Source of the DNA: a virus
DNA length: 47,717 nucleotides
Virus genome (UHGV): UHGV-0097968
Direction: 5' to 3' (one strand)
Part shown: piece by piece, positions 1-47,717 of the stretch
How positions within the stretch are numbered: the stretch's first letter is position 1
Layout of the letters: each line of letters opens with the position of its first letter
Made by a program: the position numbers and the translations under genes
Notes under the pieces: generated by a model
The model's database searches: none
Seen by the model: only the letters and a program-made list of their open reading frames with translations
What the model was told of the DNA's origin: nothing

Positions 1-50
1 TCGTTTCGGCGTAATTTTCAGCAAACGATCAAAAGTGGTGAAAAATATCG

Positions 51-79
51 TTGACTCATCGCGCCAGGTAAGTAGAATG
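51..79 (+). promoter_or_regulatory. sigma70-type promoter of the tRNA operon
   Basis: TTGACT at 51-56, 17-bp spacer, TAGAAT at 74-79, A-rich upstream tract; positioned about 70 bp upstream of the first tRNA. Confidence 0.5.
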
Positions 80-151
80 CAACGCATCGAACGGCGGCAC
101 TGATTGCCAGACGATAATAAAATCAAGTGATTAACTGATTGCTTGATGAAT

Positions 152-227
<76 letters not shown>

Positions 228-281
228 GTTTAAAAGACATCGGCCTCAAGCGGATGTCTGGCTGAAAGGCCTGAAGAATTT

Positions 282-355
282 GGCGCGTTAACAAAGCGGT
301 TATGTAGCGGATTGCAAATCCGTCTAGTCCGGTTCGACTCCGGAACGCGCCTCCA
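282..355 (+). tRNA. cysT: tRNA-Cys (anticodon GCA)
   Basis: 74-nt cloverleaf GGCGCGTTAACAAAGCGG...GCGCCTCCA; anticodon loop TGCAAAT. Confidence 0.95.
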
Positions 356-367
356 CTTTCTTCCCGA

Positions 368-454
368 GCCCGGATGGTGGAATCGGTAGACACAAGGGAT
401 TTAAAATCCCTCGGCGTTCGCGCTGTGCGGGTTCAAGTCCCGCTCCGGGTACCA
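368..454 (+). tRNA. leuZ: tRNA-Leu (anticodon UAA), long variable arm; intact copy, 3' part lies inside attL
   Basis: 87-nt type II tRNA GCCCGGATGGTGGAATCGGTAGACAC...GGGTACCA; anticodon stem AGGGA/TCCCT with loop TTTAAAA. Confidence 0.95.
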
Positions 455-523
455 TGGGAAAGATAAGAATAAAATCAAAGCAATAAGCAGTGTCGTGAAA
501 CCACCTTCGGGTGGTTTTTTTGT
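399..523. repeat. attL: left copy of 125-bp direct repeat (tRNA-Leu anticodon loop to the end of the operon terminator)
   Basis: Sequence 399-523 is identical by eye to 47042-47166; flanks diverge immediately outside (gg vs ca upstream, atcttc vs gcctgc downstream). Confidence 0.85.
499..522 (+). terminator. Rho-independent terminator downstream of tRNA-Leu (copy inside attL)
   Basis: Stem CCACC/GGTGG with TTCG loop followed by T7 run. Confidence 0.7.
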
Positions 524-584
524 ATCTTCTTTTTCATTTCCGAAGATGCGTCCGAAGATGATTTTTCTCTGGACGCATCATCAT

Positions 585-1631
585 TCATTTTCTCTGGCCA
601 CCAACTACGGGCACTACTTTAACTTTTCGGTCATATGCTGCTGTCTGTCGTGGGTTCTTATGCCCGGAAATTGCTTGCTTCTCTTCCAGGCTGCCTTCCA
701 GATCAGAGATACCTTTTGCTTTCAGATCATGAAATGTGAAGTCTATTTGCAGATGAGGATATTTTTCCTGTGCTGCCGCTTTGACATCACGCCAACGAGA
801 GTTAAAACCATCACGGGTGTACTTGCCTCCGGTAGTTTGATGAATCACAAACAGGCTACTGATTCCCGGTTTTAATGGCAGAGAACGAGCCAGAGCTATC
901 GCTTTCTGCAGACGAGGCGACCAGGCTTTGATTTGCTTAACGCCGGTTTTTCCCTGACGAATGTAGATCCCGGAATCGAACAGCTGGTCTTTCTGCAATG
1001 AAAGTACATCACTCTGTCTGGCCACGCATAAGTAGGCAATCTCCATTGCCACGCGAACAACATCAGGAGATACTTCATAAACGGCCTGATATTCTTCATC
1101 CGTAATATAACGTTCGCGTGCTGTCTCTTTAAACTGCTTAACTCCCTGACAAGGATTCCTCTGGACATAACCTCGTTCATAACCCCAACGGAATACCCTG
1201 GACATAAAGCTTTTTTCCCTGTTTGCCTGAGTTCGGCTTGATAAACCGCGTTGATCCATATAGCGCCGAATATGTTCAGGTTTGATTTTATCCGGGTCGA
1301 TCTTCCCGAAGACAGGCAGAACTTTTCCGGAATATTTTGTGTAGTCTTTCCTGGTTTCGACTGCCAAATCCATAAAATCAGGGGAGGTCATGAATTGTTC
1401 CGCGAGCGCCTGAAAAGTATTTCTTTCTTTTTCGTCACCGACCGCTTTTTCATATGCCAGCCATACGGCTGATCGTGGCGCATCCAATGCGCACAGGCGT
1501 ATCGCTTTGTTATCTTTATTCCTGAATTCGTAGGCCGCTTTGCCCTGGTAAACACGAGGCGGCATCCAGTTATCTGCTGGGTTCTTTCTCTTTCCGGCCA
1601 TTAAATATTGCTCCAAAATCAGGTTCATCAT
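585..1631 (-). CDS. int: Tyrosine recombinase, lambda-family phage integrase
   Basis: 348-aa ORF next to attL; C-terminal catalytic region with HDLKAKGISD...GH...AAYDRK resembling lambda Int R-H-R-Y region; RQGKTGVKQIK motif; true start may be an internal Met (MAGKRK). Confidence 0.9.
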   Translation of the reverse strand: MMNLILEQYLMAGKRKNPADNWMPPRVYQGKAAYEFRNKDNKAIRLCALDAPRSAVWLAYEKAVGDEKERNTFQALAEQFMTSPDFMDLAVETRKDYTKYSGKVLPVFGKIDPDKIKPEHIRRYMDQRGLSSRTQANREKSFMSRVFRWGYERGYVQRNPCQGVKQFKETARERYITDEEYQAVYEVSPDVVRVAMEIAYLCVARQSDVLSLQKDQLFDSGIYIRQGKTGVKQIKAWSPRLQKAIALARSLPLKPGISSLFVIHQTTGGKYTRDGFNSRWRDVKAAAQEKYPHLQIDFTFHDLKAKGISDLEGSLEEKQAISGHKNPRQTAAYDRKVKVVPVVGGQRK

Positions 1632-1833
1632 CTTTTCGCGTCGTCACCTCCTGTAAATTGCGAAATTTTATTGGGTTCATGAAATGGCCCCAGGTTGTTT
1701 TTGGGTGCCCGTCAGCCCTTTCCATGAAGAAAATTCCAGCCCGGCGAAGAGCCTCACATTGCTTTGATTTAAGTGGGCTTCCCGTCAGCTCGACCATTTC
1801 TTCTCTGGTGATTATGTCGTGATCGCTTCTCAT
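1570..1833 (-). CDS. xis: Putative excisionase (Xis-like DNA-binding protein)
   Basis: 87-aa ORF immediately upstream of and overlapping int; motif EALRRAGIFFMERADGHPKTTW resembles lambda Xis winged-helix region; RBS GAGGAAAGACC directly before ATG. Confidence 0.55.
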   Translation of the reverse strand: MRSDHDIITREEMVELTGSPLKSKQCEALRRAGIFFMERADGHPKTTWGHFMNPIKFRNLQEVTTRKDDEPDFGAIFNGRKEKEPSR

Positions 1834-2023
1834 GGTCTTTCCTCATTATGTAGCTTATTGCGTCATCTGCCGCCTTGCAGGCACGGGCAATATCAGACTC
1901 GGTCACAGCCTGTTTCCTGACGCTGGCCGACAGTCGGCCAATTTTGATATCAAATGCGGAGAGCAGAGTTGCTCCCGGTTGCCATCGCAGCATTGTGATC
2001 CTCCGGTTACTGGTGAAACGCAA
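1769..2023 (-). CDS. Hypothetical small protein (weak call)
   Basis: 84-codon ORF overlapping xis start by 65 bp; no recognisable motif. Confidence 0.25.
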   Translation of the reverse strand: MRFTSNRRITMLRWQPGATLLSAFDIKIGRLSASVRKQAVTESDIARACKAADDAISYIMRKDHEKRSRHNHQRRNGRADGKPT

Positions 2024-2042
2024 TGCTAGCGATGGTGAGTTT

Positions 2043-2225
2043 TTATTTCTGATTAGGCGTAATCAGTTCTGGTGGGGGGAATGCCGATTTCTCCCGCGTG
2101 ACCTTAATGTTTTCTGGCAGGTGTAGCCCAAGTTCGCAGCGGCTCCGTGCTTCAATAATGCCATTGGTACCATCGGCAAGTACCAGGTGAACCGCGTCAC
2201 CACGCTTTAATGTGAGTTTAAGCAT
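2043..2225 (-). CDS. Hypothetical small phage protein
   Basis: 60-aa ORF whose start overlaps the stop of the upstream gene (translational coupling). Confidence 0.4.
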   Translation of the reverse strand: MLKLTLKRGDAVHLVLADGTNGIIEARSRCELGLHLPENIKVTREKSAFPPPELITPNQK

Positions 2226-2794
2226 TAGCGTATCCTCAGTGACCGTTCGCCGCGTTCCAGATGTGCGCCTGGTACCGGGTTTAATAACTCGGCTGGTGGT
2301 GTTTCTCCACGCGCCAGTATTTCGGCGGCAACCGCCTCCGCAGATTCAATCACTTCTTTAATGGCTCGCTTGTTTGGTGTAATAACCGTTTCTACATCAA
2401 CAAGTGACACGCCTTCATACTCATCCGGGATCTTATCTTTGCTATCGATAATTACCCGGATAGCCCCCTGTGCATCAGTAAATGTGTTTTTTGCGGTTTT
2501 TAGTTTATCCAGGCCAGCAGCTTGCAGGCAGGCGAGCATATGCTTCCGAATTGCTTTTTCCTTGCCTTCAAAGGACGTCTTACGGGTAGCCAGGCGAGAC
2601 ATTTCTTCAGCGCAGGTACTGGCATTGCCCTGTAAATTGCGGCAGATGACCATCATGGCGTCCAGTTTGTCTCCCAGTTCTCCTTCCATACCTTCAAGCG
2701 TGTCGGCGATCATCTCTGGCGTCAGTTCGTCGGAGGTTTCCAGCAGGTCAATCAGGCTGGCATATTCTTTTGCAATAGCGATAGCGGTGCTCAT
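2225..2794 (-). CDS. Siphovirus Gp157-like early protein
   Basis: 189-aa acidic protein, N-terminus MSTAIAIAKEYASLIDLLE; position downstream of the recombination gene as in Gp157-family contexts (recollection, not searched). Confidence 0.5.
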   Translation of the reverse strand: MSTAIAIAKEYASLIDLLETSDELTPEMIADTLEGMEGELGDKLDAMMVICRNLQGNASTCAEEMSRLATRKTSFEGKEKAIRKHMLACLQAAGLDKLKTAKNTFTDAQGAIRVIIDSKDKIPDEYEGVSLVDVETVITPNKRAIKEVIESAEAVAAEILARGETPPAELLNPVPGAHLERGERSLRIR

Positions 2795-5007
2795 GCGGTT
2801 TGCTCCTGTGCAGCGGTGAGGGCGGCGAGGCGTTCAGTTTTGATGTCGGTGATACGGCGCAGGCGCGATCCCAGATACGATGAATATTCTTTATCGCCTT
2901 TGGCTTCTGCTGCTTTTCGGTGTACATCCACTTCGCGGGCGATGAGGCCAAATACCTTGTTTACTTCGTTAGTGGTTACCGCGGAGGCCAGCGTATTGGC
3001 AACGTTGATAAGCTTCTCATCCAGTTCCTTACGCAGACGGGTAGCATCTTCCGCATTCTCGCTGGCATTCTTGATATCAAACTCAGCTTTATTCCTCTGG
3101 CGGTATTCCGGATTGTCGTACAGGCCCATGAAAATATCGGCGCTGAATCCGAGAGGGGATAGCGCTTTCTTAACAGCATCCGTCCAGGATTTCTTCGGCG
3201 CTTCGCCGTCGCTTGTTGGTCCGTATTTAGTGTCGTAGATATAAGGTGTGCATCCGTAAGCCTCGGACTCACCGCGCACTCCATTCAATATGTACCAGAC
3301 TCTAACTTTCATGGTGTGGTGCATTTCACATAGGTACCCGCCAACACCGTCTTGAATCAGATCCCATTCTATTTTTTCACCAACCTGTTTTTTGCGAACT
3401 ATCGGTGCGCCTTTATCAAAACGCTCTTCCACCACCTCTACACCCCAGCCAATACCAAACGGCCCAAATTCGCGAGTCGCTTTCATCGCTATATAAGTGC
3501 CGTTGATGGATGTGCCGCCGCCGTCCTGAGAGAAAGCACTGGTGAAGCGCTCATCGGTTTTGAATACGTTCTTCCACAATGCCAGGTTATCTGTGTCGTC
3601 GGAGTCCTTTAACTCCGTTTCGATAGCTGAGATTGCATTCTGCCGCTTGTGCTCTTCGGTATGGATCCGCTCAACCAGCGCGTCAACGTTCTGCACCAGA
3701 TCCTTTACCTGCTCGCTAAGTTTTTCTTGTGGAGGAGTCTCTTCTGCCGGGGTAATAGCTGCAGGTTCCCTCTGTGAGACGGCGTTATTTTCAGGTACGT
3801 CATACACATGGCGAGGCGTGACAAACCGCTCACGCAACTGCTGCAAACTACGTTCTCCAGCATTTGCTGCTTCGCTTTTTTCGCCCTGATTTGAGGGTGT
3901 TTCTGACATCATCCCATCAATTGAGAATCGTCCGCCGCCGTGGTTGGTGACTTTTACATCATCCTTTGGTGCTGCTTCCTTTGGCTTCTCTTCAACAGCA
4001 TTTGCATCACGCTGCCCGTTAGCTTGCAGCCAGTTGTCGATGTGACTGCGCAGGGATTGTGGGAAGTGGTACATGTCTTTTGCGGGGACGCTCTGAATAA
4101 CACCGAATACTGATGCGCGGTCATAGGCAAGGATCTGATCCGTTGTGCGCAGGGCCATTGACCAGCGTTTAAAATCCTCCCGGTCCTGGCTGATTATTTC
4201 GTCTGCCGCTTTCAGGACGCTGGGGGTGATTTTTTCCGGGCCAACGGGTAACAGGGCGCAGGCAATTTCACGATCCAGTGTGGCGTGAGTCTGTTGGTAA
4301 GGACGTGCGGATGCTGTTTCTGGTTTTACCTCCGGCAGCATTTCATCGCGTTTACCGGGATTCTCTACCCATTTTTTTATAAATTTGGAGATAGTCCAAC
4401 TGGTCGGGTTTTGTTCCTGGGTATCGCAACTTGCCAAAATTGCATGTACCAGATTATTCAATCCAGCAATATGCATGTACTCGATGGGCTTACACGCCAC
4501 CATGGCATCAAGAACGATGCGGTTAAACGCGTCAACCTCATCCTCACTGTCAGTATCACTGTTGTCGAGCATCTCCAGGTATTCACGCGTCTGCGCAAGC
4601 AATTCACTGTCGACTTCGTTGGCATCGTGGCTGAACAGCAGGACGGCGGCGAAGCGTTCACGAGCAGGCAGTTTCATCAGGTCGCTAACCTGTGAGATAT
4701 CTGCTGAACTGCAACCTGAATCAACAGGAGTGTTAACTACCCATCTCTCGCCATCAAAACTGTGTTCTGTGGCAAACGTCTCATCAAACTCACCGACGCC
4801 TGGGCGCGGTTGGCCCGGGGCATCTTCCCAGATTTTAGGTTTGAAATAGTTGTCGCCGTGGTCAGGGTAGGTTTCCCACAATTTGCCGATGATGATGTTC
4901 TCGGCAACTTTTTTGTTAGGGGCGTCGATGGCGATGGCCAGCGCCGGGATCGCGCCGTTTTTGAGCGCGCCTTTTTTTGCTTCTAACAAGCCGTTAAAAA
5001 TGGTCAT
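2791..5007 (-). CDS. Large early-region protein (738 aa) with C-terminal region resembling a phage single-strand annealing recombinase (Rad52/Sak/Erf-like); N-terminal/central part acidic and unassigned
   Basis: Long uninterrupted ORF; C-terminal segment ...TREFGPFGIGWGVEV...GYLCEMHHTMKV...KSWTDAVKKALSPLGFSADIF... resembles SSAP cores by motif recollection; start overlaps downstream gene stop. Confidence 0.7.
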   Translation of the reverse strand: MTIFNGLLEAKKGALKNGAIPALAIAIDAPNKKVAENIIIGKLWETYPDHGDNYFKPKIWEDAPGQPRPGVGEFDETFATEHSFDGERWVVNTPVDSGCSSADISQVSDLMKLPARERFAAVLLFSHDANEVDSELLAQTREYLEMLDNSDTDSEDEVDAFNRIVLDAMVACKPIEYMHIAGLNNLVHAILASCDTQEQNPTSWTISKFIKKWVENPGKRDEMLPEVKPETASARPYQQTHATLDREIACALLPVGPEKITPSVLKAADEIISQDREDFKRWSMALRTTDQILAYDRASVFGVIQSVPAKDMYHFPQSLRSHIDNWLQANGQRDANAVEEKPKEAAPKDDVKVTNHGGGRFSIDGMMSETPSNQGEKSEAANAGERSLQQLRERFVTPRHVYDVPENNAVSQREPAAITPAEETPPQEKLSEQVKDLVQNVDALVERIHTEEHKRQNAISAIETELKDSDDTDNLALWKNVFKTDERFTSAFSQDGGGTSINGTYIAMKATREFGPFGIGWGVEVVEERFDKGAPIVRKKQVGEKIEWDLIQDGVGGYLCEMHHTMKVRVWYILNGVRGESEAYGCTPYIYDTKYGPTSDGEAPKKSWTDAVKKALSPLGFSADIFMGLYDNPEYRQRNKAEFDIKNASENAEDATRLRKELDEKLINVANTLASAVTTNEVNKVFGLIAREVDVHRKAAEAKGDKEYSSYLGSRLRRITDIKTERLAALTAAQEQTA

Positions 5008-5037
5008 TGGTCTTTCCTCATTACAGGTCAGTGGTCT

Positions 5038-5358
5038 TTAGTAGGGGATTTCATCGGTATCTGGCGTGTATTCGATGCAAAGTAACTGCTGGATTTTGTC
5101 ATCGATAGCAGCAATACGCTGTTGGGCGTCGGCGGCTGTTTTCTGTTTTTGCTCACGCAGCTGCTCAACCTGTAAACCGATGATGTCGATTGGCTGGGGC
5201 TGGTTGACGGTAATTTCAATTTCGCGGCTTTCCAGAAGGATGTACCTGTCTGGAAAATTTTTTGACATATCAACCGTCGCAATAAACAGCTTTTCATGGC
5301 TGAAAGTTGAAGTTGCATAATTAATAAAGAGTGTTACTGGGATGGTGCGCGCTTCCAT
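5038..5358 (-). CDS. Hypothetical early protein (first ORF of leftward operon)
   Basis: 106-aa ORF preceded by AAGGAG RBS (ccaccAAGGAGtcgctATG on minus strand). Confidence 0.5.
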   Translation of the reverse strand: MEARTIPVTLFINYATSTFSHEKLFIATVDMSKNFPDRYILLESREIEITVNQPQPIDIIGLQVEQLREQKQKTAADAQQRIAAIDDKIQQLLCIEYTPDTDEIPY

Positions 5359-6256
5359 AGCGACTCCTTGGTGGGGTATACTCAGAACCGATCAGCGGTT
5401 CTGTCGTTGGTCTTTCCTCGGTGTAAGGTTGGTCCCTTGCACCATATCCGAATGGTTTGGTCGCCGTTCGGGGTAACTGGCCCGCCTTGTGCGGGTCTTT
5501 TGCCATCTAAAGGGTGCCGGTTACGTTTCCGGCGTCGTTATGTTTCCATTACGACCGTACAGGGCTGGTCAGGCCCGGGCTGGTCTTTCCTGTTTTGAGC
5601 TGGTCAGGCTCATGGTCAACGCTGGTCAGGCGTGGTACTTCCTCCGGTCTTTCCCTGGTGTCATGCTGCGGGTTTGGCCTCTCCTGTTGGGGACTCAGGC
5701 ACAGCGATAAAACCTGGCTGTGTGAAAAAATGGCCCATCGTGCGGACTGGGCAAAGACTAAACACAGCAAATTGATGATGGGCGCCCGGAATCGAACCGG
5801 GTAACGGGCAGGGAGTTCCCGTCAAACACCTGTTCACCACAACCGGGAGCGCACTCCGCCATTTCAAAATTTAACGACAAAGCTCAAAGTTGAGTCGATG
5901 AAGTGCGCTCTCGTGTTGTAGCCAGGACTCTTCCCTGGTGGTCACACCGTATCGCCTTGATGGTGAATCAATCGCTCATACCTGGCTGTGGCTTGCACAT
6001 TCCGGCTACCTGCTATGGAGACAACGCGTTAAGGCTCCGCTTCCATCCAGACCGCTTCGACACATGTGCCATATGCCGGTGAAGTCTTTCCCTCTGTCAT
6101 CGTGTTGGCGCCGACGCGCAAAATTTGGTGCCGTCTTTCCGGCTGTCAGAACGTGTTTCTGAACAACTGCCGCTGGGTAAGCGTTGTTGATGGAATGAAT
6201 ATAACTAAAGGTAATTTTATGCGCAAGGTGTTTTATAACAAAAGTTAGTATTTGGG
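5359..6256 (-). other. Roughly 900-bp apparently non-coding leader of the leftward early operon, containing repeated GCCTGACCAGC and GGAAAGACC motifs and a candidate PL promoter/operator near 6210-6256
   Basis: No convincing ORF on either strand (only short overlapping biased ORFs); three copies of CCTGACCAGC on the transcript-sense strand near 5570-5640; operator-like AACAAAAGTTAGTATTT near 6236-6256 shares sequence with the cI-cro operator region. Confidence 0.45.
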
Positions 6257-6306
6257 GTAAAAATAAAGGCAATGCATTGAAAACATTGCCTTTATTTTAT
6301 TTTTTG
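6257..6306. terminator. Bidirectional rho-independent terminator after the repressor gene
   Basis: 10-bp stem AAAGGCAATG/CATTGCCTTT with 9-nt loop, flanked by A-run on one side and T-run (TTTATTTTATTTTTT) on the other. Confidence 0.6.
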
Positions 6307-6710
6307 GTGGGGGTTAGTTTCTTTCTGGTAACCAGTAACTCTTCAAATAAACGATTAAAGTTTTCAACTTTATCTTCTAATTCAATTAGTTGCTTTTCTT
6401 TTTCTGACTCGGGTAATGAATCAAATAACTCTAACAATCTTTTTTGACGTGAATCCAGCTCTGTTGGTAATTCGTCTACCGGAGTTGGCGCCTGGTCTTC
6501 GTCACCAAAAAGCAGCCATGTGGCAGAACACTTAAGTGCATTGGCCAAAGCCAGCAAGTTCTGACCTTTTGGTTCATTTTGTCCGCTTTCCCATTTAAAA
6601 ACGCTCACACTCGATCTTCCAACCATATCAGCAAGCTGTTGTTGGGTTAGACCAAGCTGTTTGCGTCTTTGAGATAAACGGTCGCTAAGCATCAAATTCT
6701 TCATCCTCAT
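6297..6710 (-). CDS. cI-like repressor, XRE-family HTH only (no peptidase S24 domain)
   Basis: 137-aa ORF with N-terminal HTH (LTQQQLADMVGRSSVSVFKWESGQNEP), divergent from a Cro-like gene; C-terminal part short, acidic and coiled-coil-like. Confidence 0.85.
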   Translation of the reverse strand: MRMKNLMLSDRLSQRRKQLGLTQQQLADMVGRSSVSVFKWESGQNEPKGQNLLALANALKCSATWLLFGDEDQAPTPVDELPTELDSRQKRLLELFDSLPESEKEKQLIELEDKVENFNRLFEELLVTRKKLTPTKK

Positions 6711-6778
6711 AATATAAGTTAACTTGACATAACTTTCGTTAGTATTTATGTTGCTAACAAAAGTTACGTGGAGGGATT
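6711..6778. promoter_or_regulatory. Immunity-region operator/promoter (PR-like for cro; operators)
   Basis: TTGACA at 6724-6729, 17-bp spacer, TATGTT at 6747-6752; perfect palindrome AAGTTAACTT at 6716-6725 overlapping -35; additional AACAAAAGTTA half-site; GGAGGG RBS before cro ATG. Confidence 0.6.
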
Positions 6779-6976
6779 ATGAAAACAGAGACGGTTATTA
6801 GTTTTTTTGGTTCAAAGACAGCCACAGCCAAGGTGCTGGGTATATCTCAAGTGGCGGTTACTCGTTGGGGGGCAACAGTTCCTGAAAAGCGAGCTGCTCG
6901 ACTCGACCATATCACTAACGGAGCACTGAAATATGACCCGACTTTTTACGATGTTCCAAAACATGAAAAAGCTTAG
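6779..6976 (+). CDS. Cro-like small HTH regulator
   Basis: 65-aa ORF, HTH FGSKTATAKVLGISQVAVTRW, divergent from repressor. Confidence 0.75.
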   Translation: MKTETVISFFGSKTATAKVLGISQVAVTRWGATVPEKRAARLDHITNGALKYDPTFYDVPKHEKA

Positions 6977-7035
6977 CAAAGGGCGGCTTATTACATCTGA
7001 TTAAGCGTAATCAATTTTTAGCGACAGGAGACGCT

Positions 7036-7512
7036 ATGGAAAACCCAGAGGAATTACAAAAAGAGATTTTGACCTGGGCGGCAAGGGCAGGGCAGGAACT
7101 CGTCACGATTGAAATCTGCCGGGCCTGGTTCAGTCAGGGACGCAATGATGAGTTGAGACTACATGAATTTGAGGACGCGGACGGCAATGTGGACTGGAGA
7201 GCCATCAACAACAATCGGCAGAAAATCTTTCGCTGGTTACGTGGCGAGACAACGGCGGCGCGCCGAAAAACTCAGGTGCTGGCCAGTGTGATGAAAGCCG
7301 TGCTACCCGCAGAACGGCGGGCGCGTCTGGAGTCGCCGGGCGATCCCGTTTTGCTGGCAACGCTGGCGGCAAAAGAAGGGGGGGAAGCGATTAACGCTGT
7401 ACATCTCCACTTCGCGCCAGAGTTAACTATTCAGGAAATTGACGAAGCAATAGCGGCGCTGGTAGCGACGCGAGGGGCAGTGATAAGCACTGCGCAAGGC
7501 CACCATGCATGA
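7036..7512 (+). CDS. YdaT-like protein (cII-position regulatory protein)
   Basis: 158 aa; segment IFRWLRGETTAARRKTQVL resembles YdaT-family signature by recollection; follows cro. Confidence 0.5.
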   Translation: MENPEELQKEILTWAARAGQELVTIEICRAWFSQGRNDELRLHEFEDADGNVDWRAINNNRQKIFRWLRGETTAARRKTQVLASVMKAVLPAERRARLESPGDPVLLATLAAKEGGEAINAVHLHFAPELTIQEIDEAIAALVATRGAVISTAQGHHA

Positions 7513-7551
7513 GCGCCTGACCAGCGTTTAACTTATACCGAGGAAAGACCG

Positions 7552-7776
7552 ATGTTAAGACATATTGACCGCATTACCTGGCGTAACGGCTGGCACCTGA
7601 ATGGGCGCCCGGCACATGTTGCAGAGATCCAACCTATTTTTGATGGGCGTATGGCTGCCGCGCTTTCGGTGTGGGAGCAGTATGAATCCAGGAAGGTCGA
7701 GTTGCGCGACAAAGGGCTGAGCAATGCGGACTATGAAGCCGGTTGTCGTCAGATAGCCGAAGCTCTGGAGATCTGA
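7552..7776 (+). CDS. Hypothetical early protein
   Basis: 74-aa ORF preceded by conserved element CCTGACCAGCG...ACCGAGGAAAGACCGATG. Confidence 0.5.
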   Translation: MLRHIDRITWRNGWHLNGRPAHVAEIQPIFDGRMAAALSVWEQYESRKVELRDKGLSNADYEAGCRQIAEALEI

Positions 7777-7778
7777 GT

Positions 7779-8843
7779 ATGAGTCGTTTGCTGATTAACG
7801 AAAACCCCCTTCAGGTCCTGCCCACGTTGGCATGCACTATAGGGTTGAATGAAGCCATCGTTCTACAGCAAATCCACTACTGGCTGAATTCGTCTCAAAA
7901 TTTCTTCGAAAATCGCCACTGGGTGTACAACAGTGTGACCGACTGGCAAGAACAATTCCCGTTCTGGAGCGAGTCGACAATAAAACGCGTGTTGGCCAAT
8001 CTGGAAAAATTGAATGTGTTGCTTACTGGGAACTTTAACAGTGATGCCTGGGATAAAACCAAGTGGTATTCAATCAATTATGCCCAGTTATGTAAGATTG
8101 AAGAGACAACATTCCCTGTGGCCAATCGATTAGGTCAAGTTGACCCAATCGAAGAGGTCAATGTGACCCAAGCATCAGGTCAAGTTGACCCATGCGCTAA
8201 GGTCAAAATGACCCAATCTCCTACAGAGAATACAACAGAGAGTACTACAGAGATAAAAGATCCCCCTTACCCCCAAAAGGGGGAGGGCGAGGAAATCATT
8301 CTCGCTGACGCTCAAAAAGCTCTGAACTACTACAACGAGAAAGTCGGTACCCGCTGCCGCGACGTTAAACCGTTTGTCATGCTGCTAACTGCCACCACCA
8401 CCCGCGCTGGTTACAGCGTGGCTGAGATTCAGTTAGTAATTCGTTGGGTTATTGCGACATGGCGCCGTCGTAGCGGAAGCGTGCCGAAACCTGCGAACAT
8501 TTGCCGCGTAAACCGGTTTGACGGATATCTGGCTGACGCTGAGGCGTGGGCCACTGCTGAGGCTGCCGTTGACCCTGCTGAAGTTGTGAAGGGCTACAAC
8601 GAGATTCTGGGCGACCTGCTACCTATAGCTGAAATTGATACTGACCGCCGTCGGGCAATCCTGCGCCTGCTGGCACATATGCGCACGCAAACTCTTGGCG
8701 CATTTATCGGCTACTTCGAAAAATTCCGCGATAACGCCCCAGACTTCTATTTCGGCGGCGAATATCGCACCGGCTGGCGGGCAGGGTTTGATTACCTGAT
8801 GAAACCGGAAACGCTGCGTAAAACCAGGGAGGGGGCATTATGA
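7779..8843 (+). CDS. Replication initiator (lambda O-like), origin iterons inside the gene
   Basis: ATG at 7779 with GGAG RBS (the track's 7743 start is a TTG); four iterons within the coding region; stop overlaps helicase start (ATGA). Confidence 0.7.
   Translation: MSRLLINENPLQVLPTLACTIGLNEAIVLQQIHYWLNSSQNFFENRHWVYNSVTDWQEQFPFWSESTIKRVLANLEKLNVLLTGNFNSDAWDKTKWYSINYAQLCKIEETTFPVANRLGQVDPIEEVNVTQASGQVDPCAKVKMTQSPTENTTESTTEIKDPPYPQKGEGEEIILADAQKALNYYNEKVGTRCRDVKPFVMLLTATTTRAGYSVAEIQLVIRWVIATWRRRSGSVPKPANICRVNRFDGYLADAEAWATAEAAVDPAEVVKGYNEILGDLLPIAEIDTDRRRAILRLLAHMRTQTLGAFIGYFEKFRDNAPDFYFGGEYRTGWRAGFDYLMKPETLRKTREGAL
8133..8215. repeat. Origin-of-replication iterons (4 copies of GGTCAANNTGACCCA, period about 22-23 bp)
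   Basis: Copies at 8133-8147, 8156-8170, 8178-8192, 8201-8215 inside the initiator gene. Confidence 0.7.
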
Positions 8844-10231
8844 ATCCGGAGGAACTGGAAGCGACCGTTCTCGCTGGTCTGATTAACGGTGGCGCGACGC
8901 CTGACGCGTTTGATGTGATAGCCACCACTCCGGAGGAAGCCTTCAGCATCGTGTTTCACCGCCACGCTTTCAGCGAAATCAAAAAGCAGGCACTGGCGAA
9001 CGGCATGATCGACATGTTGTTTATCAGCGAAGCGCTGGGCGGCTCCAGCCTTGCGGATCTGTCTCAGATATCCCGGATCCCGGCGACGGTACCGAATCTG
9101 AAAGGCTATGCCGGGAAAATGGTGCAGGCCTGGCGGAGCCGCAAAATGGCGGCATTGTTGCAATCTGGTGCTGACGGTATCCGTAACGCTGTAAACCAGA
9201 GTCAGCGTGATGAGGTTATTGAATCTCATGTTGCTCAGGTGCTGGATATGAGCGCCGCTACCGGCACAGTCCAGCCGGTACACATCAAAGAGCTGTTACC
9301 ACTCTACATTGACACCGTTGATAAACGGATGTCTGGTGACGCGCAGGAAATGATGCTGAAAACCGGAGTCGAGGATCTGGATGTCGCCCTGGGCGGTATC
9401 AACATGACCGACCTTGTTGTGGTTGCCGGTCGTCCAGGCATGGGGAAAACGGAATTTACCCTGAAGATTATCGATGGCGTTACCGCAGATGGCGGAGGCG
9501 CACTGTTTTTCAGCATGGAAATGGGCGCTCAGCAGATTGTTGAACGTACCGTTGCCGGGGCTGGGAATATGTCCTCATCGCGTCTGCGTAATCCAAAAGA
9601 AATGGACGATGAGGACTGGTCTCGATTAACCGCCGCGCTTGCAATCATGCAGGATCGCGATATCTGGATTGTTGATGCCACTGATTTGACGATTGAGCAG
9701 ATCCGCGCCATTGCAGAGACTCATAAACGCCGTTATCCGCACCTGAAGCTGATTGGTGTTGATTACATGGGCCTGATCAAAAAACCTAAGGCCGAGCGCC
9801 ACGATCTCGCGGTCGGGCATATCTCACGAAACATGAAGACTATGGCCATGCGTCTGCATACCCCTGTTTTTGCTCTTAGCCAGCTTTCCCGCCAGGTGGA
9901 TTCTCGACCTGCTGGCCAGCGTCGCCCGGTGATGTCGGACCTGCGCGATTCCGGCAGTGTTGAGCAGGACGCTGACAGCATTTTGTTTTTGTATCGCGAT
10001 GAAGTTTACACAACTGATTCACCTGCAAAGGGTATCGCCGAGGTGATTATCGGTAAAAACCGTTCTGGCGGGGCAGGTGAAATTATTTATCAGGAATTCA
10101 GGAATGGGCATTTCCTGCCAGTTGATCAACACGTAGCACGCGAAAAATTACGCATCCAGAAGGAGGCAGAACAACCGAGAAAACGTGAAAAACGGTATTC
10201 AAACAAAAACTTTAATACGGACCCCTTTTAA
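8840..10231 (+). CDS. DnaB-family replicative DNA helicase
   Basis: 463 aa; Walker A GRPGMGKT, motifs GVDYMGLI, SQLSR, DLRDSGSVEQDADSILFLYRDEVY typical of DnaB C-terminal domain. Confidence 0.9.
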   Translation: MNPEELEATVLAGLINGGATPDAFDVIATTPEEAFSIVFHRHAFSEIKKQALANGMIDMLFISEALGGSSLADLSQISRIPATVPNLKGYAGKMVQAWRSRKMAALLQSGADGIRNAVNQSQRDEVIESHVAQVLDMSAATGTVQPVHIKELLPLYIDTVDKRMSGDAQEMMLKTGVEDLDVALGGINMTDLVVVAGRPGMGKTEFTLKIIDGVTADGGGALFFSMEMGAQQIVERTVAGAGNMSSSRLRNPKEMDDEDWSRLTAALAIMQDRDIWIVDATDLTIEQIRAIAETHKRRYPHLKLIGVDYMGLIKKPKAERHDLAVGHISRNMKTMAMRLHTPVFALSQLSRQVDSRPAGQRRPVMSDLRDSGSVEQDADSILFLYRDEVYTTDSPAKGIAEVIIGKNRSGGAGEIIYQEFRNGHFLPVDQHVAREKLRIQKEAEQPRKREKRYSNKNFNTDPF

Positions 10232-10269
10232 CCACGCCTGACCAGCGTGAAATAACCGAGGAAAGACCA

Positions 10270-10680
10270 ATGACCACCACTCCAGGCAAATTAGAGTACC
10301 CGTCGGACAAAGGACACATAGATGACGGTAAAAACTATCTCGACGTCATTTTGTGGAATATGAACGTCGGGCCACGTGCGCGCACTCGTGCGGTTTTTGT
10401 GCCAAGACCCAAAGCCGGCAATTTTTCAACCCCTGCTCAACCAGCCCGTCAGGCATCCGTAACCGCAGCGCCAGCAGTGAAACGTAAGGGTAAAACGCAC
10501 ATCGGGATCGCGATTCGCAGAAATGGTGAGCGGCAAGTGAAACTCCACGAAACAGCGACAACCTGGTGTGCCTCACCGCATGAAACTTACGACAAGATAA
10601 CCGGGCAGCGAATTGGTGCGCCCGGTCGCTGTCGCCTGCTGCTGAGTTCCATCACTCCGATAGCAAAGAAAGGGACGTGA
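10270..10680 (+). CDS. Hypothetical protein
   Basis: 136-aa ORF preceded by the conserved element ending ACCGAGGAAAGACCAATG. Confidence 0.5.
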   Translation: MTTTPGKLEYPSDKGHIDDGKNYLDVILWNMNVGPRARTRAVFVPRPKAGNFSTPAQPARQASVTAAPAVKRKGKTHIGIAIRRNGERQVKLHETATTWCASPHETYDKITGQRIGAPGRCRLLLSSITPIAKKGT

Positions 10681-10681
10681 T

Positions 10682-10918
10682 ATGGCAGGGCAATCAGATT
10701 ACCTGCCGCCCGGCTTACCACACAACCGCGCCAAATGGCCTCAGGAATACCTGCTTAAAGAGCACTACGACATGCGAGCGGCGACGCTTATCCGCCAGCT
10801 CTTTGAAAAGCGTATTCCGAGGGGAAGCGTGATTGAGCAAATCGGAATGACGCCGGATACATACCGGGAATTTTTCAGAGAGCGTCTGAACTACTGGAGA
10901 GGGGTGATGGAACAATGA
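10682..10918 (+). CDS. Hypothetical protein
   Basis: 78-aa ORF, start overlapping upstream stop. Confidence 0.5.
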   Translation: MAGQSDYLPPGLPHNRAKWPQEYLLKEHYDMRAATLIRQLFEKRIPRGSVIEQIGMTPDTYREFFRERLNYWRGVMEQ

Positions 10919-11226
10919 AATACAAACGGTGGGTGCGTGCGGAAGTCGTAATCATCAAACAATGTGCGGGCAGCATGACAGTTGAACGTATAGGGCAGCT
11001 TATTGGCAGAACCGGTGCAGCGGTACGCACAAAAGCGCGCGAGCTGAAAATCTGTATGTATCTGCGGGGTAATTATCACCAGTCAGCAAAATACTGCCAG
11101 GAGGATATCGAGCTGGCAAGGGAATTACATCAGTCGGGTATTAATCGCCAGGATATCGCAGAAAAACTCGAAATGCCTATCGGAGCGGTGAATCAGTTTG
11201 TTTATTTTGAGCGGAGAATTTCATGA
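10915..11226 (+). CDS. Putative DNA-binding protein with two HTH-like segments
   Basis: 103 aa; segments MTVERIGQLIGRTGAAVRTKAREL and GINRQDIAEKLEMPIGAVNQFV. Confidence 0.5.
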   Translation: MKYKRWVRAEVVIIKQCAGSMTVERIGQLIGRTGAAVRTKARELKICMYLRGNYHQSAKYCQEDIELARELHQSGINRQDIAEKLEMPIGAVNQFVYFERRIS

Positions 11227-11447
11227 AAGAACTTTTTCTTGCATTTGTGCCCCGGTTTATTAATGACCAGATAGCACTGACTGATAATGGTGAACAATAT
11301 GAAATTGCCTGCAGCATGGTGGATGTGAATCCTGGCGAACGGTATGACGCGATGTGTGACCTGAAAATATTTACCTGGCTGGGTTGGGCTATTCCGTGTG
11401 GAGAACCAACCAATATTCGCCCGTTTGAGGGCAGGGAGGCGGTATGA
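11223..11447 (+). CDS. Hypothetical protein
   Basis: 74-aa ORF, start overlaps upstream stop. Confidence 0.45.
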   Translation: MKELFLAFVPRFINDQIALTDNGEQYEIACSMVDVNPGERYDAMCDLKIFTWLGWAIPCGEPTNIRPFEGREAV

Positions 11448-11514
11448 GTGTGTTGCCGCTGGCATTCGTATCAAAGAAGAGTGAGATGGTAGCTTAGAAC
11501 ATCGGTAATTTTCA

Positions 11515-11568
11515 TTGACGTGATTATAACCTAAGGTTATCATCAAAATACTGTACATTTATACAGTG
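11515..11568 (+). promoter_or_regulatory. Promoter with palindromic operator and LexA (SOS) box upstream of the colicin-like gene
   Basis: TTGACG 11515-11520; 15-bp perfect palindrome ATAACCTAAGGTTAT 11526-11540 in the spacer; -10 TATCAT 11538-11543; LexA box TACTGTACATTTATACAGTG 11549-11568 (CTGT-N8-ACAG). Confidence 0.7.
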
Positions 11569-11623
11569 CTTAGAGGGTGATTCTCTAATATCTCTGGGAA
11601 ATAATTAATAGAAGGAAGTAGAT

Positions 11624-12775
11624 ATGGCATGGACTGGATTTGGTGGTCAATGGAATAACGGTGTGCATTCTGGCGGTGATGATTCTGGCAGTATAGGCGG
11701 TGGGGGCATAAAACTTGACGGCAAAGGGAATCCTGTAGGTACTCGTGCGCCGACTGCTGAGGAGATCGCATCACAATGGAATAGCTTTGGAGGTAGTCAG
11801 ATTAAACCCAGTGATGTATCGAACATCAGACCGGATGGTGAAGGTACTTATCAGGCTAACATTGCAGGTAATTACCACGTTGTAAGTTCGCAGGGCGCGA
11901 ATACCCCATTTGCTTCGGAACGTAGCAACGTTGCGGCAGGTTTTAGTGGTGGTGTGGGACCAACGCCTGATGGAAGGGGTAACAATAGTGCACCCAGCAA
12001 TCCAAAGGCTGAGGCCGAGGCAAAGAAATGGATTGAAACAGTCAAGGCTGTTCGGGCTGGTAATATCCCCTACGGTTATGTTCTTAACGACGGCAAGGTA
12101 GGCGTAAACGTGCCTCAATATGTTGAACGCCGCAAAGGTCGTGGCGACACATATACCGTTCGGGGTAAAGATTTGTTTGTTGTTTCGCCTGAACTGACAA
12201 AAGCGTATCAGGATGGTCTTGCGGAACGTGCTGAGATTCTGGACGCCGTCAAATTTACGTCTGATTTCTATAAAGACCTTGCAGGTAAATTTGGACAGCA
12301 TAACGCGAACATCGCAAAGGAACTGGCGGAGGCTGCAAAAGGCAAGAAGATTCGTAACAGCAAAGATGCACTGGCGGCGGTGGATAAATTTAATAACCGA
12401 CTGAGTAAAAAGTATGGAGCCAAAGACCTTGAGGCAGTTGCCAGGGCTTTGGAATCGGTTAACCGGGATGCAATGGCGAAGAATTTGTCTAAATTTGGTA
12501 AGGCATTTGGTGTCGCAAGTTATGCTGTCGATGCTTACAATGTTCTTTACATTGAATTTCCGAAAGCTATTCGTACCAAAAACTATCGCCCAATGCTTGT
12601 TAAGTTGGAGGCAATTCTTCTTGGTGCTGATGCTGGTATTGTTGCTGCGTGGGCATTTAGTGCGCTTCTGGCAACGCCGATGGGTATTCTGACGTTTGCG
12701 CTTATAATGGCATTGCTAAGTGCGATGATTAATGAAAAACGCATTGAGGAACTGAATAAGTTCTTAGGGATTTAA
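11624..12775 (+). CDS. Colicin E1-family pore-forming bacteriocin (short, 383 aa; Gly-rich N-terminal domain, C-terminal channel-forming domain)
   Basis: Gly-rich N-terminus MAWTGFGGQWNNGVHSGGDDSGSIGGGG; C-terminal domain with GKKIRN, KFGKAFGVAS, RTKNYRPMLVKLEAILLGADAGIVAAWAFSALLATPMGILTFALIMALLSAMINEKRIEELNKFLGI (hydrophobic hairpin and terminal NKFxGI) matching my recollection of colicin E1/Ia-type pore domains; SOS box in promoter; GAAGGAAG RBS. Confidence 0.85.
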   Translation: MAWTGFGGQWNNGVHSGGDDSGSIGGGGIKLDGKGNPVGTRAPTAEEIASQWNSFGGSQIKPSDVSNIRPDGEGTYQANIAGNYHVVSSQGANTPFASERSNVAAGFSGGVGPTPDGRGNNSAPSNPKAEAEAKKWIETVKAVRAGNIPYGYVLNDGKVGVNVPQYVERRKGRGDTYTVRGKDLFVVSPELTKAYQDGLAERAEILDAVKFTSDFYKDLAGKFGQHNANIAKELAEAAKGKKIRNSKDALAAVDKFNNRLSKKYGAKDLEAVARALESVNRDAMAKNLSKFGKAFGVASYAVDAYNVLYIEFPKAIRTKNYRPMLVKLEAILLGADAGIVAAWAFSALLATPMGILTFALIMALLSAMINEKRIEELNKFLGI

Positions 12776-12795
12776 CCGTTATCAGTAGTAACAAG

Positions 12796-12818
12796 GGCCA
12801 CGTCATGTGGCCTTTTTT
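12796..12818 (+). terminator. Rho-independent terminator after the colicin-like gene
   Basis: Stem GGCCAC/GTGGCC, loop GTCAT, then T6; the immunity gene stop codon lies inside the loop on the other strand. Confidence 0.6.
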
Positions 12819-13147
12819 GACAATTGAATATAAATAATAGACAGGAGGCCAATGGGAATGGAAAAAATAAAAAGAATACCGTGGTATAAACCCATTACCC
12901 CGCTTTTTAAACAGGTGTCTGTCCACGCTCCTGTTACCCATGATTCGGATGTTGTATATTTGAGGACGATGTTTTCTACAGCTTTTTTTGCATATGGGAA
13001 CAAGAAACAACTAATAACAGAAAGCATAACCAAATAATCCCATATCCACAAATCGCCTTCAGCTATGGCCTGATGCCACCTGAAAACCGTCATGCCGAGA
13101 AATACGCATCCGTACAGGATGTTGCTCAAATAATATCGAAATGTCAT
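12803..13147 (-). CDS. Colicin E1-type immunity protein (3-TM inner-membrane protein), convergent with toxin gene
   Basis: 114 aa; MTFRYYLSNILYG..., FPYAKKAVENI..., SIPIGLLSIIYI resemble ImmE1 (MSLRYYIKNILFG..., CPYSKYAIEYI..., AIPFGLLGLF) by recollection; three hydrophobic segments; opposite-strand arrangement typical of pore-former immunity genes. Confidence 0.8.
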   Translation of the reverse strand: MTFRYYLSNILYGCVFLGMTVFRWHQAIAEGDLWIWDYLVMLSVISCFLFPYAKKAVENIVLKYTTSESWVTGAWTDTCLKSGVMGLYHGILFIFSIPIGLLSIIYIQLSKKAT

Positions 13148-13444
13148 CTATGTTCCTTAAGTGTAGAACTCGTCTGACTGTTTTAACCATCCAGAACTCT
13201 ATGAATAACATAACATACCAGTCGTTACGAGAGTACAAGAAAACAATTGGTGATGTTTCTGTATCCGAAATATATCAAATAATAGATATTAAGAATAGTT
13301 GCCTAATATCTATTTGAAGTGTTTATGGATAATATCTATGACGACGAATTGTTCGCAGGGTTTATTGCAAGAGGGGAGCTACATGGTGTTGAGTACCCAC
13401 TGAATGTAGAGAATGTGAACACAGGCTGTTTGAAGTTGATTGAA

Positions 13445-13473
13445 TTGACTTAGAAAAAGTCCGGGGCTATAGT
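13445..13473 (+). promoter_or_regulatory. Candidate sigma70 promoter for a small RNA
   Basis: TTGACT 13445-13450, 17-bp spacer, TATAGT 13468-13473. Confidence 0.45.
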
Positions 13474-13479
13474 TTCCGC

Positions 13480-13556
13480 GCAGCCGCAAAATCGGTTGCC
13501 GGGATTTGCACCCCGGATATCTAAAAGGCGACAACGACGCGCCAGCGTCTTTTTTA
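13480..13556 (+). ncRNA. Candidate about 77-nt small regulatory RNA upstream of the antirepressor gene (C4-like/antisense-type)
   Basis: Promoter immediately upstream; hairpin GCAGCCG-CAAAAT-CGGTTGC; hairpin CCGGG-ATTTGCAC-CCCGG; terminator stem GACGC/GCGTC with GCCA loop and T6 at 13536-13556; loop sequence has a complementary and a direct copy in the antirepressor leader. Confidence 0.4.
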
Positions 13557-13715
13557 TTGTCGTGCGCACAGCCACATCCGCGATTTATGGTGGGGCGTGT
13601 AGGGGAGTCGAAAGGCTCGCCGGGTCCTTTTAGCCGGTAGTGCAAACCCTGCATGTCTCACCACCCAAAGATTTGCACCTGAGGGGGGTGATTATCCGAC
13701 TAAAAGGAAATCGCT

Positions 13716-14510
13716 ATGACAACTCAAGTATCCGCAGCAGCCATCTCCCCGATTATCCACAACCAACTTCCCGTCCTCACCACCGAATTACTCGCGAACC
13801 TCTATGGCACAGAGCCGGATTACATTCGTAAAAACCATAACCGGAACTCAGAGCGATTCGTGGTCGGGAAGCATTACTTTTTGCTCGAAGGTGAGGAGTT
13901 GCGCGAATTTAAGCACAGCATGTCTTTAAGACCTCCTGTGAAAATCGCCAGAAATGTCCGCTCTCTCATCCTCTGGACAGAACGCGGCGCAGCTCGCCAT
14001 GCCAAAATGCTGGAAACAGAACAGGCCTGGGAAGTTTTCGAAAAGCTGGAAGATTGTTATTTTAGCCAGCGTCCAGAGAGGCGGAGTACAACTACCGATG
14101 ACCGTACTCCCTTACGTGATGCCGTTAATATGCTGGTCGGTAAGAAAGGCATGATGTATCCCGATGCCTACACCATGATTCATCAACGCTTCGCCGTCTC
14201 TCACATAGAACAACTGTCACAGACGCAAATGTTAGAGGCGATTGAATACATCCACTGCCTGCTACTCGATGAAAATCAGCCAACCATTCCGGATTTTTCT
14301 TTTATCACCACTATCAAAAATGGAAAAGTGACAAGGATGCGCCATGTTGCCAAAGGCGAACATCTGATGACCTTTGACGCTTTCAAAGAGATCGCTGAGC
14401 GGGCAGGGTATCTGGTGATCCACAGCGACAACCTGCGAAGTATGACGCTGGATAAATTGATGCTAATGGGGGAAAAGTCGGCTGTATCCGTTGCTGATTC
14501 AGCATTTTGA
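13716..14510 (+). CDS. Putative antirepressor (ORF6N-like N-terminal domain)
   Basis: 264 aa; N-terminal region ISPIIHNQLPVLTTELLANLYGTEPDYIRKNHNRNSERFVVGKHYFLLEGEELREF resembles ORF6N/Ant-type domain by recollection; RBS AAAAGGAAA. Confidence 0.6.
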   Translation: MTTQVSAAAISPIIHNQLPVLTTELLANLYGTEPDYIRKNHNRNSERFVVGKHYFLLEGEELREFKHSMSLRPPVKIARNVRSLILWTERGAARHAKMLETEQAWEVFEKLEDCYFSQRPERRSTTTDDRTPLRDAVNMLVGKKGMMYPDAYTMIHQRFAVSHIEQLSQTQMLEAIEYIHCLLLDENQPTIPDFSFITTIKNGKVTRMRHVAKGEHLMTFDAFKEIAERAGYLVIHSDNLRSMTLDKLMLMGEKSAVSVADSAF

Positions 14511-14541
14511 CAGGTTGAATGTTTGGCGCGGTTATACTCTA

Positions 14542-14618
14542 TTTGCGCTTAAAAAGGTATTTAGTCACAACCAGCACGAGGCCGAATACTCTGTCAAAGT
14601 ACCGCCCATGTAAAACTG
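14542..14618 (-). pseudogene. Frameshifted 3' fragment homologous to the C-terminal end of the 18140-18745 membrane protein gene
   Basis: 77 bp with about 90% identity by eye to 18144-18220; minus-strand translation starts MGGTLTE then loses frame through a 1-bp deletion. Confidence 0.5.
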
Positions 14619-14687
14619 TAACGTATGTACTTGATGACTAAGCTGGCACCAGGTTAACACCAGGCGCCAGCTTGAAGGAAACTTCAG

Positions 14688-15611
14688 TTATTGGTTTCTG
14701 AGGAAAGCGATTCTTGAAAGGGTCATTTGCGTCTGGCAGTCGAGCATTTTCTTGACTTCAGCATCTGTTCCCTGCATTGAAACTTTACCGCACATAGCAT
14801 CCTTAGTTTTGATCCACTGACGCTGAGAAGGCAGCAAATCTTTTTTCTTCGCCGGGGTTAACTTGCTCCAGACGGTACTCAAATCAGAGTCGGCATTCGC
14901 AAATGCCATTCGGGACTGATCAAGGCTGTCAGCTTTTTGTGGCTGAAGTTGTGCCTGTCTCTCTATTTGCTTCTCCGCCTCATACTTAGCCTGTTCCTGC
15001 GCCCTGAGTTGCACCTGTTGTTCCGCTTCAATTTGGCTCTGTTGGGCATCCTTAGCCTGCTGGATTTTCTGCTGCTCAACGATCGGGTTGATAATAGAAA
15101 GTGATGTCAGTAAAGCGGCGCCCACTGATATCGGATTATCAGAAGAGGTTTTTACAAAAACGTTTTTCTGATCGTCGGTCGCCTGCACGGTGTAGGTGAT
15201 ACGTTTGGAAAAGGCGTTTGCGTTGTTCTCCAAAAACAGGCTTTCCATTTGCTTGTCGAGATTACGATTAAAATTCTTTCTGTAAGCATCTGAAAGCTGG
15301 ACGTACTCGTTCGCAGGTAGAGTCATCGTCACGGTCCCTTCACAAGTTTTCATTGTGCTGCCCGTGTCACTTGATGTTGTGGAGATTTCAGAGACGGCTA
15401 GTTTGATCTTGTCCAGTGTGCTTCGTTTGGTCTGATTAGTGACATCAGGGTATTTATCGACCTGTTCAGAGAGTCCTTCATAAGCAGATTTTTTTAATAA
15501 ATCCATGAGAGCTGATTGGGTCATTTCCGAAGAACAACCGATCTCATCTTTTTTGTTATCACAGCCTGTAAGGGCAATGGCGAGTAAGAGTACTGAGTAT
15601 TTTAATCTCAT
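14688..15611 (-). CDS. Lipoprotein with C-terminal DUF1311/LprI-like domain
   Basis: 307 aa; signal peptide with lipobox LTGC; Gln-rich coiled-coil middle; C-terminal motif WSKLTPAKKKDLLPSQRQWIKTKDAMC...C typical of DUF1311 by recollection. Confidence 0.75.
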   Translation of the reverse strand: MRLKYSVLLLAIALTGCDNKKDEIGCSSEMTQSALMDLLKKSAYEGLSEQVDKYPDVTNQTKRSTLDKIKLAVSEISTTSSDTGSTMKTCEGTVTMTLPANEYVQLSDAYRKNFNRNLDKQMESLFLENNANAFSKRITYTVQATDDQKNVFVKTSSDNPISVGAALLTSLSIINPIVEQQKIQQAKDAQQSQIEAEQQVQLRAQEQAKYEAEKQIERQAQLQPQKADSLDQSRMAFANADSDLSTVWSKLTPAKKKDLLPSQRQWIKTKDAMCGKVSMQGTDAEVKKMLDCQTQMTLSRIAFLRNQ

Positions 15612-16237
15612 GAATTCCCTTTAGAGTAAGGATTGGTTTTTAAGACGCGGTCTGTAATCAGTTCCGAGAGCTACAGTAAACAACGCTGAGCACTGAACGC
15701 ATCACAGGCAAGGTAAAAGGTGATATCGGCAAAGGCTGTGAAACCTTTAATTCAACAGATGGGAACGGTATGCGCAGGATCCTGTAACGACGCTCCCAAA
15801 ACCGGAAACCTGTAAGGCATGTTTTCGCTGCTGAACTTAATATACGAACCTGCACTATCATGAACATATTTTTTATCGTTATACCCCGAGTGATTGTGCC
15901 CGGCAATGGATAGTGTCCTGGAGGAACTATTTCTACTGTAAAAGGTAGACATTTAATTTCAGTGTGGAATTATTCCCTGCTGTTAATAACCATGGCTCTA
16001 TATGGCACCGAGCGGACTAGTTAACTTGCCTGAAAGCCGCTATGAGTGAGGAGCGAATATTGGCACGAGAGGATACCTGAACCATTTTTTGGACATGCGC
16101 TAAAAGCGAATGATTAGTTTTATCGGAATATTTACAGTATACTTACAAGGCAAGCTTGGCGTGCCGTCTTGGGCGAGATTGCTTAAATTATTTTGTGGAT
16201 ATATCATTCAAACAAAAGATAATAAAATGAGGTTGTT

Positions 16238-16435
16238 ATGTCATATATTCGCGTAGAGAAAGATGGCCTTCAGTATGAAGCAGAATACTTCCGTGAAGAG
16301 GATATGGTCACAGTCTTTGGGGTTAGAGGAGGGCATTCCAGCGTGGTTCTAAATGGAATGACAGAAGTCGCGGCTGCTCGTACTGCGTTACGAAATCTTA
16401 TTAGAGAAAATCAGGTTGATCCTCTAACTGATTAA
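16238..16435 (+). CDS. Hypothetical small protein
   Basis: 65-aa ORF with GAGG RBS; AT-rich surroundings. Confidence 0.45.
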   Translation: MSYIRVEKDGLQYEAEYFREEDMVTVFGVRGGHSSVVLNGMTEVAAARTALRNLIRENQVDPLTD

Positions 16436-16639
16436 AAATAAGCCATCTTAACTGAGAGCATATTTTGATATAATTTAGATTAAATCTATTTTGAAGGTTA
16501 GTTTGGGATGAGAAGATTACATCAAAACCGTTATTACTAGCAATAAGTTGTGTAAATCAAATAATACATAATCATGTGGTAACATATACTAAGCGTAGTA
16601 AAGTTTTTATATATTCCTGTAACTTTGTGAGAAACTTCC

Positions 16640-17305
16640 ATGAAAGCCGACAACTTAAGAATTATAGAGAATGGCAAATATGTTTTCGATATGTTCTTGG
16701 ATACTGGTGAATTTTACTATACAAGTCATGCCTTTGACACGAGAGAAGATGCAAAAAGCTGGATGGAAGAATGGCAGATTTGGGCAAATAATGTATCGAG
16801 TGGGAAAGTAAGTAGTATTTATTATATTTTACAAGTGCCTGATACTTGGGCCGGTTCTTCAGATAAAAATAACCCTTACTCGGGACTTTATGTGAAAATA
16901 GGGCGTTCCAATAATGTGCTAAAAAGGTTGTCTAACCTGCAGACAGGTGCATTTGGTCAATTAATATTACACGCTTTGGAACCTGGTGGTTCAGAAAAAG
17001 AAAACTATCTTCATGAAAAATTTAGCAACGAAAGACGTCAAGGTGAATGGTTTGTTTGTACTAAGGAACTTACCAAGCATATATTTACAACATGGTTTAA
17101 AAACAAAATGCTCCCACCAGAACATCAAATAAAAATAATGCAGCTCGCAGAAAGAATAGGTATTTATTCGCATGTTCATACACTAATGGGGGGGAAGCCA
17201 GACTTAGTAAACCCATCTATTAGTGAACCTTGGGAATGCGAAAAATATGTTTTGGTTGATATGATTTATAGCTCTTTAGCAAAGCAAGTTAATCATAAAA
17301 AATAA
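16640..17305 (+). CDS. T5orf172 (GIY-YIG-like) domain protein with unassigned N-terminal domain
   Basis: 221 aa; GLYVKIGRSNNVLKRLSNLQTG ... ENYLHEKFSNERRQGEWF matches the T5orf172/MUG113 signature (KIG..., LQTG, LH..F...R..GEWF) by recollection; AT-rich region. Confidence 0.7.
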   Translation: MKADNLRIIENGKYVFDMFLDTGEFYYTSHAFDTREDAKSWMEEWQIWANNVSSGKVSSIYYILQVPDTWAGSSDKNNPYSGLYVKIGRSNNVLKRLSNLQTGAFGQLILHALEPGGSEKENYLHEKFSNERRQGEWFVCTKELTKHIFTTWFKNKMLPPEHQIKIMQLAERIGIYSHVHTLMGGKPDLVNPSISEPWECEKYVLVDMIYSSLAKQVNHKK

Positions 17306-17625
17306 AGTGTTACATTTTAACTATACAATTATTGATTCACTAATGAAGAGGTGATTTAGACGTATGAAGTTTTAATAAGCTCCAAGAATATTTTGTCATA
17401 AATGGGTTAAAGAGTTATATAATAATATCTGCTTCTGGAATACAGCAGACAAGCACCTGCAGATAAAGGTCTGCTGAGAGCGAGAAGCGGATCATACGTT
17501 GGAAGTTGTTTAGGCAAATACGTTATAAACGTATTTGATTAAATTTACTTGGATCATAGTCTTCAATAACGCTTTATTATATTGTTTTTCATGCAGCAAA
17601 CAGGTTTACAGGTAGGTAATAAGCT

Positions 17626-18030
17626 ATGAGTGGATGGAAAGAGTCTTTTACATTAGCAGAACAGATACAATTAGCATTAAATTTAGGTTATGAGGCTGTA
17701 CCAGATGAAGAGGCATATACTGGGGCATACTTCATTAAAGGTGGTAAGAAGTGGATCTTTAACATCATCGGTCTCAAAAAGACATTGAATATATCTTCAG
17801 ATGATGAACTAAGAGGGCAGGATTATGATGTTGATATGTATTTCGAAATTCGCCAAAATTGGGCACAATACCAAGATATGATCTTTGGAAGCGAAGATAT
17901 CACTCCTTCACCTAAAAATGAACTTACTTCAATTTACCATGACCTGCAGGTAACGGATGAACCCAGGGAAATGGTGTATCTTTCTGATGGGATGTGGCTG
18001 GATCCCAACGGACGAATTGTACAACGATAG
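17626..18030 (+). CDS. Hypothetical protein
   Basis: 134-aa ORF in AT-rich accessory region. Confidence 0.45.
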   Translation: MSGWKESFTLAEQIQLALNLGYEAVPDEEAYTGAYFIKGGKKWIFNIIGLKKTLNISSDDELRGQDYDVDMYFEIRQNWAQYQDMIFGSEDITPSPKNELTSIYHDLQVTDEPREMVYLSDGMWLDPNGRIVQR

Positions 18031-18139
18031 CACTCGAACACACTCAGTAATCGTCTATAAGGCCAGCACTTGTTACTTGGTCATTTGGGGTTGCTGGTCT
18101 TCTCCATTAAATCGACTAAAGTCTGTTCCATAGAGAGAG

Positions 18140-18745
18140 TTACTTGCGTTTAAAAAGGTATTTTGTCACGACCAGCACGAGGCCGAATACCTCTGTCAAA
18201 GTACCGCCCATGTACAACTGGAGCGTTAAGTCTTTAAATACAAGCCATTCAGCACCAGTGGCAAAAAATACACCATTCATTATCAAAAGCTGGCAAGCAA
18301 GGATAATAAGGAACCATTTGCCATAGCGTTTTTTTAGATCGATTTCAGCTTCAAAATCTTTGTTGTTGAGTTGTTTGCGCTCATGCTCAGTATCAAGTGA
18401 ATTCACCTGTTTCACAGATGTGAACTCGGTCAAGATTTTACTCTCAGTACGGGTGACTTGTTGAGAGGGGGTAGGAATTGGAATTCTTTTGATTGACGCA
18501 GCTACAGCCATTTTGCGAGCTTCGGCAGCTCTTTTTCTGGCTATTCCGTGAATACGGGCAGACGGTTTTTTTGGAGCGTGCGAAACCTTTGTCTGAGGTG
18601 AAGTTTCGTCAGGAGACTGAACCGGAGTTTCATCCTCCTCCGGCTCAACCTCTTCTGCTAACTGACGGTGTAGGTTGAGGGAATCCTTCAGTCGGCGTGC
18701 AACTTCCTGTTTGAAACGGCTGTTAAAATCGTCATCCGATGGCAT
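18140..18745 (-). CDS. Membrane protein (disordered charged N-terminal region, two C-terminal TM helices), co-operonic with ImmA-like peptidase
   Basis: 201 aa; hydrophobic segments WFLIILACQLLIMNGVFFATGA and GTLTEVFGLVLVVTKYL; 9-bp gap to upstream peptidase gene; 3' end duplicated at 14542-14618. Confidence 0.65.
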   Translation of the reverse strand: MPSDDDFNSRFKQEVARRLKDSLNLHRQLAEEVEPEEDETPVQSPDETSPQTKVSHAPKKPSARIHGIARKRAAEARKMAVAASIKRIPIPTPSQQVTRTESKILTEFTSVKQVNSLDTEHERKQLNNKDFEAEIDLKKRYGKWFLIILACQLLIMNGVFFATGAEWLVFKDLTLQLYMGGTLTEVFGLVLVVTKYLFKRK

Positions 18746-18754
18746 TCTAAAGCG

Positions 18755-19243
18755 TTACCCCAACCTCAAGTTCTTTAAACGATAAGTCATCGCATCGTCA
18801 GATACGCCAAAATGATGCGCCATTATATAACTTGGTTGGCCGTCAGCGTGCAGTTTTCTGACCTCATCTACCGGCATCAGAAGTTCTGCTGCGAACTTGT
18901 TCGCAAAAATTTCATCAGGATGCGTTCCGGCGCTTGCGGTTTCGCCACGTAAATCAACGTACTCATATTCATCGCTATGCGATGCTTGCCGGGCGATGTA
19001 ATGCCCCAACTCATGCCCACATGAAAAACGTTGACGAACTTTGTTGTCATCACTGTTTAGAAAGATCGCTGGATCTTGATCTTTTTGTTTAATCAGTGCG
19101 CCAGAAACTTTCCCAGGAAGATCGGTAATAAAAACATCTAATCCCATGTCGTGAGCAATTTTCGCTGGATCAACAGGGAAACCACGCCCGCACCAGAACG
19201 TGTCCAGCACTCGCCGGGCGTGCTCTCTTGGGTTGGTAGCCAT
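18755..19243 (-). CDS. ImmA/IrrE-family zinc metallopeptidase (COG2856-like)
   Basis: 162 aa; HEXXH motif in RQRFSCGHELGHYIA; downstream EIFANKFAAELLMPVDEV and FGVSDDAMTYRLKNL typical of ImmA/IrrE. Confidence 0.8.
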   Translation of the reverse strand: MATNPREHARRVLDTFWCGRGFPVDPAKIAHDMGLDVFITDLPGKVSGALIKQKDQDPAIFLNSDDNKVRQRFSCGHELGHYIARQASHSDEYEYVDLRGETASAGTHPDEIFANKFAAELLMPVDEVRKLHADGQPSYIMAHHFGVSDDAMTYRLKNLRLG

Positions 19244-19810
19244 AGCTCCTCCAGTTACTGCATTACGATTATTGGTTGAAATATAGACAACATGTTCCGT
19301 ACCACATTCCTGTAAAAGTGCAAATTCTGCACTTCTGGTACGATATTAACTGTTAGTAGTAAAGTCTTCCAGATAAATCACTTTAAAATCTTGTGAATTG
19401 CTTGCTTTTTACGCTGCATTGTGGATGACTCAATGTTTCCAGTAAAAACATACAGGATAATCATGAGATTAGTGGTTTTTTAGGCATCCATATGTTTCTG
19501 AAAAAAATGGATGCCACAAGCGCCTGGATGAGCACAGGAAGGGAAGGCTATTACATGTGTGATTTATTACATCTGTAAAAAAATACAGATCTAACTTGAT
19601 CTTTTCATTGAAGTCTTTCTTAGTCCTGGATAGGATCTGGAGGTTGCGAAGTTTTTAGAGTCGCATCAAAGGGAAAGCCCTGACAGTTGGAGCTGTCAGG
19701 GCCATACAAAAACATCGGTTAATGCTTTCGTTGAGATCTCGGTTTGGGAGATTACCTCAACCGGGATCCCGTGTAAAGCATTCATTGCCGAAAATGATAT
19801 AGGTCAATGA

Positions 19811-20089
19811 ATGAAACACATCTGTAAAAAGTCACATCGTCACGACAGTATGTTTGATGTTCTTTCTGCAAATCAGGGTAACGTTGGGCGGCACAAGTGT
19901 TGTGGATGTGCCTATGATAAAGGTATGTGGCATGCATTAATCGGCGTTCCGCGTGCGGTTGATGACTCTGTTTTAGGTGATTTACCCGAAAGCCAGGCTG
20001 GGCATGTCCGTCATAAAGATGCTTTTGAAGCATATAATATGGGCTATGACCATGGGATGCATAAAAAAGCCTATGGTATGGCCTCATAA
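19811..20089 (+). CDS. Hypothetical Cys/His-rich small protein
   Basis: 92-aa ORF followed by strong terminator; the overlapping minus-strand ORF has implausible His/Tyr-rich composition. Confidence 0.45.
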   Translation: MKHICKKSHRHDSMFDVLSANQGNVGRHKCCGCAYDKGMWHALIGVPRAVDDSVLGDLPESQAGHVRHKDAFEAYNMGYDHGMHKKAYGMAS

Positions 20090-20109
20090 TCTGGTGCAAA
20101 TGAATAACT

Positions 20110-20137
20110 AACCCGCTTCGGCGGGTTTTCTTTTTTA
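20110..20137 (+). terminator. Rho-independent terminator
   Basis: Stem ACCCGC/GCGGGT, loop TTCG, T-rich tail TTTCTTTTTTAT. Confidence 0.65.
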
Positions 20138-20206
20138 TAGAACCCTGCGATGTGAAAACGAATAATAAATTGTGCAAATAATGCAATTTTTTTATTCGAG
20201 GTAATT

Positions 20207-20848
20207 ATGAAAACCTTCTATGAGGGCTGGCCTGAAACTTTCGTTAGCCGGTTAGATATGTTACGGGCGTTGGATGATCGCGGTTCGACCCGGAGGCTCT
20301 ATCTTGAGCGGACCGGAGCAATATTTGACTCTCTGGCAGAAGAGATACGTACAGCCGTTGCCGGGCATCCTGAAATTGACGCGAGTGAACTTGATATCGG
20401 GCCGCTATATCGCTATTACAAACGTGGAGAAAAGGGGGATCCGCTGGCTGACTTACTTATTAAATTGGCTCCACCAACCTGTGAACGGGTTCGTATATCC
20501 CCTGAAGTGTACACAATCCCGTATTTGTTTTTTGCACTGTTGATAGCGCAAGGCGCTGACAACGATGCCCGCGATTTTTTCAATATGATGATGCGACCGT
20601 TAATCATTGCTTACCGTTTCAAACAACTGGCGCGTTACCTTGGCACTAAGGGCGGAGGACGACCACAGCACAGATTAAAAAGCGAAGCCATTGAACTGGC
20701 TGATCGTTTTTTTACTGAAAACCCGACAGCGCCATTATCGCGTGGTGTGCAATACATATCCGGTATTTTTGTGGCGAAATACTCTGACCCACCTGCAGCG
20801 TCGACGATTAGAAAATGGTTAATTTCAATTTACAGGAGTGATAAATAA
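20207..20848 (+). CDS. Hypothetical protein
   Basis: 213-aa ORF with GAGG RBS; no recognised motif. Confidence 0.55.
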   Translation: MKTFYEGWPETFVSRLDMLRALDDRGSTRRLYLERTGAIFDSLAEEIRTAVAGHPEIDASELDIGPLYRYYKRGEKGDPLADLLIKLAPPTCERVRISPEVYTIPYLFFALLIAQGADNDARDFFNMMMRPLIIAYRFKQLARYLGTKGGGRPQHRLKSEAIELADRFFTENPTAPLSRGVQYISGIFVAKYSDPPAASTIRKWLISIYRSDK

Positions 20849-20941
20849 TGACCATAAACGGTTTAATCCCCTATAAAACCGTTTAATAAAATTCACGACG
20901 TGAATATAATTGTTCATTATTCCCTCATTGTATCTGGCGTT

Positions 20942-20979
20942 ATGACAAATGCCATAAAATACTGTATAAATGTACAGGC
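20942..20979 (+). promoter_or_regulatory. Second LexA (SOS) box overlapping a promoter
   Basis: TACTGTATAAATGTACAGGC at 20960-20979 (CTGT-N8-ACAG); -35 ATGACA 20942-20947 and -10 TATAAA 20965-20970 inside the box. Confidence 0.65.
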
Positions 20980-20999
20980 AATGGCGTTAGGGGGAAGAC

Positions 21000-21179
21000 A
21001 TGAATATTCAAGAATCTATAGGCGAACTACCGGAAACATGCCGGGCTGTTATCAAGCGTAAGGACGGACACATCGTTGGTGTGCGTGTTCTGACTGATGA
21101 TGAACGGATTGCCAGCCTGACGGCGTTTCTCGAGTTGGCAGAAACAGCCGGATATACTATTACACCCCCTGACGCGTAA
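21000..21179 (+). CDS. SOS-controlled small protein (59 aa), candidate antirepressor or SOS effector
   Basis: ORF below the track's 60-aa cutoff, found by reading; strong RBS GGGGGAAG; LexA box 20 bp upstream; terminator-like hairpin downstream (21195-21225). Confidence 0.5.
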   Translation: MNIQESIGELPETCRAVIKRKDGHIVGVRVLTDDERIASLTAFLELAETAGYTITPPDA

Positions 21180-21256
21180 AACACGGTATAATATCGGTGC
21201 TGGATTGAACACCCGGCACCATTTTCTGAACACTGCCGCGCCACCTGGAGTTAAAC

Positions 21257-21853
21257 ATGGCGCAGCATTCATTTATCAGGGTATCCGGCGGTTCGCTAAT
21301 ACCCGCGACACCAGACACGCAACGCTGGTTGACTGAACGAGTCAAACCAGGTGCTGTTGTGTATGCAGATTTCAAACAAGCGCGTAATCCCGCGTTTCAT
21401 CGTAAATTTTTCTCACTTCTCAACCTGGGCTTTGATTACTGGCATCCGTCCGGAGGGGCTATTTCTCCTGCGGAGCGCGAACTGGTTCACGGCTACGTTA
21501 AGTTACTGGCGTATTACGGTGGACACGGTGATGTCATGGCAGAGCTGGCTGATCAGTATCTTCTCGATGAGTCGGAAAAGCGCGCGGGGAATATCAGTGC
21601 GGTGAAGTCGTTCGAGGCGTTTCGCGCCTGGGCGATTATGGAAGCTGGGTTTTATGACGTTCATCAGATGCCGGATGGCAGTTTGATGCGCGTACCTCGT
21701 TCAATCTCGTTTGCTGCGATGGACGATCTTGAGTTCGGTCAACTGTATTCAGCCGTTTTAGATGTGCTGTGGAATTATATTTTGTTCCGCACGTTTGCCT
21801 CTCAGGAGGCCGCTGAAAATGCTGCCGCGCAGCTGCTGGATTACACATCATGA
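21257..21853 (+). CDS. DUF1367-like nin-region protein
   Basis: 198 aa; position and sequence recalled as DUF1367-type prophage protein; GGAG RBS. Confidence 0.55.
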   Translation: MAQHSFIRVSGGSLIPATPDTQRWLTERVKPGAVVYADFKQARNPAFHRKFFSLLNLGFDYWHPSGGAISPAERELVHGYVKLLAYYGGHGDVMAELADQYLLDESEKRAGNISAVKSFEAFRAWAIMEAGFYDVHQMPDGSLMRVPRSISFAAMDDLEFGQLYSAVLDVLWNYILFRTFASQEAAENAAAQLLDYTS

Positions 21854-22143
21854 AAAAAATCGACCTCAGAAAAGCTGCACGCGGTCGCGCTTGTACTGTG
21901 CGTATCCCCGGTGTGTGTAATCACAATCCGGAAACCAGTGTACTGGCTCACTACCGCCTCGCCGGAACATGCGGAACAGCAATCAAACCACACGATATGC
22001 AGGGCGCTATCGCCTGCAGTGCGTGTCACGATGCTATCGACGGACGTACAAAAACGGATTACGAGCACGACTCATTGCTGTTGATGCACGCTGAGGGAGT
22101 TTTCAGAACACTGGCTATCTGGCGCGATGAGGAGTTTATCTGA
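21850..22143 (+). CDS. DUF1364 (YbcO-like) nin-region protein
   Basis: 97 aa; DLRKAARGRACTVRIPGVCNHNPETSVLAH...IACSACHD resembles YbcO by recollection. Confidence 0.6.
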   Translation: MKKIDLRKAARGRACTVRIPGVCNHNPETSVLAHYRLAGTCGTAIKPHDMQGAIACSACHDAIDGRTKTDYEHDSLLLMHAEGVFRTLAIWRDEEFI

Positions 22144-22814
22144 TGAGTAACGAGTATTTATTGGAATATACCCGCATAAAACTGCGCGCTGCATTGCGGG
22201 ATTTGTCTGGTGGTTCTAAGGGGCAACTGGAAGCATTGTGTGAGCACCCGCCGGCAGACAAAAACGCATACCCACGCAAACATATTCATCGTGTGCAACT
22301 GGAGGACCGGACCGTTGATGCTCTGGTTACGCCAGTTTACGCCCTGGAAAGTTTCAGCAGACGTCGCCCCGCGCCGCCGATGAATGATTTTGAATTTGCT
22401 GATTCATCCTGGCGGCGTTCTGTGAACTCGCTGGATGCAAGTCAGCAAGCGTGGTTGCGCTATTGCTACGGTGGTAACCTGGCGTTCAAACACCAAACAG
22501 CTATTTGTGAGGCTGTCTGGAGTCGCTATAAAGGAAACATCCCCGCGTCAACTCAGAGAAAAGTAGTCAAGCGCCTGCTTTCGCTGGTGTGGTTGTCCGT
22601 GCAGGCGGTCGCAGCAGCAAATAAACGCGAGGATTTTAAGGAGATGGCCGGATCTGCGCTAGCTGGAATGTTGTCTGTTTCTCGCTCCACCTGGTGCGAA
22701 ACATACTCCCCGCACTGGGCAGGAATGAAAGAGGCGGTGAGAGCACTTGATGAAGTGGCACTTCTTGCAACTTTGCATCATTATCAAAACCATTTAGACG
22801 ACGTTTGCGTATAA
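22143..22814 (+). CDS. Putative late-gene antiterminator (Q-like) by position
   Basis: 223-aa ORF immediately upstream of the late promoter region and holin gene; no family motif confirmed. Confidence 0.4.
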   Translation: MSNEYLLEYTRIKLRAALRDLSGGSKGQLEALCEHPPADKNAYPRKHIHRVQLEDRTVDALVTPVYALESFSRRRPAPPMNDFEFADSSWRRSVNSLDASQQAWLRYCYGGNLAFKHQTAICEAVWSRYKGNIPASTQRKVVKRLLSLVWLSVQAVAAANKREDFKEMAGSALAGMLSVSRSTWCETYSPHWAGMKEAVRALDEVALLATLHHYQNHLDDVCV

Positions 22815-22926
22815 TGCTTGCAAAACCGAACAAAATAGGCCATATTTAACGCTAATTTGGTATGTTGCCAAATTTCTAAGAACCTCGCCACGGCGGGGTT
22901 TTGTCGTTTCTGAATCAGGAAAAATC

Positions 22927-23310
22927 ATGTCTGAACCTCTAACCGCTGGCGTTGCTGCTGGCTCGGCGGGGGTGACGTTTGCTGCGTTATTTCCTGAGGC
23001 AACACCTGCAGTGATGATCTGTGCGCTGGCAGGCGCAGCTCTCTATGTGTTGTCATCCGGGCAGCATCGATTCTGGAAGCAGGTTATTTTCGCACTCATT
23101 TCGTTTGTTGGCGGTGTGTATTGCGCTGAGACAGCGTCAGCAATCATTACCGGTATTCTGAATGCGATGCTGAGTCACCTGAACCCTCCCGTAACAGTAA
23201 AAGTCTCTCCCGCCATTGGTGCACTGGTTGCATCAGTAATCAGCGTTACATCACTGTTGCGGATCATGTCACAAGCTCGTTTATGGAAATCAGATAAGGG
23301 GATGAAATAA
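22927..23310 (+). CDS. Holin
   Basis: 127 aa with three hydrophobic segments and charged C-terminus; first gene after Q-like. Confidence 0.7.
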   Translation: MSEPLTAGVAAGSAGVTFAALFPEATPAVMICALAGAALYVLSSGQHRFWKQVIFALISFVGGVYCAETASAIITGILNAMLSHLNPPVTVKVSPAIGALVASVISVTSLLRIMSQARLWKSDKGMK

Positions 23311-23582
23311 TGACCCTGCACTCTGTCCTCATCAATGCCAATGCAATTATTTGTCTGATGCTGGCACTACGGTTGATGTTTTTTCAAAAAACAGGCCGCT
23401 ATCGTTTTTTTATCTCACTAACTGCTTACCTGGCGATTCTGTCTGCTGCGTGGATAGCCCTACGAATTTTTTACGGGAAATATACGCAGGTTGATCCCGC
23501 AGAGTTTTTTCTCAACCTCACCATCTGTATTGCTGTCTGGCGGGCACGAGGGAATATTTCAAAAATAACAGGAGACAGGTAA
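23310..23582 (+). CDS. Small membrane protein (second holin/antiholin-like)
   Basis: 90 aa, two hydrophobic helices, overlapping start/stop with neighbours. Confidence 0.55.
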   Translation: MTLHSVLINANAIICLMLALRLMFFQKTGRYRFFISLTAYLAILSAAWIALRIFYGKYTQVDPAEFFLNLTICIAVWRARGNISKITGDR

Positions 23583-24064
23583 TGACCGATCCTAAATGGC
23601 TAATTGAGGCTCGAAAAAACCTCGGCATTCGGGAAATGAAAGGGAAGCAACATGCTGCAGAAATTGTGCAGTACTGGAAAGATATCAAACGCGGCGGCAT
23701 TAAGGATGACGAAACACCGTGGTGCGCTGCTTTCACCGGGGCAATGCTGGAACGTGCGGGTATTCGCTCAACGCGTTTTGAGTCTGCGAATTCTTATCTC
23801 GATTGGGGTAATGAACTGAAGGAACCCGCCTATGGATGCATTGCTATTCTGTCTCGGTCTGGCGGTGGTCACGTTGGCTTTGTTGTCGGGAAAAATGCCG
23901 CCGGGGATTTAATGATTTTGGGTGGTAACCAGGCAGATGAAGTAAATATCAAAGCTTTTTCTCGTTCCCGCATAACAGGCTATCGCTGGCCTGTTGATGT
24001 GCTGGATGTGCCGTCAACCTTGCCGCTGCTGATGGGAGGTGAATTATCAACTTCGGAGCAGTAA
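23582..24064 (+). CDS. Endolysin, Cys/His peptidase type (TIGR02594/CHAP-like)
   Basis: 160 aa; conserved Cys (PWCAAF) and His (GGHVGFV) spacing typical of CHAP/NlpC-P60-like endolysins. Confidence 0.65.
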   Translation: MTDPKWLIEARKNLGIREMKGKQHAAEIVQYWKDIKRGGIKDDETPWCAAFTGAMLERAGIRSTRFESANSYLDWGNELKEPAYGCIAILSRSGGGHVGFVVGKNAAGDLMILGGNQADEVNIKAFSRSRITGYRWPVDVLDVPSTLPLLMGGELSTSEQ

Positions 24065-24066
24065 CC

Positions 24067-24258
24067 ATGAAAAAGTTCTTTCTACTGGCAGCGTTGGTGC
24101 TTGCGGGTTGCTCAAACACGACGTACACGGAAGCAACGCATCCCAACGGCACGACCGTAAAGCACATTTCTATCGCACCGGGTACGAAGAGCACAACCGC
24201 AAGTGGTGGCTGTATCGACTCTACCGGGGCTGCGGCTTCATGCCCATTGGATCAATGA
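24067..24258 (+). CDS. Small lipoprotein (possible o-spanin-like or entry-exclusion lipoprotein)
   Basis: 63 aa; signal peptide with lipobox LAGC; additional Cys residues; follows endolysin. Confidence 0.55.
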   Translation: MKKFFLLAALVLAGCSNTTYTEATHPNGTTVKHISIAPGTKSTTASGGCIDSTGAAASCPLDQ

Positions 24259-24633
24259 GGGTAATTGGCATAGGCAATTTAACCGTATAAGTGCGCCTTC
24301 ACCGGCTTCCTGCAAATAAGTGCATTTCGTAATTTATAAAGTTCTAAGAAGCAAGTCCATAAGCTTAACATTACAGCACAAACGATCTGTTTTTAGTTCT
24401 ATGGGTGTTCTCTTTTTCGGGAATATATTTTAGTAACCAGAATTAAATTCTAAAAGGCCTTGCAACTGCGGGGCTTTTTTATATCCGTATTTCGCTGCGC
24501 ACCGCATGCGCATATCAACCACCGAACCAGACCCTTTGGAATGAGCCGTTGAGGATGTCAGTTAGTGCTGGCGAGCCTCGGTGGGCTGACTTCCTATGCG
24601 GCAACGGTTCATCTCAAAGAGTAGGTACACGCT

Positions 24634-25131
24634 ATGAAATCATTAACCCTCTTCAATCAACCAATCCGCGTCGGGGATGATGGCATGATCTGCCTCACCG
24701 ACATGTGGAAAGCCAGCGGCAAAAGTGACGCTGAATCGCCGTACCACTATCTGCGAAACAAGCAGACCAAAGAGTTCCTTGTCGAGCTGGAGAAAAACCA
24801 CGAATCTGTGGTTTTCACTGCCCGCGGCGTACACGGCGGAACCTATGGCGGGAAGTTTGTTGCTTACGATTATGCGGCTTGGTTAAACCCAGGGTTCAAG
24901 TATGCAGCCTATAAAGTACTCGATGACTACTTCACCGGAGAGCTTCGGCATCGTAATAGCTTAAGTGCGCAGCTCAACATGAAGTGTTATGAGTTTGACC
25001 AGAAGAAAGACATGGCGAGCTTCTGTGGGCAAGGACTCGCGGCATGGCGTTATACAAAGCCTGTGCTGATCGCTGAGATGAACACCTTGGCAAACCAACT
25101 GCAGATTACGCTCCCTGGACTTCCTGGATGA
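24634..25131 (+). CDS. KilA-N domain protein
   Basis: 165 aa; PIRVGDDGMICLTDMWKASGKS...FVAYDYAAWLNPGFKYAAYKVLDDYF resembles KilA-N. Confidence 0.65.
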   Translation: MKSLTLFNQPIRVGDDGMICLTDMWKASGKSDAESPYHYLRNKQTKEFLVELEKNHESVVFTARGVHGGTYGGKFVAYDYAAWLNPGFKYAAYKVLDDYFTGELRHRNSLSAQLNMKCYEFDQKKDMASFCGQGLAAWRYTKPVLIAEMNTLANQLQITLPGLPG

Positions 25132-25370
25132 GTAATCGCGTCATCGAATGCGCCTCCAGAGCGGGGCGTGACTTCTCAGAGTTCATGAAAGGCGAGAAGG
25201 GTATGGAGGACGCGCTGTCCTCGGTGGATCAGTTTGGCGAGCAGATTCGACTCAACGGCTGCGTCAATCATCACTTTGTCAGTTACATGATGCGTAACGC
25301 GATCATGCAGGCATTCATGGACATGGCAAGCGCTGAGAAAAAAGAAGAGCGCCGACGTAAACGAGCGTAA
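25128..25370 (+). CDS. Hypothetical protein
   Basis: 80-aa ORF overlapping upstream stop. Confidence 0.45.
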   Translation: MSNRVIECASRAGRDFSEFMKGEKGMEDALSSVDQFGEQIRLNGCVNHHFVSYMMRNAIMQAFMDMASAEKKEERRRKRA

Positions 25371-25520
25371 GCAAAAGCTGAGTAGTCATTCCAAAGCTCA
25401 TCCCCGGGTGGGCTTGATAATGGATAGTCATCACAGATTTAAAATGTGGCAATGAAGTCTCTTTAATAAGCCAATTCTTAGCATTATTCTGACCTCTCCA
25501 ATTGAAAAGGAGGTTGAGTA

Positions 25521-25712
25521 ATGTCAGATGAAATCCGTCGCTGTAAAATCGTCAGTATGTATGAACAACCCGAGGGAACGTTCATTAAGTTCGCCCCAGT
25601 GAAATTCTATGACGAAGGCAACAACCCTCATGTCGGCGAGCAAGCAATCGTAGAGATGGATAACGGCAAAGTGATTACCGTAAACCCGGGTGAGATTCAC
25701 TTTATTAAATAG
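25521..25712 (+). CDS. Hypothetical small protein
   Basis: 63-aa ORF with AAGGAGG RBS, followed by terminator. Confidence 0.5.
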   Translation: MSDEIRRCKIVSMYEQPEGTFIKFAPVKFYDEGNNPHVGEQAIVEMDNGKVITVNPGEIHFIK

Positions 25713-25732
25713 TGACAAAACTGATTGTGATG

Positions 25733-25756
25733 AAACCCACTGCGGTGGGTTTTTTA
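25733..25756 (+). terminator. Rho-independent terminator
   Basis: Stem ACCCAC/GTGGGT, loop TGCG, T5. Confidence 0.65.
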
Positions 25757-25820
25757 TTGCTATCACCATGGGCAGACCCATCGTAATGGCAAAAGCAGGG
25801 CGAGGTTATCGCCCTGTGTC

Positions 25821-26090
25821 TTAACCGCGTGCCTCACGACCCTCCTCGTCCTCAGGTACACGATATCGCCAGTATTTGTCCGGCCTAACCCAAACAACAT
25901 CCCCGCCGCTATCAACTCTGAACTTATTTATGACTTTTGTTGAAAGTGCTTGGTTGCCGTCTGCATTTTCCTTCAAATGTTGCTCATTACCAACTTTGAC
26001 CAAATAATCAACGACGTCCTGCTGGTATAAGCATCCATCTTTTTGTAGTGCAGATAACATCCAATTTGATACATCTGCAACAGCTAACAC
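25821..26090 (-). CDS. Hypothetical protein (minus-strand moron)
   Basis: 89-aa ORF downstream of the 26105-26323 gene on the same strand. Confidence 0.4.
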   Translation of the reverse strand: MLAVADVSNWMLSALQKDGCLYQQDVVDYLVKVGNEQHLKENADGNQALSTKVINKFRVDSGGDVVWVRPDKYWRYRVPEDEEGREARG

Positions 26091-26104
26091 AGTGGTTGAT
26101 TGGG

Positions 26105-26323
26105 TTATGGCTTTGGGATGAATTTATCTAACGACTCTTCTGGGAAATTACCACTGTCTAATTTCCTTCCTGCAAACCATTGGCAACGGTAGTTACCATT
26201 GAAGGTATCCGATAAGGTAGTAAGTGGTTTTTCAACAGTCATTGCTGGGCCACCTGATTTCAATACGACTAGCTCCCCTTTATTAAATTTTGCAACTGGA
26301 GTTTGTGAAGGTGCTTTAGCCAT
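26105..26323 (-). CDS. DUF2158 (YodC-like) small protein
   Basis: 72 aa; KFNKGELVVLKSGGPAMTV...QWFAG motif; AAGGA RBS. Confidence 0.55.
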   Translation of the reverse strand: MAKAPSQTPVAKFNKGELVVLKSGGPAMTVEKPLTTLSDTFNGNYRCQWFAGRKLDSGNFPEESLDKFIPKP

Positions 26324-26430
26324 TTTATGTCCTTAAAAGTTAGTGATATGACAATGATTAGATGGCGACAATAGGTATAAATTTCAATAATAACAACTTG
26401 ACTTAGCTCACAAAATTTAAAGGAAATCTT

Positions 26431-26600
26431 ATGGCAAAACCGAACTGGGGAGCACTGCAACACCAGTTCCTCGCCGACCATGCCAAAACGGGTATATCAC
26501 CGAAAGAATGGTGTGACGCGTAGGGACTGAGCTACGCAACAGCTCGCCGACGTATAAAAAACAACTGCGCAATGTGCCAAAGAGCTGGTGGCTGATGAAA
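26431..26600 (+). pseudogene. Decayed 5' remnant of a terminase small-subunit-like gene (in-frame TAG plus frameshift)
   Basis: MAKPNWGALQHQFLADHAKTGISPKEWCDA then TAG where intact homologues, as I recall, continue QGL...TARR..IK; reading frame then shifts and terminates. Confidence 0.4.
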
Positions 26601-26661
26601 GAGACGCTTTACTTTAACGAGAGGCCGCCTTTTTGTTTTAAGGCGGCACACATTCAACAGA

Positions 26662-26922
26662 TTAAGGTAACTGATTTGACCATTTTGTTGCGCGCCAGTT
26701 GTTCTGAACCATAATCTTCTGAAGTATCTCATCTGAAGGCTCTGCTTCGCCGCTTAGCCATTCTCTTAAAGTTGAACAATTTAGATAAGAGGAGTTCGCA
26801 CGATAAAAAGATACGATGGCGTCCTCTGATAACGTCTCAGGAAACTTTTTTGGGTCAGCTTCTTTTAATATTACGCTCATTAAGGCTTCAATTTTTTCTC
26901 TGTTCATTTTTTGCGTTCTCAT
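26662..26922 (-). CDS. Hypothetical protein (weak)
   Basis: 86-aa ORF in AT-rich segment between packaging-gene remnant and cos; poor RBS. Confidence 0.3.
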   Translation of the reverse strand: MRTQKMNREKIEALMSVILKEADPKKFPETLSEDAIVSFYRANSSYLNCSTLREWLSGEAEPSDEILQKIMVQNNWRATKWSNQLP

Positions 26923-27197
26923 GGTTGTTGTTTTTCTGTAAGGATATCAATAAGTTCAAGATATATACATATATCGAAAACTTGTTCGGTAGTCTATCGA
27001 TACAGCGCAAAAGGATGGCTCGCTGCCAAAGTGAAAGCTTACGCTGATAATCAGATACACAAAGCTGATGTATGCAAACAAGTACGCCGCGAGGCTACAG
27101 TCGAGTTTGATGAACCTGATGCGAGCCCCCGATTCCTGTCCTGAAAGGGAGATAGCCCACCCTGGTCGCGGGTCCTTTCCGAAATCCAAAACACCGA

Positions 27198-27277
27198 GGG
27201 TCGGTAGACGCGCAAAAACTCGCTCGTTTTTAGTATTTTTTCATTTTGGGTATTTCCGGTTCCGGTGAGGATTTTTA
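27198..27277. other. Candidate cos region (cosN-like GGGTCGGTAGAC followed by TTTCCGGTT-type cosB motifs)
   Basis: Located immediately upstream of Nu1-like terS; resembles my recollection of lambda cosN GGGCGGCGACCT and downstream TTTCCGGTT motifs. Confidence 0.35.
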
Positions 27278-27844
27278 ATGGCAAGTCAGGCTGAGGTCGC
27301 AGCACATTTATTGCTATCAGATCGTCGTCTGCGCGATCTCGCAAAACTTCCGGGAGCTCCAGTCCCCCAAGGACGTGGCGATTGGGACCTTGATGCCTGG
27401 CGCCATTTTTATATTCATTATCTCCGGAGCAATAGACGCGACACAATTGGTACAGACGAACCGGAAGTGGGGGACAATTCTCCCGAAAAAAATCGCGAGC
27501 AGTGGTTGAAAAATGAGGAACGGCAGGAGCGAATCCTGATGGCTCGCGTGAAACGCCGCATTCTTGCTAAACGCTACGCGCCAATTGAATTAATTAGCGT
27601 CGCTGTATCTCGCGTCGCCGTTGAATTACGTACCCGCGTCGAGTCGTGGCCACCACGATTGAAAAAGGTGTGGCCTGAAATGCCGCAGGAGGCGAGCAGT
27701 GTATTACGAGAGGAGCTGGCGATAGCCCTGAATGAACTGGCAGACATACGAGTCGACTTCAGCGATTACGATGTCAGCGATATCGAACGCGATCTCGACA
27801 GGGTTGAATCCCTTGCGCGTGACGATACCGATGACGGGGGTTGA
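27278..27844 (+). CDS. Terminase small subunit (Nu1-like)
   Basis: 188-aa ORF directly upstream of and overlapping the gpA-like large terminase gene. Confidence 0.7.
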   Translation: MASQAEVAAHLLLSDRRLRDLAKLPGAPVPQGRGDWDLDAWRHFYIHYLRSNRRDTIGTDEPEVGDNSPEKNREQWLKNEERQERILMARVKRRILAKRYAPIELISVAVSRVAVELRTRVESWPPRLKKVWPEMPQEASSVLREELAIALNELADIRVDFSDYDVSDIERDLDRVESLARDDTDDGG

Positions 27845-29693
27845 GTGGGCTGATAAATATTTTTATCTCCCTGAGGGCTCCAGCCACATCGCTGGCCACT
27901 GGACGACTCAGCCGGTCCAGGTAGTGATGCTCAATATGATGACTAACGACGCGATAAAAATCGTGTCTGTTCGCAAATCAGCTCGTCTCGGTTATACAAA
28001 AATACTCGTCGCGGCGCTGCTCTATTTCGCTGAGCACAAAAAACGTAGTGCCGTGGTCTATCAGCCTATCGATGACGAATCGGATGGATTTGTCGCCGAC
28101 GAGGTTGACCCCGCTATCGCCGAAATGCCGGTGATTCAGAAAATTTTCCCCGACTGGGATAAAAGCAACGAGCGTAACAATCTCCAGCGTAAAGAAATGA
28201 ACGGCGCGATTATTGATTTTCGCGGCGCGAGTACGCCAGGAAATTTCCGGCGACTAACGAAACAGGTTGTCGAGGGTGACGAAGTTGACGGCTGGCCGCT
28301 GGAAGTTGCCAAAAAAGGCAAAGGCGAGGGCTCGCCCATCGAACTGGCGCTCGTTCGAATTAAAGGGGCAGCGTACCCGAAGGCGATTTTCGGTTCGACA
28401 CCGACAGTCACCGGTAAAAGTCATATCGAAATGTTGGAAGACGCTGCTGATCTGACATTTCGTTTTTACCTGAAGTGTCCGCATTGTAGCGAGGAGCAGA
28501 CCCTAGTATTTGGTTTCGACGGTATCGAATACGGTCTCAAGTGGGATGACAGCCTGCAGACTAACGAGTCGAAATCGTCGTCCGCGTATTACCAGTGCTG
28601 CCACTGCCCGGAGCATTTTTACTATCGCGATCTCGAAAAAATGGAGCTCGGGGGGCGCTGGATAGCCGAGGACTGCACCTGGACCCGAGACGGAATCCAT
28701 TTTTTTGATCATGACGGTGGCGTCGTTCGCGCGCCGAAACACGCGGCGATCGTGATAAACGCCCTGTATTCACTAAACCTCGATGGATGGGGCGAGATTG
28801 TCAGCGAGTGGCTGAAAGCGAAGGGTGACCCACTCAAAGAAAAAACGTTTCATAACACGACGCTCGGCGAACTCTGGAGCGACGTAGCCAGCGAGCAGCT
28901 GGAGCACGATATTCTGGTTAATCGCCGGGAAAAATACGCCAGCCAGGTTCCTGACGGTGTTGTTTATATAACCGGTGGCATCGACTCTCAGACGTCCGGG
29001 CGCTACGAGTGTTACGTATGGGGATGGGGAGCCGAGGAAGAGTGCTGGTTGATTGATAAAACCATCGTCCTCGGTCGCTACGACGAGGAGGACACGCTGC
29101 AGCGCGTCGACGGAGTGATTCGCAAACAATACCGGCGCAGCGACGGGACCACAATCGGCGTCAGTCGCTGGGCGTGGGATACCGGTGGTATAGATGCGCA
29201 GGTCGTTTATAACCGCTCGCTGAAACTCGGTCCGCTGTGGGTCATTCCAATTAAAGGTGCGAGCTCATACGGTCAGCCAGTCGTAAATATGCCGCGTACA
29301 CGTAACGCGAATAAAGTCTATTTGTCGTTAATCGGTACTGATACGGCAAAAGATTTGCTCGCAATGCGCCTGCCGCTGGAACCCGATTCTAAATCGGCGA
29401 CACCAGGTGCGATTCATTTTCCCAACGACGTCGAAATATTCGGCACAACAGAGGCAAAACAGCTCGTTTCTGAAGTTCTGATCCCGAAACTGATTAACGG
29501 TCGCGTCGTTTATCGCTGGGACAACCAGGGCCGGCGAAATGAAGCTCTCGACTGCTGGGTATACGGGCTGGCTGCGCTGCGTATCAGTAAAATTCGTTTC
29601 CAGCTCAATCTCGAGGCGCTCGCTGAGCAACGGAAAAAATCACAAAACAAACTGTCTCTCGAGGAGATGGCGAGAATGCTCGGAGGGAGCTAA
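27732..29693 (+). CDS. Terminase large subunit, lambda gpA family
   Basis: 653 aa with extended similarity to lambda gpA by recollection (VEWAD..YLP, KSARLGYTK, CPHC, IPIKGAS, RRNEALDC); true start may be the ATG at 27831 overlapping the terS stop. Confidence 0.95.
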   Translation: MNWQTYESTSAITMSAISNAISTGLNPLRVTIPMTGVEWADKYFYLPEGSSHIAGHWTTQPVQVVMLNMMTNDAIKIVSVRKSARLGYTKILVAALLYFAEHKKRSAVVYQPIDDESDGFVADEVDPAIAEMPVIQKIFPDWDKSNERNNLQRKEMNGAIIDFRGASTPGNFRRLTKQVVEGDEVDGWPLEVAKKGKGEGSPIELALVRIKGAAYPKAIFGSTPTVTGKSHIEMLEDAADLTFRFYLKCPHCSEEQTLVFGFDGIEYGLKWDDSLQTNESKSSSAYYQCCHCPEHFYYRDLEKMELGGRWIAEDCTWTRDGIHFFDHDGGVVRAPKHAAIVINALYSLNLDGWGEIVSEWLKAKGDPLKEKTFHNTTLGELWSDVASEQLEHDILVNRREKYASQVPDGVVYITGGIDSQTSGRYECYVWGWGAEEECWLIDKTIVLGRYDEEDTLQRVDGVIRKQYRRSDGTTIGVSRWAWDTGGIDAQVVYNRSLKLGPLWVIPIKGASSYGQPVVNMPRTRNANKVYLSLIGTDTAKDLLAMRLPLEPDSKSATPGAIHFPNDVEIFGTTEAKQLVSEVLIPKLINGRVVYRWDNQGRRNEALDCWVYGLAALRISKIRFQLNLEALAEQRKKSQNKLSLEEMARMLGGS

Positions 29694-29926
29694 TGACCGC
29701 GCGCGAGGTTTTAACAGAACGGCTGCTGGAAGCGGAAATCGCTCTGCACAAATTATTAACGGGTAAATCGACCGTGTCGCTGTCTCACGGCGATTCAGCG
29801 GGAAATAACCGGAGCTATCAGTACTCCCAGGCGAGTATTGAACAGCTCCGAACGTACATTATCGAGCTGAAATCACAGCTCGGTCTGAGTACGGGACGCC
29901 GCCGTCCCGTGGGAGTTCGATTATGA
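29693..29926 (+). CDS. Head-tail joining protein, lambda gpW-like
   Basis: 77 aa; LHKLLTGK...YIIELKSQLG...RRRPVG parallels lambda W. Confidence 0.75.
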   Translation: MTAREVLTERLLEAEIALHKLLTGKSTVSLSHGDSAGNNRSYQYSQASIEQLRTYIIELKSQLGLSTGRRRPVGVRL

Positions 29927-31497
29927 CTGCTCCACAGCAGCTGCTCGGGCCTGACGGTAAAACGCCACTACGCCGTTTTGCGGGGTATAACGGCGGCGGT
30001 CCCGGCTTCGGTGGCCAGCTGATTGACTGGAATGCACCACAGCAAAGTGCCGATGCGGCACTGCTGCCTAATTTTTATCGCGGTAACGCGCGAGCAGACG
30101 ATCTCGTTCGCAATAACGGCGTCGCATCGAACGCTGTGCAGCTGCACCAGGATCACATCGTCGGCAATCTGTTTAAGCTGAGTTACCGCCCTAACTGGCG
30201 TTACCTAGGGATATCTCGCGAGGACGCCAGGGCGCTGGCGCGTGACGTTGAGGTCGCGTGGACTGAATACGCCGAGGACCCTCACTGCACGATTGATATC
30301 GAGCGGAAACGGACGTTCACAATGATGATCCGCGAGGGCGTGGCTACTCACGCTTTCAACGGTGAAACCTGCGTACAACCAGTCTGGGAGAGTAGTGCCG
30401 GCAGCGTTTTTCGGACGCGATTCAAAATGGTCTCACCGAAACGGATTCGAAATCCGGGTTACGCAGCTGACACCCAATTTCGCCGCGCCGGTGTTGATAT
30501 CGATAAAAACGGGGCCGCGGTCGGGTATTGGATAGCCGAGGATACCTACCCCCTCGGCGGAGTCGGTAAATGTCGGCGTATCCCAGCACAGCTCAGCAGC
30601 GGCAGACACGCATTCATCCACATATTCGAGCCGCTCGAGGACGGACAGACCCGCGGAGATAACATTTTTTACAGCGTAATGGAGCGGTTGAAAATGCTCG
30701 ATACGCTGCAGCAAACACAGCTGCAGAGCGCCATCGTGAAAGCGATGTACGCCGCCACAATCGAATCAGAGCTCGACAGCCAGCAGGCGTTTGAATATAT
30801 CGCCGGCGCGGGTACTGATATCGACTCGAACCCGCTGAATTCGTTTATTCAGAGTTACGTGACGTACTACAACGGCGCAAATATCAAGCTCGGTGGTGTG
30901 AAAGTTCCCCACCTGCATCCCGGCGACAAACTCAGTTTACAGACCGCTCAGAATGCTGATGCTGGTTTCAGTTCGCTGGAAAAATCACTCCTGCGTTACG
31001 TTGCCGCTGGCGTCGGCGCGTCATATGAGGAACTGAGTCGGGACTACAGCCAGGTCAGTTACTCCAGCGCGCGGGCCAGCGCAAACGTGAGCTGGCGTTT
31101 TTTCATGGGCCGTCGACGTTTTATCGCCGCACGACAGGCGTCACTGATGTTCTGCTGCTGGTTTGAGGAAGCTCTGGCGCGCGGAGTTATCACCCTGCCA
31201 CGCTCAGCGGTCCGGTCGTTTTATGAGGCGCGGAACTCCTGGACGAATGCGCTCTGGATCGGTGCAGGTCGCATGGCCATCGACGGACTGAAAGAGGTTC
31301 AGGAGAGTGCAATGCGTATCACGACTGGCCTCAGCACGTATCAGAACGAACTGGCGCTGCAGGGGCAGGACTACGAGGAGGTCATGGAACAACAGGAATA
31401 CGAAATTCAGCGCCGGCGCGAAATGGGGCTGAGCGAACCATCCTGGTCAGTATCTCACCCCTCAAATACCAACGATAACGGCTGGGGAGGTAACTGA
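29923..31497 (+). CDS. Portal protein, lambda gpB family
   Basis: 524-aa ORF following terL and gpW in lambda order. Confidence 0.9.
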   Translation: MTAPQQLLGPDGKTPLRRFAGYNGGGPGFGGQLIDWNAPQQSADAALLPNFYRGNARADDLVRNNGVASNAVQLHQDHIVGNLFKLSYRPNWRYLGISREDARALARDVEVAWTEYAEDPHCTIDIERKRTFTMMIREGVATHAFNGETCVQPVWESSAGSVFRTRFKMVSPKRIRNPGYAADTQFRRAGVDIDKNGAAVGYWIAEDTYPLGGVGKCRRIPAQLSSGRHAFIHIFEPLEDGQTRGDNIFYSVMERLKMLDTLQQTQLQSAIVKAMYAATIESELDSQQAFEYIAGAGTDIDSNPLNSFIQSYVTYYNGANIKLGGVKVPHLHPGDKLSLQTAQNADAGFSSLEKSLLRYVAAGVGASYEELSRDYSQVSYSSARASANVSWRFFMGRRRFIAARQASLMFCCWFEEALARGVITLPRSAVRSFYEARNSWTNALWIGAGRMAIDGLKEVQESAMRITTGLSTYQNELALQGQDYEEVMEQQEYEIQRRREMGLSEPSWSVSHPSNTNDNGWGGN

Positions 31498-32807
31498 TGC
31501 CGTGGAACAATTTTCCGCACCTTGCCGCCCGGGCGTTCAATCAACCGCTTTTGCTGGAGCCCGCCTACGCGCGGGTATTTTTTTCGGCACTGAGCGACCG
31601 GTTCGGTACCGGGCGACTGATTGATACAGCGTCCGGAGAGGTAATGAGCAGTGACGAAATGAACGCGCTCGCGATGGGGTGGGACAGCACAGAGCGAACA
31701 CGCCAGAAATCGTACCGCGTGGAGCGTGGTATAGCTGTTCTGCCGGTTACCGGGACACTGGTTCATAAATTGGGTTATATCAATCCGGTTAGCGGTATGA
31801 GCGGTTACGACGGAATCGTAAAACGCCTGCAGCAGGCGATTTCTGATCCCGATGTTAAGGGGATTTTGCTGGATATTGACTCCCCAGGTGGTGAGGTTGC
31901 CGGCGCGTTTGATACTGCTGATTTAATCGCCCGGGCGCGAGAGCAAAAACCAGTCTGGGCGCTGGCCAGTGATACAGCCTGCAGCGCCGCCTATTTGCTG
32001 GCGTCAGCGTGTTCGCGCCGGCTGATAACGCAGACCGGCACGGTTGGTTCAATCGGCGTCCTGATGGCTCACCGCTGCGTCGAAAAAGCGCTGGAGATTG
32101 CCGGCGTTGACGTGACGCTGATTTACGCCGGTGCGCACAAGGTCGACGGGAACCCGTATTCCCAATTGCCCGACGACGTTCGCGACGAATTCCAGCTGAG
32201 TATTAACTGCACACGCGAGCAGTTCGCGCAAAAAGTCTCGGATTATACCGGGCTGAAAAAATCCAGGGTGCTGGCCACAGAGGCCGCAGTATTTATCGGC
32301 GCGGACGCGATTAAATCTGGTCTCGCTGATCAACTCGTTAATTACGCGGACGCTATCGCAGTGATGGCCGACGCACTGAAACCAAAAATGGAGCGATTTA
32401 TGCCAGGTACAACAGAAACCACGGCGGAGACCACGACCACAGAACAAACCGCGGCTACGACTACGGTCGCGCCGGTTGAGTCCAACGCGGAGCAGATTCG
32501 CGCGGACGCCGCATCGAGCGAACTGGCACGCGTGATGGCCATCATCAACTGTCCCGAAGCTGTTGGGCGCGAGGCGCAGGCAAAAGCGCTCGCTGGCGTC
32601 CCCGGGATGACGGTCGGGCAGGCGCAGACGGTCCTCGCGGCAGCACCGCAAACAGCGCAGGCGCGGACAGAAACGGCGCTCGATACACTCATGAGCACTG
32701 AATCACCGGAAACTATTCAGGATGCCGGCAGCACCACGGCAACAGGAACAGCCGCAAACGTCTCGATGCTGGTTGCTGCAGGGCGTTCAATTTTAGGGGA
32801 TGAATAA
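31497..32807 (+). CDS. Prohead protease/scaffold (lambda gpC-Nu3-like, S49 peptidase)
   Basis: 436 aa; N-terminal ClpP/S49-like region (GILLDIDSPGGEV...ASDTACSAAYLLASA), Ala/Thr-rich C-terminal scaffold-like tail. Confidence 0.85.
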   Translation: MPWNNFPHLAARAFNQPLLLEPAYARVFFSALSDRFGTGRLIDTASGEVMSSDEMNALAMGWDSTERTRQKSYRVERGIAVLPVTGTLVHKLGYINPVSGMSGYDGIVKRLQQAISDPDVKGILLDIDSPGGEVAGAFDTADLIARAREQKPVWALASDTACSAAYLLASACSRRLITQTGTVGSIGVLMAHRCVEKALEIAGVDVTLIYAGAHKVDGNPYSQLPDDVRDEFQLSINCTREQFAQKVSDYTGLKKSRVLATEAAVFIGADAIKSGLADQLVNYADAIAVMADALKPKMERFMPGTTETTAETTTTEQTAATTTVAPVESNAEQIRADAASSELARVMAIINCPEAVGREAQAKALAGVPGMTVGQAQTVLAAAPQTAQARTETALDTLMSTESPETIQDAGSTTATGTAANVSMLVAAGRSILGDE

Positions 32808-33136
32808 TGACCACAGAAACGTATAGCCCGGATGATTTTATTCTGGGACCCGATCTTGTTGTTACGACCGTCGGTCATTTTCAGGGCGGGATCAACGTAC
32901 CCCGGCTGACACCGATTATGCTCGACGCTACTGTCGGGACGTTTAAGGTTTGGGACGGCTCAGTCGGTAAAGCTATTGGCCTCACTGCCACCGCAGTTAA
33001 TACTGGCTCCAGTTCTGCAGACTGCTCGTACTATAAATCAGGCTCGTTCCGTTACACGGCGATTAACTGGGGTACGGTTACCGACGTAGCTAAACGCAAA
33101 TCAGCGTTTGCTGGTACGCCTGTCAGCGTCGGCTGA
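32807..33136 (+). CDS. Head decoration protein, lambda gpD-like
   Basis: 109 aa; LTPIMLDATVGTFKVWDG...YKSGSFRYTAINW...AFAGTPVSVG parallels lambda D. Confidence 0.8.
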   Translation: MTTETYSPDDFILGPDLVVTTVGHFQGGINVPRLTPIMLDATVGTFKVWDGSVGKAIGLTATAVNTGSSSADCSYYKSGSFRYTAINWGTVTDVAKRKSAFAGTPVSVG

Positions 33137-33156
33137 TAGCAAAAAACTCAAAACAA

Positions 33157-33180
33157 GCCGCCTCCGGGCGGTTTTTTTTA
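33157..33180 (+). terminator. Rho-independent terminator/attenuator before the major capsid gene
   Basis: Stem CCGCC/GGCGG, loop TCCG, T8. Confidence 0.65.
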
Positions 33181-33194
33181 TACAGGATATCTAA

Positions 33195-34229
33195 ATGAGC
33201 GATTCGTTTACTACGTCAGAATTGATTACCGCGACACAGCAGGTATTTAAGTTCAATCCGTTGTTTTTAAGACTGTTTTTCCGTGAGACCTACACGTTTA
33301 CGAGCGAAGAGGTTTTTCTGGATAAAATCCCGGGTAAGGTCAATATGGCGGTGTATTGCGCGCCGATGATCACCGGCAAAGTAGATCGCACCCGCGGCTA
33401 TTCAACTAACCATTTTAAGCCGGGTTACACGAAGCCGAAACACACGATCAATCCGAATATGAGCATCAAGCGCGCCGGCGGAGAGCCGATTAGTGAGCCA
33501 TTAACTCCCGTAATTCGTCGCGCCAAACTCATCATGCAGAACCTGCTCGATGAGGAACTGAGCATCAGCCAGCTCGAAGAATATCAGGCGGTACAGGCTG
33601 TTCTGTACGGTAAATACACAGTTTCCGGCAGCAATATCGAGACCTATGAGATCGACATGAGCCGCAGCGCGACGAATAACGTCACTCAGTCCGGTTCGAC
33701 AGCCTGGTCGACTCAGGATGCGGAAACGTATGACCCGAGCGACGATATCGAATCTTATGCGGACCTTGCATCCGGTGCTGTTAACGTCATCATTATGGAC
33801 GGTAAAGCCTGGAAGCAGTTGAAGCGTTTTAAAAAGTTCTGGACGGCACTGGATACGCGCCGCGGCTCAAACAGCCAGCTCGAAGTCGCGCTGAAAAACC
33901 TGGGCGACGTCGTTAGCTTTAAGGGCTATTACGGCGACACAGCGTTGTTTGTCTACAAAGGACAATACATCGATCCGGAGACAGGCACTGAAAAGCGTTA
34001 TATGCCGGATAGCACGATGATTTTGGGCAACACAAAAAATCGCGGACTCCGCACTTATGGCGCAATCCAGGACGAAGACGCTTTGAAAGAGGGTATCAGC
34101 GAGGCCACGCGCTATCCGAAGGTCTGGACCACTACCGGTGATCCAGCGGTGACGCAAACAATGACCCAATCCGCGCCAGCAATGGTCCTCACCGACGCTG
34201 ATGCGTTCGTCGTCGTAAAAATCGCGTAA
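33195..34229 (+). CDS. Major capsid protein, lambda gpE family
   Basis: 344 aa with end-to-end similarity to lambda E by recollection (FKFNPLFLRLFFRE, TRRGSNS, NTKNRGLRTYG, YPKVWTTTGDPA). Confidence 0.95.
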   Translation: MSDSFTTSELITATQQVFKFNPLFLRLFFRETYTFTSEEVFLDKIPGKVNMAVYCAPMITGKVDRTRGYSTNHFKPGYTKPKHTINPNMSIKRAGGEPISEPLTPVIRRAKLIMQNLLDEELSISQLEEYQAVQAVLYGKYTVSGSNIETYEIDMSRSATNNVTQSGSTAWSTQDAETYDPSDDIESYADLASGAVNVIIMDGKAWKQLKRFKKFWTALDTRRGSNSQLEVALKNLGDVVSFKGYYGDTALFVYKGQYIDPETGTEKRYMPDSTMILGNTKNRGLRTYGAIQDEDALKEGISEATRYPKVWTTTGDPAVTQTMTQSAPAMVLTDADAFVVVKIA

Positions 34230-34250
34230 GAGCCGAAAGGCTCTTTTTTG
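34229..34250 (+). terminator. Rho-independent terminator after major capsid gene
   Basis: Stem GAGCC/GGCTC, loop GAAA, T6. Confidence 0.65.
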
Positions 34251-34263
34251 TTAAGGAATCAAC

Positions 34264-34683
34264 ATGAGCACAAAAACAGAATTGCTGGCGAGAATCGACG
34301 ATCTGAGCGCACAGCTCGGTCGCGAATTACCGCGTAGCGGGACTATTGCGGAACTTGAATCAATCGTCGCCGGTGCTGAGTCAGAGCTCGATATTCTGAA
34401 TGAGCAATCTGGTGACGCGGGAGGCATCGAGATTGCGGTGAATACTGCGCCCGGGACTGATAGCGATCTCGCTCAATCAATTACGAGCACCATCGTTTCA
34501 CAGTCACAAGAGCAGAAAATCGCATTAATTACGCGTCGCGTAAAGCTGCGTAACACACTGGATATTTATCACTACGTGAACGGGCGTCGTGTTCGCGAGA
34601 TTGTTGCCGAAGGCCGTGAAATTATTGTCGATTCGCCTGAAGTCGCAGACCTCATCGCAGCTGGTCACGTTTACGCTCTATGA
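34264..34683 (+). CDS. DNA-packaging/head completion protein (FI-like, by position)
   Basis: 139-aa acidic ORF directly after major capsid gene. Confidence 0.45.
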   Translation: MSTKTELLARIDDLSAQLGRELPRSGTIAELESIVAGAESELDILNEQSGDAGGIEIAVNTAPGTDSDLAQSITSTIVSQSQEQKIALITRRVKLRNTLDIYHYVNGRRVREIVAEGREIIVDSPEVADLIAAGHVYAL

Positions 34684-35060
34684 GCTACTACGATGACCTC
34701 CGGGCTGGCGACGAAGAGATGATTCGTGAGTGGGGACGGCCCGTTAAATTACGCGGTAAAACCGACCCCATTATCGCTATTTTCAACGAGCCTTACGCGC
34801 GCGTTGACGTTCCTCACGCTGGTTTTATTACCGGTACAGTAACGAGCCTGACGGCGCTCTCGGACGACGTCGCTGGCGTTGTTGCGCGTGACGTCGTCCA
34901 GGTTCCAAAGCAGCGCAGCATCGAACCTGACGGCTCTGTTACCTGGTCTGGCTGGACCGATTACGTGGTTAAAGAGCCTCAACCTGATGGCACAGGGCTC
35001 ACGAATATTTTTTTAGAGCCTCACACGTCCAGCGAAAACAGCGAGTATTCAAAATACTAA
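34680..35060 (+). CDS. Head-tail connector protein (FII-like, by position)
   Basis: 126-aa ORF following FI-like gene. Confidence 0.4.
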   Translation: MSYYDDLRAGDEEMIREWGRPVKLRGKTDPIIAIFNEPYARVDVPHAGFITGTVTSLTALSDDVAGVVARDVVQVPKQRSIEPDGSVTWSGWTDYVVKEPQPDGTGLTNIFLEPHTSSENSEYSKY

Positions 35061-35069
35061 GGGGGAACC

Positions 35070-35750
35070 GTGGCCGATTTACGTAGTAACGCGCAGATGT
35101 TCGATATCGATGTTTCGGCGCTGGAGCAGCTCAGAGTCGAAATCAGCGCGACGCAACATCAAATGTTAATGGCATACAACAGGGCGCTGAACCGAACTGC
35201 AAAACATATGCACCGAATTTCAGCAGGAATGATTTTGACTGCACTGGCAGCTAAAAATCATAAGGCCGTAGATAAACGAATCAAGCCGTTCATTAAGCGC
35301 CGTAATTTTACAAAAGAAGGGGCTGGAGACCTGAGCAGCGCCAAGCTCTGGTACGGTCTGAATGATTTCCGGGTATCTGAGCTAAAGGGGCGATTACAAA
35401 ATCCACGGAGGCAAAAACAGCCTCGCGATCCTGAGACCGGCCTGTTTTTGAAAACCAAAAAAGGCGCTAGAGGGGCAACTTTTACACCCAAAAGTGCAGG
35501 GCTGGCGATGATGAGTTGGCCCGATTCATTCGTAGCGAAACGCTACGGTGCGAAAAGTGTCTGGATTCGACTGGCTCGCGGAGGAATCGAGGAGGCTCGC
35601 GTACCGGTACACGAAGCGCTGGAGTATGCTATCGATGATTATATTTTTGAAAACATTGGCACCGTGTTCATGGGTTTTTTTGAACAGGACTTGCGCGGTC
35701 GCGTGAAAGGTAATGTCCACGTAGAGCCAAAAACAGGTAAACGATTATGA
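35070..35750 (+). CDS. Phage structural/morphogenesis protein, unassigned
   Basis: 226-aa ORF between head and baseplate modules. Confidence 0.5.
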   Translation: MADLRSNAQMFDIDVSALEQLRVEISATQHQMLMAYNRALNRTAKHMHRISAGMILTALAAKNHKAVDKRIKPFIKRRNFTKEGAGDLSSAKLWYGLNDFRVSELKGRLQNPRRQKQPRDPETGLFLKTKKGARGATFTPKSAGLAMMSWPDSFVAKRYGAKSVWIRLARGGIEEARVPVHEALEYAIDDYIFENIGTVFMGFFEQDLRGRVKGNVHVEPKTGKRL

Positions 35751-36283
35751 GCGGACTGGATGCATTTGACGAATATCTTGATCGCGTTAAAGGCGCGGTT
35801 TTACAAATACCGTTCATCAAAACATTCGGAATTTATCCGGAAATTCCGGCTGGATTTGAAACGCCAGCTCTGTTCCTGGAAATCAGCAACTGGTCACAGA
35901 GTGACGAATCGGTTCCAGGCTCAATTCAGTCAGTCGAGCTGTCGTGTAATTTGTATTTGCTGCGTGAATTTGCAGCTGATCAGTACGGACTTAAATCGCA
36001 GAATGCAGCGCTCTATATGACGAGCTGGATTAATGGGCGAATGTTTGGTGCCGGAACTAAACCAGCAAAATTCAGCGACGCGGAACCGTGTGACTGGATT
36101 AAAAACGGGCAGTCAGTCGGTTCGCATTCAGTTCAGTGCGTGTCGTTCACGCAGGTTGTAGGCGTTGGTCCAGATATTTTCGATTATCCCTCACAGGGAA
36201 CCCTGAAAAATATATACGTCGGAATAGCGCCAGATATCGGCGCAGAACACGAGAGCGACTACTATGGCCCAATCGGACGATGA
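35747..36283 (+). CDS. Phage structural/morphogenesis protein, unassigned (possible tail completion)
   Basis: 178-aa ORF with overlapping start/stop coupling. Confidence 0.5.
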   Translation: MSGLDAFDEYLDRVKGAVLQIPFIKTFGIYPEIPAGFETPALFLEISNWSQSDESVPGSIQSVELSCNLYLLREFAADQYGLKSQNAALYMTSWINGRMFGAGTKPAKFSDAEPCDWIKNGQSVGSHSVQCVSFTQVVGVGPDIFDYPSQGTLKNIYVGIAPDIGAEHESDYYGPIGR

Positions 36284-37166
36284 ATATGCCGCAGCGGAGA
36301 ACGCGCGTCGGCTGCGTGACGCAGTTAAACGCGGCACGATAGCTGCAGTTCAGATGAATCCTCCAAGATGTCGCGTGTCGTTTGGTGGAGAACACCAATC
36401 GGGCTGGCTACAATGGTTCACGCACGCGACATCGGAGCGCGTGGACTGGAGCGCCCCATCTGTTGGCGACCCAGTCACTGTTGTTTCTGAGGGGGGAGAT
36501 ACGCGAAATGGCGTCGTCATGCTCGGATTACATATTGACAACAAAGCACCGCCCAGTACTGACCCTCACGACCACGTCACCGTATATTGTGACGGCGCAA
36601 CGCTAACCTATAACACAGAAAACCACACTCTCATCTGGCAAGGAGTACCAGAAGGAATTGTAAAAATTCTCGGCGAATCCAAAATAGAAATTTTGGGTCG
36701 CGCAGAAGTTACGGTCACAAGTGAAAACGTTGTCAATATTCACGGCGGAAAATTAATTAACGCAGACGCTGACGTTATTAACGTGACAGCGACAGATACA
36801 ATTAACGCGCACGCTGATTTAGTGAACGTAATAGCAACAAGTTCAGTAAGTGTTACCGCCGCGAATAGTATATCGCTGACGGCAGAAACAATAAGAGCAT
36901 TAGCGCCCGGCGGGATAACGCTAGCAGGTCCAACGCATATAACAGAAACGCTGGTTGTTGATAAACTGGCGACATTCCGCAACGATATTTCTGTCACTGG
37001 AGATAACGGTGGAACAGGTAATATCACAACTCGCGGTAGTGTGTTAGCAGGGCAAGAGGTGCAGGACCGACAAGGCACAATGACTGAGGTCCGCACAACG
37101 TACAACGGACACACTCACACATGTCCTGATGGGGAAACACAACAACCGAACCAACCAATGGCGTAA
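36264..37166 (+). CDS. Baseplate assembly/spike protein, P2 gpV-like
   Basis: 300 aa; N-terminal CRVSFGGEHQSGWLQWFTHA...WSAPSVGDPV matches P2 V by recollection; repetitive beta-helix-like middle. Confidence 0.8.
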   Translation: MAQSDDEYAAAENARRLRDAVKRGTIAAVQMNPPRCRVSFGGEHQSGWLQWFTHATSERVDWSAPSVGDPVTVVSEGGDTRNGVVMLGLHIDNKAPPSTDPHDHVTVYCDGATLTYNTENHTLIWQGVPEGIVKILGESKIEILGRAEVTVTSENVVNIHGGKLINADADVINVTATDTINAHADLVNVIATSSVSVTAANSISLTAETIRALAPGGITLAGPTHITETLVVDKLATFRNDISVTGDNGGTGNITTRGSVLAGQEVQDRQGTMTEVRTTYNGHTHTCPDGETQQPNQPMA

Positions 37167-37168
37167 AT

Positions 37169-37510
37169 ATGCTTGGAATGGACCGTAACACCGGTAAGCC
37201 TTTATCGGGGACTGATCACATTCGTCAGTCTATCGTTGATATTTTAACGACCCCGCTGGGGACGCGTGTAATGTTGCCGGAATATGGCAGCAAATTATTT
37301 GATCTTGTTGATAATCCCACAGATCCGTCGCTTGCTATGCGAATAATCATGGAAAGCGCTGGCGCAATAGCTCGCTGGGAACCACGCGTCAGAATTGACA
37401 GAATAAATGTGTTAGCAGTGGATGTCGGGAAAATAACAATATTAATTATCGCAACAGATATCGAAACACAACAGCGATTAGAGTTTAATAATATGGAGCT
37501 GATATTTTGA
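37169..37510 (+). CDS. Baseplate protein, P2 gpW-like (GPW/gp25 family)
   Basis: 113 aa; HIRQSIVDILTTPLGTRVMLPEYGSKL...WEPRV parallels P2 W. Confidence 0.8.
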   Translation: MLGMDRNTGKPLSGTDHIRQSIVDILTTPLGTRVMLPEYGSKLFDLVDNPTDPSLAMRIIMESAGAIARWEPRVRIDRINVLAVDVGKITILIIATDIETQQRLEFNNMELIF

Positions 37511-38427
37511 TAACATCAACAGTTCAGAATTCGATAGTGAAAACTATTGATATGAGTCTGCTGCCGCCGCCCGCGTTTGTTAAAACCCCGCTATTTTCAG
37601 ATGTTAAATCTAATCTATTGTCAGAGCTGCAGATATTATATCCACAATTTAACGCACTCCTGGAGTCAGACCCGGCCGTTAAACTGCTGGAAATAGTTGC
37701 ATACAGAGAAATTATCATTACAGCGCGGGTAAATCAGGGGATGCTCGCGGTATTACTCGCGTTTGCAAAAGAGTGGGACCTCGACCAGATTGGCGCTAAT
37801 TTTGACTGCCTGCGGCTGTTGATAACGCCAGCTAATCGTGATGCGATTCCCCCGACTGAGGCGGTTTACGAGAGTGACGACGAGTATCGTCATCGCATAC
37901 AGCTATCGTGGTACGCGCGGAATACTGCCGGCAGTACAAACGCGTATAACTATTTCGCGCTATCGAGTGATCCCGACGTTCTGTCAGCTCAGGCATACGG
38001 ACCGCCGGTGACACAACCAGGGTACGTCGATATGTACGTTTTGTCCCGAACCGGCGACGGTGTACCTCCGCAATCACTACTGAATACAGTGAATGCGGCT
38101 CTGTCTCCTGACGATACTCGACCGCTGACTGATTTCGTGACTGTAAAACCTGCGTCGAACCTGAATTACCGGGTTGAGGCCGTTATCGTAGCCGGGCTTG
38201 GACCCGACCAGAACGTTTTGCTTAACGGTGCTCAGAGCGATTTGGCGATATATGTGGATACGCAGCATAAAATCGGAGCGACGGCAGCTCTGTCAGGAAT
38301 TTACGACGCGATACATCGTGACGGCACTGAACGTGTGATTCTGATATCGCCAACAGAGGACGTGATTGCTGGCGTCGGACAGGCTCCGCACTGCACTGAA
38401 ATTAAACTCAGCGTGCAAATGGGGTAG
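37507..38427 (+). CDS. Baseplate protein, P2 gpJ-like
   Basis: 306 aa; motifs LDQIGANF, YESDDEYRHRIQLS, RPLTDFVTV parallel P2 J. Confidence 0.85.
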   Translation: MITSTVQNSIVKTIDMSLLPPPAFVKTPLFSDVKSNLLSELQILYPQFNALLESDPAVKLLEIVAYREIIITARVNQGMLAVLLAFAKEWDLDQIGANFDCLRLLITPANRDAIPPTEAVYESDDEYRHRIQLSWYARNTAGSTNAYNYFALSSDPDVLSAQAYGPPVTQPGYVDMYVLSRTGDGVPPQSLLNTVNAALSPDDTRPLTDFVTVKPASNLNYRVEAVIVAGLGPDQNVLLNGAQSDLAIYVDTQHKIGATAALSGIYDAIHRDGTERVILISPTEDVIAGVGQAPHCTEIKLSVQMG

Positions 38428-38429
38428 CT

Positions 38430-39056
38430 ATGGCAAGTCAAAGTGTGCTGCCTCCGAACGCAATAACTCCCGAGAGGGCGCTTGAGGTTGTTTTATCTCA
38501 CGTCGGAGATCTGCCTGGCGATATTCGAATTATTAAAAATCCCGATTTGTGCCCTGCAAATCTGTTGCCGTGGCTGGCGTGGGAGTACGCGGTCACCTAC
38601 TGGAACCCCGACTGGAGTGAGCAGCAAAAACGCGAAATTATTAAGGCCGCAGCCTGGCAAAATAAACATCGCGGCACGCGTGGTGCCGTCGAACGAGCAT
38701 TATTAACGGTGGGATTTGAGAGCAAAATGAGAGAGTGGTTTGAAGCCACGCCCAGGGACGACCCGTATACATTCGCAATTAAAATATATCTGCTAAAAAG
38801 TATAGGGTTAGATTTAGAGCTATTGAATACCTTTATTGCACAAATATTTGATGCAAAAAATTGCCGTTCCTTATTAAAAGAAATAAATTTTGAAACGGGT
38901 GTCGATGGTGAGTTTTTTATAGCTGGTGCACCTTACGCGAAAATAGGCGTAAATATCCCAGCAGACGGCGACGGCGGTGTAAAAATTAACGGCGGGCTAT
39001 ATATATCAGGCTCGCCAATTGTTAGTTTAAATGTGGAGATAGGGCCAAATGGCTGA
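38430..39056 (+). CDS. Tail protein, P2 gpI-like
   Basis: 208 aa; LLPWLAWEYAV...W...KHRGTRGAV parallels P2 I. Confidence 0.8.
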   Translation: MASQSVLPPNAITPERALEVVLSHVGDLPGDIRIIKNPDLCPANLLPWLAWEYAVTYWNPDWSEQQKREIIKAAAWQNKHRGTRGAVERALLTVGFESKMREWFEATPRDDPYTFAIKIYLLKSIGLDLELLNTFIAQIFDAKNCRSLLKEINFETGVDGEFFIAGAPYAKIGVNIPADGDGGVKINGGLYISGSPIVSLNVEIGPNG

Positions 39057-40227
39057 AAATAAAATTTACGCAGTACTGACAGACCGGGGGGCACAACTTG
39101 AGGCCGCGGCATTAGCATCAGGTGTGCCGGTAGTACTGAATAAATTCGTTATTGGTGACGCGAACGGAAACGACGACGTAACACCGGACCCGTCACGAAC
39201 AGTATTAATTCACGAAACGTATCGCGGAGATATTAAATCGTCAGAAAATAGCGGCAATCAGGTTATTTTTACACTGTACGTACCACCGGAAACCGGCGGT
39301 TATACTATTCGAGAGGTTGGAATATTAACAGATAAAGGCGAGCTGTACTCTGTAGCACGCTCGCCGGATATTTTAAAACCCACGGACAGCAACGGCGCGC
39401 TGATTTCAATCACATATAAATACACTCTCGCGGTGTCCAGCGCGTCTACTGTTAACGTTGTCATTGATAACAGTAGTGGAATGAGCCAGGCAGATGCAGA
39501 TAAGCGTTATTTGCAGATAAGCAAAAATTTATCTGAAATTAAAGATAAGGGCGCGGCGGCGCAACAAGCTGGGCGAGAAAATCTCGGCGTTAACTTAAAT
39601 AACTATTATAAAAAAGAAGAGATAGATAATAAATTTTCAGAAGTGGATAATGAGTTAAATAATATAAACCCAGTCATGACGGTTAACCATTTACAGCCTG
39701 ATTCTGACGGCAACGTTAATGTGGATTCGGGATACGCAAAACTGGGCGGCGACGGGGCATTTAATTTAGTTGCTCTGTTTCCGCAGCAATCTGAACCTGA
39801 CGCGACAAATAAAACCATGCCTGGTTACCGGCTTTCTTCTGTGATATTTAAAGCGAATCCCAGCCTTGAAATTTTGGCTCATGGATATTTATTTGGATTG
39901 TGGGAATTAATTGCCATTCCGTTAGTGACAGTATCTAGCGGATACGAACTGAATGGCGGTGTTTCTGGTGCTGTAATGGCTCGGCGAATTCCTGTTGGCA
40001 ATATAAACAAATTCAGCAATATAAAAAACCCTCATTATCCTCAGGGCCGTGGCGTGGTGGGAACGTATGAAACTGCCTACATAAACATTGAATGCGATAT
40101 TGAGGGAGTTGGAACCGGACTAATATTCACGACAAATAATAATGATGTTGAGGAATACGGTCGTCAATTATATCAAAACGCAATAAGCGGTATGTACGGC
40201 ACAGTAACAAACGGTTATCAAAGTTGA
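39049..40227 (+). CDS. Tail fibre protein, P2 gpH-like N-terminus with divergent AT-rich C-terminal part
   Basis: 392 aa; N-terminal VIGDANG...LIHETYRGDI...GGYTIREVGIL matches P2 H anchor domain by recollection; C-terminal region compositionally different. Confidence 0.75.
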   Translation: MAENKIYAVLTDRGAQLEAAALASGVPVVLNKFVIGDANGNDDVTPDPSRTVLIHETYRGDIKSSENSGNQVIFTLYVPPETGGYTIREVGILTDKGELYSVARSPDILKPTDSNGALISITYKYTLAVSSASTVNVVIDNSSGMSQADADKRYLQISKNLSEIKDKGAAAQQAGRENLGVNLNNYYKKEEIDNKFSEVDNELNNINPVMTVNHLQPDSDGNVNVDSGYAKLGGDGAFNLVALFPQQSEPDATNKTMPGYRLSSVIFKANPSLEILAHGYLFGLWELIAIPLVTVSSGYELNGGVSGAVMARRIPVGNINKFSNIKNPHYPQGRGVVGTYETAYINIECDIEGVGTGLIFTTNNNDVEEYGRQLYQNAISGMYGTVTNGYQS

Positions 40228-40239
40228 TGGAGGTAATAA

Positions 40240-41739
40240 ATGAGCACTAATTTTTTGCACGGCCCCCGCACGCTCGAATACGACGACGGAACAAAAGAGA
40301 TCAGCACGGTCGATATTTCCGTTATCGGTATCGTCGGCACTGCCCCGGATGCGAGCGCCCCCACATGCGCATCACTACTATGGGGATCAGAACTCGCAGA
40401 TAATCTTGTTCAGTTTTCCACTGTCATGCCTGGGGCCGACGGAAACAACTGGATTGTCGAAATCGTCAATCTCGGTATTAACGGGAATGTGGCAACTCCG
40501 GGATACAGCACACTGCCCGACGGTTCGAGAAAATTAACAATGATCACGGACGGTGCCATGACTCCGTCAAAAATGTACGATCAGAACCAGCAGTATAAAG
40601 AAGGACTCCAGATTGGAGAATATATTAACGTCACATTCGGTGGTGATCACGCAGGAACGGGGACTGTATTCGCGCTCCCCCCAACAAATTTATCCGGTGG
40701 TAAAGACGAATCGTTCAAATATAATGTTCCGACGTTAATTGCAGGCAGTCAGAAAAAAGCTGGATTGCTCGGTGGGTCTGGTACGCTTCTTTCCGCTGTA
40801 TCTGAAATACTAAATCAGGAGGATGCCATTATTGTTGTTGTCCGCGTCGAAGAGGACAGCGACGAAACAAAAATGAGGCAGAACGTCGTTAACGGGATTA
40901 ACGCACTGTTGACGTCTGCACAAATAAATCAAGTGACGCCGAGAATTTTAATCGCTCCAGATTATAGTGCTAACGATTATATTGCAGAACAACTTGAAGT
41001 GGTGACAAATAAATTACGAGGTGTTGGATATATCGATTCACAGCGAGGCGCTACGCCTGCTGACGTTGTGAATCGTCGTCAGAGGTACGGCGGCAGGATG
41101 GAAATTTTACGCCCTCGCGTTTATTCTACGAGTGATGTCAGTGGGTTATCTCGTCCGTATTCAGCTATCGCTGCTGGTTTGCGAGCCAGAATTGATAATG
41201 AAAAAGGATTCTGGTGGAGTAAATCGAACCAGAATATCTACGGAGTTACAGGGCTTGAACAAGTCGACGATTTTATTATTGGTGAGACAAACTGCACAGC
41301 GAACCTGTTGAACGCCAGTCAGGTCAGCACAATTATTCGCTATGACGGGTTCCGGCACTGGGGTAACTATCTGTGTAGCCTCAGTCCCCAATGGTCCTTT
41401 GAATGCGTTCGTCGAACAGCTGACGTAATTGAGGATTCTATAGCCCGGGCAATGATGACCGATTTTATTGATCGTCCGATAGACCTGCACCTCGGAACAG
41501 ACGTTGTCGAGTCGATAAACGCATATCTGCACAAATTAGAGGAGCAGGGCGCGATTAACGGAGGGCGTGCGTGGTTAGACAGTGAGCTGAATACAAAAGA
41601 AAGCCTGGCTGCGGGGAATCTTTATATTAATGTCGATTTTGGCCCGAAATCTCCGGCACAAACAATTACGTTAATGTACCGCATTAATAATGACTATACA
41701 GTTGAAGCGCTGGCCTCCCTTTTTAAAGAAACAGCCTGA
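40240..41739 (+). CDS. Contractile tail sheath protein
   Basis: 499-aa ORF at sheath position of a P2/Mu-like tail module, followed by tube and chaperone genes. Confidence 0.85.
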   Translation: MSTNFLHGPRTLEYDDGTKEISTVDISVIGIVGTAPDASAPTCASLLWGSELADNLVQFSTVMPGADGNNWIVEIVNLGINGNVATPGYSTLPDGSRKLTMITDGAMTPSKMYDQNQQYKEGLQIGEYINVTFGGDHAGTGTVFALPPTNLSGGKDESFKYNVPTLIAGSQKKAGLLGGSGTLLSAVSEILNQEDAIIVVVRVEEDSDETKMRQNVVNGINALLTSAQINQVTPRILIAPDYSANDYIAEQLEVVTNKLRGVGYIDSQRGATPADVVNRRQRYGGRMEILRPRVYSTSDVSGLSRPYSAIAAGLRARIDNEKGFWWSKSNQNIYGVTGLEQVDDFIIGETNCTANLLNASQVSTIIRYDGFRHWGNYLCSLSPQWSFECVRRTADVIEDSIARAMMTDFIDRPIDLHLGTDVVESINAYLHKLEEQGAINGGRAWLDSELNTKESLAAGNLYINVDFGPKSPAQTITLMYRINNDYTVEALASLFKETA

Positions 41740-41756
41740 TAATTCGGAGAGTAAAT

Positions 41757-42269
41757 ATGTCAGATAGCAACGCTTACCGCGCGTTTGCGCTATTCGTGCA
41801 AGGTGAACGGGTTTTAAATTGTACTGAATATACTCCTGTTGATATGAAAATAATCGAAGACGAGTTTAAAACTGGCGCAATGGATACAGCCATCACTCTG
41901 GATGGGGGGATGGAGAAAATGTCAGCCAGTTTTAAAGTTTCAGGTTCTGATTCTGGTGTTATGAGTTATTTCGGGTTAATACCGGGAGTTAAGACGCGGT
42001 TTGAAATTCGTAGTGCGTACACAGACTCCTACGGAATAAATTTTGAGCGTATTGATACCTACGAGGGGCTTATTACGGCAATCACTGATGATGCTCAGGG
42101 GACTGATTCAAAATCGTCAGTGGGGCAATCAGTAACAATTGCGCCGAGCTATTATAAACGAGTTCAAAACGGACGAGTTATTTACGAAATTCATCCTGCA
42201 AAAATGAAACGCGTTATCAACGGTGTTGATGTTCTTGCGGGCGTCGCTCGAATCCTTCATGTATATTAA
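41757..42269 (+). CDS. Tail tube protein
   Basis: 170-aa ORF directly after sheath. Confidence 0.8.
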   Translation: MSDSNAYRAFALFVQGERVLNCTEYTPVDMKIIEDEFKTGAMDTAITLDGGMEKMSASFKVSGSDSGVMSYFGLIPGVKTRFEIRSAYTDSYGINFERIDTYEGLITAITDDAQGTDSKSSVGQSVTIAPSYYKRVQNGRVIYEIHPAKMKRVINGVDVLAGVARILHVY

Positions 42270-42281
42270 AAGGTAAGTAAA

Positions 42282-42563
42282 ATGGAATCCTTATTAGACA
42301 GTATGACTATTACGCTCTCTCGACCGTTTATTATTAAGGGCGAGAGCTGCGATACAATTACTATTCGCGAACCAAAATTACGTGACCGCATTATGTTCAG
42401 TAACGATAAAAGCGGTCTTGAAGAGCGGACAGCGACAATGCTGGCGCGCCTGGCAAATCTGGAGAGAGAGGATTTATATGCGCTCCCCGCGTGCGATTAC
42501 GATCAACTGGAGGCCGCGTTTAACGAACTGGTAAAGCACCCGAAAGACCGACATCAGATATAG
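42282..42563 (+). CDS. Tail assembly chaperone (P2 gpE-like); a -1 frame extension is open to 42694
   Basis: 93-aa ORF before tape measure; the -1 frame is open from 42524 through 42694 and overlaps the tape measure start, as in P2 E/E+E' and lambda G/GT. Confidence 0.6.
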   Translation: MESLLDSMTITLSRPFIIKGESCDTITIREPKLRDRIMFSNDKSGLEERTATMLARLANLEREDLYALPACDYDQLEAAFNELVKHPKDRHQI

Positions 42564-42671
42564 TTATTCTGATTCCGTTTATTGCGAAAAAACTTGCCAT
42601 CCCGCCTGATACGCAAATGGACCTGCCGTATCGGGTTTTTAATTTCTATGTAGACGAGGTCATGAAAACTG

Positions 42672-44312
42672 ATGGCTATTTCTCAAAACTTTAAAACGCA
42701 GGTTGTATTCGGGGGGCGAATAGACCCGTCGTTTCGGCGCGGTACAACAGAACTCAACGATGCAATTCGGCAGACGTCGTCTACTGTCGGAAAATTAACG
42801 AAAAGTCAGGATAAATTAAAAGACAAAATCGCAGCAATGAAACTGGCAGGTAAAGACGTTTCTGATTTATCTGCTCAGTATCAAAAGCTGGACCGTCGAA
42901 TAAAAGCGACAACGCAGGACCAGGAGGCACTGAATACTCAGCTTGCTAAAAAACAACGGCTGGAGAAGTGGACGGGTCGCGCAAAAGGGGCTGCAAAATG
43001 GGGCGGTCGAGCGACTGCAAGAACGATAAAGGCAACAGGAAAAGGCATCAAATGGGGGACGCTTGGCGCGGCAGGTCTCATTGGTGGCGCTGCTGCTGGC
43101 GCGCTGGCAATGAACGCAGAGACGTCAGAAAAACTCGGTCTGGCGAAGTCATACGGTGTTGGCGTTGAAAAATATGCTGCGTGGGAAAATATTGGTAAAG
43201 CCGCGGGCCTGAACGGCGAAAATATCGGGGATTTGTCTGAAGAACTTACAAATAAAATCGGCGAAATCGGAAACGAAAAAAATCTGAATCCCATGTTGTT
43301 TCAAATCGGCCTGACGAAAAAACGAATGGCTGGCTGGGATCGGGAAAAGCAGTTTAATGAAGTTATGCGTCGCATCTCTGAAATGAAAGATGAGAAGCAA
43401 GCGGCGAGCCTCGCTGACCAGCTCATGGGGGGCGAGGCTAATAAGATCATGACGTATATGAAGGCGACGGGTAAAAGCTGGGAACAGACAATGTCTGACG
43501 CGCAAAAGTCGAATTTGTTAACAAAAGAGGGTGCGGAAGGGGCGGCGCGTGCGCATGTATCTGTAACAAATTTGTGGGGATCGATAACGTCAGGACTTGC
43601 AGATACACTTGGTAAAATTGGGGGTGAGCTCGCGCCGACGTTTGACTCAGTTCGCGAAACATTTACAGCATGGTTTAAGGACAATCAGGGCGGATTTGTC
43701 AGCACAATTACTGAGTGGGTAAAGCCCGAAAGCATGAAAAAAATGTGGGAGGGGATAGTCAGTTTTGGCGAAGCTTGCGTTAAATTCGGAAAAATAATTT
43801 GGGCAGTAGCAAAAAGACTTGAGTGGTTAATTCCGGACGAGAAAACAGACGAGGAACAGCGCGTATATAACGAAGAATATAATAAGGCGTATCAGGAATT
43901 CATGGATAGTGGTGGTAAATATTCACCGAATCCAGGACTGGCAGCAGATAATGTAGCAAAAGCAAAAGCCGACGAAGCCGTAGATAATATGCGACACCCT
44001 GAGCGTCTTGCGCGTGCAAAATCACAGGCTGAATCAATGCTCTCATTTGTTAACCCGTTTACTGGATTAATAAATAAAGACTCAACGCCTAAATCACAAA
44101 ACTCAGCAACGTTGAATATTGACGCGCTGAGACAGGCAGTCGCAACTCCAGCTCCAGAGCAAAACAATAAAATTGAAATCAATATTATCGGAGCAGCAGA
44201 CCCACAATCAACACAGCAGGCCGCTGCATCGGGTGTGCTCGACGGGCTGAGACAAGTTGCGAGTTCGTACAATCGTGGCGCGATGTTTGATAAACCAGCG
44301 GCGGCGGGGTGA
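42672..44312 (+). CDS. Tail tape measure protein
   Basis: 546-aa Ala/Gly/Lys-rich ORF with coiled-coil character downstream of chaperone. Confidence 0.85.
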   Translation: MAISQNFKTQVVFGGRIDPSFRRGTTELNDAIRQTSSTVGKLTKSQDKLKDKIAAMKLAGKDVSDLSAQYQKLDRRIKATTQDQEALNTQLAKKQRLEKWTGRAKGAAKWGGRATARTIKATGKGIKWGTLGAAGLIGGAAAGALAMNAETSEKLGLAKSYGVGVEKYAAWENIGKAAGLNGENIGDLSEELTNKIGEIGNEKNLNPMLFQIGLTKKRMAGWDREKQFNEVMRRISEMKDEKQAASLADQLMGGEANKIMTYMKATGKSWEQTMSDAQKSNLLTKEGAEGAARAHVSVTNLWGSITSGLADTLGKIGGELAPTFDSVRETFTAWFKDNQGGFVSTITEWVKPESMKKMWEGIVSFGEACVKFGKIIWAVAKRLEWLIPDEKTDEEQRVYNEEYNKAYQEFMDSGGKYSPNPGLAADNVAKAKADEAVDNMRHPERLARAKSQAESMLSFVNPFTGLINKDSTPKSQNSATLNIDALRQAVATPAPEQNNKIEINIIGAADPQSTQQAAASGVLDGLRQVASSYNRGAMFDKPAAAG

Positions 44313-44737
44313 CAATGAGTGATTCAATAAGCGGTGCTGAGGACATTATGCTCGGCCTGGGTGATTTCATTTTTGCTATATCAACAATAGCGTACAACAA
44401 ACTGCAACGTAGTGACGCCTGGCGCTGGGCTCAGCAAACACGATTCGGGAAAAACGACGCGTTGCAGATAACAGGACGACCGAACCCCACAATTACTATC
44501 GATGGAAAGATAAACGCTTTATTCCTTGACGGGTGCGGCGTCGGCCTGTTGACAGATTTGCGTGCGCTCGGGAACACGGGAGAACCCCAGCAGCTAGTGC
44601 TGGGGACCGGGGAGGTGAAAGGGTACTGGGTTATCAGGGAGTTAACAGAAACGCAAAACAGTTTTCTGAAAGGAGGAACCCCAAAATCGCAGGACTTTTC
44701 ACTCACGCTCGAATATTACGGAGCTTCGCTGGATTGA
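44309..44737 (+). CDS. Tail protein, P2 gpU-like
   Basis: 142-aa ORF immediately after tape measure. Confidence 0.65.
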   Translation: MTMSDSISGAEDIMLGLGDFIFAISTIAYNKLQRSDAWRWAQQTRFGKNDALQITGRPNPTITIDGKINALFLDGCGVGLLTDLRALGNTGEPQQLVLGTGEVKGYWVIRELTETQNSFLKGGTPKSQDFSLTLEYYGASLD

Positions 44738-44976
44738 ACTTCTTTCGGTTTTTTATCACCGAGAGCGGACCACAGCAACAGAATGATCCACATCAAAAAT
44801 ATCCATCCGAATAATATATTCAGAATAACGACCATTGCGCAGCTTTTATGTCCCCTTATTAGAGCAATTACTAACGGTATTACGTATAAAATGATGGATA
44901 TTAACGGGTTCGCCATTAACCATATATACAGAGCGATAACCCACGCAAATAATTCCATTTGAGGCCTCATAATCAT
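44716..44976 (-). CDS. Small integral membrane protein encoded antisense within the tail module (candidate moron)
   Basis: 86 aa, two to three hydrophobic helices; local AT-rich composition; convergent with gpU-like and divergent from gpX-like. Confidence 0.45.
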   Translation of the reverse strand: MIMRPQMELFAWVIALYIWLMANPLISIILYVIPLVIALIRGHKSCAMVVILNILFGWIFLMWIILLLWSALGDKKPKEVQSSEAP

Positions 44977-45187
44977 GATTACATATACGACGCGGGACGG
45001 GGACCGTCTCGATCAAATCTGCCTCGCGGTCTACGGGAGAGCGTCAAAAACGACAGAGACTGTTTTATATCAGGTTTCGAATTACGGCGTAACTGATATG
45101 TATACCGTGTTTCGTGCTGGAGAAAAAATTGTTTTACCAGATATTGAACCAGAACCGGTTAAAAAAGAAACGCAATTATGGGATTGA
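44975..45187 (+). CDS. Tail protein X (P2 gpX-like)
   Basis: 70 aa; MITYTTRDGDRLDQICLAVYG N-terminus typical of tail protein X by recollection. Confidence 0.7.
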   Translation: MITYTTRDGDRLDQICLAVYGRASKTTETVLYQVSNYGVTDMYTVFRAGEKIVLPDIEPEPVKKETQLWD

Positions 45188-45190
45188 TGA

Positions 45191-46234
45191 ATGAGTGATT
45201 ACGTAAATACTGGCGTGGAAGCATGGAAGCCCAATTTTTATATATCTGCTGATAATGAAAACATCACGGAAAAAATAAGAAAAGGTTTGATCAATATCAC
45301 GCTCACAGATTATGGCGGTTCGAGTAAACAGACAGACGAATTACGCGTAGCTATCGTTTCTGAAACACTGAAAATTCCGGCCCGTGGTGTGAAAATCAGT
45401 CTTGGGCTCGGTTTCGGTAATCAGATAATTGATAAAGGTATATACATCGTTGATGGTGCGAGCAGTGGCGGGGAACCCCGGGTAGTTGATTTCACAGCAA
45501 AAGCGGCTCCGATGAACGCGTCAAAAGGCGCTCCGACAGTTCAGAGCAAAAAAACTCGCTCCTGGAGCGACGTCACTGTCAGCAATATCGTTGCGACAAT
45601 AGCGAGCGATAACGGGCTTAAACCTCGCGTATCAAAGCGGTTTGCAGACAACATTATCACGCAGCTCGATCAAGTCGGTGAGTCAGATATGCACCTGATG
45701 TCGAGACTAGCAACACGATTCGATGCGGTGAGCAAACCCGCAGGAGGGTACTGGATATTCCTGCCGCGCGGCGCGGGCGAATCAGTTAGCGGTGCTCCGC
45801 TCCAGCACTACACGCTAACTCGTCGTGATAACTCCAGCTGGGGCTATTCGAGAAATGGACAAAGCGGTGATAGTGGCGGTGGTGGCGAAAATCCGGAGCC
45901 GACGTATCTGATTAAATATCACGACACAGCAACTGGGCAGATCAAAGAATTGCGGACAGGTAGTGGCGGCGATCCTGTCATTGAATGGCCGGCAGTTGAG
46001 CCGTCGCTCGACGCAGCGAAAGAAGCTGCACCAGGGCTCAAGGGCGGTGCAGCTAAAAAAGAGTTCTCTATGACGTACACGACGCCAGCGACGCTCGATT
46101 TAGTGTCGCTGACAGCAGAATGCAAAGTCACAACTCAAGGATTCGGGACCGAGGAGGACCGGGACTGGACTATCAACACGCTGAGCCTGACGCTTGCTGA
46201 AAACGGCTTTTCGGTTCGACTGTCTCTGGAGTAA
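45191..46234 (+). CDS. Tail protein D / late control D-like
   Basis: 347-aa ORF at gpD position after U and X. Confidence 0.8.
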   Translation: MSDYVNTGVEAWKPNFYISADNENITEKIRKGLINITLTDYGGSSKQTDELRVAIVSETLKIPARGVKISLGLGFGNQIIDKGIYIVDGASSGGEPRVVDFTAKAAPMNASKGAPTVQSKKTRSWSDVTVSNIVATIASDNGLKPRVSKRFADNIITQLDQVGESDMHLMSRLATRFDAVSKPAGGYWIFLPRGAGESVSGAPLQHYTLTRRDNSSWGYSRNGQSGDSGGGGENPEPTYLIKYHDTATGQIKELRTGSGGDPVIEWPAVEPSLDAAKEAAPGLKGGAAKKEFSMTYTTPATLDLVSLTAECKVTTQGFGTEEDRDWTINTLSLTLAENGFSVRLSLE

Positions 46235-46400
46235 ATTGGCTCGGCGAGCCGGTGGCGGGTATGAATTTAGTATTAACGACTGTCGACTGCAAACGGCACC
46301 TGCGATATTTTTAGGCGTAAGCCGGAGAACGAAGAGTCTCTGGTGCTGAACGTTGTTATCGTTAGATCCTGACATTTTTTAATATTGGGAGTTTTCAAAC

Positions 46401-46820
46401 ATGGTCGTTAAAAATGCTCTTGCCTGTGGGATTATGCTTGCTCTTGTCGGTTGTGCTACAAAACCTGTCTCAAATGAACAAGCCACTCCTGTTCCTGAAA
46501 AACAAATTATCAGCACCGCGTTACTCGAAAAACGAGACGGTACGGGAGAGGTGATCATCAAGCGTGACTCGGGTTTCTTTGGAAGCGCGTGCTTTTCCCG
46601 TGTTTATGTTGATGGTAAAGAGGTGGCAGATTTAGGTACAGCTCAGAAAGTCGTTGTATACCCAACGATTGGTGATCATGTCTTCAGCGCGTGGCCTAAA
46701 GGGGTATGTGGCGGTGGTATGAGTGAGCAGGCGGGCAAGGTGACAACAGATCGTACTTTGATGTATCGCATAGGGTATGGATCAAACGGTGAATATGGCA
46801 TTCACCCAACTGCGTTTTAA
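46401..46820 (+). CDS. Lipoprotein of unknown function at prophage right end (candidate lysogenic-conversion cargo)
   Basis: 139 aa; signal peptide with lipobox LVGC; located between last tail gene and attR with its own terminator. Confidence 0.7.
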   Translation: MVVKNALACGIMLALVGCATKPVSNEQATPVPEKQIISTALLEKRDGTGEVIIKRDSGFFGSACFSRVYVDGKEVADLGTAQKVVVYPTIGDHVFSAWPKGVCGGGMSEQAGKVTTDRTLMYRIGYGSNGEYGIHPTAF

Positions 46821-46828
46821 TTTGTGTT

Positions 46829-46860
46829 GGGGTATGTGAGTTTTTCTCATACCCCTTTAC
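46829..46860 (+). terminator. Terminator-like hairpin after the right-end lipoprotein gene
   Basis: 8-bp stem GGGGTATG/CATACCCC with T-rich tail. Confidence 0.45.
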
Positions 46861-47041
46861 CTCACTTTGCTCCTGACTGTTTGGTCACATCAAGGCGCAA
46901 AACATCACCATTTTTTGCCAAAAACCTTCAGAAGATGATGAGTAAGACGTGTCATAACTATATGATTATTTGATATTCACACGCACCATTATGTCCGGAT
47001 AATTTACCATAATCATTTGAATTTATTGCACAAAACGAACA

Positions 47042-47166
47042 ATTTAAAATCCCTCGGCGTTCGCGCTGTGCGGGTTCAAGTCCCGCTCCGGGTACCATGG
47101 GAAAGATAAGAATAAAATCAAAGCAATAAGCAGTGTCGTGAAACCACCTTCGGGTGGTTTTTTTGT
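47042..47166. repeat. attR: right copy of the 125-bp direct repeat (3' fragment of tRNA-Leu plus terminator)
   Basis: Identical by eye to 399-523; contains only the 3' 56 nt of the tRNA (47042-47097) plus the terminator hairpin. Confidence 0.85.
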
Positions 47167-47292
47167 GCCTGCAACTTGTCGTTACACCCTCCTTAATTTT
47201 TAATCACCAGCAAAGCCACTCAAAAAGTATCTCTGATACGGACCGGCATGTAAGATAGGTGCTGGCGAGTTGAGATCCACAAGGAAAATCGT

Positions 47293-47717
47293 ATGAAAAC
47301 GGGACCGTTAAACGAAAGTGAGTTGGAATGGCTGGACGATATTCTGACCAAATACAACACTGACCACGCCATCCTTGATGTGGCGGAGCTGGACGGTTTA
47401 TTGACGGCGGTGTTGAGTTCTCCGCAAGAGATTGAACCGGAACAGTGGCTGGTTGCCGTGTGGGGTGGGGCTGACTATGTGCCGCGCTGGGCGTCAGAGA
47501 AAGAGATGACGCGCTTTATGAATCTGGCTTTTCAACATATGGCCGATACCGCAGAGCGTCTGAACGAATTCCCGGAGCAGTTTGAGCCGTTATTCGGCTT
47601 GCGAGAAGTTGATGGCAGCGAGCTGACGATTGTTGAGGAGTGGTGCTTTGGCTATATGCGGGGCGTGGCACTTTCTGACTGGTCAACGTTGCCCGATTCG
47701 TTAAAACCAGCGCTGGA
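47293..47717 (+). CDS. yecA: YecA-like protein (UPF0149 family), host gene, 3'-truncated by window end
   Basis: ORF begins MKTGPLNESELEWLDDILTKYNTDHAILDV with AAGGAAAA RBS; runs off the window; known neighbour of leuZ in E. coli by recollection. Confidence 0.75.
   Translation, partial: MKTGPLNESELEWLDDILTKYNTDHAILDVAELDGLLTAVLSSPQEIEPEQWLVAVWGGADYVPRWASEKEMTRFMNLAFQHMADTAERLNEFPEQFEPLFGLREVDGSELTIVEEWCFGYMRGVALSDWSTLPDSLKPAL

What the first reader, a model, noticed from the sequence alone, without database searches (positions are those of the whole stretch)
14542..18220. Accessory segment bracketed by 77-bp imperfect direct repeats, one of which is a frameshifted gene 3'-end remnant
14542-14618 and 18144-18220 are about 90% identical by eye. 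The right copy encodes the last 23 codons of the membrane-protein gene; the left copy is the same gene end with a 1-bp deletion and no upstream coding sequence. That pattern is the footprint of homologous recombination between related phages at a conserved gene end, which brought in or rearranged the segment holding the DUF1311 lipoprotein, the T5orf172 protein and two small ORFs. It marks a mosaic junction and a likely hotspot for cargo exchange.
Basis: seen in the sequence. Interest (0 to 1): 0.45.

Follow-up and report, generated by a model that had tools for sequence, protein, structure and literature searches.

The report
Gene-end stub flanking swappable prophage cargo
Two 86-87-base direct repeats in an E. 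coli prophage are the intact end of a membrane-protein gene and a dead stub of a second allele; recombination at this gene end has swapped or deleted the accessory genes between them, an ordinary but well-documented case of phage mosaicism.

Summary
Window 14539-14624 and 18140-18226 are direct repeats: 86 aligned columns, 90.7% identity, one 1-bp gap, E=1.7e-26. The only other internal repeat in the window is the prophage att pair.

- **What the copies are.** The right copy is the last 28 codons plus stop of a 201-aa membrane-protein gene. The left copy is a truncated, frameshifted stub. Six of its 7 differing codons are synonymous, so it came from a diverged functional allele, not from a local duplication.
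- **Deletion between the repeats.** E. coli GPEC172 is an ST131-type relative that lacks exactly the 3,423 bp between the repeats. Its single copy is a left/right chimera with the crossover in a 29-nt identical tract.
- **Crossover in the window's own ancestry.** A crossover maps to 18133-18220, inside the right copy.
- **Variable cargo.** The segment is composite. It holds a conserved DUF1311/LprI module (14639-15840, also found in Klebsiella plasmids) and a variable slot (16013-18117). In relatives the slot holds other cargo, including the validated defence gene PD-T4-3.

Readings as an att site, a target-site duplication, a terminator or a structured RNA were tested and not supported. This is a new example of a known kind, of moderate-to-low interest.

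The parts
13716..14510 (+). ORF6N-type antirepressor gene. It is the conserved left flank and converges on the left repeat copy, 28 nt downstream.
   Evidence: Pfam ORF6N 1.2e-18; phrog_4792 anti-repressor 2.5e-149; shared by all relatives.
14539..14624 (-). Left repeat copy: a stub of the membrane-protein gene's 3' end (28 codons plus TAG stop). It is frameshifted by a 1-bp deletion at 14589/14590 and has no upstream coding sequence.
   Evidence: It diverges at a neutral-like rate: 88.5% identity to the ST131-type left copy, against 96-98% for the flanking genes.
14641..14674 (.). Strong hairpin between the stub and the LprI stop codon. It is part of the LprI module and is probably a terminator for the convergent ant and LprI transcripts.
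   Evidence: RNA fold -28.2 kcal/mol, z=-4.9, 0 of 200 shuffles as stable. It lies inside the stretch shared with Klebsiella plasmids.
14639..15840 (-). DUF1311/LprI lipoprotein module (CDS 14688-15611, lipobox LTGC) with its upstream region. It is conserved in nearly all relatives of this prophage and is 87% identical to Klebsiella plasmids.
   Evidence: Pfam LprI 3.2e-7; phrog_5094; Klebsiella plasmid hits 86-87%.
16013..18117 (+). Variable cargo slot, window type: 65-aa ORF 16238-16435, T5orf172/MUG113 (GIY-YIG superfamily) protein 16640-17305, and 134-aa ORF 17626-18030.
   Evidence: Present in only 18 of 5,426 E. coli genomes, always at this place, at 99.2-99.8% identity, while the surrounding region is 96-98% identical. 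Replaced by other genes in relatives.
16142..17491 (+). Two-gene sub-cassette (65 aa plus T5orf172) that also occurs elsewhere.
   Evidence: 84% DNA identity to a Morganella morganii prophage end between icd and int; the 65-aa protein is 91% identical.
18140..18226 (-). Right repeat copy: the functional last 28 codons plus TAA stop of the membrane-protein gene. It encodes the family's nearly invariant C-terminal transmembrane block.
   Evidence: Alignment A5 shows LTLQLYMGGTLTEVFGLVLVVTKYLFKRK nearly invariant across Enterobacteriaceae. It is 97.7% conserved against 92.3% for the rest of the gene.
18133..18220 (.). Crossover interval in the window's own ancestry. To the left the window is E62-like; to the right it is L008-like.
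   Evidence: The window is identical to E62 over 18060-18220, then differs at 40 sites in 18221-18639. It is identical to L008 over 18133-18591, while L008 is unrelated before 18118.
18140..18745 (-). 201-aa membrane-protein gene (phrog_5346, no Pfam family): variable N-terminal region and two C-terminal transmembrane helices.
18755..19243 (-). ImmA/IrrE (Peptidase_M78) metalloprotease gene, the conserved partner located immediately upstream of the membrane-protein gene.
   Evidence: Pfam 1.4e-17; PADLOC capP-like 1.6e-25. The pair is conserved in Klebsiella, Serratia, Salmonella and other E. coli prophages.

Best explanation
The window is a lambdoid prophage integrated at tRNA-Leu (leuZ). The two repeats are the 3' ends of two alleles of one gene, the membrane-protein partner of an ImmA-type protease.

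**Founding event (inferred).** An ancestor had the antirepressor gene converging directly on this membrane gene. Recombination with a related phage brought in a block made of the LprI module, cargo, and the incoming allele of the membrane gene with ImmA. That exchange left the last 87 nt of the resident allele as a stub next to the antirepressor gene.

**Fate of the stub (shown).** The stub has since decayed. It carries a 1-bp deletion in this lineage and an in-frame stop in the ST131 lineage.

**Why the gene end is a crossover point (shown, except mechanism).** The last 28 codons are under strong protein-level constraint. They therefore remain the best-conserved DNA between otherwise diverged alleles and serve as a short patch of homology. 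Crossovers there have swapped the adjacent cargo and gene alleles, as seen in the window's own ancestry. Crossover between the stub and the intact gene end has deleted everything in between and regenerated an intact chimeric gene, as seen in GPEC172.

**The slot (shown).** The slot next to the gene end (16013-18117) is a variable accessory position. In relatives it holds anti-phage genes such as PD-T4-3.

**Enzymes (not shown).** Which recombinase acted, host RecA or a phage recombinase, is not established.
For: - **Significance of the repeat.** E=1.7e-26; the only other repeat in the window is the att pair.
- **Origin of the left copy.** Six of 7 differing codons are synonymous, and the stop changes TAA to TAG.
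- **Deletion in GPEC172.** Its flanks are 99.95% (4,207 nt) and 99.87% (5,271 nt) identical to SK1144, with 3,423 bp missing. Its single copy is left-type up to a 29-nt identical tract and right-type after it.
- **Crossover in the window.** It maps to 18133-18220, inside the right copy.
- **Selection on the block.** The C-terminal block is nearly invariant in protein across genera. Its DNA is only about 70% identical in distant homologues. So the constraint acts on the protein, and DNA homology is a by-product among close relatives.
- **Divergence rates.** Left copy 88.5% against 96-98% for flanking genes; right copy 97.7% against 92.3% for the rest of the gene.
- **Alternative cargo between the same flanks.** A 232-aa gene in roughly 420 ST131-type genomes; PD-T4-3 (5.7e-138, 1.7e-137); NsnA/GmrSD-like (4.6e-41); SMEK and methyltransferase genes.
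- **Cargo versus surrounding region.** The cargo is 99.2-99.8% identical across prophages in which the wider 7.1-kb region is 96-98% identical.
- **Published support.** Homology-driven exchange at short, diverged sequences between temperate phages is experimentally established (PMC3945230).
Against: - The founding event is not reconstructed. I found no extant phage with a full-length left-type allele next to the antirepressor gene. GPEC172 is a secondary deletion, not an ancestor.
- The inner end of the stub coincides, within one codon, with the start of the invariant protein block. It also coincides with the truncation point of a second orphan copy in locus L021. A random illegitimate junction does not predict that.
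- GPEC172 is a single genome of 5,426. An assembly error there cannot be formally excluded, although a 29-nt identical tract is an unlikely cause of mis-assembly in a chromosome-level assembly.
- Not all cargo replacements use the repeat. Left junctions lie at 14551, 14809 and 16012.
Confidence: 0.85

Rival explanations
1. The repeats are attL/attR-like sites of a small integrated element that inserts by site-specific recombination into the 3' end of the membrane gene and carries a replacement gene end, as e14 and phage 21 do in icd.
For: The pattern looks the same: an intact gene end on one side of the insert and an orphan gene-end copy on the other. In Klebsiella, Salmonella and some E. coli prophages, the ImmA-membrane pair lies 24-40 bp from the 3' end of an integrase gene.
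Against: - There is no recombinase gene between the repeats.
- Cargo variants have different left junctions: 14551, 14809 and 16012.
- E. coli genomes with the integrase-adjacent module have only one copy of the gene end.
- DNA of the block is only about 70% identical in distant homologues, with synonymous sites free to vary.
- The copies differ at 8 of 86 columns. The longest identical tracts are 24 nt in the window and 29 nt in the ST131 type.
Confidence: 0.04
2. Cargo spread is driven by a freestanding homing endonuclease. The T5orf172 protein here, and other GIY-YIG or HNH genes in relatives, would cut the conserved gene end in phages lacking the cargo. Double-strand-break repair would then copy the nuclease gene and its neighbours in (intronless homing). 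The stub would be a by-product of an imprecise repair.
For: - Nuclease-domain genes recur in this slot: T5orf172, PD-T4-3-type GIY-YIG plus HNH in E24377A, GIY-YIG in L013, and HNH_3 directly after the membrane gene in Serratia.
- The cargo is 99.2-99.8% identical across prophages in which the wider region is 96-98% identical.
- Crossovers fall in the conserved gene end.
- T5orf172 belongs to the GIY-YIG superfamily, and ICP1 phage carries putative homing endonuclease genes of this type (PMC8263062).
Against: - The commonest cargo (ST131 type, 232-aa protein) has no nuclease domain.
- PD-T4-3 is a validated defence gene, not a homing enzyme (PMC12409345).
- The T5orf172 gene lies 835 nt from the repeat, with another gene in between.
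- There are no cleavage data.
- Ordinary homologous recombination explains all observations.
Confidence: 0.08
3. A local tandem or segmental duplication of the gene end within one genome, followed by neutral decay of the left copy.
For: Direct orientation; the left copy is now decaying.
Against: Six of the 7 codon differences are synonymous and the seventh is conservative. That is the signature of divergence under coding constraint in two functional genes. Post-duplication decay of a pseudogene should hit codon positions evenly. The sequences flanking the two copies are unrelated.
Confidence: 0.03
4. The left copy is a functional element. It could be a terminator, or a trans-acting antisense segment in the antirepressor 3' UTR that pairs with the membrane-gene mRNA.
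For: The left copy lies 28 nt after the antirepressor stop and before the first strong hairpin, so it is probably transcribed with the antirepressor gene. Its plus strand is about 91% complementary to the 3' end of the membrane-gene mRNA (inference).
Against: - No terminator-like site was found in either copy.
- Folding of either copy on either strand is indistinguishable from shuffles, z from -0.7 to +1.3.
- The left copy evolves faster than its flanks.
- It is reduced to 13 nt in L008.
- It persists as an orphan in E24377A-type prophages, which lack the membrane gene altogether.
Confidence: 0.02

Closest known systems
Mosaic junctions of lambdoid phages formed by relaxed homologous recombination at short conserved sequences (De Paepe et al. 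2014, PMC3945230; 'boundary/linker sequences' of HK97/HK022/HK620 comparisons, the latter cited from my own knowledge)
   Same: A short conserved stretch of 87 nt, about 91% identical, is flanked by unrelated sequence. Crossovers map inside it. The exchange is between related temperate prophages. The stretch borders recently exchanged fragments.
   Different: Here the conserved stretch is duplicated within one genome, because a stub of the displaced allele was retained. It therefore also supports intragenomic deletion. Dependence on a recombinase was not tested. I found no Rad52-like recombinase among the early-region ORFs I scanned, only a large exonuclease (phrog_2489) and a Gp157-family protein.
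Prophage hotspots of anti-phage systems (P2/P4 hotspots, Rousset et al. 2022, PMC9122126; Vassallo et al. 2022, PMC9519451)
   Same: Conserved flanking genes bracket a hypervariable slot whose alternative contents include validated defence genes: PD-T4-3 at full length, and an NsnA/GmrSD-like gene.
   Different: This slot is in a leuZ-integrated lambdoid prophage, between the antirepressor/LprI genes and an ImmA-membrane gene pair, not in P2 or P4. I did not find this slot described in the papers I searched. The window's own cargo matches no known defence model.
Gene 3'-end duplication by site-specific prophage integration (e14 and phage 21 in icd; cited from my own knowledge)
   Same: An intact gene end and an orphan copy of the same gene end in direct orientation bracket foreign DNA. 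The two copies differ mainly at synonymous sites.
   Different: There is no integrase in or next to the insert. The insert boundaries vary between relatives. Relatives with an integrase-adjacent module show no second copy. It resembles that system in pattern only.
Intronless homing of freestanding GIY-YIG/HNH endonuclease genes in T-even phages (Seg and Mob genes; cited from my own knowledge)
   Same: Nuclease-domain genes sit between conserved genes and show presence/absence polymorphism among close relatives. The cargo is more similar than the surrounding region.
   Different: No target cleavage is known. The most common cargo lacks a nuclease. One of the nuclease genes in this slot is a known defence gene.

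Membership tests
Homologous-recombination mosaic junction between temperate phages | A short stretch of high similarity flanked on both sides by unrelated or much more diverged sequence | tested here: met
   The two copies share 86 aligned columns at 90.7% identity, and their flanks do not align.
Homologous-recombination mosaic junction between temperate phages | Recombinant genomes whose crossover maps inside the shared stretch | tested here: met
   The GPEC172 chimera has its crossover in a 29-nt identical tract. The window itself has a crossover at 18133-18220 between E62-like and L008-like sequence.
Homologous-recombination mosaic junction between temperate phages | Dependence on RecA or a phage recombinase | not testable with these tools
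   This needs genetics. No Rad52-like recombinase was recognised among the early-region ORFs scanned.
Pseudogene remnant of a displaced allele | Homology to a gene end, loss of reading frame or of upstream coding sequence, and neutral-rate divergence | tested here: met
   There is a 1-bp deletion here and an in-frame stop in the ST131 lineage. The LprI stop codon lies 63 nt away. Identity is 88.5% against 96-98% for the flanks.
Prophage accessory/defence hotspot | Conserved flanks with alternative gene content in related genomes | tested here: met
   At least six contents plus one empty state were found between antirepressor/LprI and membrane/ImmA or the 213-aa gene.
Prophage accessory/defence hotspot | Known defence systems among the alternative contents | tested here: met
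   PD-T4-3 at 5.7e-138 (E24377A) and 1.7e-137 (L013); NsnA-like at 4.6e-41 (L021).
Prophage accessory/defence hotspot | The cargo of this window protects against phage | not testable with these tools
   There is no significant PADLOC hit for the 65-aa, T5orf172 or 134-aa proteins. This needs plaque assays.
Site-specific integration with gene-end duplication (att sites) | A recombinase gene within or adjacent to the bracketed segment | tested here: not met
   ORFs between the repeats are LprI, 65 aa, T5orf172 and 134 aa; none is an integrase. The prophage's own integrase is at 585-1631, next to the tRNA att site.
Site-specific integration with gene-end duplication (att sites) | Constant element boundaries in all carriers | tested here: not met
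   Left junctions lie at 14551 (L008), 14809 (L013) and 16012 (SK1144, E24377A).
Transposon target-site duplication | Short identical direct repeats flanking an element with terminal inverted repeats and a transposase | tested here: not met
   The repeats are 86 nt and 9% diverged. There are no terminal inverted repeats at 14625/18139 and no transposase.
Freestanding homing endonuclease cassette | A GIY-YIG or HNH family gene inserted between conserved genes, with presence/absence polymorphism | tested here: inconclusive
   T5orf172/MUG113 domain present. The cassette occurs in 18 of 5,426 genomes and also in Morganella. However, it lies 835 nt from the conserved gene end and is accompanied by unrelated genes.
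Freestanding homing endonuclease cassette | Cleavage of the cognate cargo-less site | not testable with these tools
   A biochemical assay is needed.

The most novel reading that the evidence does not exclude
The slot next to the duplicated gene end may be an undescribed defence hotspot of leuZ-type lambdoid prophages. Under this reading the window's cargo (the mobile 65-aa plus T5orf172 nuclease cassette and the 134-aa protein) and the widely conserved ImmA-protease/two-helix membrane-protein pair are uncharacterised anti-phage or superinfection-exclusion systems. A variant reading is that the T5orf172 protein is a homing nuclease that targets the invariant gene end, which would explain why independent truncations and crossovers cluster there.
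Probability: 0.3. Interest if true: 0.55.

Novelty: new member of a known kind. Interest (0 to 1): 0.3.

Why it matters
This locus gives a clean natural example of how a few dozen bases of protein-constrained sequence can act as a recombination handle in temperate phages. The same 87-nt gene end accounts for three things:
- a stub left by an old replacement;
- a crossover in this genome's own ancestry;
- a precise deletion of 3.4 kb of accessory genes in a wild isolate.

It also marks a variable slot in a prophage family present in roughly 450 of 5,426 complete E. coli genomes, including ST131-type genomes. That slot carries a validated defence gene in some members and unknown genes in others. 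It is therefore a practical place to look for new phage-defence or exclusion functions.

None of this changes current understanding of phage mosaicism.

Tried and rejected
- **Terminators and promoters.** A scan of 13300-20300 found no terminator-like site in either copy.
- **RNA structure.** Folding both copies on both strands gave stabilities no better than shuffles. Rfam finds only isrK and C4 upstream of the antirepressor gene, and three tRNAs.
- **att-site hypothesis.** I followed it because homologous ImmA-membrane modules abut integrase genes in other prophages. I rejected it because those genomes have one copy of the gene end, the block's DNA is only about 70% conserved in distant homologues, and there is no recombinase in the segment.
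- **Target-site duplication or inverted repeats.** Nothing fits.
- **Phage and plasmid collections.** No phage record has the full arrangement. One phage (vB_EcoM-705R4) matches from the ImmA gene rightwards (window about 18755-20499), and many match part of the antirepressor gene. Plasmids match only the LprI module.
- **Search for an ancestral phage** with a full-length left-type allele next to the antirepressor gene. None was found. The only contiguous antirepressor-membrane junction (GPEC172) is a secondary deletion.
- **Chi site.** By eye, the block has GCTGGTCG on the gene strand, one mismatch from Chi, so it is not a canonical Chi site.
- **Literature.** Searches for DUF1311 in prophages and for T5orf172 in defence found no description of this locus.

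Full report
**Context.** The window is a lambdoid prophage.
- It begins with tRNA-Gly, tRNA-Cys and tRNA-Leu.
- The 125 bp at 399-523, which include the 3' part of tRNA-Leu, recur at 100% identity at 47042-47166. This is the prophage att pair.
- The tyrosine integrase gene is at 585-1631.
- The rest is a lambdoid layout: repressor region, replication genes, an isrK and C4 RNA pair upstream of an ORF6N antirepressor gene (13716-14510), antiterminator Q at 22143-22814, then lysis and morphogenesis genes.
- Related prophages occur in hundreds of complete E. coli genomes.

**The observation.**
- Self-comparison of the whole window gives two internal repeats: the att pair, and 14540-14624 versus 18141-18226. 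The second has 86 columns, 7 mismatches and one 1-bp gap, is 90.7% identical, and has E=1.7e-26.
- With the stop codon included, the copies are 14539-14624 and 18140-18226.
- The right copy is the last 28 codons plus TAA of the 201-aa gene 18140-18745 on the minus strand.
- The left copy, read on the minus strand with its missing base at 14589/14590 restored, encodes TLQFYMGGTLTEVFGLVLVVTKYLFKRK followed by TAG.
- On its gene-sense upstream side there is only a 14-nt spacer, a strong hairpin (14641-14674, -28 kcal/mol, z=-4.9), and the stop codon of the DUF1311/LprI gene at 14688.
The repeat is a little longer than reported, and the coding part is 28 codons, not 23.

**Where the left copy came from.** Seven codons differ between the copies. 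Six differences are synonymous, including TAA to TAG, and one is a conservative Leu to Phe.
- This is the pattern of two functional alleles diverging under selection. It is not the pattern of a local duplication that then decayed.
- The stub is now decaying. Between this window and the ST131-type prophage of strain SK1144, the left copy is 88.5% identical while the neighbouring genes are 96-98% identical.
- The stub carries a frameshift in the lineage of this window (shared with E62 and E24377A) and an in-frame stop in the SK1144 lineage.
- By contrast, the right copy is the best-conserved part of its gene: 97.7% against 92.3% for the rest.

**Why this gene end.** Homologues of the membrane protein occur in E. 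coli, Klebsiella, Enterobacter, Salmonella, Kosakonia, Cronobacter, Buttiauxella, Leclercia, Serratia and Plesiomonas.
- Their N-terminal regions are hypervariable. The last 29 residues, LTLQLYMGGTLTEVFGLVLVVTKYLFKRK, are nearly invariant.
- In distant homologues the DNA of this block is only 59-63 of 87 identical. The constraint is therefore on the protein, and no DNA-level site needs to be invoked.
- Among closely related phages, the result is an island of DNA identity at the very end of a gene whose other parts differ.

**Direct evidence of recombination at the repeat.**
1. I built a query joining the antirepressor 3' half to the right copy and membrane gene, and searched 5,426 complete E. 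coli genomes.
   - One genome, GPEC172, matches it as a single contiguous piece. Its antirepressor gene is followed 24 nt later by an intact 201-aa gene.
   - Its flanks are 99.95% (4,207 nt, 2 mismatches) and 99.87% (5,271 nt, 7 mismatches) identical to SK1144, which has both copies 3,423 bp apart.
   - Its single copy is identical to the SK1144 left copy up to a 29-nt tract shared by both copies (CCGAATACCTCTGTCAAAGTACCGCCCAT), and identical to the SK1144 right copy afterwards.
It is viable because the SK1144 left copy has no frameshift in the part retained.
2. The window itself is a recombinant.
   - It is identical to E62 from 18060 to 18220 and then differs at 40 positions up to 18639.
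   - It is identical to the IMG/VR contig L008 from 18133 to 18591, while L008 carries unrelated cargo before 18118.
   - The crossover therefore lies in 18133-18220, inside the right copy.

**The bracketed segment is composite.**
- Window 13393-16012 (isrK, C4, antirepressor, stub, LprI module) is shared by all close relatives.
- Within it, 14639-15840 is also 87% identical to Klebsiella plasmids of about 110 kb.
- The variable part is 16013-18117. Its window-type content (65-aa ORF, T5orf172 protein, 134-aa ORF) occurs in only 18 of 5,426 genomes. It is always at this place, at 99.2-99.8% identity, although the wider 7.1-kb region in those genomes is 96-98% identical to the window.
- Inside it, the 65-aa plus T5orf172 pair (16142-17491) recurs at 84% DNA identity in a Morganella prophage, between icd and an integrase gene.
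- Homologues of the T5orf172 protein lie next to DUF4435 plus AAA_15 genes in Enterobacter, and in a cassette-rich region with BrnT and ParE toxins in Vibrio.

**Alternative contents of the slot.**
- A 232-aa protein in the ST131-type prophages. These make up about 28 of 60 evenly spaced rows of 849 matching genomes, so roughly 400-450 genomes.
- In E24377A, SE11, TUM13936 and others: a 186-aa protein, an HNH protein, PD-T4-3 (5.7e-138) and three more genes. Here the replacement extends rightwards and also removes the membrane gene and ImmA, leaving the left stub as an orphan.
- In L013: PD-T4-3 (1.7e-137), a DUF6650 protein and two more genes. The left junction lies inside the LprI gene at 14809.
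- In L021: an NsnA/GmrSD-like protein (4.6e-41) and a 204-aa protein.
- In L008: SMEK-domain, methyltransferase-like and two other proteins. The left junction is at 14551, so only 13 nt of the stub remain.
- PD-T4-3 is an experimentally validated single-gene GIY-YIG defence (PMC12409345). Prophages are known to hold defence genes at fixed hotspots (PMC9519451; PMC9122126).

**Mechanism.** The model below has shown and inferred parts.
- Inferred: a related phage donated a block containing LprI, cargo and its own allele of the membrane gene with ImmA. One crossover fell in or beyond the shared module. The other was a junction 87 nt from the end of the resident allele.
- Shown: the stub exists, it derives from a diverged functional allele, and it decays neutrally. 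The conserved gene end has been used as a crossover point at least twice.
- Supported by experiment elsewhere: exchange at short, diverged homology between temperate phages and prophages. [quoted passage not shown]
- For this window specifically, the longest identical tracts between the copies are 20 nt (ACCAGCACGAGGCCGAATAC) and 24 nt (14589-14612 matching 18191-18214). Deletion should therefore be rarer than in the ST131 type. Only crossovers left of the 1-bp deletion would leave an intact gene.

**Rivals.**
- An att-type duplication (the icd/e14 pattern) was worth testing, because the ImmA-membrane module lies directly against integrase genes in Klebsiella, Salmonella and some E. coli prophages. 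It fails on four counts: no recombinase in the segment, variable boundaries, one copy per genome in those relatives, and no DNA-level conservation of the block.
- A local duplication is contradicted by the synonymous-substitution pattern.
- A regulatory or structural role for the repeats has no support.
- Homing by the nuclease-domain genes in the slot remains possible as a contributor to cargo spread. It is not needed, and it does not fit the commonest cargo.

**Unexplained.** Three boundaries fall within a few nucleotides of each other: the inner end of the stub, the truncation point of a second degenerate orphan copy in L021 (which has an in-frame stop and no membrane gene behind it), and the start of the invariant protein block. 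One possibility is that the L021 copy arose by recombination between a right copy and an older stub. A preferred break site is another. I could not decide between them.

**Verdict.** It is a well-documented instance of a known process in a prophage family that has not, as far as my searches show, been described at this locus. Interest is moderate to low for the repeat itself. The slot it marks, and two things seen in passing (a prophage-borne colicin-like gene and CRISPR spacers matching this region), may deserve separate follow-up.

Noticed in passing
window 11451-13392 (ORFs 11624-12775 + and 12803-13147 -): This segment is an insertion relative to all close relatives. It carries a 383-aa pore-forming colicin-like gene (Pfam Colicin 2.2e-45) and an E1-type immunity gene inside the prophage. 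It has no megablast match in 5,426 complete E. coli genomes. The best plasmid-encoded protein is only 34% identical over 90% of the length (Citrobacter koseri), and about 52% in the pore domain (Serratia). A prophage-borne, divergent colicin is unusual and may merit its own look.
   Followed up: partly
window 15580-15611 and 19004-19035: Spacers in E. coli type I-E CRISPR arrays are identical to these two 32-nt sites. The first is the start of the LprI gene; the array is next to cas1e-cas2e in AR_0372, and several other strains have the same hit. The second lies inside the ImmA gene (strain JX21CE8). Both protospacers are preceded by ATG, a PAM-like motif for type I-E.
   Followed up: partly
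window 18140-19243; loci L031, L034, L035, L038: The 162-aa ImmA/IrrE protease (PADLOC capP-like, 1.6e-25) and the membrane protein form a conserved two-gene module in prophages of several Enterobacteriaceae. The module sits at different positions: against the integrase gene in Klebsiella, Salmonella (between the yccA gene and SPI-5 genes pipA, pipB and sopB) and some E. coli, and between a Q-like antiterminator and the holin gene in Serratia. Its function is unknown. The partner is not the usual helix-turn-helix repressor.
   Followed up: partly
locus L021 5219-5306 (IMG/VR UViG_3300030310_000017): A second, degenerate, orphan copy of the gene end (in-frame stop, no membrane gene or ImmA behind it). 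It is truncated within a few nt of the same codon as the left stub. The reason for the coincidence is unexplained.
   Followed up: partly
window 13480-13555 and 13583-13668: isrK (76 bits) and C4 antisense RNA (74 bits) lie just upstream of the antirepressor gene, a P1/P7 immI-like arrangement. A sigma-70-like promoter match lies at 13445-13473, and a terminator-like site at 13536-13549 falls within isrK.
   Followed up: no
window 19506-20109: A second small variable stretch, to the right of ImmA. The window and E62 have a 92-aa ORF (phrog_3941), and ST131-type prophages have a different 77-aa gene on the other strand. Its right boundary coincides with a bidirectional terminator-like hairpin at 20110-20127.
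   Followed up: no
window 16142-17491; loci L040, L043, L045: The 65-aa plus T5orf172 pair is a mobile two-gene cassette. It is 84% identical in DNA to a Morganella morganii prophage end next to icd. Homologues lie beside DUF4435 plus AAA_15 (PARIS-like) genes in Enterobacter, and among toxin-antitoxin cassettes in Vibrio vulnificus.
   Followed up: partly
window 399-523 and 47042-47166: A 125-bp perfect direct repeat that includes the 3' part of tRNA-Leu. It marks the prophage ends, so the prophage spans about 46.7 kb of the window.
   Followed up: no

Follow-up and report, generated by a model that had tools for sequence, protein, structure and literature searches.

A stand-alone GIY-YIG nuclease gene with a YegP-like N-terminal domain, carried as mobile cargo in a lambdoid prophage

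The virus genome UHGV-0097968, analysed here over its whole 47,717 nucleotides (the window), is a lambdoid prophage that carries, as cargo outside the phage core programme, a gene for a small protein of the GIY-YIG nuclease superfamily. A generic annotation already exists, as the RefSeq entry for the identical protein reads 'GIY-YIG nuclease family protein'; its three-part architecture, with a GIY-YIG core set between a YegP-like N-terminal fold and a family-specific C-terminal module, is a new variant of this known nuclease family. The nuclease acts on its own, as a single gene, and travels on a discrete unit of DNA whose right end lies at a conserved inverted repeat. We tentatively favour the view that it is a stand-alone nuclease of the T5orf172/MUG113 branch that cuts foreign DNA, with the YegP-like domain serving for dimerisation and target sensing. 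Coordinates are collected in Table 1.

Table 1 Features of the nuclease gene, its mobile unit and its neighbours (window positions).
Feature	Positions	Strand	Description
Left junction site, degenerate copy	15982–16066	+	Left edge of the slot; model score 21.2 bits, E 8e-5, filters off
Mobile unit	16067–17500	+	orf65, spacer, nuclease gene and 3′ region with junction site
orf65	16238–16435	+	Small conserved gene carried by the mobile unit; not an obligate partner
Nuclease gene	16640–17305	+	ORF of 221 aa with ATG start
N-terminal domain	16640–16795	+	aa ~1–52; three strands and a helix; YegP/UPF0339 (DUF1508)-like fold
GIY-YIG/T5orf172 nuclease core	16808–17104	+	aa ~57–155
C-terminal module, family-specific	17105–17302	+	aa ~156–221; helix 160–183, extended segments, helix 212–219
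Right junction site	17415–17500	+	~72-nt imperfect inverted repeat (17424–17495); homology between contexts ends there
orf134	17626–18030	+	Independent cargo gene sharing the slot; outside the mobile unit

The earlier note had described the product as a T5orf172 (GIY-YIG-related) protein, and both motifs that it quoted are found in the translation. Profile matches, fold comparison and conserved motif residues all bear this assignment out. Two Pfam profiles matched above their curated cut-offs: MUG113 (PF13455; aa 85–147, E 6.4e-10, 39.9 bits, cut-off 22.3 bits) and T5orf172 (PF10544; aa 74–152, E 4.4e-7, 30.8 bits, cut-off 20 bits). The AF2 model of the full protein (pLDDT 90.4, pTM 0.85) places a GIY-YIG α/β fold in the centre of the chain, with β1 (SIYYILQV, aa 58–66) separated from β2 by a 16-residue insertion (aa 67–82), and with the KIG (aa 86–88) and GEWF (aa 135–138) motifs. 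These landmarks locate the nuclease core mid-protein rather than in the C-terminal half, as first proposed. The N-terminal stretch, previously given as roughly 80 unassigned residues, is only ~52 residues long and has a YegP/UPF0339-like fold.

An alignment of 26 family members, with identity down to 39%, contains 37 invariant columns. In the core these include Y61 and Y62 in strand 1, K86, I87 and G88 in strand 2, R96 in helix 1, E121 and H125 in helix 2, R132, R133 and the G135–E136–W137–F138 motif, so that the residues expected of a catalytic site (Y61, Y62, R96, E121 and E136) are retained throughout, a point on which the earlier note had called for a check. Alignment of the family with the I-TevI catalytic domain by hhalign reached a probability of 0.2 and yielded no register. 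From the order of strands and helices and the 15-residue spacing, E121 would be the counterpart of I-TevI E75, and E136 that of N90. Since both glutamates are invariant, the active site should be intact whichever of them matches I-TevI, and on sequence grounds we regard the GIY-YIG site as catalytically competent. Between lineages that share the DNA unit, the nuclease has a dN/dS of 0.12–0.19, indicating purifying selection. This conservation bears on the idea that the protein is a domesticated, non-cutting DNA-binding regulator, comparable to CapR in PLE. T5orf172 was originally reported as a DNA-binding domain, with CapR as a domesticated relative, but domesticated forms could lose the active-site Tyr, Arg and Glu residues that are invariant across this family, and we consider a purely regulatory role highly improbable.

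Outside the core, similarity to known families is seen at the level of fold. The N-terminal domain had no Pfam match to DUF1508 (PF07411) at E ≤ 0.1 and no sequence-profile match in the PDB, where a search with the nuclease returned chance ribosomal-protein matches only. The same Pfam threshold revealed none of the Zn-finger domains CapR, DUF723 or DUF4397; the protein has only two cysteines (C140 and C200) and no CxxC motif. Searches of NCBIfam returned nothing, and those of PADLOC-DB 2.0 no significant match, the best being PDC-S57 (E 0.0037, 14.9 bits, core only). A conserved C-terminal module (aa ~156–215) is a feature additional to the earlier description. It is modelled with a pLDDT of 83–94 up to about residue 210, has no match in Pfam, PDB or BFVD, and contains its own invariant positions (L158, P159, H162, N191, P192, W198 and D207).

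Full-length relatives of 213–242 aa, with identity down to 39–45%, occur in Enterobacter, Morganella, Klebsiella, Vibrio, Photobacterium and Thiohalophilus, and further relatives at 42–51% identity in cyanobacteria, Dehalococcoidia, Acidobacteria and Planctomycetes. When 1.84 billion cluster representatives were searched exhaustively with the profile, 29,644 proteins were recovered at E ≤ 1e-3, but only 12 at E ≤ 1e-30; below the top ~15, matches were limited to profile positions ~81–155, corresponding to the core, and the C-terminal module was confined to this nuclease family. Judged by these matches, the combination of YegP-like domain, T5orf172 core and C-terminal module defines a small, tight and rare family. 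One protein (P0086) was considered as an instance of the C-terminal module on a different scaffold; because its N-terminal part appears transposase-like by eye, it was read as an IS-disrupted family member and is uninformative.

The gene lies in a variable region of the prophage. The window has tRNA-Gly/Cys/Leu genes at 152–454 and an integrase-sized ORF at 585–1631, and in an annotated relative the gene order runs from replication genes through a variable region to Q, followed by lysis and head genes. The nuclease gene sits between the replication genes and Q, in an accessory slot flanked by LprI and an ImmA/201-aa pair and not beside essential phage genes. As the earlier note had remarked, the segment is AT-rich and loosely packed: GC content is 0.372 (16001–17000) and 0.348 (17001–18000), against about 0.45–0.55 in most of the window, and gaps of 204 nt (16436–16639) and 320 nt (17306–17625) surround the gene. 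Silencing of the segment by H-NS, which that note also raised, is speculative. Related prophages hold other alleles in the slot. Those of SE11, L26 and CFSAN061769 encode HNH_2, LEM-3-like GIY-YIG and other proteins, while in SK1144 the same backbone genes, LprI and 201-aa/ImmA, enclose one 232-aa gene. A 232-aa ORF inside the unit in Citrobacter, considered as possible kin of this SK1144 cargo, is an unrelated IS3-family transposase.

DNA identical to positions 15900–18200 was found in only 18 of 5,426 complete E. coli genomes. Searches against phage records gave no match to the segment by megablast and, by tblastn, core-level matches only (41–43% identity, for example in HK106). This rarity, the alternative slot alleles and the presence of the same 1.35 kb of DNA in unrelated contexts in other genera together identify the gene as cargo, in agreement with the earlier suggestion of acquired accessory material in a prophage. 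An alternative is that the protein serves lytic growth, expressed by read-through from the early-right operon and acting in host DNA degradation, in processing of replication or recombination intermediates, or in destruction of satellites in the manner of Odn, the phage-encoded T5orf172 anti-satellite nuclease that provides a precedent. The gene is oriented like the replication-to-Q transcription unit of the window, and a promoter and terminator scan, whose counts did not exceed those of shuffled sequence, gave it no convincing promoter of its own, as such read-through would predict. Most other contexts of the gene, however, are integron cassettes, islands, chromosomal islets and a filamentous prophage, where a lambdoid lytic function would not explain its conservation, and this reading appears distinctly unlikely.

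The unit that carries the gene is a discrete cassette with defined ends, which the earlier note had not described. Window positions 16039/16142–17491 are common to four loci in other genera at 84–86% nucleotide identity, with unrelated flanks; the carrier genera are Enterobacter, Morganella and Citrobacter, and the unit is also present on three viral contigs. Homology with the four other contexts stops at 17491–17495, directly after ...CGGAYATT, within the right junction site. This site consists of two stems, with outer arms AATATCTGCTTCT and AGAAGCGGATCAT and inner arms CAGCAGAC and GTCTGCTG, separated by a mismatched segment and enclosing a variable centre. As single-stranded DNA it has a predicted folding energy of −14 kcal/mol (z −3.3). 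At the left edge of the slot, the breakpoint of homology with SE11-type prophages (position 16012) falls inside the degenerate copy of the site.

To find further copies, we used a model of the junction site (R1) built from nine copies, which worked mainly as a sequence profile because its structure string was out of register. It scored 94.9 bits at the right junction site and 30 bits at the position in SK1144 equivalent to the left one, and it revealed additional co-oriented sites bracketing single cassettes in SE11, Citrobacter, SK1144, locus L016 and six viral contigs. Lit, HEPN and AbiV genes are among the cargo of cassettes that this site delimits. Related sites with about 78% identity occur once per genome in 51 other E. 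coli and also on one plasmid; the cargo flanking them includes a HEPN pair with an ankyrin gene near Shedu, DJ-1/PfpI with DinB, and Lit with TerB-N. When placed in the correct register, 81% of cells in the alignment are paired, compared with 38–46% when the arms are slid, showing that the dyad symmetry is real; no covariation was detected beyond the shuffle control and column composition. The site may act as a folded strand or as a duplex with binding arms, and the data fit either. Rfam had no match in positions 15600–18300, and a literature search found no description of the site, nor of integron-borne GIY-YIG defence cassettes. It is not a classical attC: its ends are of the AAT...ATT type and lack the AAC...GTT core. 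No recombinase was found in or near the mobile unit, and no integron integrase or attI, at the loci inspected.

A conserved, potentially hairpin-forming site at the fixed ends of a unit that encodes no recombinase, together with an N-terminal fold linked to single-strand binding, could suggest that the nuclease itself nicks or binds the inverted repeat and drives movement of the unit. The same sites, however, bound many cassettes without a T5orf172 gene and are far more widespread than the gene, which indicates that the nuclease is cargo of the junction-site system and not its engine. Distant homologues, moreover, lie on classical attC cassettes or at loci without any such site. A role in cassette mobility is thus very unlikely.

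Distant homologues also establish the autonomy of the gene. In the Vibrio vulnificus superintegron it stands alone between two attC-type repeats (locus L007; attC at 7906–8035 and 8707–8833), and in V. pacinii again alone between attC sites (locus L030; 5860–5948 and 6657–6744). Only these Vibrio homologues are integron cassettes in the strict sense, with an ORF followed by an attC with AAC...GTT core, in an array. No neighbouring gene is conserved across contexts, and the nuclease is the sole constant component.

The two small ORFs beside the gene, pointed out in the earlier note, both exist and are conserved, although neither is a functional partner. orf65 is co-transferred with the nuclease in close relatives only, upstream of it on the mobile unit in all of them, and is under purifying selection (dN/dS 0.09–0.23). 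These observations might suggest an addiction pair in which orf65 neutralises a toxic nuclease. The two genes are, however, 204–250 nt apart; orf65 is missing from all distant nuclease loci, including the single-gene integron cassettes; and it occurs without a T5orf172 gene beside other systems, upstream of an FRG gene in Providencia, and downstream of CTD6/MC2 systems in E. coli and Xenorhabdus. Each gene being found without the other, a partner or antitoxin role for orf65 is rejected, and a toxin–antitoxin arrangement of the two is scarcely credible. orf134 is missing from every other context of the mobile unit, and is kept at 66–99% in Proteus, Providencia, Serratia, Citrobacter and Yersinia. 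The Proteus copy occupies the edge of a prophage, close to an ApeA gene, and no T5orf172 gene accompanies it. Missing co-occurrence and independent conservation speak against it as a partner of the nuclease, and that role is rejected.

The elements that carry the nuclease gene are diverse. In Enterobacter it resides in a CP4-57-type island that also holds a second T5orf172 gene, in Morganella between icd and a prophage integrase, and in Colwellia at the end of a CTX-like filamentous prophage. Other copies lie beside an IS, beside DUF3800 and helicase genes, or in bare chromosomal islets. Some of the neighbours are defence systems. In Citrobacter a complete Shango system (SngA/B/C, E down to 7.6e-279) is encoded directly upstream and a Mokosh-like gene downstream; in E. 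cloacae the gene adjoins an AAA_15 and DUF4435 (PARIS-type) pair; and in Enterobacter genomosp. O AbiV is encoded by the adjoining cassette. These three cases are clear and serve as examples; most other contexts are uninformative.

A free-standing homing endonuclease would account for part of this pattern. Such an enzyme would cut related phage genomes without the gene at a specific site, and repair would copy the gene with its flanks. T5orf172 genes are the dominant putative homing endonucleases of ICP1, T5-like and other phages, where they lie at boundaries of genetic exchange (PMC10448857), and the gene studied here is likewise of variable presence and located exactly at a homology breakpoint between related prophages. 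The HNH and LEM-3-like GIY-YIG genes of the alternative slot allele, and the second T5orf172 gene in the Enterobacter island, recall 'HEG islands'. Several features are nevertheless at odds with homing. The CapR, DUF723 and DUF4397 Zn-fingers found in 87% (200/229) of phage T5orf172 homing endonucleases are missing, no essential genes adjoin the nuclease gene, and the integron cassettes and chromosomal islets that carry it offer homing no substrate. Flanks are unrelated between contexts, and the ends of the unit are fixed at a site shared with nuclease-free cassettes, a pattern suggestive of site-specific movement in trans. The gene is also under strong purifying selection and conserved across phyla, unlike homing genes, which usually decay. 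On balance, we consider homing unlikely.

Restriction of foreign DNA is the reading best supported by the autonomy of the gene, its cargo status, its neighbours and precedents in the literature, and on this basis we infer that the protein cuts DNA as a dimer, which target it attacks and that it is protective. Such cutting would be aimed at superinfecting phages or competing mobile elements and would benefit the carrying element or the host. In the mechanism we envisage, the N-terminal YegP/DUF1508-like domain would hold two copies of the protein together and may sense targets by binding nucleic acid that is single-stranded or structured. The dimer would bring together two GIY-YIG cores, each cutting one strand, and the C-terminal module could contribute DNA contacts or brace the assembly. 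Single DUF1508 domains homodimerise, forming a dimer that resembles the sPC4/Whirly single-strand binders, and domains of the sPC4/Whirly and DUF1508 types have been proposed as N-terminal sensors of the defence nucleases Menshen and Shedu (PMC12065111). T5orf172 is a subfamily of GIY-YIG (PMC10448857), and a reader domain fused to a GIY-YIG nuclease is enough for restriction (PMC12707154). A second candidate precedent for a T5orf172 nuclease, NixI, was set aside, as its paper shows it to be of the HNH/N type.

A broader and more speculative proposal, which we think rather doubtful as a whole, joins the two parts of this study. The nuclease would be an uncatalogued single-gene effector against phages or mobile elements, with a YegP-like dimer sensing single-stranded or hairpin DNA intermediates, and it would ride an undescribed, integron-like but non-integron cassette system, in which recombination in trans at a ~72-nt two-stem site shuffles AbiV, Lit, HEPN and this nuclease among prophages, islands, plasmids and bare chromosomal sites of Enterobacterales.

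The gene adds a rare architecture to a family studied so far only as Zn-finger phage homing endonucleases and one anti-satellite enzyme. Being single and small, it lends itself readily to defence or exclusion assays. The YegP/DUF1508 fold, widespread but without an assigned function, would gain a role open to testing, in dimerisation or in nucleic-acid sensing. The junction site was the less expected result; it may matter more than the nuclease gene and merits its own study. Should it prove to be a recombination site, the exchange of small defence cargo between unrelated elements without flanking homology or an integron would be explained, and new cargo genes could be mined with it.

Among known systems, the closest functional parallel is Odn of phage ICP1 (Gp88; PMC8263062), which is likewise a stand-alone, single-polypeptide T5orf172 nuclease of a mobile element with a non-nuclease domain ahead of the core. 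Odn is directed to the satellite origin by an N-terminal RepA_N domain and requires a conserved Glu (PMC8263062). It is used against a competing genetic element, and by analogy we propose a similar role for the nuclease of the window. The RepA_N DNA-binding domain of Odn was borrowed from its target, whereas the window protein has a YegP/DUF1508-like domain and an extra C-terminal module, and sequence similarity between the two is restricted to the core. The phage T5orf172 homing endonucleases (gp53, gp121 and gp130 of ICP1, and those of T5-like phages; PMC10448857) share the Pfam domain, the conserved Arg and Glu, variable presence and a position at recombination boundaries between related phages. 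They have one or more Zn-fingers (CapR, DUF723 or DUF4397) and lie beside essential genes of lytic phages, in contrast to the nuclease described here, which has no Zn-finger, occupies an accessory slot and is also found in integrons and chromosomal islets.

YegP/UPF0339 proteins (DUF1508; PDB 3BID, 6Q2Z, 2K49 and 2K8E) share the fold of the N-terminal ~52 residues, with no sequence-profile match. Their known members are small stand-alone or tandem-repeat proteins, whereas the window protein has a single copy fused to a nuclease. Shedu and the Menshen protein NsnA (PMC12065111) likewise pair an N-terminal sensor with a nuclease effector, but their nuclease folds are of the DUF4263/PD-(D/E)xK types rather than GIY-YIG, Menshen is a multi-gene system, and there is no homology. 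The GIY-YIG domains of SLX1/HIGLE and UPF0213 (PDB 6SEH, 7WME and 1YWL) are only 10–14% identical to the window protein; they come from structure-specific repair nucleases of eukaryotes or from small bacterial proteins, and share no accessory domains with it.

The enterobacterial unit, finally, resembles integron cassettes in size and in having, on its 3′ side, a two-stem inverted repeat whose centre varies; its sites are likewise co-oriented in arrays. It differs from them in having no AAC...GTT core, no nearby integron integrase or attI, and cargo in either orientation; and, unlike integron attC sites, the enterobacterial junction sites are located inside prophages, islands, a plasmid and bare chromosomal loci.

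Cargo cassettes of 0.8–1.8 kb are bounded by a conserved ~72-nt two-stem inverted-repeat element, the junction site. The cargo found between junction sites comprises the T5orf172 nuclease of the window, AbiV, Lit, HEPN and DJ-1/PfpI, plus unknowns. Carriers of the site include prophages, genomic islands, one plasmid and bare chromosomal loci, and within any one locus all copies share the same orientation. The attC core AAC...GTT is absent from the junction sites, no recombinase was found near them, and searches returned neither an Rfam family nor a published description of the site.

Insertion sequences were also observed at or close to junction sites. On the plasmid, about 20 nt separate the end of an IS110-family transposase gene from the weak junction site that follows it, and in Citrobacter the insertion point of an IS3-family element lies 42 nt past the nuclease stop codon.

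The slot that holds the nuclease has conserved borders. On the left, the LprI gene occupies this position in hundreds of E. coli prophages, and its product appears to carry a lipoprotein signal. On the right, the ImmA/IrrE gene and its 201-aa neighbour form a conserved backbone, also present in SK1144, whose transcription runs counter to that of the early operon and which may constitute a damage-responsive regulated module. The 201-aa protein, assigned to phrog_5346 and without a known function, has a C-terminus that looks hydrophobic. The LprI gene and cargo slot are enclosed by a direct repeat of 85–109 nt (92% identity; window 14540-14624 and 18141-18226, extending to about 14517/18118). 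The second copy makes up the 3′ terminus of the gene for the 201-aa protein. The first copy, a remnant on the downstream side of the ORF6N anti-repressor gene, is found in SE11 as well. This repeat looks like the scar of a module insertion via recombination.

Elsewhere in the window, the prophage's variable region holds an ORF with a colicin pore-forming domain; judged by this domain, the prophage would carry a pore-forming protein resembling a bacteriocin.

Features of the window and of the comparison loci (L numbers)
Feature	Locus	Coordinates	Strand	Details
Colicin pore-forming domain ORF, 383 aa	window	11624-12775	+	Pfam PF01024, 2.2e-45
LprI protein, 307 aa	window	14688-15611	-	C-terminal LprI lysozyme-inhibitor domain, 3.2e-7
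ImmA/IrrE metallopeptidase (162 aa), then 201-aa protein	window	18140-19243	-	ImmA/IrrE: PADLOC capP 1.6e-25; 201-aa protein: phrog_5346
Junction sites	window	15982-16066; 17415-17500
Junction sites	L002	9082-9161; 10790-10868; 11982-12067
Junction sites	L016	6768-6853; 8301-8379
Junction site	L037	6992-7077
Junction sites	L038	6201-6286; 6992-7077
Junction site	L039	5985-6070
Junction site	L059	6583-6669
IS110-family transposase gene	L039	3700-4782		plasmid
IS3-family element	L015	6708-7921		Citrobacter
T5orf172 protein (268 aa) with 302-aa partner	L011	6176-7892	-	Enterobacter island
HNH_2 protein (411 aa) and LEM-3-like GIY-YIG protein (268 aa)	L002	6857-8979	-	SE11 slot allele
orf65 homologue	L053	5001-5198
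orf65 homologue	L055	4065-4265
orf65 homologues	L056-L058	5001-5198

Cargo regions holding the window's nuclease or its slot contain further nuclease genes: a second T5orf172 gene in the Enterobacter island, and an HNH_2 gene plus a LEM-3-like GIY-YIG gene in the SE11 allele. The nuclease itself (window 16640-17305) matches the PHROG profile phrog_8130 at 3.6e-78, covering positions 99-333 of 434; some phage members, or the profile alignment, are therefore ~100 positions longer on each side.

The small gene orf65, which shares a mobile unit with the nuclease, has homologues that recur directly after or before other conflict systems in P4/CP4-57-like islands. The adjoining systems are CTD6 with MC2 and a 608-aa protein, and FRG with CTD1, MComp1 and AAA_15. 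This recurrence suggests that orf65 is a small gene with a generic accessory or regulatory role in cargo regions.

Follow-up and report, generated by a model that had tools for sequence, protein, structure and literature searches.

A conserved peptidase and membrane-protein cassette in an enterobacterial prophage, probably a RosmerTA-type toxin-antitoxin system

The window, that is, the whole stretch of 47,717 nucleotides analysed (viral genome UHGV-0097968), carries a prophage with lambdoid early genes and a myovirus-type tail. In its nin-type region two adjacent genes have been identified, the first encoding a zinc metallopeptidase and the second a small membrane protein. The features of the pair, and a relic related to it, are the following.

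18755..19243, minus strand: rmrA-like gene for a standalone M78 (ImmA/IrrE) zinc metallopeptidase of 162 aa, the presumed antitoxin
19246..19252, minus strand: Shine-Dalgarno sequence GGAGGAG of the peptidase gene, from the alignment across insertion contexts
19001..19015, minus strand: HELGH zinc-binding/catalytic motif, residues 77-81, read from the sequence
18911-18913, minus strand: third zinc ligand of the peptidase, E111, from family conservation
18746..18754, minus strand: intergenic spacer of 9 nt between the peptidase stop codon (TAA, 18755-18757) and the next ATG at 18745
18140..18745, minus strand: rmrT_D5-like gene for an inner-membrane protein of 201 aa, presumed to be the pore-forming, depolarising toxin
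18653..18736, minus strand: N-terminal helix, residues 4-31, from alignment A1 and the AlphaFold2 helix
18389..18652, minus strand: charged, variable, disordered linker, residues 32-119, from alignment A1 and the AlphaFold2 model
18317..18388, minus strand: cytoplasmic juxtamembrane segment, residues about 120-143 (...LNNxDFEAEIxLKKxYGK), from alignments A1 and A2
18251..18316, minus strand: transmembrane helix 1, residues about 144-165, from hydropathy, the invariant residues of A2 and the AlphaFold2 helix 120-167
18155..18229, minus strand: predicted transmembrane helix 2, residues about 173-197, LYMGGTLTEVFGLVLVVTKYLF, from alignments A1 and A2 and the AlphaFold2 model
14540..14624, minus strand: frameshifted 3'-end relic of another rmrT copy, with 91% identity to 18141-18226 over 86 nt

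Both open reading frames lie on the minus strand at these coordinates, peptidase gene first, and share a common reading frame. The spacer, reported as 9 bp by an earlier sequence-only reading of the locus and confirmed here, implies an operon with translational coupling, and the two genes would be co-translated from one transcript. No promoter- or terminator-like site was found on the minus strand at the junction, and neither a promoter scan of the minus strand upstream of the peptidase gene nor Rfam returned a candidate. The pair is oriented against the lytic genes around it, and upstream of it lies a hairpin resembling a terminator (19676-19703); both would suit a moron expressed independently in the lysogen. 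Neither flank of the pair carries an HTH gene, and the 570-nt gap upstream holds no open reading frame of at least 20 aa with an obvious HTH. The nearest XRE-type repressor found is an HTH_3-only protein of 137 aa (6297-6710), about 12.5 kb off, in agreement with the 12 kb given earlier. The rmrT relic is situated directly downstream of an LprI-family gene; as judged from sequence comparison, it marks a cassette replacement at the accessory region and shows that the cassette can be lost or replaced.

The identification of a HEXXH peptidase is upheld by the Pfam domain Peptidase_M78 (PF06114; E 1.4e-17) and by the intact HELGH motif. The residues H77, E78, H81 and E111 are kept in at least 95% of 118 family members. 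The enzyme possesses neither an N-terminal HTH nor a C-terminal GAF domain. Its best PADLOC match is capP (1.6e-25), restricted to profile positions 3-151 of 242, and the PADLOC RmrA profiles (357-400 positions) align with it only at about 145-300, their peptidase part. The AlphaFold2 model (pLDDT 90.9) is M78-like, and the nearest solved folds are CapP (7t5t) and IrrE (3dte), both matched over only a part of their structure with target TM-scores of ~0.4; CapP is also the sole PDB sequence match. Upstream of the gene, conservation is confined to GGAGG-N-ATG (330 nt aligned, 9 contexts), and no operator or promoter is conserved across contexts apart from the ribosome-binding site. The Shine-Dalgarno sequence, as the sole upstream element kept between insertion contexts, thereby delimits the mobile unit at its 5' end.

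The 201-aa membrane protein belongs to phrog_5346 alone (E 6e-129), a family of unknown function, and has no match in Pfam, NCBIfam or PADLOC; the family comprises at least 716 sequence clusters at E<=1e-3. Its AlphaFold2 model is of low confidence (mean pLDDT 57) and consists of a helix at 4-31, an unstructured part at 32-119 and two helices at 120-167 and 173-199. The sequence-only reading had described a disordered N-terminal region followed by two transmembrane helices. The disordered region is retained, and hydropathy reveals one clear hydrophobic segment, transmembrane helix 1 (about 144-165); the second membrane helix (about 173-197) is predicted from the AlphaFold2 model and from homologues that score as two-TM proteins. 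The K/R-rich flanks suggest an N-in/C-in topology.

The N-terminal helix is conserved in the Enterobacterales clade only, with L19, L23 and R27 invariant in alignment A1. It was considered as a family-wide docking motif and rejected, the helix profile matching nothing significant beyond Enterobacterales. The linker explains the length range of the family, about 100-240 aa. The stretch before the juxtamembrane motif has a family median of 63 aa, versus 136 aa in the window's protein, and this unusually long region could bring altered regulation. Within the juxtamembrane segment L126, N128, E134, I135, L137, K138 and Y141 are invariant in A1, and an LKxxYA motif is conserved in A2. Since this segment is the only strongly conserved cytoplasmic part of the protein, it is most likely the region contacted or cleaved by the peptidase. 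The polar residues Q152 and N157 of transmembrane helix 1 are invariant. Conservation within the family peaks in transmembrane helix 2, where G181 is invariant and T182 and E185 nearly so. The short connecting loop (166-172) is presumed periplasmic, and differences between closely related alleles concentrate at residues 161-171.

A neighbourhood comparison of homologues, as proposed in the sequence-only reading, demonstrated that co-localisation is conserved: a member of the peptidase family lies directly upstream on the same strand in 38 of the 41 non-redundant membrane-protein homologues with enough upstream sequence. The pairing far exceeds chance. The remaining three homologues are paired with a non-M78 partner, and variants of the two-TM hairpin protein paired with a dCTP deaminase exist. 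Within the set of 41 an XRE gene is never the conserved partner. The peptidase, previously regarded as an orphan, thus lacks an adjacent XRE partner as claimed, but it does have a conserved partner, the membrane protein. The pairing persists down to 45-55% peptidase identity and across differing insertion sites, as befits a mobile unit and the self-contained two-gene module that had been proposed, and it is present in Enterobacterales, Pectobacterium, Silvimonas, Pseudoalteromonas and metagenomes. Intergenic gaps range from about -33 to +61 nt, overlaps of 1 or 4 nt being common. The cassette is hosted by prophages, P4-like islands and chromosomes of Gamma- and Betaproteobacteria, and occurs in about 8% of complete E. 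coli genomes; a scan of a one-genome-per-species contig collection yielded three loci only. Other toxin-antitoxin genes are often its neighbours. Between insertion contexts conservation comprises the ribosome-binding site and the two open reading frames only, and by this sequence comparison the cassette travels between sites as a unit. It adjoins an integrase at one site (L026) and lies between a Q-like antiterminator and a holin at another (L029). The latter position prompted consideration of a holin or lysis role, which was rejected: holin and endolysin genes are already present in the window's prophage, and some copies of the cassette lie outside phages.

The distribution bears as well on an earlier proposal that the peptidase is a remote induction protease, cleaving the XRE-type repressor at 6297-6710 with the membrane protein as tether or sensor. 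ImmA, IrrE and CapP canonically cleave repressors (ImmR in the case of ImmA), a related peptidase is annotated as "antirepressor" in Pseudoalteromonas phage ACA1, and the HTH-only prophage repressor has no self-cleaving S24 domain, so that some external inducer would be needed. However, the cassette occurs in two P4-like islands (L030, L031) and at a chromosomal site (L032) with no prophage repressor nearby, and at L016 it adjoins a LexA-like repressor that cleaves itself; both make remote induction unlikely. In addition, the partner gene is always that of the membrane protein and never an XRE gene, the window already holds an ORF6N antirepressor-type gene (13716-14510), and the homologue in Gordonia phage Kita behaves as an antitoxin. 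This explanation is judged very improbable.

HMM searches of both proteins, likewise proposed earlier, returned Pfam M78 for the peptidase, and phrog_5346 and the RmrT_D5 protein of phage Kita for the membrane protein. The peptidase shares 43% identity (E 7e-41) with Kita gp32 (RmrA_D25, YP_009301393.1), which shows the same PADLOC pattern. The link to Kita was reached through the peptidase, because the membrane protein had no tblastn match among 50,697 phage records. The membrane-family profile scores 26.9 bits (E 1.6e-9) against Kita gp33 (RmrT_D5, YP_009301394.1), hhalign gives a probability of 92% (E 6e-7), and a reciprocal Kita-family HMM retrieves the membrane family exclusively among 7,377 ORFs (best E 5e-9, the window's copy 1e-5). 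The relation between the toxins is remote, with 25% identity over 77 columns that are mostly transmembrane, and in such sequence a shared composition may pass for homology; the clean reciprocal separation speaks against a composition artefact without proving its absence.

Both Kita accessions have been confirmed as the tested RmrA_D25 and RmrT_D5. Ernits et al. 2023 (PMC10440598) established Kita gp32/gp33 as a defence system of the RosmerTA toxin-antitoxin type. The toxin alone is toxic, pore-forming, depolarising and growth-stopping; the peptidase lowers this toxicity, the neutralisation being partial; and in E. coli the defence is narrow, covering the BASEL phages Bas54 and Bas59 only. AlphaFold failed on the peptidase-toxin complex of the Kita pair (PMC10440598).

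Taken with the homology of both proteins to this pair, a toxin-antitoxin or abortive-infection function, one of several suggested earlier, fits best, and the locus is probably a RosmerTA-type prophage moron with an RmrA_D25-like antitoxin and an RmrT_D5-like toxin. The earlier statement that no described system has this pairing does not hold, as Kita gp32/gp33 have the same architecture and gene order and both proteins are homologous. By analogy, the window's proteins would act like the Kita pair, and the mode of neutralisation and the trigger are likewise inferred. The membrane protein would insert N-in/C-in and oligomerise through its highly conserved hairpin with the polar residues Q152, N157, T182 and E185, and its pores would depolarise and permeabilise the inner membrane. 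In the lysogen the catalytically intact M78 peptidase would keep the toxin harmless, its direct target most likely being the cytoplasmic juxtamembrane or N-terminal part of the toxin. Infection by certain phages would upset the balance, leading to membrane collapse and abortion of the infection. The context of prophage accessory regions and P4-like islands is compatible with an anti-phage role. Against the RosmerTA reading count the remote relation of the two toxins, the partial neutralisation of the Kita toxin, the narrowness of the Kita defence, the long N-terminal region of the window's toxin and the three homologues with a non-M78 partner. Autoregulation of the toxin-antitoxin kind is left unexplained, since the peptidase lacks an HTH and no operator is conserved. 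PADLOC lacks a toxin model, and the system would escape it.

As to how the antitoxin works, the M78 enzyme may be a proteolytic antitoxin that continuously cleaves the juxtamembrane or N-terminal region of the toxin at a specific site, rather than acting by stoichiometric binding or transcriptional repression; this is a tentative proposal, possible though doubtful. The phage trigger would then be whatever inhibits or titrates the protease or stops its resupply. If true, this would represent a distinct mode of toxin control and, with the dCTP-deaminase-paired variants, would make the two-TM hairpin a swappable effector of several cytoplasmic enzymes.

Proteolysis might also work in the opposite direction, as in a gasdermin-like pore: the N-terminal region would auto-inhibit the protein until a phage cue leads the peptidase to cut the linker and free the hairpin. 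The disordered and variable linker, the strictly conserved catalytic site and the great length of the window's N-terminal region suit such activation. It is nevertheless very unlikely, as full-length Kita toxin is toxic alone and its peptidase reduces the toxicity, and in many family members the juxtamembrane motif is preceded by only about 10-40 residues.

The membrane protein, a small inner-membrane moron encoded by a prophage, might instead serve superinfection exclusion, keeping out the DNA of incoming phages in the manner of HK97 gp15 or T4 Imm. A two-TM protein of this type, with the peptidase as a maturation or turnover factor, would agree with the presumed periplasmic loop as a site of allelic change. 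It would not account for the pores and growth arrest caused by the Kita homologue, for the family members in non-phage contexts or for the obligatory coupling to a cytoplasmic protease, a trait that known exclusion proteins do not share, and exclusion is regarded as extremely unlikely. A pure addiction module, stabilising the prophage or accessory region with no defence role, would have the same toxin-antitoxin architecture; the antitoxin genes of RosmerTA are essential in Pectobacteriaceae Tn-seq, and the narrow defence by the Kita pair points the same way. Nonetheless, RosmerTA systems, the Kita pair included, protect against phages, and the relic at 14540-14624 speaks for loss or replacement, so addiction alone is highly improbable.

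The cassette, currently annotated only as "ImmA/IrrE peptidase + hypothetical protein", is widely conserved, probably represents the already described RosmerTA type and opens no new system category. The link to the Kita pair gives its genes a testable function, and a native E. coli member is thereby offered for asking how a protease neutralises a membrane toxin and what the trigger is.

Among the known systems, PD-lambda-2 (Vassallo et al. 2022) is likewise an E. coli defence with an ImmA/IrrE peptidase domain, but it consists of three genes, and its peptidase, fused to an Xre HTH, is toxic in its own right; in place of a membrane protein it has HigB-like and P4-antitoxin-like partners. PanT_D11/PanA resembles the pair in that the toxin is small, its TM region lies at the C-terminus, and the cytoplasmic antitoxin contacts an unstructured N-terminal part; PanT_D11 depolarises the membrane (Ernits et al. 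2023). In contrast to the window's pair, the antitoxin is a Panacea domain and no protease, and the toxin family is unrelated. The protease-repressor switches CapP/CapH, IrrE/DdrO and ImmA/ImmR have the M78 fold and catalytic motif in common with the window's peptidase. It differs from them in being adjacent to a membrane-protein gene instead of an XRE/HTH substrate gene, and it lacks the C-terminal GAF ssDNA-binding domain (found in CapP and IrrE only) and the cysteine-switch loop. Owing to the absence of both, CapP-like DNA-damage sensing was rejected.

RosmerTA as first defined is a two-gene defence of toxin-antitoxin type, with a Zn-peptidase antitoxin and toxins of variable family (Millman et al. 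2022), and ClpXP dependence has been reported for some of these systems. The two-gene layout with a Zn-peptidase antitoxin is shared by the window's pair. The original toxins are of other families than its membrane protein, and the original RmrA proteins, about 360-400 aa with an N-terminal XRE HTH, correspond to its peptidase in the peptidase part only. Such an HTH belongs to the original RmrA and to many, not all, D25 members; as the Kita RmrA_D25 is likewise without it, the domain is frequent rather than defining. The features of RosmerTA found at the locus are (i) a self-contained unit of two neighbouring genes, closely spaced and on one strand; (ii) an M78/COG2856 Zn-peptidase with an intact active site; (iii) homology of both components to the validated Kita gp32/gp33. 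The Kita system differs in its actinobacterial host, the window's being enterobacterial, and in its toxin, which has 119 aa. The window's toxin, of 201 aa, contains a long disordered insert and an N-terminal helix specific to its clade; the likeness of the toxins is restricted to the juxtamembrane segment and the hairpin. In both systems a standalone M78 peptidase devoid of an HTH precedes, in the same gene order, a small protein that ends in a two-TM hairpin; both are carried by temperate phages, and the genes overlap by 4 nt in Kita and lie 9 nt apart in the window.

The window prophage is integrated beside tRNA-Ser/mtfA, combines lambdoid early genes with a myovirus tail, and has a near-identical counterpart prophage in E. 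coli GF43 (L001). The region was found in 451 of 5,426 complete E. coli genomes (430 of the 451 with at least 80% query coverage), and Escherichia whittamii Sa2BVA5 carries the pair at 100% identity. The two genes are located in an accessory stretch, with replication genes on one side and NinB/Q on the other, and are transcribed in the opposite direction to the neighbouring lytic genes. Both minus-strand ORFs, 9 nt apart, lie exactly where the sequence-only reading had placed a module of an orphan peptidase and a two-TM protein.

Features of the window
18755-19243, minus strand: M78 peptidase ORF, 162 aa (Pfam Peptidase_M78, IrrE N-terminal-like, E 1.4e-17)
Residues 77-81 of the peptidase, minus strand: HELGH motif, read from the sequence
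18140-18745, minus strand: membrane protein (presumed toxin) ORF, 201 aa, downstream of the peptidase ORF
14540-14624, minus strand: relic of the 3' end of a second toxin copy, 86 nt, 91% identical, frameshifted
19244-19830: long non-coding stretch 5' of the peptidase
19676-19703: terminator-like hairpin upstream of the pair
6297-6710, minus strand: nearest XRE repressor, 137 aa, HTH_3-only, about 12.5 kb from the pair

The same accessory stretch encodes a 221-aa T5orf172/MUG113 (GIY-YIG-like) protein (16640-17305, plus strand) with weak PADLOC matches to the candidate system PDC-S57. Elsewhere, a colicin pore-forming domain (PF01024, E 2e-45) is found in a 383-aa protein (11624-12775, plus strand), which adjoins a colicin-E1-type immunity protein (12803-13147, minus strand; PF03526, E 6e-9). 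The stretch 11624-13147 resembles a cassette for a pore-forming bacteriocin and its immunity, carried by the prophage, and recalls the "telocins" from Klebsiella telomere phages (PMC12042878); neither a colicin nor an immunity gene is annotated in the corresponding region of the otherwise near-identical GF43 prophage.

The third zinc ligand of the peptidase is E111, within the segment EIFANKFAAELLMP. Because H77, E78, H81 and E111 are each kept in at least 95% of 118 aligned homologues, the peptidase is almost certainly active as an enzyme. Profile coverage indicates a bare peptidase domain, which spans positions 3-151 of 242 in the PADLOC capP profile and aligns to the peptidase part only of the RmrA profiles (357-400 positions). 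CapP was the sole match in a PDB sequence search, and the structures nearest to the confident AlphaFold2 model (pLDDT 90.9) are CapP (7t5t) and IrrE/PprI, larger proteins that are covered only in part. An N-terminal HTH, a GAF domain and a cysteine-switch loop are all absent from the 162 residues, and the family consists of proteins of about 160 aa with 45-99% identity.

The membrane protein has no match in Pfam, NCBIfam or PADLOC, and its sole family is phrog_5346, of unknown function. TM1 is the one segment that hydropathy marks as clearly hydrophobic. In the AlphaFold2 model, which is of low confidence (mean pLDDT 57), residues 4-31 form an N-terminal helix, 32-119 a charged disordered linker, and 120-167 and 173-199 two long helices which contain a membrane hairpin; the K/R-rich flanks suggest an N-in/C-in topology. 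A word-indexed search gave 48 clusters, all from Enterobacterales, and an exhaustive profile search found 716 (E<=1e-3), 188 of them at E<=1e-10. Family members are mostly of 100-180 aa; their N-terminal regions differ in both length and sequence, and the window copy is at the long end. The conserved core comprises a cytoplasmic juxtamembrane stretch and the hairpin (consensus LKxxYAxWFxxILxxQLxxMNxVFxxxGxGxLxFxxxxLxLYMGGTLAEVFGxVLVITRYLF), with Q152, N157 and G181 invariant and T182 and E185 nearly invariant.

The pairing of the two families is very strongly conserved, and the proposed two-gene module is real. In all loci examined, from E. coli, Klebsiella, Serratia, Leclercia, Buttiauxella and Pectobacterium to the betaproteobacterium Silvimonas, Pseudoalteromonas and many metagenomic contigs, the two genes are co-localised on the same strand with the peptidase first, separated by about -33 to +61 nt. 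Among non-redundant membrane homologues whose upstream sequence extends to 520 nt or more, 38 of 41 have the peptidase as the immediate upstream gene. The three exceptions carry a dCTP deaminase (two) or an unknown 102-aa protein (one, in L057) in this place. The upstream partner can thus be swapped, since either protein replaces the M78 peptidase; PADLOC recognises neither.

Arrangements of the toxin and of the cassette in other loci
L048 691-1748, L065 579-1627 and L066 376-1424: membrane-toxin homologue with a 204-aa dCTP deaminase (Pfam DCD/dUTPase), 4-nt overlap
L026: cassette adjoining an integrase at the prophage edge
L029: cassette with a Q-type antiterminator on one side and a holin on the other
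L030 and L031: cassette in P4-like primase/AlpA/integrase islands
L032: cassette at a chromosomal site without nearby phage genes

The cassette moves as a unit. The toxin relic lies directly downstream of an LprI-family gene (14688-15611), and other prophages (L007, L010, L019-L022) hold intact 23-codon mini-ORF relics (MGGTLTEVFGLVLVVVKYLFKRK) at similar positions. These relics look like scars of cassette replacement and point to repeated cassette exchange. Compared with the pair of L007 (7503-8606), the window pair (18140-19243) is far more divergent in the toxin (43 of 606 nt, 18 aa) than in the peptidase (3 of 489 nt, 1 aa), and the change sets in abruptly at the gene boundary. The toxin differences are concentrated in the disordered linker and in the short loop joining TM1 to TM2, with 6 of them in residues 161-171. 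This step could reflect recombination, or else rapid evolution of the loop, which is presumed to be periplasmic. The 130-aa database protein P0220 begins like the M78 peptidase N-terminus (…PIDPVTLGRELGIKIIDVKLP) and runs straight into the toxin juxtamembrane and hairpin core, apparently a deletion fusing the two genes.

Three repeat elements lie in the non-coding stretch 5' of the peptidase: an exact direct repeat of 13 nt, ACATCTGTAAAAA, at 19569 and 19818, a palindrome with 16-nt arms at 19483-19515, and a palindrome AGTGCAgaattTGCACT about 80-95 nt 5' of the start codon; these elements are conserved in no other insertion context, and an Rfam search of 19244-19830 gave no match. What the insertion contexts share is limited to the Shine-Dalgarno sequence and the two ORFs. 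Classical toxin-antitoxin autoregulation is not evident, because the peptidase lacks an HTH and the contexts compared show no conserved operator.

The prophage repressor is an HTH_3 protein without an S24 self-cleavage domain, a YdaT-like gene (7036-7512, plus strand) comes after the cro-side genes, and an ORF6N-domain (antirepressor-type) gene (13716-14510, plus strand; a pseudogene in GF43) lies in the accessory region. A peptidase acting remotely on this repressor to induce the prophage fits in part, as the repressor lacks a self-cleaving domain; however, the cassette also occurs with no repressor nearby or beside a LexA-like one, the peptidase is never paired with an HTH gene, and the window already has the ORF6N gene.

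The sequence-only reading knew of no described system with this pairing, but one exists: RosmerTA of Gordonia phage Kita, formed by the M78 antitoxin RmrA_D25 and the toxin RmrT_D5, which has a C-terminal membrane region (Ernits et al. 2023, PMC10440598). This toxin stops macromolecular synthesis, and E. coli cells rapidly lose their membrane potential and become permeable; the peptidase neutralises the toxin only in part, the complex was beyond AlphaFold modelling (pDockQ 0.05), and together the two proteins give protection from the BASEL phages Bas54 and Bas59 (PMC10440598). The earlier guess of an abortive-infection or toxin-antitoxin-like logic was correct. The supplementary accessions YP_009301393.1 and YP_009301394.1 are Kita gp32 and gp33. 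Independently of the literature, in a tblastn search of 50,697 phage genomes with the window peptidase, Kita-type Gordonia phages ranked best after an E. coli phage. Aligned with gp32, the peptidase is 43% identical across 157 residues (E 7e-41). Among seven candidates, gp33 matched the membrane-family profile (26.9 bits, E 1.6e-9), and the Che9c and P2-like phage membrane proteins downstream of M78 genes did not. Hhalign aligned the family with gp33 over 77 columns, covering the juxtamembrane segment and both helices (92% probability, E 6e-7). Reciprocally, an HMM of gp33 and two actinobacterial relatives, searched against 7,377 ORF translations from the loci collected, ranked about 60 family members first (E down to 5e-9; window protein E 1e-5), with no unrelated ORF better than E of about 2.

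Pore formation, depolarisation, partial neutralisation and narrow anti-phage defence are known for the Kita homologue only and are presumed for the window pair. Its genes are co-oriented and tightly coupled, and the hairpin has conserved intramembrane polar residues. In the lysogen, the peptidase would keep the toxin in check, presumably acting directly on the juxtamembrane region, possibly by cleavage; certain infecting phages would upset this balance and the cell would depolarise. Direct action appears the most economical model, because the juxtamembrane segment (residues ~117-143) is the toxin's sole strongly conserved cytoplasmic part and the catalytic residues are near-invariant. Other RosmerTA systems, with toxins of other families, reportedly render ClpX or ClpP essential, a hint that proteolysis matters. 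The opposite polarity, a pore switched on by the peptidase, is at odds with a Kita toxin that is toxic at full length and with the very short N-terminal regions of some family members. Superinfection exclusion by the membrane protein and a pure addiction module are less probable readings that agree less well with the phenotype of the Kita homologue than the RosmerTA reading does.

M78 genes of about 160 aa also stand alone in temperate phages: Mycobacterium phage Che9c (L073), P2-like NC_070905 (L074), a Helicobacter prophage (L075), Burkholderia phage Carl1 (L076), Pseudoalteromonas phage ACA1 (L077) and Salmonella phage MET_P1_103_31 (L078). Downstream of each comes a small protein that has one or two TM helices and whose N-terminal region is charged; not one of these proteins matches the window toxin profile, and the P2-like, MET and ACA1 proteins have a motif in common. 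An M78 gene plus a small membrane protein seems a recurrent theme with several unrelated partners across P2-like, Burkholderia, Pseudoalteromonas, Helicobacter and mycobacterial phages. This theme is new, as are the size and breadth of the membrane-toxin/peptidase family, the cassette frequency in E. coli and the partner swap with dCTP deaminase. PADLOC would not call the cassette as a system, because the toxin has no PADLOC model. The native E. coli cassette allows a direct test of the neutralisation mechanism.

[quoted passage not shown] The Kita and window pairs are alike in gene order and overlap, and both peptidases give the same PADLOC pattern, with capP best and RmrA partial. Judged by this likeness and by the homology to gp32 and gp33, the window pair belongs, as a proteobacterial representative, to the RmrA_D25/RmrT_D5 type of RosmerTA.

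What the first reader, a model, noticed from the sequence alone, without database searches (positions are those of the whole stretch)
20942..21179. Second consensus LexA box driving a 59-codon ORF missing from the ORF track
TACTGTATAAATGTACAGGC (20960-20979) is a textbook SOS box overlapping the -10 element of a promoter. It sits 20 bp upstream of a well-initiated 59-aa ORF (RBS GGGGGAAG, MNIQESIGELPETCRAVIKRKDGHIVGVRVLTDDERIASLTAFLELAETAGYTITPPDA) with its own downstream hairpin. Because the repressor at 6297-6710 is HTH-only with no autoproteolytic domain, SOS induction cannot work by RecA-stimulated self-cleavage. A LexA-repressed small antirepressor, as in phage 186 Tum or the Gifsy prophages, would fit; this ORF is the best candidate for that trigger.
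Basis: partly seen in the sequence, partly recalled or inferred. Interest (0 to 1): 0.6.

Follow-up and report, generated by a model that had tools for sequence, protein, structure and literature searches.

The report
LexA-controlled small prophage antirepressor gene
A 59-codon prophage gene behind a LexA (SOS) operator belongs to the known family of small antirepressors (Salmonella GfoA and FsoA, E. coli Rem), so it is very probably the DNA-damage trigger that inactivates this prophage's non-cleavable DicA-type repressor: a correct but unsurprising find.

Summary
A perfect CTGT-N8-ACAG LexA box lies at 20960-20979. It overlaps the -10 of an ATGACA-17-TATAAA promoter and ends 20 nt before a 59-codon ORF (21000-21179).

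The ORF is a real gene. dN/dS between alleles is 0.14-0.17, and PGAP annotates it as a hypothetical protein.

The protein is homologous to experimentally proven small antirepressors:
- a GfoA orthologue: BLASTP E 1e-10, profile probability 97%
- FsoA: E 4e-9
- Rem: profile E 7e-7

All of these except Rem (not scanned against PHROGs) fall in phrog_340, which is labelled "unknown function".

The ORF occupies the same slot as gfoA and gftA, directly upstream of the irsA/DUF1367 gene (56% identical to Gifsy-2 STM1020). The prophage repressor (6297-6710) is a full-length DicA-family protein, 52% identical to K-12 DicA, which is Rem's target. It has no S24 protease domain.

LexA boxes recur upstream of family members that are only 42-58% identical, in promoter DNA that otherwise cannot be aligned (P about 6e-11).

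Phage 186 Tum is only a functional analogue, with no detectable homology.

Differences from the Gifsy module: there is no dinI, the protein is a minimal 59-aa domain with an ATG start, and a second copy of the domain is fused to an ORF6N Ant protein.

Verdict: a new member of a known kind, of modest interest. LexA binding and repressor binding remain untested.

The parts
20942..20947 (+). -35 hexamer ATGACA of the proposed LexA-controlled promoter
   Evidence: Read from the sequence. It matches TTGACA at 5/6 and lies 17 bp from the -10. TTATGACA is invariant in all 7 aligned alleles and present in the 58%-identity relative L018. The consensus scan does not list this promoter because it requires T at position 6 of the -10.
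20960..20979 (.). LexA (SOS) box TACTGTATAAATGTACAGGC; core CTGT-N8-ACAG at 20962-20977
   Evidence: The arms are invariant across alleles while the spacer and flanks vary; allele L009 reads TACTGTATATATATACAGTG, 19/20 to consensus. Equivalent boxes lie upstream of relatives with 42-58% identity and upstream of Gifsy-2 and SEN34 dinI. LexA binding itself was not tested.
20965..20970 (+). -10 hexamer TATAAA, inside the LexA box
   Evidence: Read from the sequence. Other alleles have TATAAA, TATATA or TACATA. The annotated p95 promoter of phage 186 tum has the same box-over-the-10 layout.
20990..20997 (+). Shine-Dalgarno-like GGGGGAAG
   Evidence: Read from the sequence. GGGGGAA is conserved in the alleles and in L018.
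21000..21179 (+). 59-aa ORF: small antirepressor of the GfoA/FsoA/Rem family (phrog_340)
   Evidence: ORF confirmed. dN/dS 0.14-0.17. phrog_340 E 4e-20. Versus FsoA, E 4e-9. Versus a GfoA orthologue, E 1e-10. Profile versus GfoA 97.4% and versus Rem 91.9%. AF2 model has pLDDT 88.9: helix, beta-hairpin, helix. PGAP annotates it as hypothetical protein WP_001025459.1.
21197..21221 (+). Conserved hairpin GGTGCTGG-ATTGAACAC-CCGGCACC between the small ORF and DUF1367; function unknown
   Evidence: Fold. The loop core TGAACA is invariant and the stems covary across lineages, with 4 of 5 pairs showing double changes. The T-run after it is not conserved, so it is not a canonical terminator. No Rfam family matches.
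21257..21853 (+). DUF1367 / NinB-like gene, orthologue of Gifsy irsA (STM1020); next gene in the putative LexA operon
   Evidence: Pfam DUF1367 E 2e-78. 56% identical to Gifsy-2 STM1020, E 9e-83. The same synteny holds in L018, L020, L022, SEN34 and mEp237.
6297..6710 (-). Prophage repressor, DicA family, non-cleavable; the inferred target of the antirepressor
   Evidence: Pfam finds HTH_3 only and no S24 domain. NCBIfam 'transcriptional repressor DicA' E 2.5e-59, 199 bits against a cutoff of 101. 52% identical to K-12 DicA, E 2e-48. 31% identical to Gifsy-2 GtgR, E 2e-11. It shares the C-terminal block LLxLFxxLPExE.
14298..14432 (+). Second copy of the same domain: residues 195-239 of the ORF6N 'Ant' protein (gene 13716-14510)
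   Evidence: phrog_340 hit on aa 199-240, E 3e-12. BLASTP E 3e-6. hhalign 96.7%, E 3.8e-10. There is no CTGT-N8-ACAG upstream of this gene. The gene is absent from the related prophage L017.

Best explanation
The 59-codon ORF encodes a small antirepressor of the GfoA/FsoA/Rem family, expressed from a promoter that host LexA occludes.

Proposed sequence of events:
1. In a lysogen, LexA sits on the box that covers the -10 and transcription start, and keeps the gene off.
2. DNA damage activates RecA, LexA cleaves itself, and the ORF is transcribed.
3. The protein binds the prophage's short DicA-type repressor (6297-6710), which cannot self-cleave, and removes it from its operators.
4. The early operons are derepressed and lytic development starts.

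Shown here: the box, promoter and ORF; purifying selection on the ORF; conservation of the box; homology to three tested antirepressors; synteny with irsA; and the DicA-family nature of the repressor.

Inferred: LexA occupancy, physical binding to this particular repressor, and a requirement for this ORF in induction.
For: (1) Anatomy. The box overlaps the -10 and ends 20 nt before a start codon with a good RBS. The characterised LexA-controlled p95 promoter of phage 186 tum has the same layout.

(2) It is a real gene. dN/dS is 0.14-0.17, with synonymous sites near saturation in codons 1-36. The region is present in 444 of 5426 complete E. coli genomes.

(3) Homology to proven antirepressors. 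FsoA gives E 4e-9. The GfoA orthologue gives E 1e-10, and the profile gives 97.4%. The Rem profile gives 91.9%. ORF59, GfoA and FsoA all fall in phrog_340. The identities of FsoA, GftA and GfoA were verified from the published primers. Function is documented in PMC3121763 and PMC10448788.

(4) Synteny. Gifsy-2, SEN34 and mEp237 have LexA box, dinI, antirepressor, irsA/DUF1367. Here the order is LexA box, ORF59, DUF1367, with DUF1367 56% identical to STM1020.

(5) Target. The repressor is DicA-family (E 2.5e-59), 52% identical to DicA (the target of Rem) and 31% identical to GtgR (the target of GftA and FsoA). It has no S24 domain.

(6) The LexA box is conserved through sequence turnover among alleles and upstream of relatives with 42-58% identity.

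(7) The module is constant in related prophages that lack the ORF6N Ant and ImmA modules.
Against: - No experiment supports this. LexA binding, SOS inducibility and repressor binding are all inferred.
- The box matches only 16/20 of the 20-mer consensus.
- A second promoter-like site (TTAATA-16-TATAAT, 20883-20910) lies upstream of the box and would not be occluded by LexA.
- Pairwise BLASTP finds nothing against GftA or Rem. The profile link to GftA is marginal (P 0.002-0.009).
- FsoA is a precedent for a family member that is not needed to induce its own prophage.
- The same ORF59 allele (99% identical DNA region) occurs with a repressor only 31% identical to the window's repressor. Either the specificity is broad or the resident repressor is not the specific target.
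- The prophage also carries another antirepressor candidate and a CapP/ImmA-like protease.
Confidence: 0.78

Rival explanations
1. ORF59 is a genuine LexA-controlled antirepressor, but it is an accessory or cross-talk factor aimed mainly at repressors of other co-resident prophages, as FsoA is. Induction of this prophage would then depend on something else. Candidates are the ORF6N Ant protein (13716-14510) and the CapP/ImmA-like metalloprotease (18755-19243), which would cleave the repressor after DNA damage.
For: FsoA is dispensable for Fels-1 induction yet inactivates the Gifsy-2 repressor. The same ORF59 allele occurs with heteroimmune repressors that are 31% identical. The Ant protein carries the same domain. 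The protease matches Peptidase_M78 (E 1e-17) and CapP (E 1.6e-25), and a CTGT-N8-ACAG site (19573) travels with that module.
Against: Related prophages with the same backbone keep the LexA-ORF59-DUF1367 module but lack both the Ant and ImmA modules, so those two cannot be the general trigger. There is no LexA box upstream of Ant. The protease is not adjacent to the repressor, unlike ImmA/ImmR or CapP/CapH pairs. Without ORF59, a non-cleavable DicA-type repressor would have no SOS input in those relatives.
Confidence: 0.13
2. The main purpose of the LexA-controlled promoter is SOS-dependent expression of the downstream genes: the DUF1367/NinB-like recombination mediator, DUF1364/YbcO and antiterminator Q. 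On this reading the 59-codon ORF is a minor upstream gene that plays no part in repressor inactivation.
For: ORF59, DUF1367, YbcO and Q are co-oriented and closely spaced. The intervening hairpin has no conserved T-run, so read-through is plausible. In the Gifsy prophages the LexA unit also includes dinI and irsA.
Against: The ORF is under strong purifying selection and is homologous to proteins that alone suffice to induce prophages or derepress DicA. Lemire et al. report that irsA deletions had no effect on induction. Read-through and antirepressor function are not mutually exclusive.
Confidence: 0.06
3. The palindrome resembles a LexA box by chance in AT-rich promoter DNA, and the short ORF is spurious.
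For: In 3 of 100 shuffles the window reaches 3 CTGT-N8-ACAG sites. The 20-mer matches only 16/20 of the consensus.
Against: The arms are invariant through sequence turnover. The box recurs in 7 of 7 DUF1367-linked lineages (P about 6e-11). dN/dS is 0.14-0.17. HMMER finds 39 cluster representatives with E <= 1e-3 in the 1.84-billion-protein library. The AF2 model is confident.
Confidence: 0.01

Closest known systems
[quoted passage not shown] 2011, PMC3121763)
   Same: Homologous: BLASTP E 1e-10 to the SEN34 orthologue, profile 97.4%, both in phrog_340, and a shared C-terminal GY-x-(I/V)-TPP-x-D motif. Both are under a LexA box, lie outside the immunity region between the replication genes and Q, sit directly upstream of irsA/DUF1367, and are paired with a short non-cleavable HTH repressor.
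   Different: No dinI gene stands between the LexA promoter and the antirepressor. The protein is 59 aa against about 80 aa, lacking the N-terminal extension. It has an ATG start with a strong SD, where the Gifsy genes use TTG or GTG. The host phage has a myovirus-type tail module. The repressor is closer to DicA (52%) than to GtgR (31%).
FsoA of Salmonella prophage Fels-1 (STM0898.2n)
   Same: Homologous: E 4e-9, 41% identity over 39 aa, both in phrog_340. FsoA is experimentally shown to inactivate the GtgR repressor.
   Different: fsoA lies in the early-left operon under the phage's own cleavable repressor, has no LexA box, and is not needed for Fels-1 induction.
Rem of the E. coli K-12 Qin cryptic prophage (Ragunathan and Vanderpool 2023, PMC10448788)
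   Same: The same family by profile comparison (91.9%, E 7e-7). Rem relieves DicA repression 165-fold. The window's repressor is 52% identical to DicA.
   Different: No pairwise BLASTP similarity. Rem is 83 aa. No CTGT-N8-ACAG was found near rem, and the authors state that its inducing signal is unknown.
GftA of Gifsy-2 (STM1020.1n)
   Same: Identical genomic slot between the LexA promoter and irsA. Same function on a GtgR/DicA-type repressor.
   Different: Sequence similarity is marginal: no BLASTP hit, hhalign P 0.002-0.009, and a separate phrog (4847).
Tum of coliphage 186
   Same: A LexA-repressed antirepressor. The promoter architecture is nearly the same: the box overlaps the -10, and the start codon lies 19 bp after the box against 20 bp here.
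   Different: No detectable homology (hhalign P 0.21). Tum is 146 aa with a DinI-like C-terminal half, and it acts on an unrelated 186 CI repressor.
Large ORF6N/KilA-type 'Ant' antirepressors (phrog_4792 and relatives)
   Same: The C-terminal 45 residues of the window's own ORF6N Ant are homologous to ORF59 (96.7%, E 3.8e-10).
   Different: ORF59 is that domain alone. It has no ORF6N or DNA-binding-like N-terminal domains, and it has its own LexA promoter.

Membership tests
GfoA/FsoA/Rem small antirepressors (phrog_340) | Significant sequence homology to experimentally validated members | tested here: met
   FsoA E 4e-9. GfoA orthologue E 1e-10 and profile 97.4%. Rem profile 91.9%, E 7e-7. phrog_340 E 4e-20. 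Reference identities were verified from published primers.
GfoA/FsoA/Rem small antirepressors (phrog_340) | Small single-domain protein of about 60-85 aa | tested here: met
   59 aa. The AF2 model is one compact helix, beta-hairpin, helix unit with pLDDT 88.9. Most relatives in the 1.84-billion-protein library are 55-99 aa.
GfoA/FsoA/Rem small antirepressors (phrog_340) | Partner repressor is a short HTH protein of the GfoR/GtgR/DicA type without an autocleavage domain | tested here: met
   HTH_3 only. DicA family E 2.5e-59. 52% identical to DicA. 31% identical to GtgR.
GfoA/FsoA/Rem small antirepressors (phrog_340) | Binds the repressor and releases it from DNA; expression alone induces the prophage | not testable with these tools
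   Needs pull-down, EMSA, or ectopic expression in a lysogen. Only monomer structure prediction was available.
Gifsy-type LexA-controlled induction module | LexA box at the promoter of the transcription unit that carries the antirepressor | tested here: met
   The box at 20960-20979 overlaps the -10. It is conserved among alleles and in distant relatives. This is sequence-level evidence only; LexA binding was not assayed.
Gifsy-type LexA-controlled induction module | Module lies outside the immunity region, downstream of the replication genes, with the antirepressor immediately upstream of irsA (DUF1367) | tested here: met
   The repressor is at 6.3-6.7 kb and the helicase at 8.8-10.2 kb in the window; helicase identity comes from the annotation of the related record L001. 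ORF59 is at 21.0 kb. The DUF1367 gene at 21257 is 56% identical to STM1020.
Gifsy-type LexA-controlled induction module | [quoted passage not shown] | tested here: not met
   No ORF stands between the box and ORF59. In Gifsy-2, SEN34 and mEp237 dinI is present. Lemire et al. report that dinI is dispensable for induction, so this marks a variant and does not exclude membership.
Tum (phage 186) antirepressors | Homology to Tum, including the DinI-like C-terminal half | tested here: not met
   hhalign of the family profile against Tum gives P 0.21 and probability 0.3%. ORF59 has no DinI-like part.
Lambda CI / LexA-type self-cleaving repressor induction (the alternative that an antirepressor replaces) | Repressor carries a Peptidase_S24 domain with an Ala-Gly cleavage site | tested here: not met
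   The 137-aa repressor matches only HTH families. It aligns end to end with the 135-aa DicA.

The most novel reading that the evidence does not exclude
The roughly 45-residue phrog_340 fold may be a portable, broad-specificity docking module for DicA/GtgR-type repressors. It may recognise their conserved C-terminal LLxLFxxLPExE helix and not the variable HTH.

This prophage would then run a two-stage circuit. A LexA-gated minimal copy (ORF59) fires first. A second copy fused to an ORF6N Ant protein, expressed only after derepression, locks in or broadcasts the decision.

Because one ORF59 allele co-occurs with repressors that are only 31% identical, it could act as a master key that co-induces heteroimmune prophages in polylysogens.

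Separately, the conserved TGAACA-loop hairpin between the antirepressor gene and DUF1367 could be an undescribed regulatory RNA or DNA element of this module.
Probability: 0.25. Interest if true: 0.5.

Novelty: new member of a known kind. Interest (0 to 1): 0.3.

Why it matters
It assigns a probable function to a gene that is "hypothetical" in RefSeq and "unknown function" in PHROGs, although the region is present in about 8% of complete E. coli genomes (444 of 5426). That function is the SOS trigger for prophage induction.

It shows that phrog_340 contains the experimentally characterised GfoA and FsoA, with Rem joining the family by profile comparison, so many phage genomes could be re-annotated.

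It extends the Gifsy LexA-antirepressor mechanism to a common class of E. coli prophage with a DicA-type repressor. This supports the 2011 prediction that induction by antirepression is widespread in E. coli. It is relevant to antibiotic-triggered prophage induction and to cross-talk between prophages.

It does not reveal a new mechanism.

Tried and rejected
- **Word-indexed protein searches:** with ORF59 and with GftA these returned only close relatives. The exhaustive HMMER search was needed to see the family.
- **Genome-contig scan:** it gave only one usable locus.
- **Local Pfam and NCBIfam:** neither has a model that hits ORF59. Precomputed annotations mention a newer Pfam family, PF27490 'Rem', on two relatives, which I could not scan locally.
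- **Solved structures:** no sequence relative in the PDB, and no significant fold match in the PDB or BFVD. The predicted fold therefore adds no functional information.
- **Direct link to GftA:** rejected as unproven. There is no BLASTP hit and only a marginal hhalign P.
- **Tum homology:** rejected.
- **Downstream hairpin as an intrinsic terminator:** rejected. The T-run is not conserved, and the fold of the whole intergenic region is no better than shuffles (z -0.44). No Rfam family matches.
- **Upstream hairpin (20855-20885, z -3.1):** not conserved as an inverted repeat in other alleles, so I did not count it as part of the module.
- **Covariation between antirepressor and repressor alleles:** none found. 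The 78%-identical ORF59 allele pairs with the same repressor protein as the GF131 prophage, and the 99%-identical allele pairs with a 31%-identical repressor.
- **Literature:** searches found no study of this specific E. coli protein.
- **Exact-match scan of viral contigs with the gfoA primer:** found nothing.
Full report
**1. The observation**

- TACTGTATAAATGTACAGGC occupies 20960-20979.
- It matches the 20-bp LexA consensus TACTGTATATATATACAGTA at 16 positions, with both CTGT and ACAG arms perfect.
- It overlaps a TATAAA -10 hexamer (20965-20970), which lies 17 bp downstream of ATGACA (20942-20947).
- GGGGGAAG (20990-20997) precedes the ATG at 21000.
- The ORF 21000-21179 encodes the quoted 59 residues.

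The window has three perfect CTGT-N8-ACAG sites, at 11551, 19573 and 20962. The expected number is 0.5, and 3 of 100 shuffles reach three. On its own that is only suggestive. The stronger evidence is comparative and is given in section 3.

The ORF is not unannotated in public records. PGAP calls it hypothetical protein WP_001025459.1, and the phage record ON470624 also lists it.

**2. Context**

The window is an Escherichia prophage.
- Early region: lambdoid, with a repressor, a Cro-like gene, YdaT, RepO, a DnaB-type helicase, and a nin-like region ending in Q.
- Late region: lambda-type head genes and a P2-type baseplate and tail.

The 411-bp region around the finding is present at 95-99% identity in 444 of 5426 complete E. 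coli genomes, always on the chromosome. It is 97% identical in phage vB_EcoM-705R4.

Downstream of the ORF lie DUF1367 (a NinB/Orf-like protein), DUF1364/YbcO and Q.

**3. The ORF is a real gene and the box is under selection**

I aligned alleles whose proteins are 71-78% identical, plus one near-identical allele from E. whittamii. The promoter and the first ~36 codons are heavily diverged. Even so, the reading frame is intact, and dN/dS is 0.14-0.17 with synonymous sites near saturation.

Within that diverged stretch, CTGT and ACAG are invariant while the spacer and flanks change. The boxes read:
- TACTGTATAAATGTACAGGC
- TACTGTATAAACATACAGGT
- TGCTGTATAAATACACAGGA
- TACTGTATATATATACAGTG
- TACTGTACATATATACAGGG

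TTATGACA, which contains the -35, is also invariant.

**4. What the protein is**

Local Pfam and NCBIfam have no model for it. PHROGs places it in phrog_340, "unknown function", at E 4e-20.

An exhaustive HMMER search of 1.84 billion cluster representatives found 39 relatives with E <= 1e-3. Most are 55-99 aa, and they share a core of the form:

LP-x2-GRVV-x4-NG-x3-S-x-R-x-L-x2-DEH(I/V)A(S/T)L-x2-F-x-EL(A)-x2-AGY

A tblastn against phage genomes gave a weak hit in Salmonella phage Fels-1. The hit falls in STM0898.2n, and pairwise BLASTP against that protein gives E 4e-9.

Lemire et al. 2011 (PMC3121763) described small antirepressors that are sufficient to induce the Gifsy prophages: GftA (Gifsy-2), GfoA (Gifsy-1), GfhA (Gifsy-3) and FsoA (Fels-1). 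They bind the short repressors GtgR, GfoR and GfhR. Their primer table let me identify the reference proteins:

| Protein | Primer evidence | Identified as |
|---|---|---|
| FsoA | le154 encodes MNSQQMM; le162 encodes ...EAGIRFEEISNVG | Fels-1 STM0898.2n |
| GftA | le116 and le124 | Gifsy-2 STM1020.1n |
| GfoA | starts MSNSALQK, ends ...RRLGYRVTPPSDI | orthologues below |

The gfoA primer hits SEN34_55 and mEp237 gp49. My own tblastn had already found both ORFs.

How the family relates to each reference protein:

| Comparison | Result |
|---|---|
| SEN34 GfoA orthologue vs ORF59 | BLASTP E 1e-10 |
| SEN34 GfoA orthologue vs family profile | 97.4%, E 1.5e-11 |
| GfoA orthologue and FsoA vs phrog_340 | E 8e-21 and 1e-26 |
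| Rem (Qin) vs family profile | 91.9%, E 7e-7 |
| GftA vs family | no BLASTP hit; hhalign P 0.002-0.009; separate phrog_4847 |
| Tum (phage 186) vs family | no relationship, P 0.21 |

Rem was found by Ragunathan and Vanderpool through PSI-BLAST from GfoA and FsoA. They showed that it derepresses the DicA-controlled dicBp promoter 165-fold.

**5. Synteny**

Gifsy-2, SEN34 and mEp237 carry this order: LexA box, dinI, small antirepressor, STM1020/NinB-like DUF1367 (irsA).

The window has: LexA box, ORF59, DUF1367. Its DUF1367 protein is 56% identical to STM1020 (E 9e-83).

More distant family members also sit immediately upstream of a DUF1367 gene. These are P0008 (58% identical) and P0009 and P0012 (both 42%). 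Each has a good LexA box within about 105 nt upstream, in promoter DNA that otherwise cannot be aligned:
- TACTGTATAAATATACAGTT
- TGCTGTATATAATTACAGTA
- TACTGTGTTTATATACAGTA

On that basis, finding such a site within 150 nt in at least 6 of 7 lineages (all 7 have one) has P about 6e-11.

Family members in other contexts have no box. Examples are fsoA in the Fels-1 left operon, and P0014 in a satellite-like element.

**6. The target**

The repressor at 6297-6710 has only an HTH_3 domain. It matches the NCBIfam DicA model end to end (E 2.5e-59, 199 bits against a cutoff of 101).
- 52% identical to K-12 DicA (E 2e-48)
- 31% identical to GtgR (E 2e-11)

It therefore belongs to the class of repressor that members of this antirepressor family are known to inactivate, and it cannot undergo RecA-stimulated self-cleavage.

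I aligned it with DicA, GtgR and the heteroimmune repressor of the closely related prophage in strain GF131. The longest invariant block is LLxLFxxLPExE in the C-terminal half.

The GF131 repressor is only 31% identical to the window's, yet the two prophages' ORF59 regions are 99% identical in DNA. Conversely, a 78%-identical ORF59 allele pairs with the identical GF131-type repressor. This fits the broad specificity reported for GfoA, which acts on both GfoR and GfhR. It also means that specificity for the resident repressor is inferred and not shown.

**7. Mechanism**

The most likely sequence of events is:
1. LexA occludes the promoter.
2. SOS cleavage of LexA releases transcription.
3. The 59-aa protein binds the DicA-type repressor and removes it from its operators.

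The predicted fold is a short helix, a beta-hairpin and a helix (pLDDT 88.9). By analogy with the A2B2 complex of GfoR and GfoA, the complex may be a heterotetramer.

The phage 186 p95/tum promoter has the same layout of box, -10 and start codon.

Steps 1 and 2 rest on the sequence and its conservation. Step 3 rests on homology.

**8. Rivals**

The prophage also encodes an ORF6N "Ant" protein. Its C-terminal 45 residues are homologous to ORF59 (96.7%, E 3.8e-10), but the gene has no LexA box.

It also encodes a CapP/ImmA-like metalloprotease (Peptidase_M78, E 1e-17; PADLOC capP, E 1.6e-25). That module travels with its own CTGT-N8-ACAG site.

Both modules are absent from related prophages that keep the LexA-ORF59-DUF1367 unit. 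I therefore regard them as accessory.

Read-through from the LexA promoter into DUF1367, YbcO and Q cannot be excluded.

**9. Differences from the described systems**

- No dinI.
- The protein is a minimal 59-aa version of the domain with an ATG start.
- A second, fused copy of the domain exists in the same prophage.
- There is a mosaic junction inside the gene near codon 36.
- A conserved hairpin with an invariant TGAACA loop and covarying stems lies between the antirepressor gene and DUF1367. It is also present in Gifsy-2 and SEN34. It is not a canonical terminator and has no Rfam match.

**10. Verdict**

The gene is a new, unannotated member of a known family operating by a known mechanism. 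That makes it useful for annotation and for understanding SOS induction of a common E. coli prophage type, but not surprising to a specialist.

Noticed in passing
window 11549-11568 and 11624-12775 (+); module about 11456-13300: The best LexA box in the window is TACTGTACATTTATACAGTG (17/20). Its 16-mer core is the exact reverse complement of the core at 20962. It lies 55 bp upstream of a 383-aa ORF with a colicin pore-forming domain (Pfam E 2e-45) and a Gly-rich N-terminus. The closest plasmid colicins are only 34% identical over the full length and 52% over the pore domain. The module has no megablast match in 5426 complete E. coli genomes and is absent from related prophages. It looks like a divergent SOS-regulated colicin carried as a prophage moron. 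The minus-strand ORF at 12803-13147 is an untested immunity candidate.
   Followed up: partly
window 19573-19588; 18140-19243 (-); 19811-20089 (+): A third CTGT-N8-ACAG site (CTGTAAAAAAATACAG, a weak match to the full consensus) lies in the 570-bp gap between two units. One is a CapP/ImmA-like metalloprotease with a 201-aa protein of unknown function (phrog_5346). The other is a divergent 92-aa ORF (phrog_3941). The site co-occurs with the protease module in L001, L005, L007 and L008, and is absent where the module is absent. This may be an SOS-linked accessory or defence module.
   Followed up: partly
window 21187-21245; also L004 about 11706-11745 and L014 about 1843-1868: A conserved element lies between the antirepressor gene and DUF1367. 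It consists of an ATAAT (a perfect TATAAT at 21187-21192), a 5-8 bp hairpin with an invariant TGAACA loop core and covarying stems (GCTGG/CCAGC, GTCAG/CTGAC, ACTGG/CCAGT, AACGG/CCGTT), and then a conserved CTGCYGYGCCA. There is no conserved T-run and no Rfam match. Its function is unknown. Possibilities include a 5' stabilising stem of a DUF1367 transcript, a processing site, or a protein-binding site.
   Followed up: partly
window 20950-21110 (alignment A2, columns about 100-255): A mosaic junction lies inside the 59-codon gene. The promoter and codons 1-36 are highly diverged between alleles, with dS saturated. Codons 37-59 and the downstream DNA are nearly identical. This suggests recombinational exchange of the N-terminal half together with its promoter.
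   Followed up: partly
L010 3966-3979: One natural allele has CTGTATATATACAG. Its spacer is 6 nt where a LexA box needs 8, after loss of one TA unit. That should abolish LexA binding and predicts constitutive antirepressor expression, or a prophage that is already defective.
   Followed up: no
window 6297-6710 (-) compared with L001 3975-4367 (-): Prophages with 99% identical ORF59 regions carry heteroimmune repressors that are only 31% identical. All of them, together with DicA and GtgR, share the C-terminal block LLxLFxxLPExE outside the HTH. That block is a candidate dimerisation or antirepressor-docking surface.
   Followed up: partly
proteins P0029, P0033, P0024; locus L023: The phrog_340 domain also occurs as tandem or N- plus C-terminal duplicates (P0029, 120 aa; P0033, 240 aa) and fused to other sequence (P0024, 139 aa). 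One member, P0014 in locus L023, sits in a satellite-like context (AlpA, Bro-N, DUF927 primase) with no LexA box.
   Followed up: no
databases (phrog_340; RefSeq WP_001025459.1): There is an annotation gap. phrog_340 is labelled 'unknown function' although it contains the experimentally characterised antirepressors GfoA and FsoA. PGAP names the E. coli protein 'hypothetical'. Precomputed annotations show that a newer Pfam family, PF27490 'Rem', weakly covers some members.
   Followed up: yes
window 20883-20910 (+): A second promoter-like site, TTAATA-16-TATAAT (10/12), lies about 50 bp upstream of the LexA box and is largely conserved among alleles. If it is active, LexA would act on it only as a roadblock.
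   Followed up: no

Follow-up and report, generated by a model that had tools for sequence, protein, structure and literature searches.

A probable lysis-to-packaging junction of a mosaic temperate phage: a decayed small-terminase stub, an antisense gene and a lambda-like cos site

Among phages that package from a cos site, described counterparts of the locus presented here include lambda and N15. Within lambda-like cos sites, the CG dinucleotides flanking the nick positions are highly conserved, and the cosQ element of lambda lets terminase nick at the end of the packaged genome (PMC4669245). The TerS-binding site R3 in such sites lies ~48-64 bp from the end, at a constant distance from cosN. 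N15 has a simple cosB, with one critical R3 at bp 48-59 and an inverted rR2 at bp 249-260 within gene 1 (Feiss et al. 2015, PMC4669245), and its terS gene starts at bp 89. A second relevant group consists of phages with a small terminase of a different family, exemplified by intact terS genes of Klebsiella phages, in which the Terminase_2 domain extends from aa 75 and the neighboring large terminase (TerL) is of the Terminase_6N/6C type.

The DNA analyzed here, hereafter the window, is the 47,717-nt stretch of virus genome UHGV-0097968. It is judged probable, at roughly 0.8, that the region described below marks where the lysis and packaging modules of a mosaic temperate phage meet, combining a dead terS stub, an antisense gene and a lambda-type cos site. 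Such an arrangement is ordinary phage mosaicism, its members are of known kinds, and current understanding is not overturned by it. The working terminase genes lie furthest to the right. The small terminase (TerS; 27278-27844, plus strand, 188 aa), which the first-pass annotation had called a functional Nu1-like gene, does belong to PHROG 57 together with lambda Nu1, and the next gene encodes a gpA-type TerL (27830-29693, plus strand; start uncertain, reading frame open from 27732) with Pfam matches to GpA_ATPase (E 1e-45) and GpA_nuclease (E 2.5e-63). By BLASTP, TerS resembles lambda Nu1 weakly (E 3e-4) and in the C-terminal part only, and it has no match to Pfam Phage_Nu1; the 102-aa "terminase small subunit" annotated by PGAP in several genomes is probably N-terminally truncated. 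Other open reading frames overlapping 26532-27446 were set aside as spurious, with no PHROG match for any. A search of the region against Rfam matched no family, and a promoter and terminator scan of it yielded nothing usable.

Comparison of the window with lambda reveals several shared elements. Firstly, a cosQ-like heptamer, GGGTCCT (27170-27176, plus strand), is identical to lambda cosQ at 48473-48479 and is also present in N15 and in Aeromonas phage phiARM81ld; from its start to the first cohesive-end base there are 30 nt in lambda and phiARM81ld and 29-30 nt in the window, a spacing to the nick within 1 nt of that of lambda. Secondly, the predicted cosN cohesive end GGTCGGTAGACG, a 12-nt 5' overhang at 27199-27210 on the plus strand (position +/- 1-2 nt), is followed by the CGC right flank found in lambda. 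Thirdly, TTTCCG occurs at the position of R3, in addition to the gpA-type TerL and the PHROG 57 TerS already mentioned. The cos site had originally been proposed at GGGTCGGTAGAC (27198-27209), which was right to within one base and is here replaced by the better-supported 12-base end GGTCGGTAGACG; the perfect cosQ lies just outside 27190-27277, the stretch that had been suggested for alignment to lambda cos. Local alignment and dyad symmetry place the left nick at 27199, while cosQ/R3 spacing relative to the Aeromonas phages places it at 27200. The right flank is CG, whereas the left reads AG when 27199 is taken as bp 1, and only an end at 27197-27208 would have CG on both sides. Together, the right flank and cosQ spacing match lambda and N15, and support identification of the conserved block upstream of terS as a lambda-like cos. 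A gpA-type TerL would be expected to make staggered nicks at cosN, 22-23 bp past cosQ, leaving the 12-nt 5' end GGTCGGTAGACG.

Despite these similarities, the site differs from that of lambda in several respects. The predicted cohesive end matches lambda at 6/12 positions (5/6 in the selected left half), and its left flank is AG in place of the lambda CG. The gap from cosN to terS is ~66 bp, compared with 178 bp in lambda, the R2/R1/IHF (I1) arrangement is absent upstream of terS, and the window TerS, as noted, lacks Phage_Nu1.

In its layout the site more closely parallels that of N15. A short leader (79 nt) precedes a terS that begins at bp 80, as compared with bp 89 in N15, and a single R-type site occupies the R3 position: ATTTCCGGTTCCGG, a candidate TerS site with tandem TTCCGG motifs, at 27252-27265 on the plus strand (bp 54-67 from the predicted end). 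The TTTCCG of ATTTCCGGTTCCGG falls at the same bp as lambda R3, and across six genera ATTTCCGGTTCCGG hardly varies. The lambda counterpart of this TTTCCGG block is R3 itself (bp 54-63, GTTTCCGTTC), and not, as had been supposed, the lambda sequence TTTCCGGTT at bp 38-46. Additionally, a perfect inverted copy of 27254-27262 lies inside terS as the R3-like core GAACCGGAA (27458-27466, minus strand), ~260 bp from the end, comparable to rR2 of N15. The inverted copy encodes an invariant E-P-E island, and its codons CCG GAA are kept in 6/6 divergent terS genes. A single codon is kept in only 9/46 invariant degenerate columns, and in 0/5 other Pro columns; the synonymous-site argument for the intragenic site comes from two codons. 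A simple, N15-style cosB may be envisaged, in which TerS would be anchored by the one site ATTTCCGGTTCCGG at the R3 position, thereby placing TerL on cosN, with the inverted copy ~195 bp past ATTTCCGGTTCCGG, within terS, as an accessory. The R sequences of the two phages are unrelated (ATTTCCGGTTCCGG here, GAGGTTGTTGTT in N15), and a packaging specificity different from that of N15 is therefore to be expected.

Related sites are found in the Aeromonas phages phiARM81ld, PhAER-1, PhAER-2, PhAER-5 and PCAh2, the TerS proteins of which are 45-47% identical to that of the window. Their 78-79 nt leaders are ~75-79% identical, their cohesive end matches at 9/12 positions, the R3-like block is shared, as is the inverted copy within terS, and their records end on the aligned base. 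These phages differ in host genus, phiARM81ld being a linear plasmid prophage, and in place of the PHROG 5191 gene and terS stub described below they have a terminator hairpin upstream.

The stub lies at the left of the region (26431-26607, plus strand) and is a terS pseudogene of the Terminase_2/PHROG 51-370 type in which the N-terminal helix-turn-helix (HTH) and part of the linker are kept. An open reading frame at 26431-26523 encodes MAKPNWGALQHQFLADHAKTGISPKEWCDA and closes with a TAG at 26521-26523 (codon 31), past which the in-frame continuation reads GLSYATARRRIK. A frameshift follows codon 43, where ~2 nt have been lost at the A-run 26556-26561; frame 2 then reads KTTAQCAKELVADERDALL to a stop and aligns to KKPTAQ...KCAEELVDDDGL of the intact gene. 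An internal deletion has removed ~51 nt, or ~17 codons, of repetitive linker. The repaired 43-residue peptide matches PHROG 51 and PHROG 370, both "terminase small subunit", over positions 1-43 (E 8e-17 and 1e-16), and PHROG 32222 at E 1e-21. Over 47 residues, the translated stub shares 68% identity with TerS (330 aa) of Klebsiella phages 5 LV-2017 and ST405-OXA48phi1.3; at the DNA level it is 90% identical to the beginning of the RothC gene located directly upstream of TerL, and DNA homology with the intact Klebsiella-phage terS spans 26421-26587. Across the PHROG 51/370 terS genes of the Klebsiella phages 5 LV-2017, ST405-OXA48phi1.3 and RothC, the first 43-59 codons are homologous to the stub, with 65-68% amino acid identity for the first two and 76-90% DNA identity for all three. 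What is missing is the Terminase_2 core (PF03592): homology ends at ~26607, corresponding to ~aa 75, where PF03592 starts in the intact protein, and no reading frame downstream of ~26607 matches intact terS. Unlike Terminase_2-type terS loci, then, the window retains an HTH and partial linker in a broken frame, and the adjacent TerL is not of the Terminase_6 type. These results uphold much of the first-pass annotation, which had described the start of a small-terminase gene of a different family, interrupted by an in-frame TAG and a frameshift and with about 170 bp remaining (~177 bp by the present count). The homology search with the repaired peptide returned terminase small subunits at E ~1e-16, and the family is one with an N-terminal HTH and Terminase_2 that, in intact phages, is partnered with a Terminase_6-type TerL.

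The end of the stub coincides with a mosaic junction at 26608, to the right of which the sequence is common to prophages that lack the stub. In phage vB_EcoM-705R4, as well as in loci L023 and L031-33, the lysis cassette runs straight into 26608 and onward. With respect to the recombination junction, the proposal that the locus is the scar of a packaging-module replacement is thus borne out; with respect to its direction, the sequence cannot decide, as "packaging module replaced" is equivalent to "foreign left arm joined on" seen from the other parent. The proposed order of events would begin with an illegitimate crossover between two phages, one with a Terminase_2-type terS as donor of the left arm and the other, with lambda-type cos packaging and head genes, as donor of the sequence from 26608 onward. 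The terS of the left-arm parent would normally have been partnered with a Terminase_6 TerL, and the stub would represent its left-over 5' end, while 26608-27169, with its hairpin and low-GC antisense gene, would derive from the right-hand parent. The first 60 nt of the window stub are RothC-like (90%), and from 26492 on the sequence is 97-98% identical to the E24377A type; a second, homologous exchange may later have swapped the 5' 60 nt of the stub with another terS of the same family.

A possible, though doubtful, variant of this history is that the stub came with an inserted accessory cassette (KilA-N, DUF6953, YodC and other genes plus the terS fragment) into a phage resembling 705R4, the resident packaging module of which was never replaced. 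Consistent with such an insertion, the lysis cassette directly adjoins 26608 in stub-less loci, in stub-bearing loci the lysis genes are separated from the stub by a variable 0.8-2.4 kb of additional sequence, and the lysis cassettes on both sides share 85-98% identity, suggesting that the left crossover was homologous. However, insertion and replacement are one crossover seen from either parent, and sequence cannot separate the two. Moreover, different lineages have unrelated cassettes upstream of the stub, with homology lost precisely at the ATG, so that the stub does not form one unit with the left flank it has now. By megablast of 25760-26600 against E. coli genomes, a YodC/DUF6953 block was found beside the stub in strain GF43 only. 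When the left flanks of the stub from six loci were compared by tblastx with the regions flanking intact terS in three Klebsiella cases, no matches were obtained, which gives no indication that the stub sits in its native upstream context. A Chi motif at 26584-26591 was considered as an explanation for the junction and rejected, two Chi sites in the window being within chance; in intact terS the motif is ancestral and codes for E-L-V, and three stub lineages no longer have it.

Between the junction and cos, GC content drops to 34-39% at 26700-27000, compared with ~50% on either side, in agreement with the AT-rich insert initially described. The antisense open reading frame placed in this segment was correctly located; the description of it as weak does not hold, as it matches PHROG 5191 end to end (E 6.6e-61; 26662-26907, minus strand, 34-39% GC), encoding 81 aa from a conserved Met or 86 aa if it starts at 26922. 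A word-based homologue search returned Escherichia proteins only, whereas a full HMMER search added four homologues of 36-52% identity and conserved length, one of which, also antisense, has a lysis cassette on one side and an HNH/Terminase_4/TerL module on the other. The protein has a sub-threshold Pfam match to HTH_3 (E 0.014) and no matches in NCBIfam or PADLOC. Structure prediction from the single sequence was poor (pLDDT 64.5), while prediction with an alignment was good (pLDDT 85.7), and Foldseek comparison of the model with the PDB and BFVD gave non-significant Xre-type matches only (E at least 0.5). The protein is modelled as small and all-alpha, and its weak resemblance to Xre-type HTH domains is no more than a hint. 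Two further elements accompany the gene: a GC-rich hairpin at 26624-26647, with an 8-bp stem and an 8-nt loop, that separates the stub from the 3' end of the antisense gene, and an AT-rich imperfect palindrome (26949-26986; 18-nt arms, 78% complementary) upstream of the gene. The hairpin is stable (dG -16 to -17 kcal/mol, z -3.2 and -3.6), has no U-tract and was not called by a consensus terminator scan; it is a possible bidirectional terminator, and the palindrome is an unproven candidate operator.

Morons, a concept of Juhala and Hendrix, are autonomous genes of deviating base composition that sit among the late genes of a phage. The PHROG 5191 gene is moron-like in being of low GC content, antisense to the late operon, and present or absent among relatives with the same neighbors, and in having a homologue at the same kind of junction beside a different terminase. 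With regard to the promoter and terminator that a moron would carry, the promoter scan found no sigma-70 consensus on the minus strand for this gene, and the downstream hairpin is the stable, U-tract-less one described above. These features suggest that the gene rides at the lysis/packaging junctions of several phage types, outside the packaging machinery. It is unlikely in the extreme that the gene and its AT-rich stretch instead form part of the packaging signal, for example with the gene product bending DNA as a cos accessory and the palindrome as its site. Such a role would fit the location of the gene, always immediately left of cos in the Escherichia lineage, the weakly Xre-HTH-like fold, and the position of the palindrome between gene and cos. 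However, the gene is missing from relatives that keep the same cos, namely those in Enterobacter mori, IMG/VR loci with TerS 86-87% identical, Aeromonas, Microbulbifer and Photobacterium; one homologue adjoins the unrelated HNH/Terminase_4 module; locus L028 has lost half of the gene together with the palindrome; and the Foldseek matches are not significant.

Comparison across genera also bears on whether the block upstream of terS is a cos at all. Homology among 20 distinct upstream regions, drawn from six genera, starts precisely at cosQ, which also forms the left edge of the conserved packaging module, and variation is concentrated in mid-cosN; the cosQ heptamer shows no variation in any locus with an aligned stretch that extends to its position. 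By blastn, window position 27199 is aligned with a terminal base, either bp 1 or the last, in four Aeromonas phage records, both orientations being represented. The PhAER-1 and PhAER-5 records carry GGGCGTTAGACC at both ends, in the way that the N15 record carries its own known sticky end. Papers citing phiARM81ld contain nothing on cos, and the evidence for the ends comes from these sequence records. Very little weight can accordingly be given to the view that the block is a late-gene regulatory or translation-initiation region, with the packaging site elsewhere or packaging by the headful: it does include the terS ribosome-binding site, and GGGTCCT occurs three times in the window, as expected by chance, yet TerL is gpA-type (ATPase E 1e-45, endonuclease E 2e-63), four phage records end at the aligned base, two of them with a 12-nt terminal duplication, lambda and N15 agree with the window in the cosQ heptamer, its spacing and the CGC right flank, and cross-genus conservation starts at cosQ and not at a promoter.

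Comparison of sister prophages likewise clarifies the status of the stub, which is present in 9/15 related loci from IMG/VR and genomes and is annotated by PGAP in E. coli W284 as "terminase small subunit, incomplete" (partial terS). The 3' part and the junction are shared by all stub-bearing loci, and the 3' part is frameshifted in every copy, whereas the 5' lesions differ by lineage. Codon 31 is TAG in the window and CAG in relatives and intact genes; GF43 has the TAG and an extra 1-nt deletion; stubs other than those of the window and GF43 show indels and stops at codons 3-8, the E24377A type having CAG plus such indels; and the W284-type stub has no start codon. On the basis of this common 3' junction and these differing 5' lesions, the stub is a pseudogene, without function and decaying; decay had been proposed in the first-pass annotation from the TAG, the frameshift and the short remaining length, to which an internal deletion is added here. 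It is likewise very improbable that translation of the 30-codon frame, or read-through beyond it, yields a small HTH protein or regulatory peptide that functions. The window stub does keep a clean ATG and a plausible Shine-Dalgarno (AGGAAATCTTATG), a 59-codon frame through this HTH starts at another ATG further upstream in E24377A-type loci, and the stub persists in the 9/15 loci. However, its lineage-specific lesions and universal 3' frameshift fit neutral decay, and a 30-aa product would stop within the HTH.

A broader proposal can be offered tentatively, as possible rather than probable. The TTCCGG-tandem R site and the intragenic inverted E-P-E copy may define a distinct and widespread lambda-like specificity of the simple-cosB kind, found in Escherichia, Enterobacter, Aeromonas, Microbulbifer and Photobacterium and set on a cosQ and cosN common to lambdoid phages such as SerU-LTIIb. 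The dead stub, with its Chi oriented for RecBCD entering from cut cos, may in turn persist as a homology patch for left-arm exchange between cos-type and Terminase_2-type phages.

For annotation, the gain is in a region that is otherwise "hypothetical" in pipelines. The probable genome ends have been located for a common E. coli prophage family, the cos-proximal block of which occurs in 488/5426 complete genomes. The locus additionally provides a clean, datable illegitimate crossover inside a terminase gene, followed, as it appears, by a second, homologous exchange within the stub. Finally, if read correctly, it would constitute a natural second example of an N15-style simple cosB with another recognition sequence, one usable to test the positioning of TerL on cosN.

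The open reading frame at 26431-26523 yields on translation exactly the peptide that the first-pass annotation had taken for the start of a small terminase gene from another family, and it ends at a TAG codon. When this TAG is read as a codon the frame runs on as GLSYATARRRIK, and the 43-residue read-through peptide matches positions 1-43 of both PHROG 51 (E 8e-17) and PHROG 370 (E 1e-16), each annotated "terminase small subunit". The DNA encoding this peptide is 90% identical to the 5' portion of a Klebsiella phage RothC gene (247 aa) that lies directly upstream of the large terminase (TerL) gene and encodes a full-length PHROG 370 member (E 2e-84). In addition, a more sensitive DNA search found 26421-26587 to be homologous to the 330-aa small terminase (terS) genes of Klebsiella phages 5 LV-2017 and ST405-OXA48phi1.3, in whose intact products an HTH (residues 1-45) is joined by a linker of TAQK-type repeats to a Pfam Terminase_2 core that begins at residue 75, and whose TerL partner is of the Terminase_6N/6C type. 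Together, the PHROG matches and the DNA homology bear out the proposed family assignment.

Both of the lesions described for the fragment, an in-frame stop and a later frameshift, are present: codon 31 is TAG in the window vs CAG in sister prophages and in the intact genes, and approximately 2 nt are missing from the A-run at 26556-26561. Past the frameshift, frame 2 reads KTTAQCAKELVADERDALL followed by a stop, and can be aligned with KKPTAQ...KCAEELVDDDGL in the intact protein, given a deletion of approximately 17 linker codons between repeated ACTGCGCAA motifs. Homology stops at approximately 26607, where the Terminase_2 core would begin, such that a stub of some 177 bp (26431-26607) survives out of a gene of roughly 1 kb, close to the 170 bp first estimated. 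With its core absent and its frame broken, the stub falls outside the functional Terminase_2 genes, and it is already recognised by PGAP, the NCBI pipeline, in one genome, E. coli W284, as "terminase small subunit, incomplete, missing C-terminus".

The stub and the predicted cos site lie within a prophage late region, in which the Q antiterminator, holin and endolysin genes are followed by an accessory KilA-N/ORF11CD3 gene (24634-25131), two small ORFs, and accessory minus-strand genes for a DUF6953 protein (25821-26090) and, just before the stub, a YodC/DUF2158 protein (26105-26323). Downstream of cos are the working 188-aa small terminase gene (27278-27844) and genes for a gpA-type large terminase, gpW, the portal and the other components of a lambda-like head module. 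The KilA-N/ORF11CD3 protein weakly matches the PADLOC candidate defence family PDC-S22 (E 7e-8), and the block at 24245-26430 (KilA-N, two small ORFs, DUF6953, YodC) accompanies the stub in a single complete E. coli genome, GF43. Just upstream of the stub, a 32-nt intergenic stretch at 26366-26400 is 100% identical to a spacer from the type I-E CRISPR-1 array (iap-cas2e) of E. coli 2017-02-2CC and is followed by CTT, which on the spacer-identical strand represents the canonical AAG PAM; CRISPR adaptation has therefore acquired a spacer from this phage region. The other small ORFs of the region match no family, and the region of the finding returned no promoter call, Rfam family or defence-system match.

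The stub had been read as the scar of a packaging-module replacement, and the evidence upholds a recombination scar. Phage vB_EcoM-705R4 has sequence matching the window at 96-99% from 26608 to the right, and a second matching block over the lysis genes; the two are only approximately 19 nt apart, vs 2.4 kb in the window, an arrangement common to four other loci. The stub itself is carried by nine loci (from IMG/VR and Escherichia whittamii) and by E. coli E24377A, W284 and GF43; in every carrier it is joined at the same base to the same right-hand sequence, while the left flanks are mutually unrelated. Because all copies have the 3' frameshift and the junction in common, the crossover happened once. 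The 5' lesions, by comparison, differ by lineage (TAG in the window, TAG plus a 1-nt deletion in GF43, indels and a stop at codons 3-8 in the E24377A type, and loss of the start codon in the W284 type), as expected of a pseudogene. The stub is moreover a mosaic, in that its first 60 nt and the window's left flank are RothC-like, whereas the window's sequence from approximately 26492 onwards shares 97-98% identity with the E24377A type, whose stub is 5 LV-2017-like over its whole length; the left arm now present was therefore acquired in a later homologous exchange within the stub. Replacement of an old packaging module and attachment of a foreign left arm are the same event viewed from different parents, and the sequence is compatible with either reading; the left flanks of the stub are unrelated to those of the intact Klebsiella terS genes. 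The observation is correct, yet represents ordinary phage mosaicism.

The stub also contains a Chi site, GCTGGTGG (26584-26591, plus strand), 608 nt to the left of cosN. RecBCD that loaded at a cut cos and travelled leftwards would encounter this Chi in its active orientation. In the intact terS genes the motif forms part of the ancestral coding sequence (E-L-V); it has been lost from three stub lineages, and the two Chi sites in the window are within chance expectation.

The segment between stub and cos is AT-rich, as first described, but its antisense ORF is a real gene and not a weak one, matching PHROG 5191 from end to end (E 6.6e-61). Close homologues are restricted to Escherichia; an exhaustive HMMER search added four more (36-52% identity, all 81-85 aa), each of which begins at the sixth residue of the query ORF, and the gene is therefore likely to be 26662-26907 on the minus strand. 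One distant homologue occupies the same antisense position, with a lysis cassette on one side and an HNH/Terminase_4/TerL/portal module on the other. A part in the packaging signal is unlikely, as Enterobacter, Aeromonas and other relatives that keep the window's cos lack the gene; it is therefore moron-like, situated at the lysis/packaging junction, and fits the moron pattern. The protein is confidently modelled as a four-to-five-helix bundle (pLDDT 85.7), for which the best Foldseek matches were Xre-type HTH domains, none significant, and the match to Pfam HTH_3 was sub-threshold. An AT-rich palindrome at 26949-26986 could serve as an operator, and a stable hairpin (26624-26647) separates stub and gene. 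In one relative (IMG/VR UViG_2778261251_000020), a clean deletion of approximately 300 bp, equivalent to window 26804-27101, removes the N-terminal half of the gene, the upstream palindrome and sequence to about 70 nt before cosQ, and the gene is evidently dispensable for persistence of the element in a genome. Separately, the contig with the distant homologue (L043) encodes at 3469-3708, between lysis genes and terminase, a protein of the Acb2/Tad1-hairpin family, by its Pfam name an anti-CBASS/anti-Thoeris sponge family, another sign that accessory genes collect at this junction.

The lambda-like cos suggested upstream of the Nu1-like gene is supported by a cosQ identical to that of lambda, by phage records that end at the aligned base, and by a block at the position of R3; its homology, spacing and conservation are measured. 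The window's small terminase is 45-47% identical to those of Aeromonas phages, and in four of the Aeromonas records terS begins 78 nt in from one end of the record, in one orientation or the other. GGGCGTTAGACC is present at both record ends in PhAER-1 and PhAER-5 (with two further bases beyond it at the right end of PhAER-5), much as the N15 record duplicates its annotated 12-base sticky end, and once, by the lambda convention, in phiARM81ld, the ends of which are not described in papers citing that phage. By blastn, window position 27199 aligns to bp 1 or the last base of the Aeromonas records. The predicted end at cosN (27199-27210), GGTCGGTAGACG, matches the Aeromonas end at 9/12 positions and the lambda cohesive end at 6/12, with 5/6 in the left half, the part reported to be under selection (Feiss et al., 2015, PMC4669245). 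GGGTCCT at 27170-27176 equals the 7-bp cosQ of lambda (48473-48479), an element also carried by N15, and starts 29-30 nt before the first cohesive-end base, vs 30 nt in lambda and phiARM81ld. The same cosQ-to-cosN sub-type occurs in SerU-LTIIb, a lambdoid phage of E. coli (84% identity over 27170-27219, covering ...GGTCTGGGGACG|CGCAAAAAC). When 20 distinct upstream regions from Escherichia, Enterobacter mori, uncultured viral contigs, Microbulbifer, Photobacterium and Aeromonas were aligned, similarity started exactly at cosQ and differences were concentrated in mid-cosN, while ATTTCCGGTTCCGG (27252-27265) was nearly invariant (TTTCCGGTTTCCGG in Photobacterium).

Within this last block, TTTCCG has, counting from the predicted end, the same coordinates as in lambda R3 (GTTTCCGTTC, bp 54-63), and the block also spans the position of N15 R3; in N15, R3 lies at bp 48-59 and rR2 at bp 249-260 (PMC4669245). 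The leader, at 79 nt, is too short to hold a lambda-type R3-I1-R2-R1 array. Instead, TTCCGGTTC recurs as a perfect inverted copy within terS (27458-27466), approximately 260 bp from the predicted end, paralleling N15 rR2. This copy encodes an invariant E-P-E island within a variable linker, and its codons CCG GAA are the same in six divergent genes, whereas a single codon is kept in only 9/46 invariant degenerate columns and in 0/5 of the other proline columns, which suggests selection at the DNA level. In equivalent prophages (E. coli GF43, E24377A), the small terminase annotated by PGAP is just 102 aa long and begins at Met88 of the window's protein (L003 4440-4745 and L004 4047-4352, vs 27278-27844); the full 188-aa frame, with its N-terminal HTH-like segment and ribosome-binding site, is conserved as far as Aeromonas, and the 102-aa entries are probably N-terminally truncated. 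In Enterobacter mori LMG 25706 (L019, 2501-2760), the cos region is intact and terS is broken after approximately 75 codons, an 86-codon ORF diverging past NSLEKN; this is probably a defective prophage.

Modelled on the established lambda and N15 scheme (PMC4669245), packaging may begin with binding of TerS to the TTCCGG block, which would place the gpA-type TerL on cosN. TerL would then nick 12 bp apart to give 5' ends of GGTCGGTAGACG, at positions we infer to within 1-2 nt, and, with binding and function likewise predicted, packaging would proceed rightwards through terS until, at the next cos, cosQ licensed the terminating nick; the intragenic inverted copy may play an accessory role. At the level of sequence, the window's predicted cos belongs with the lambda-like group and with the N15 simple-cosB sub-type, although its R sequence differs from that of N15. 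A modestly interesting by-product of the analysis is a widely conserved, predicted simple cosB with a tandem TTCCGG site.
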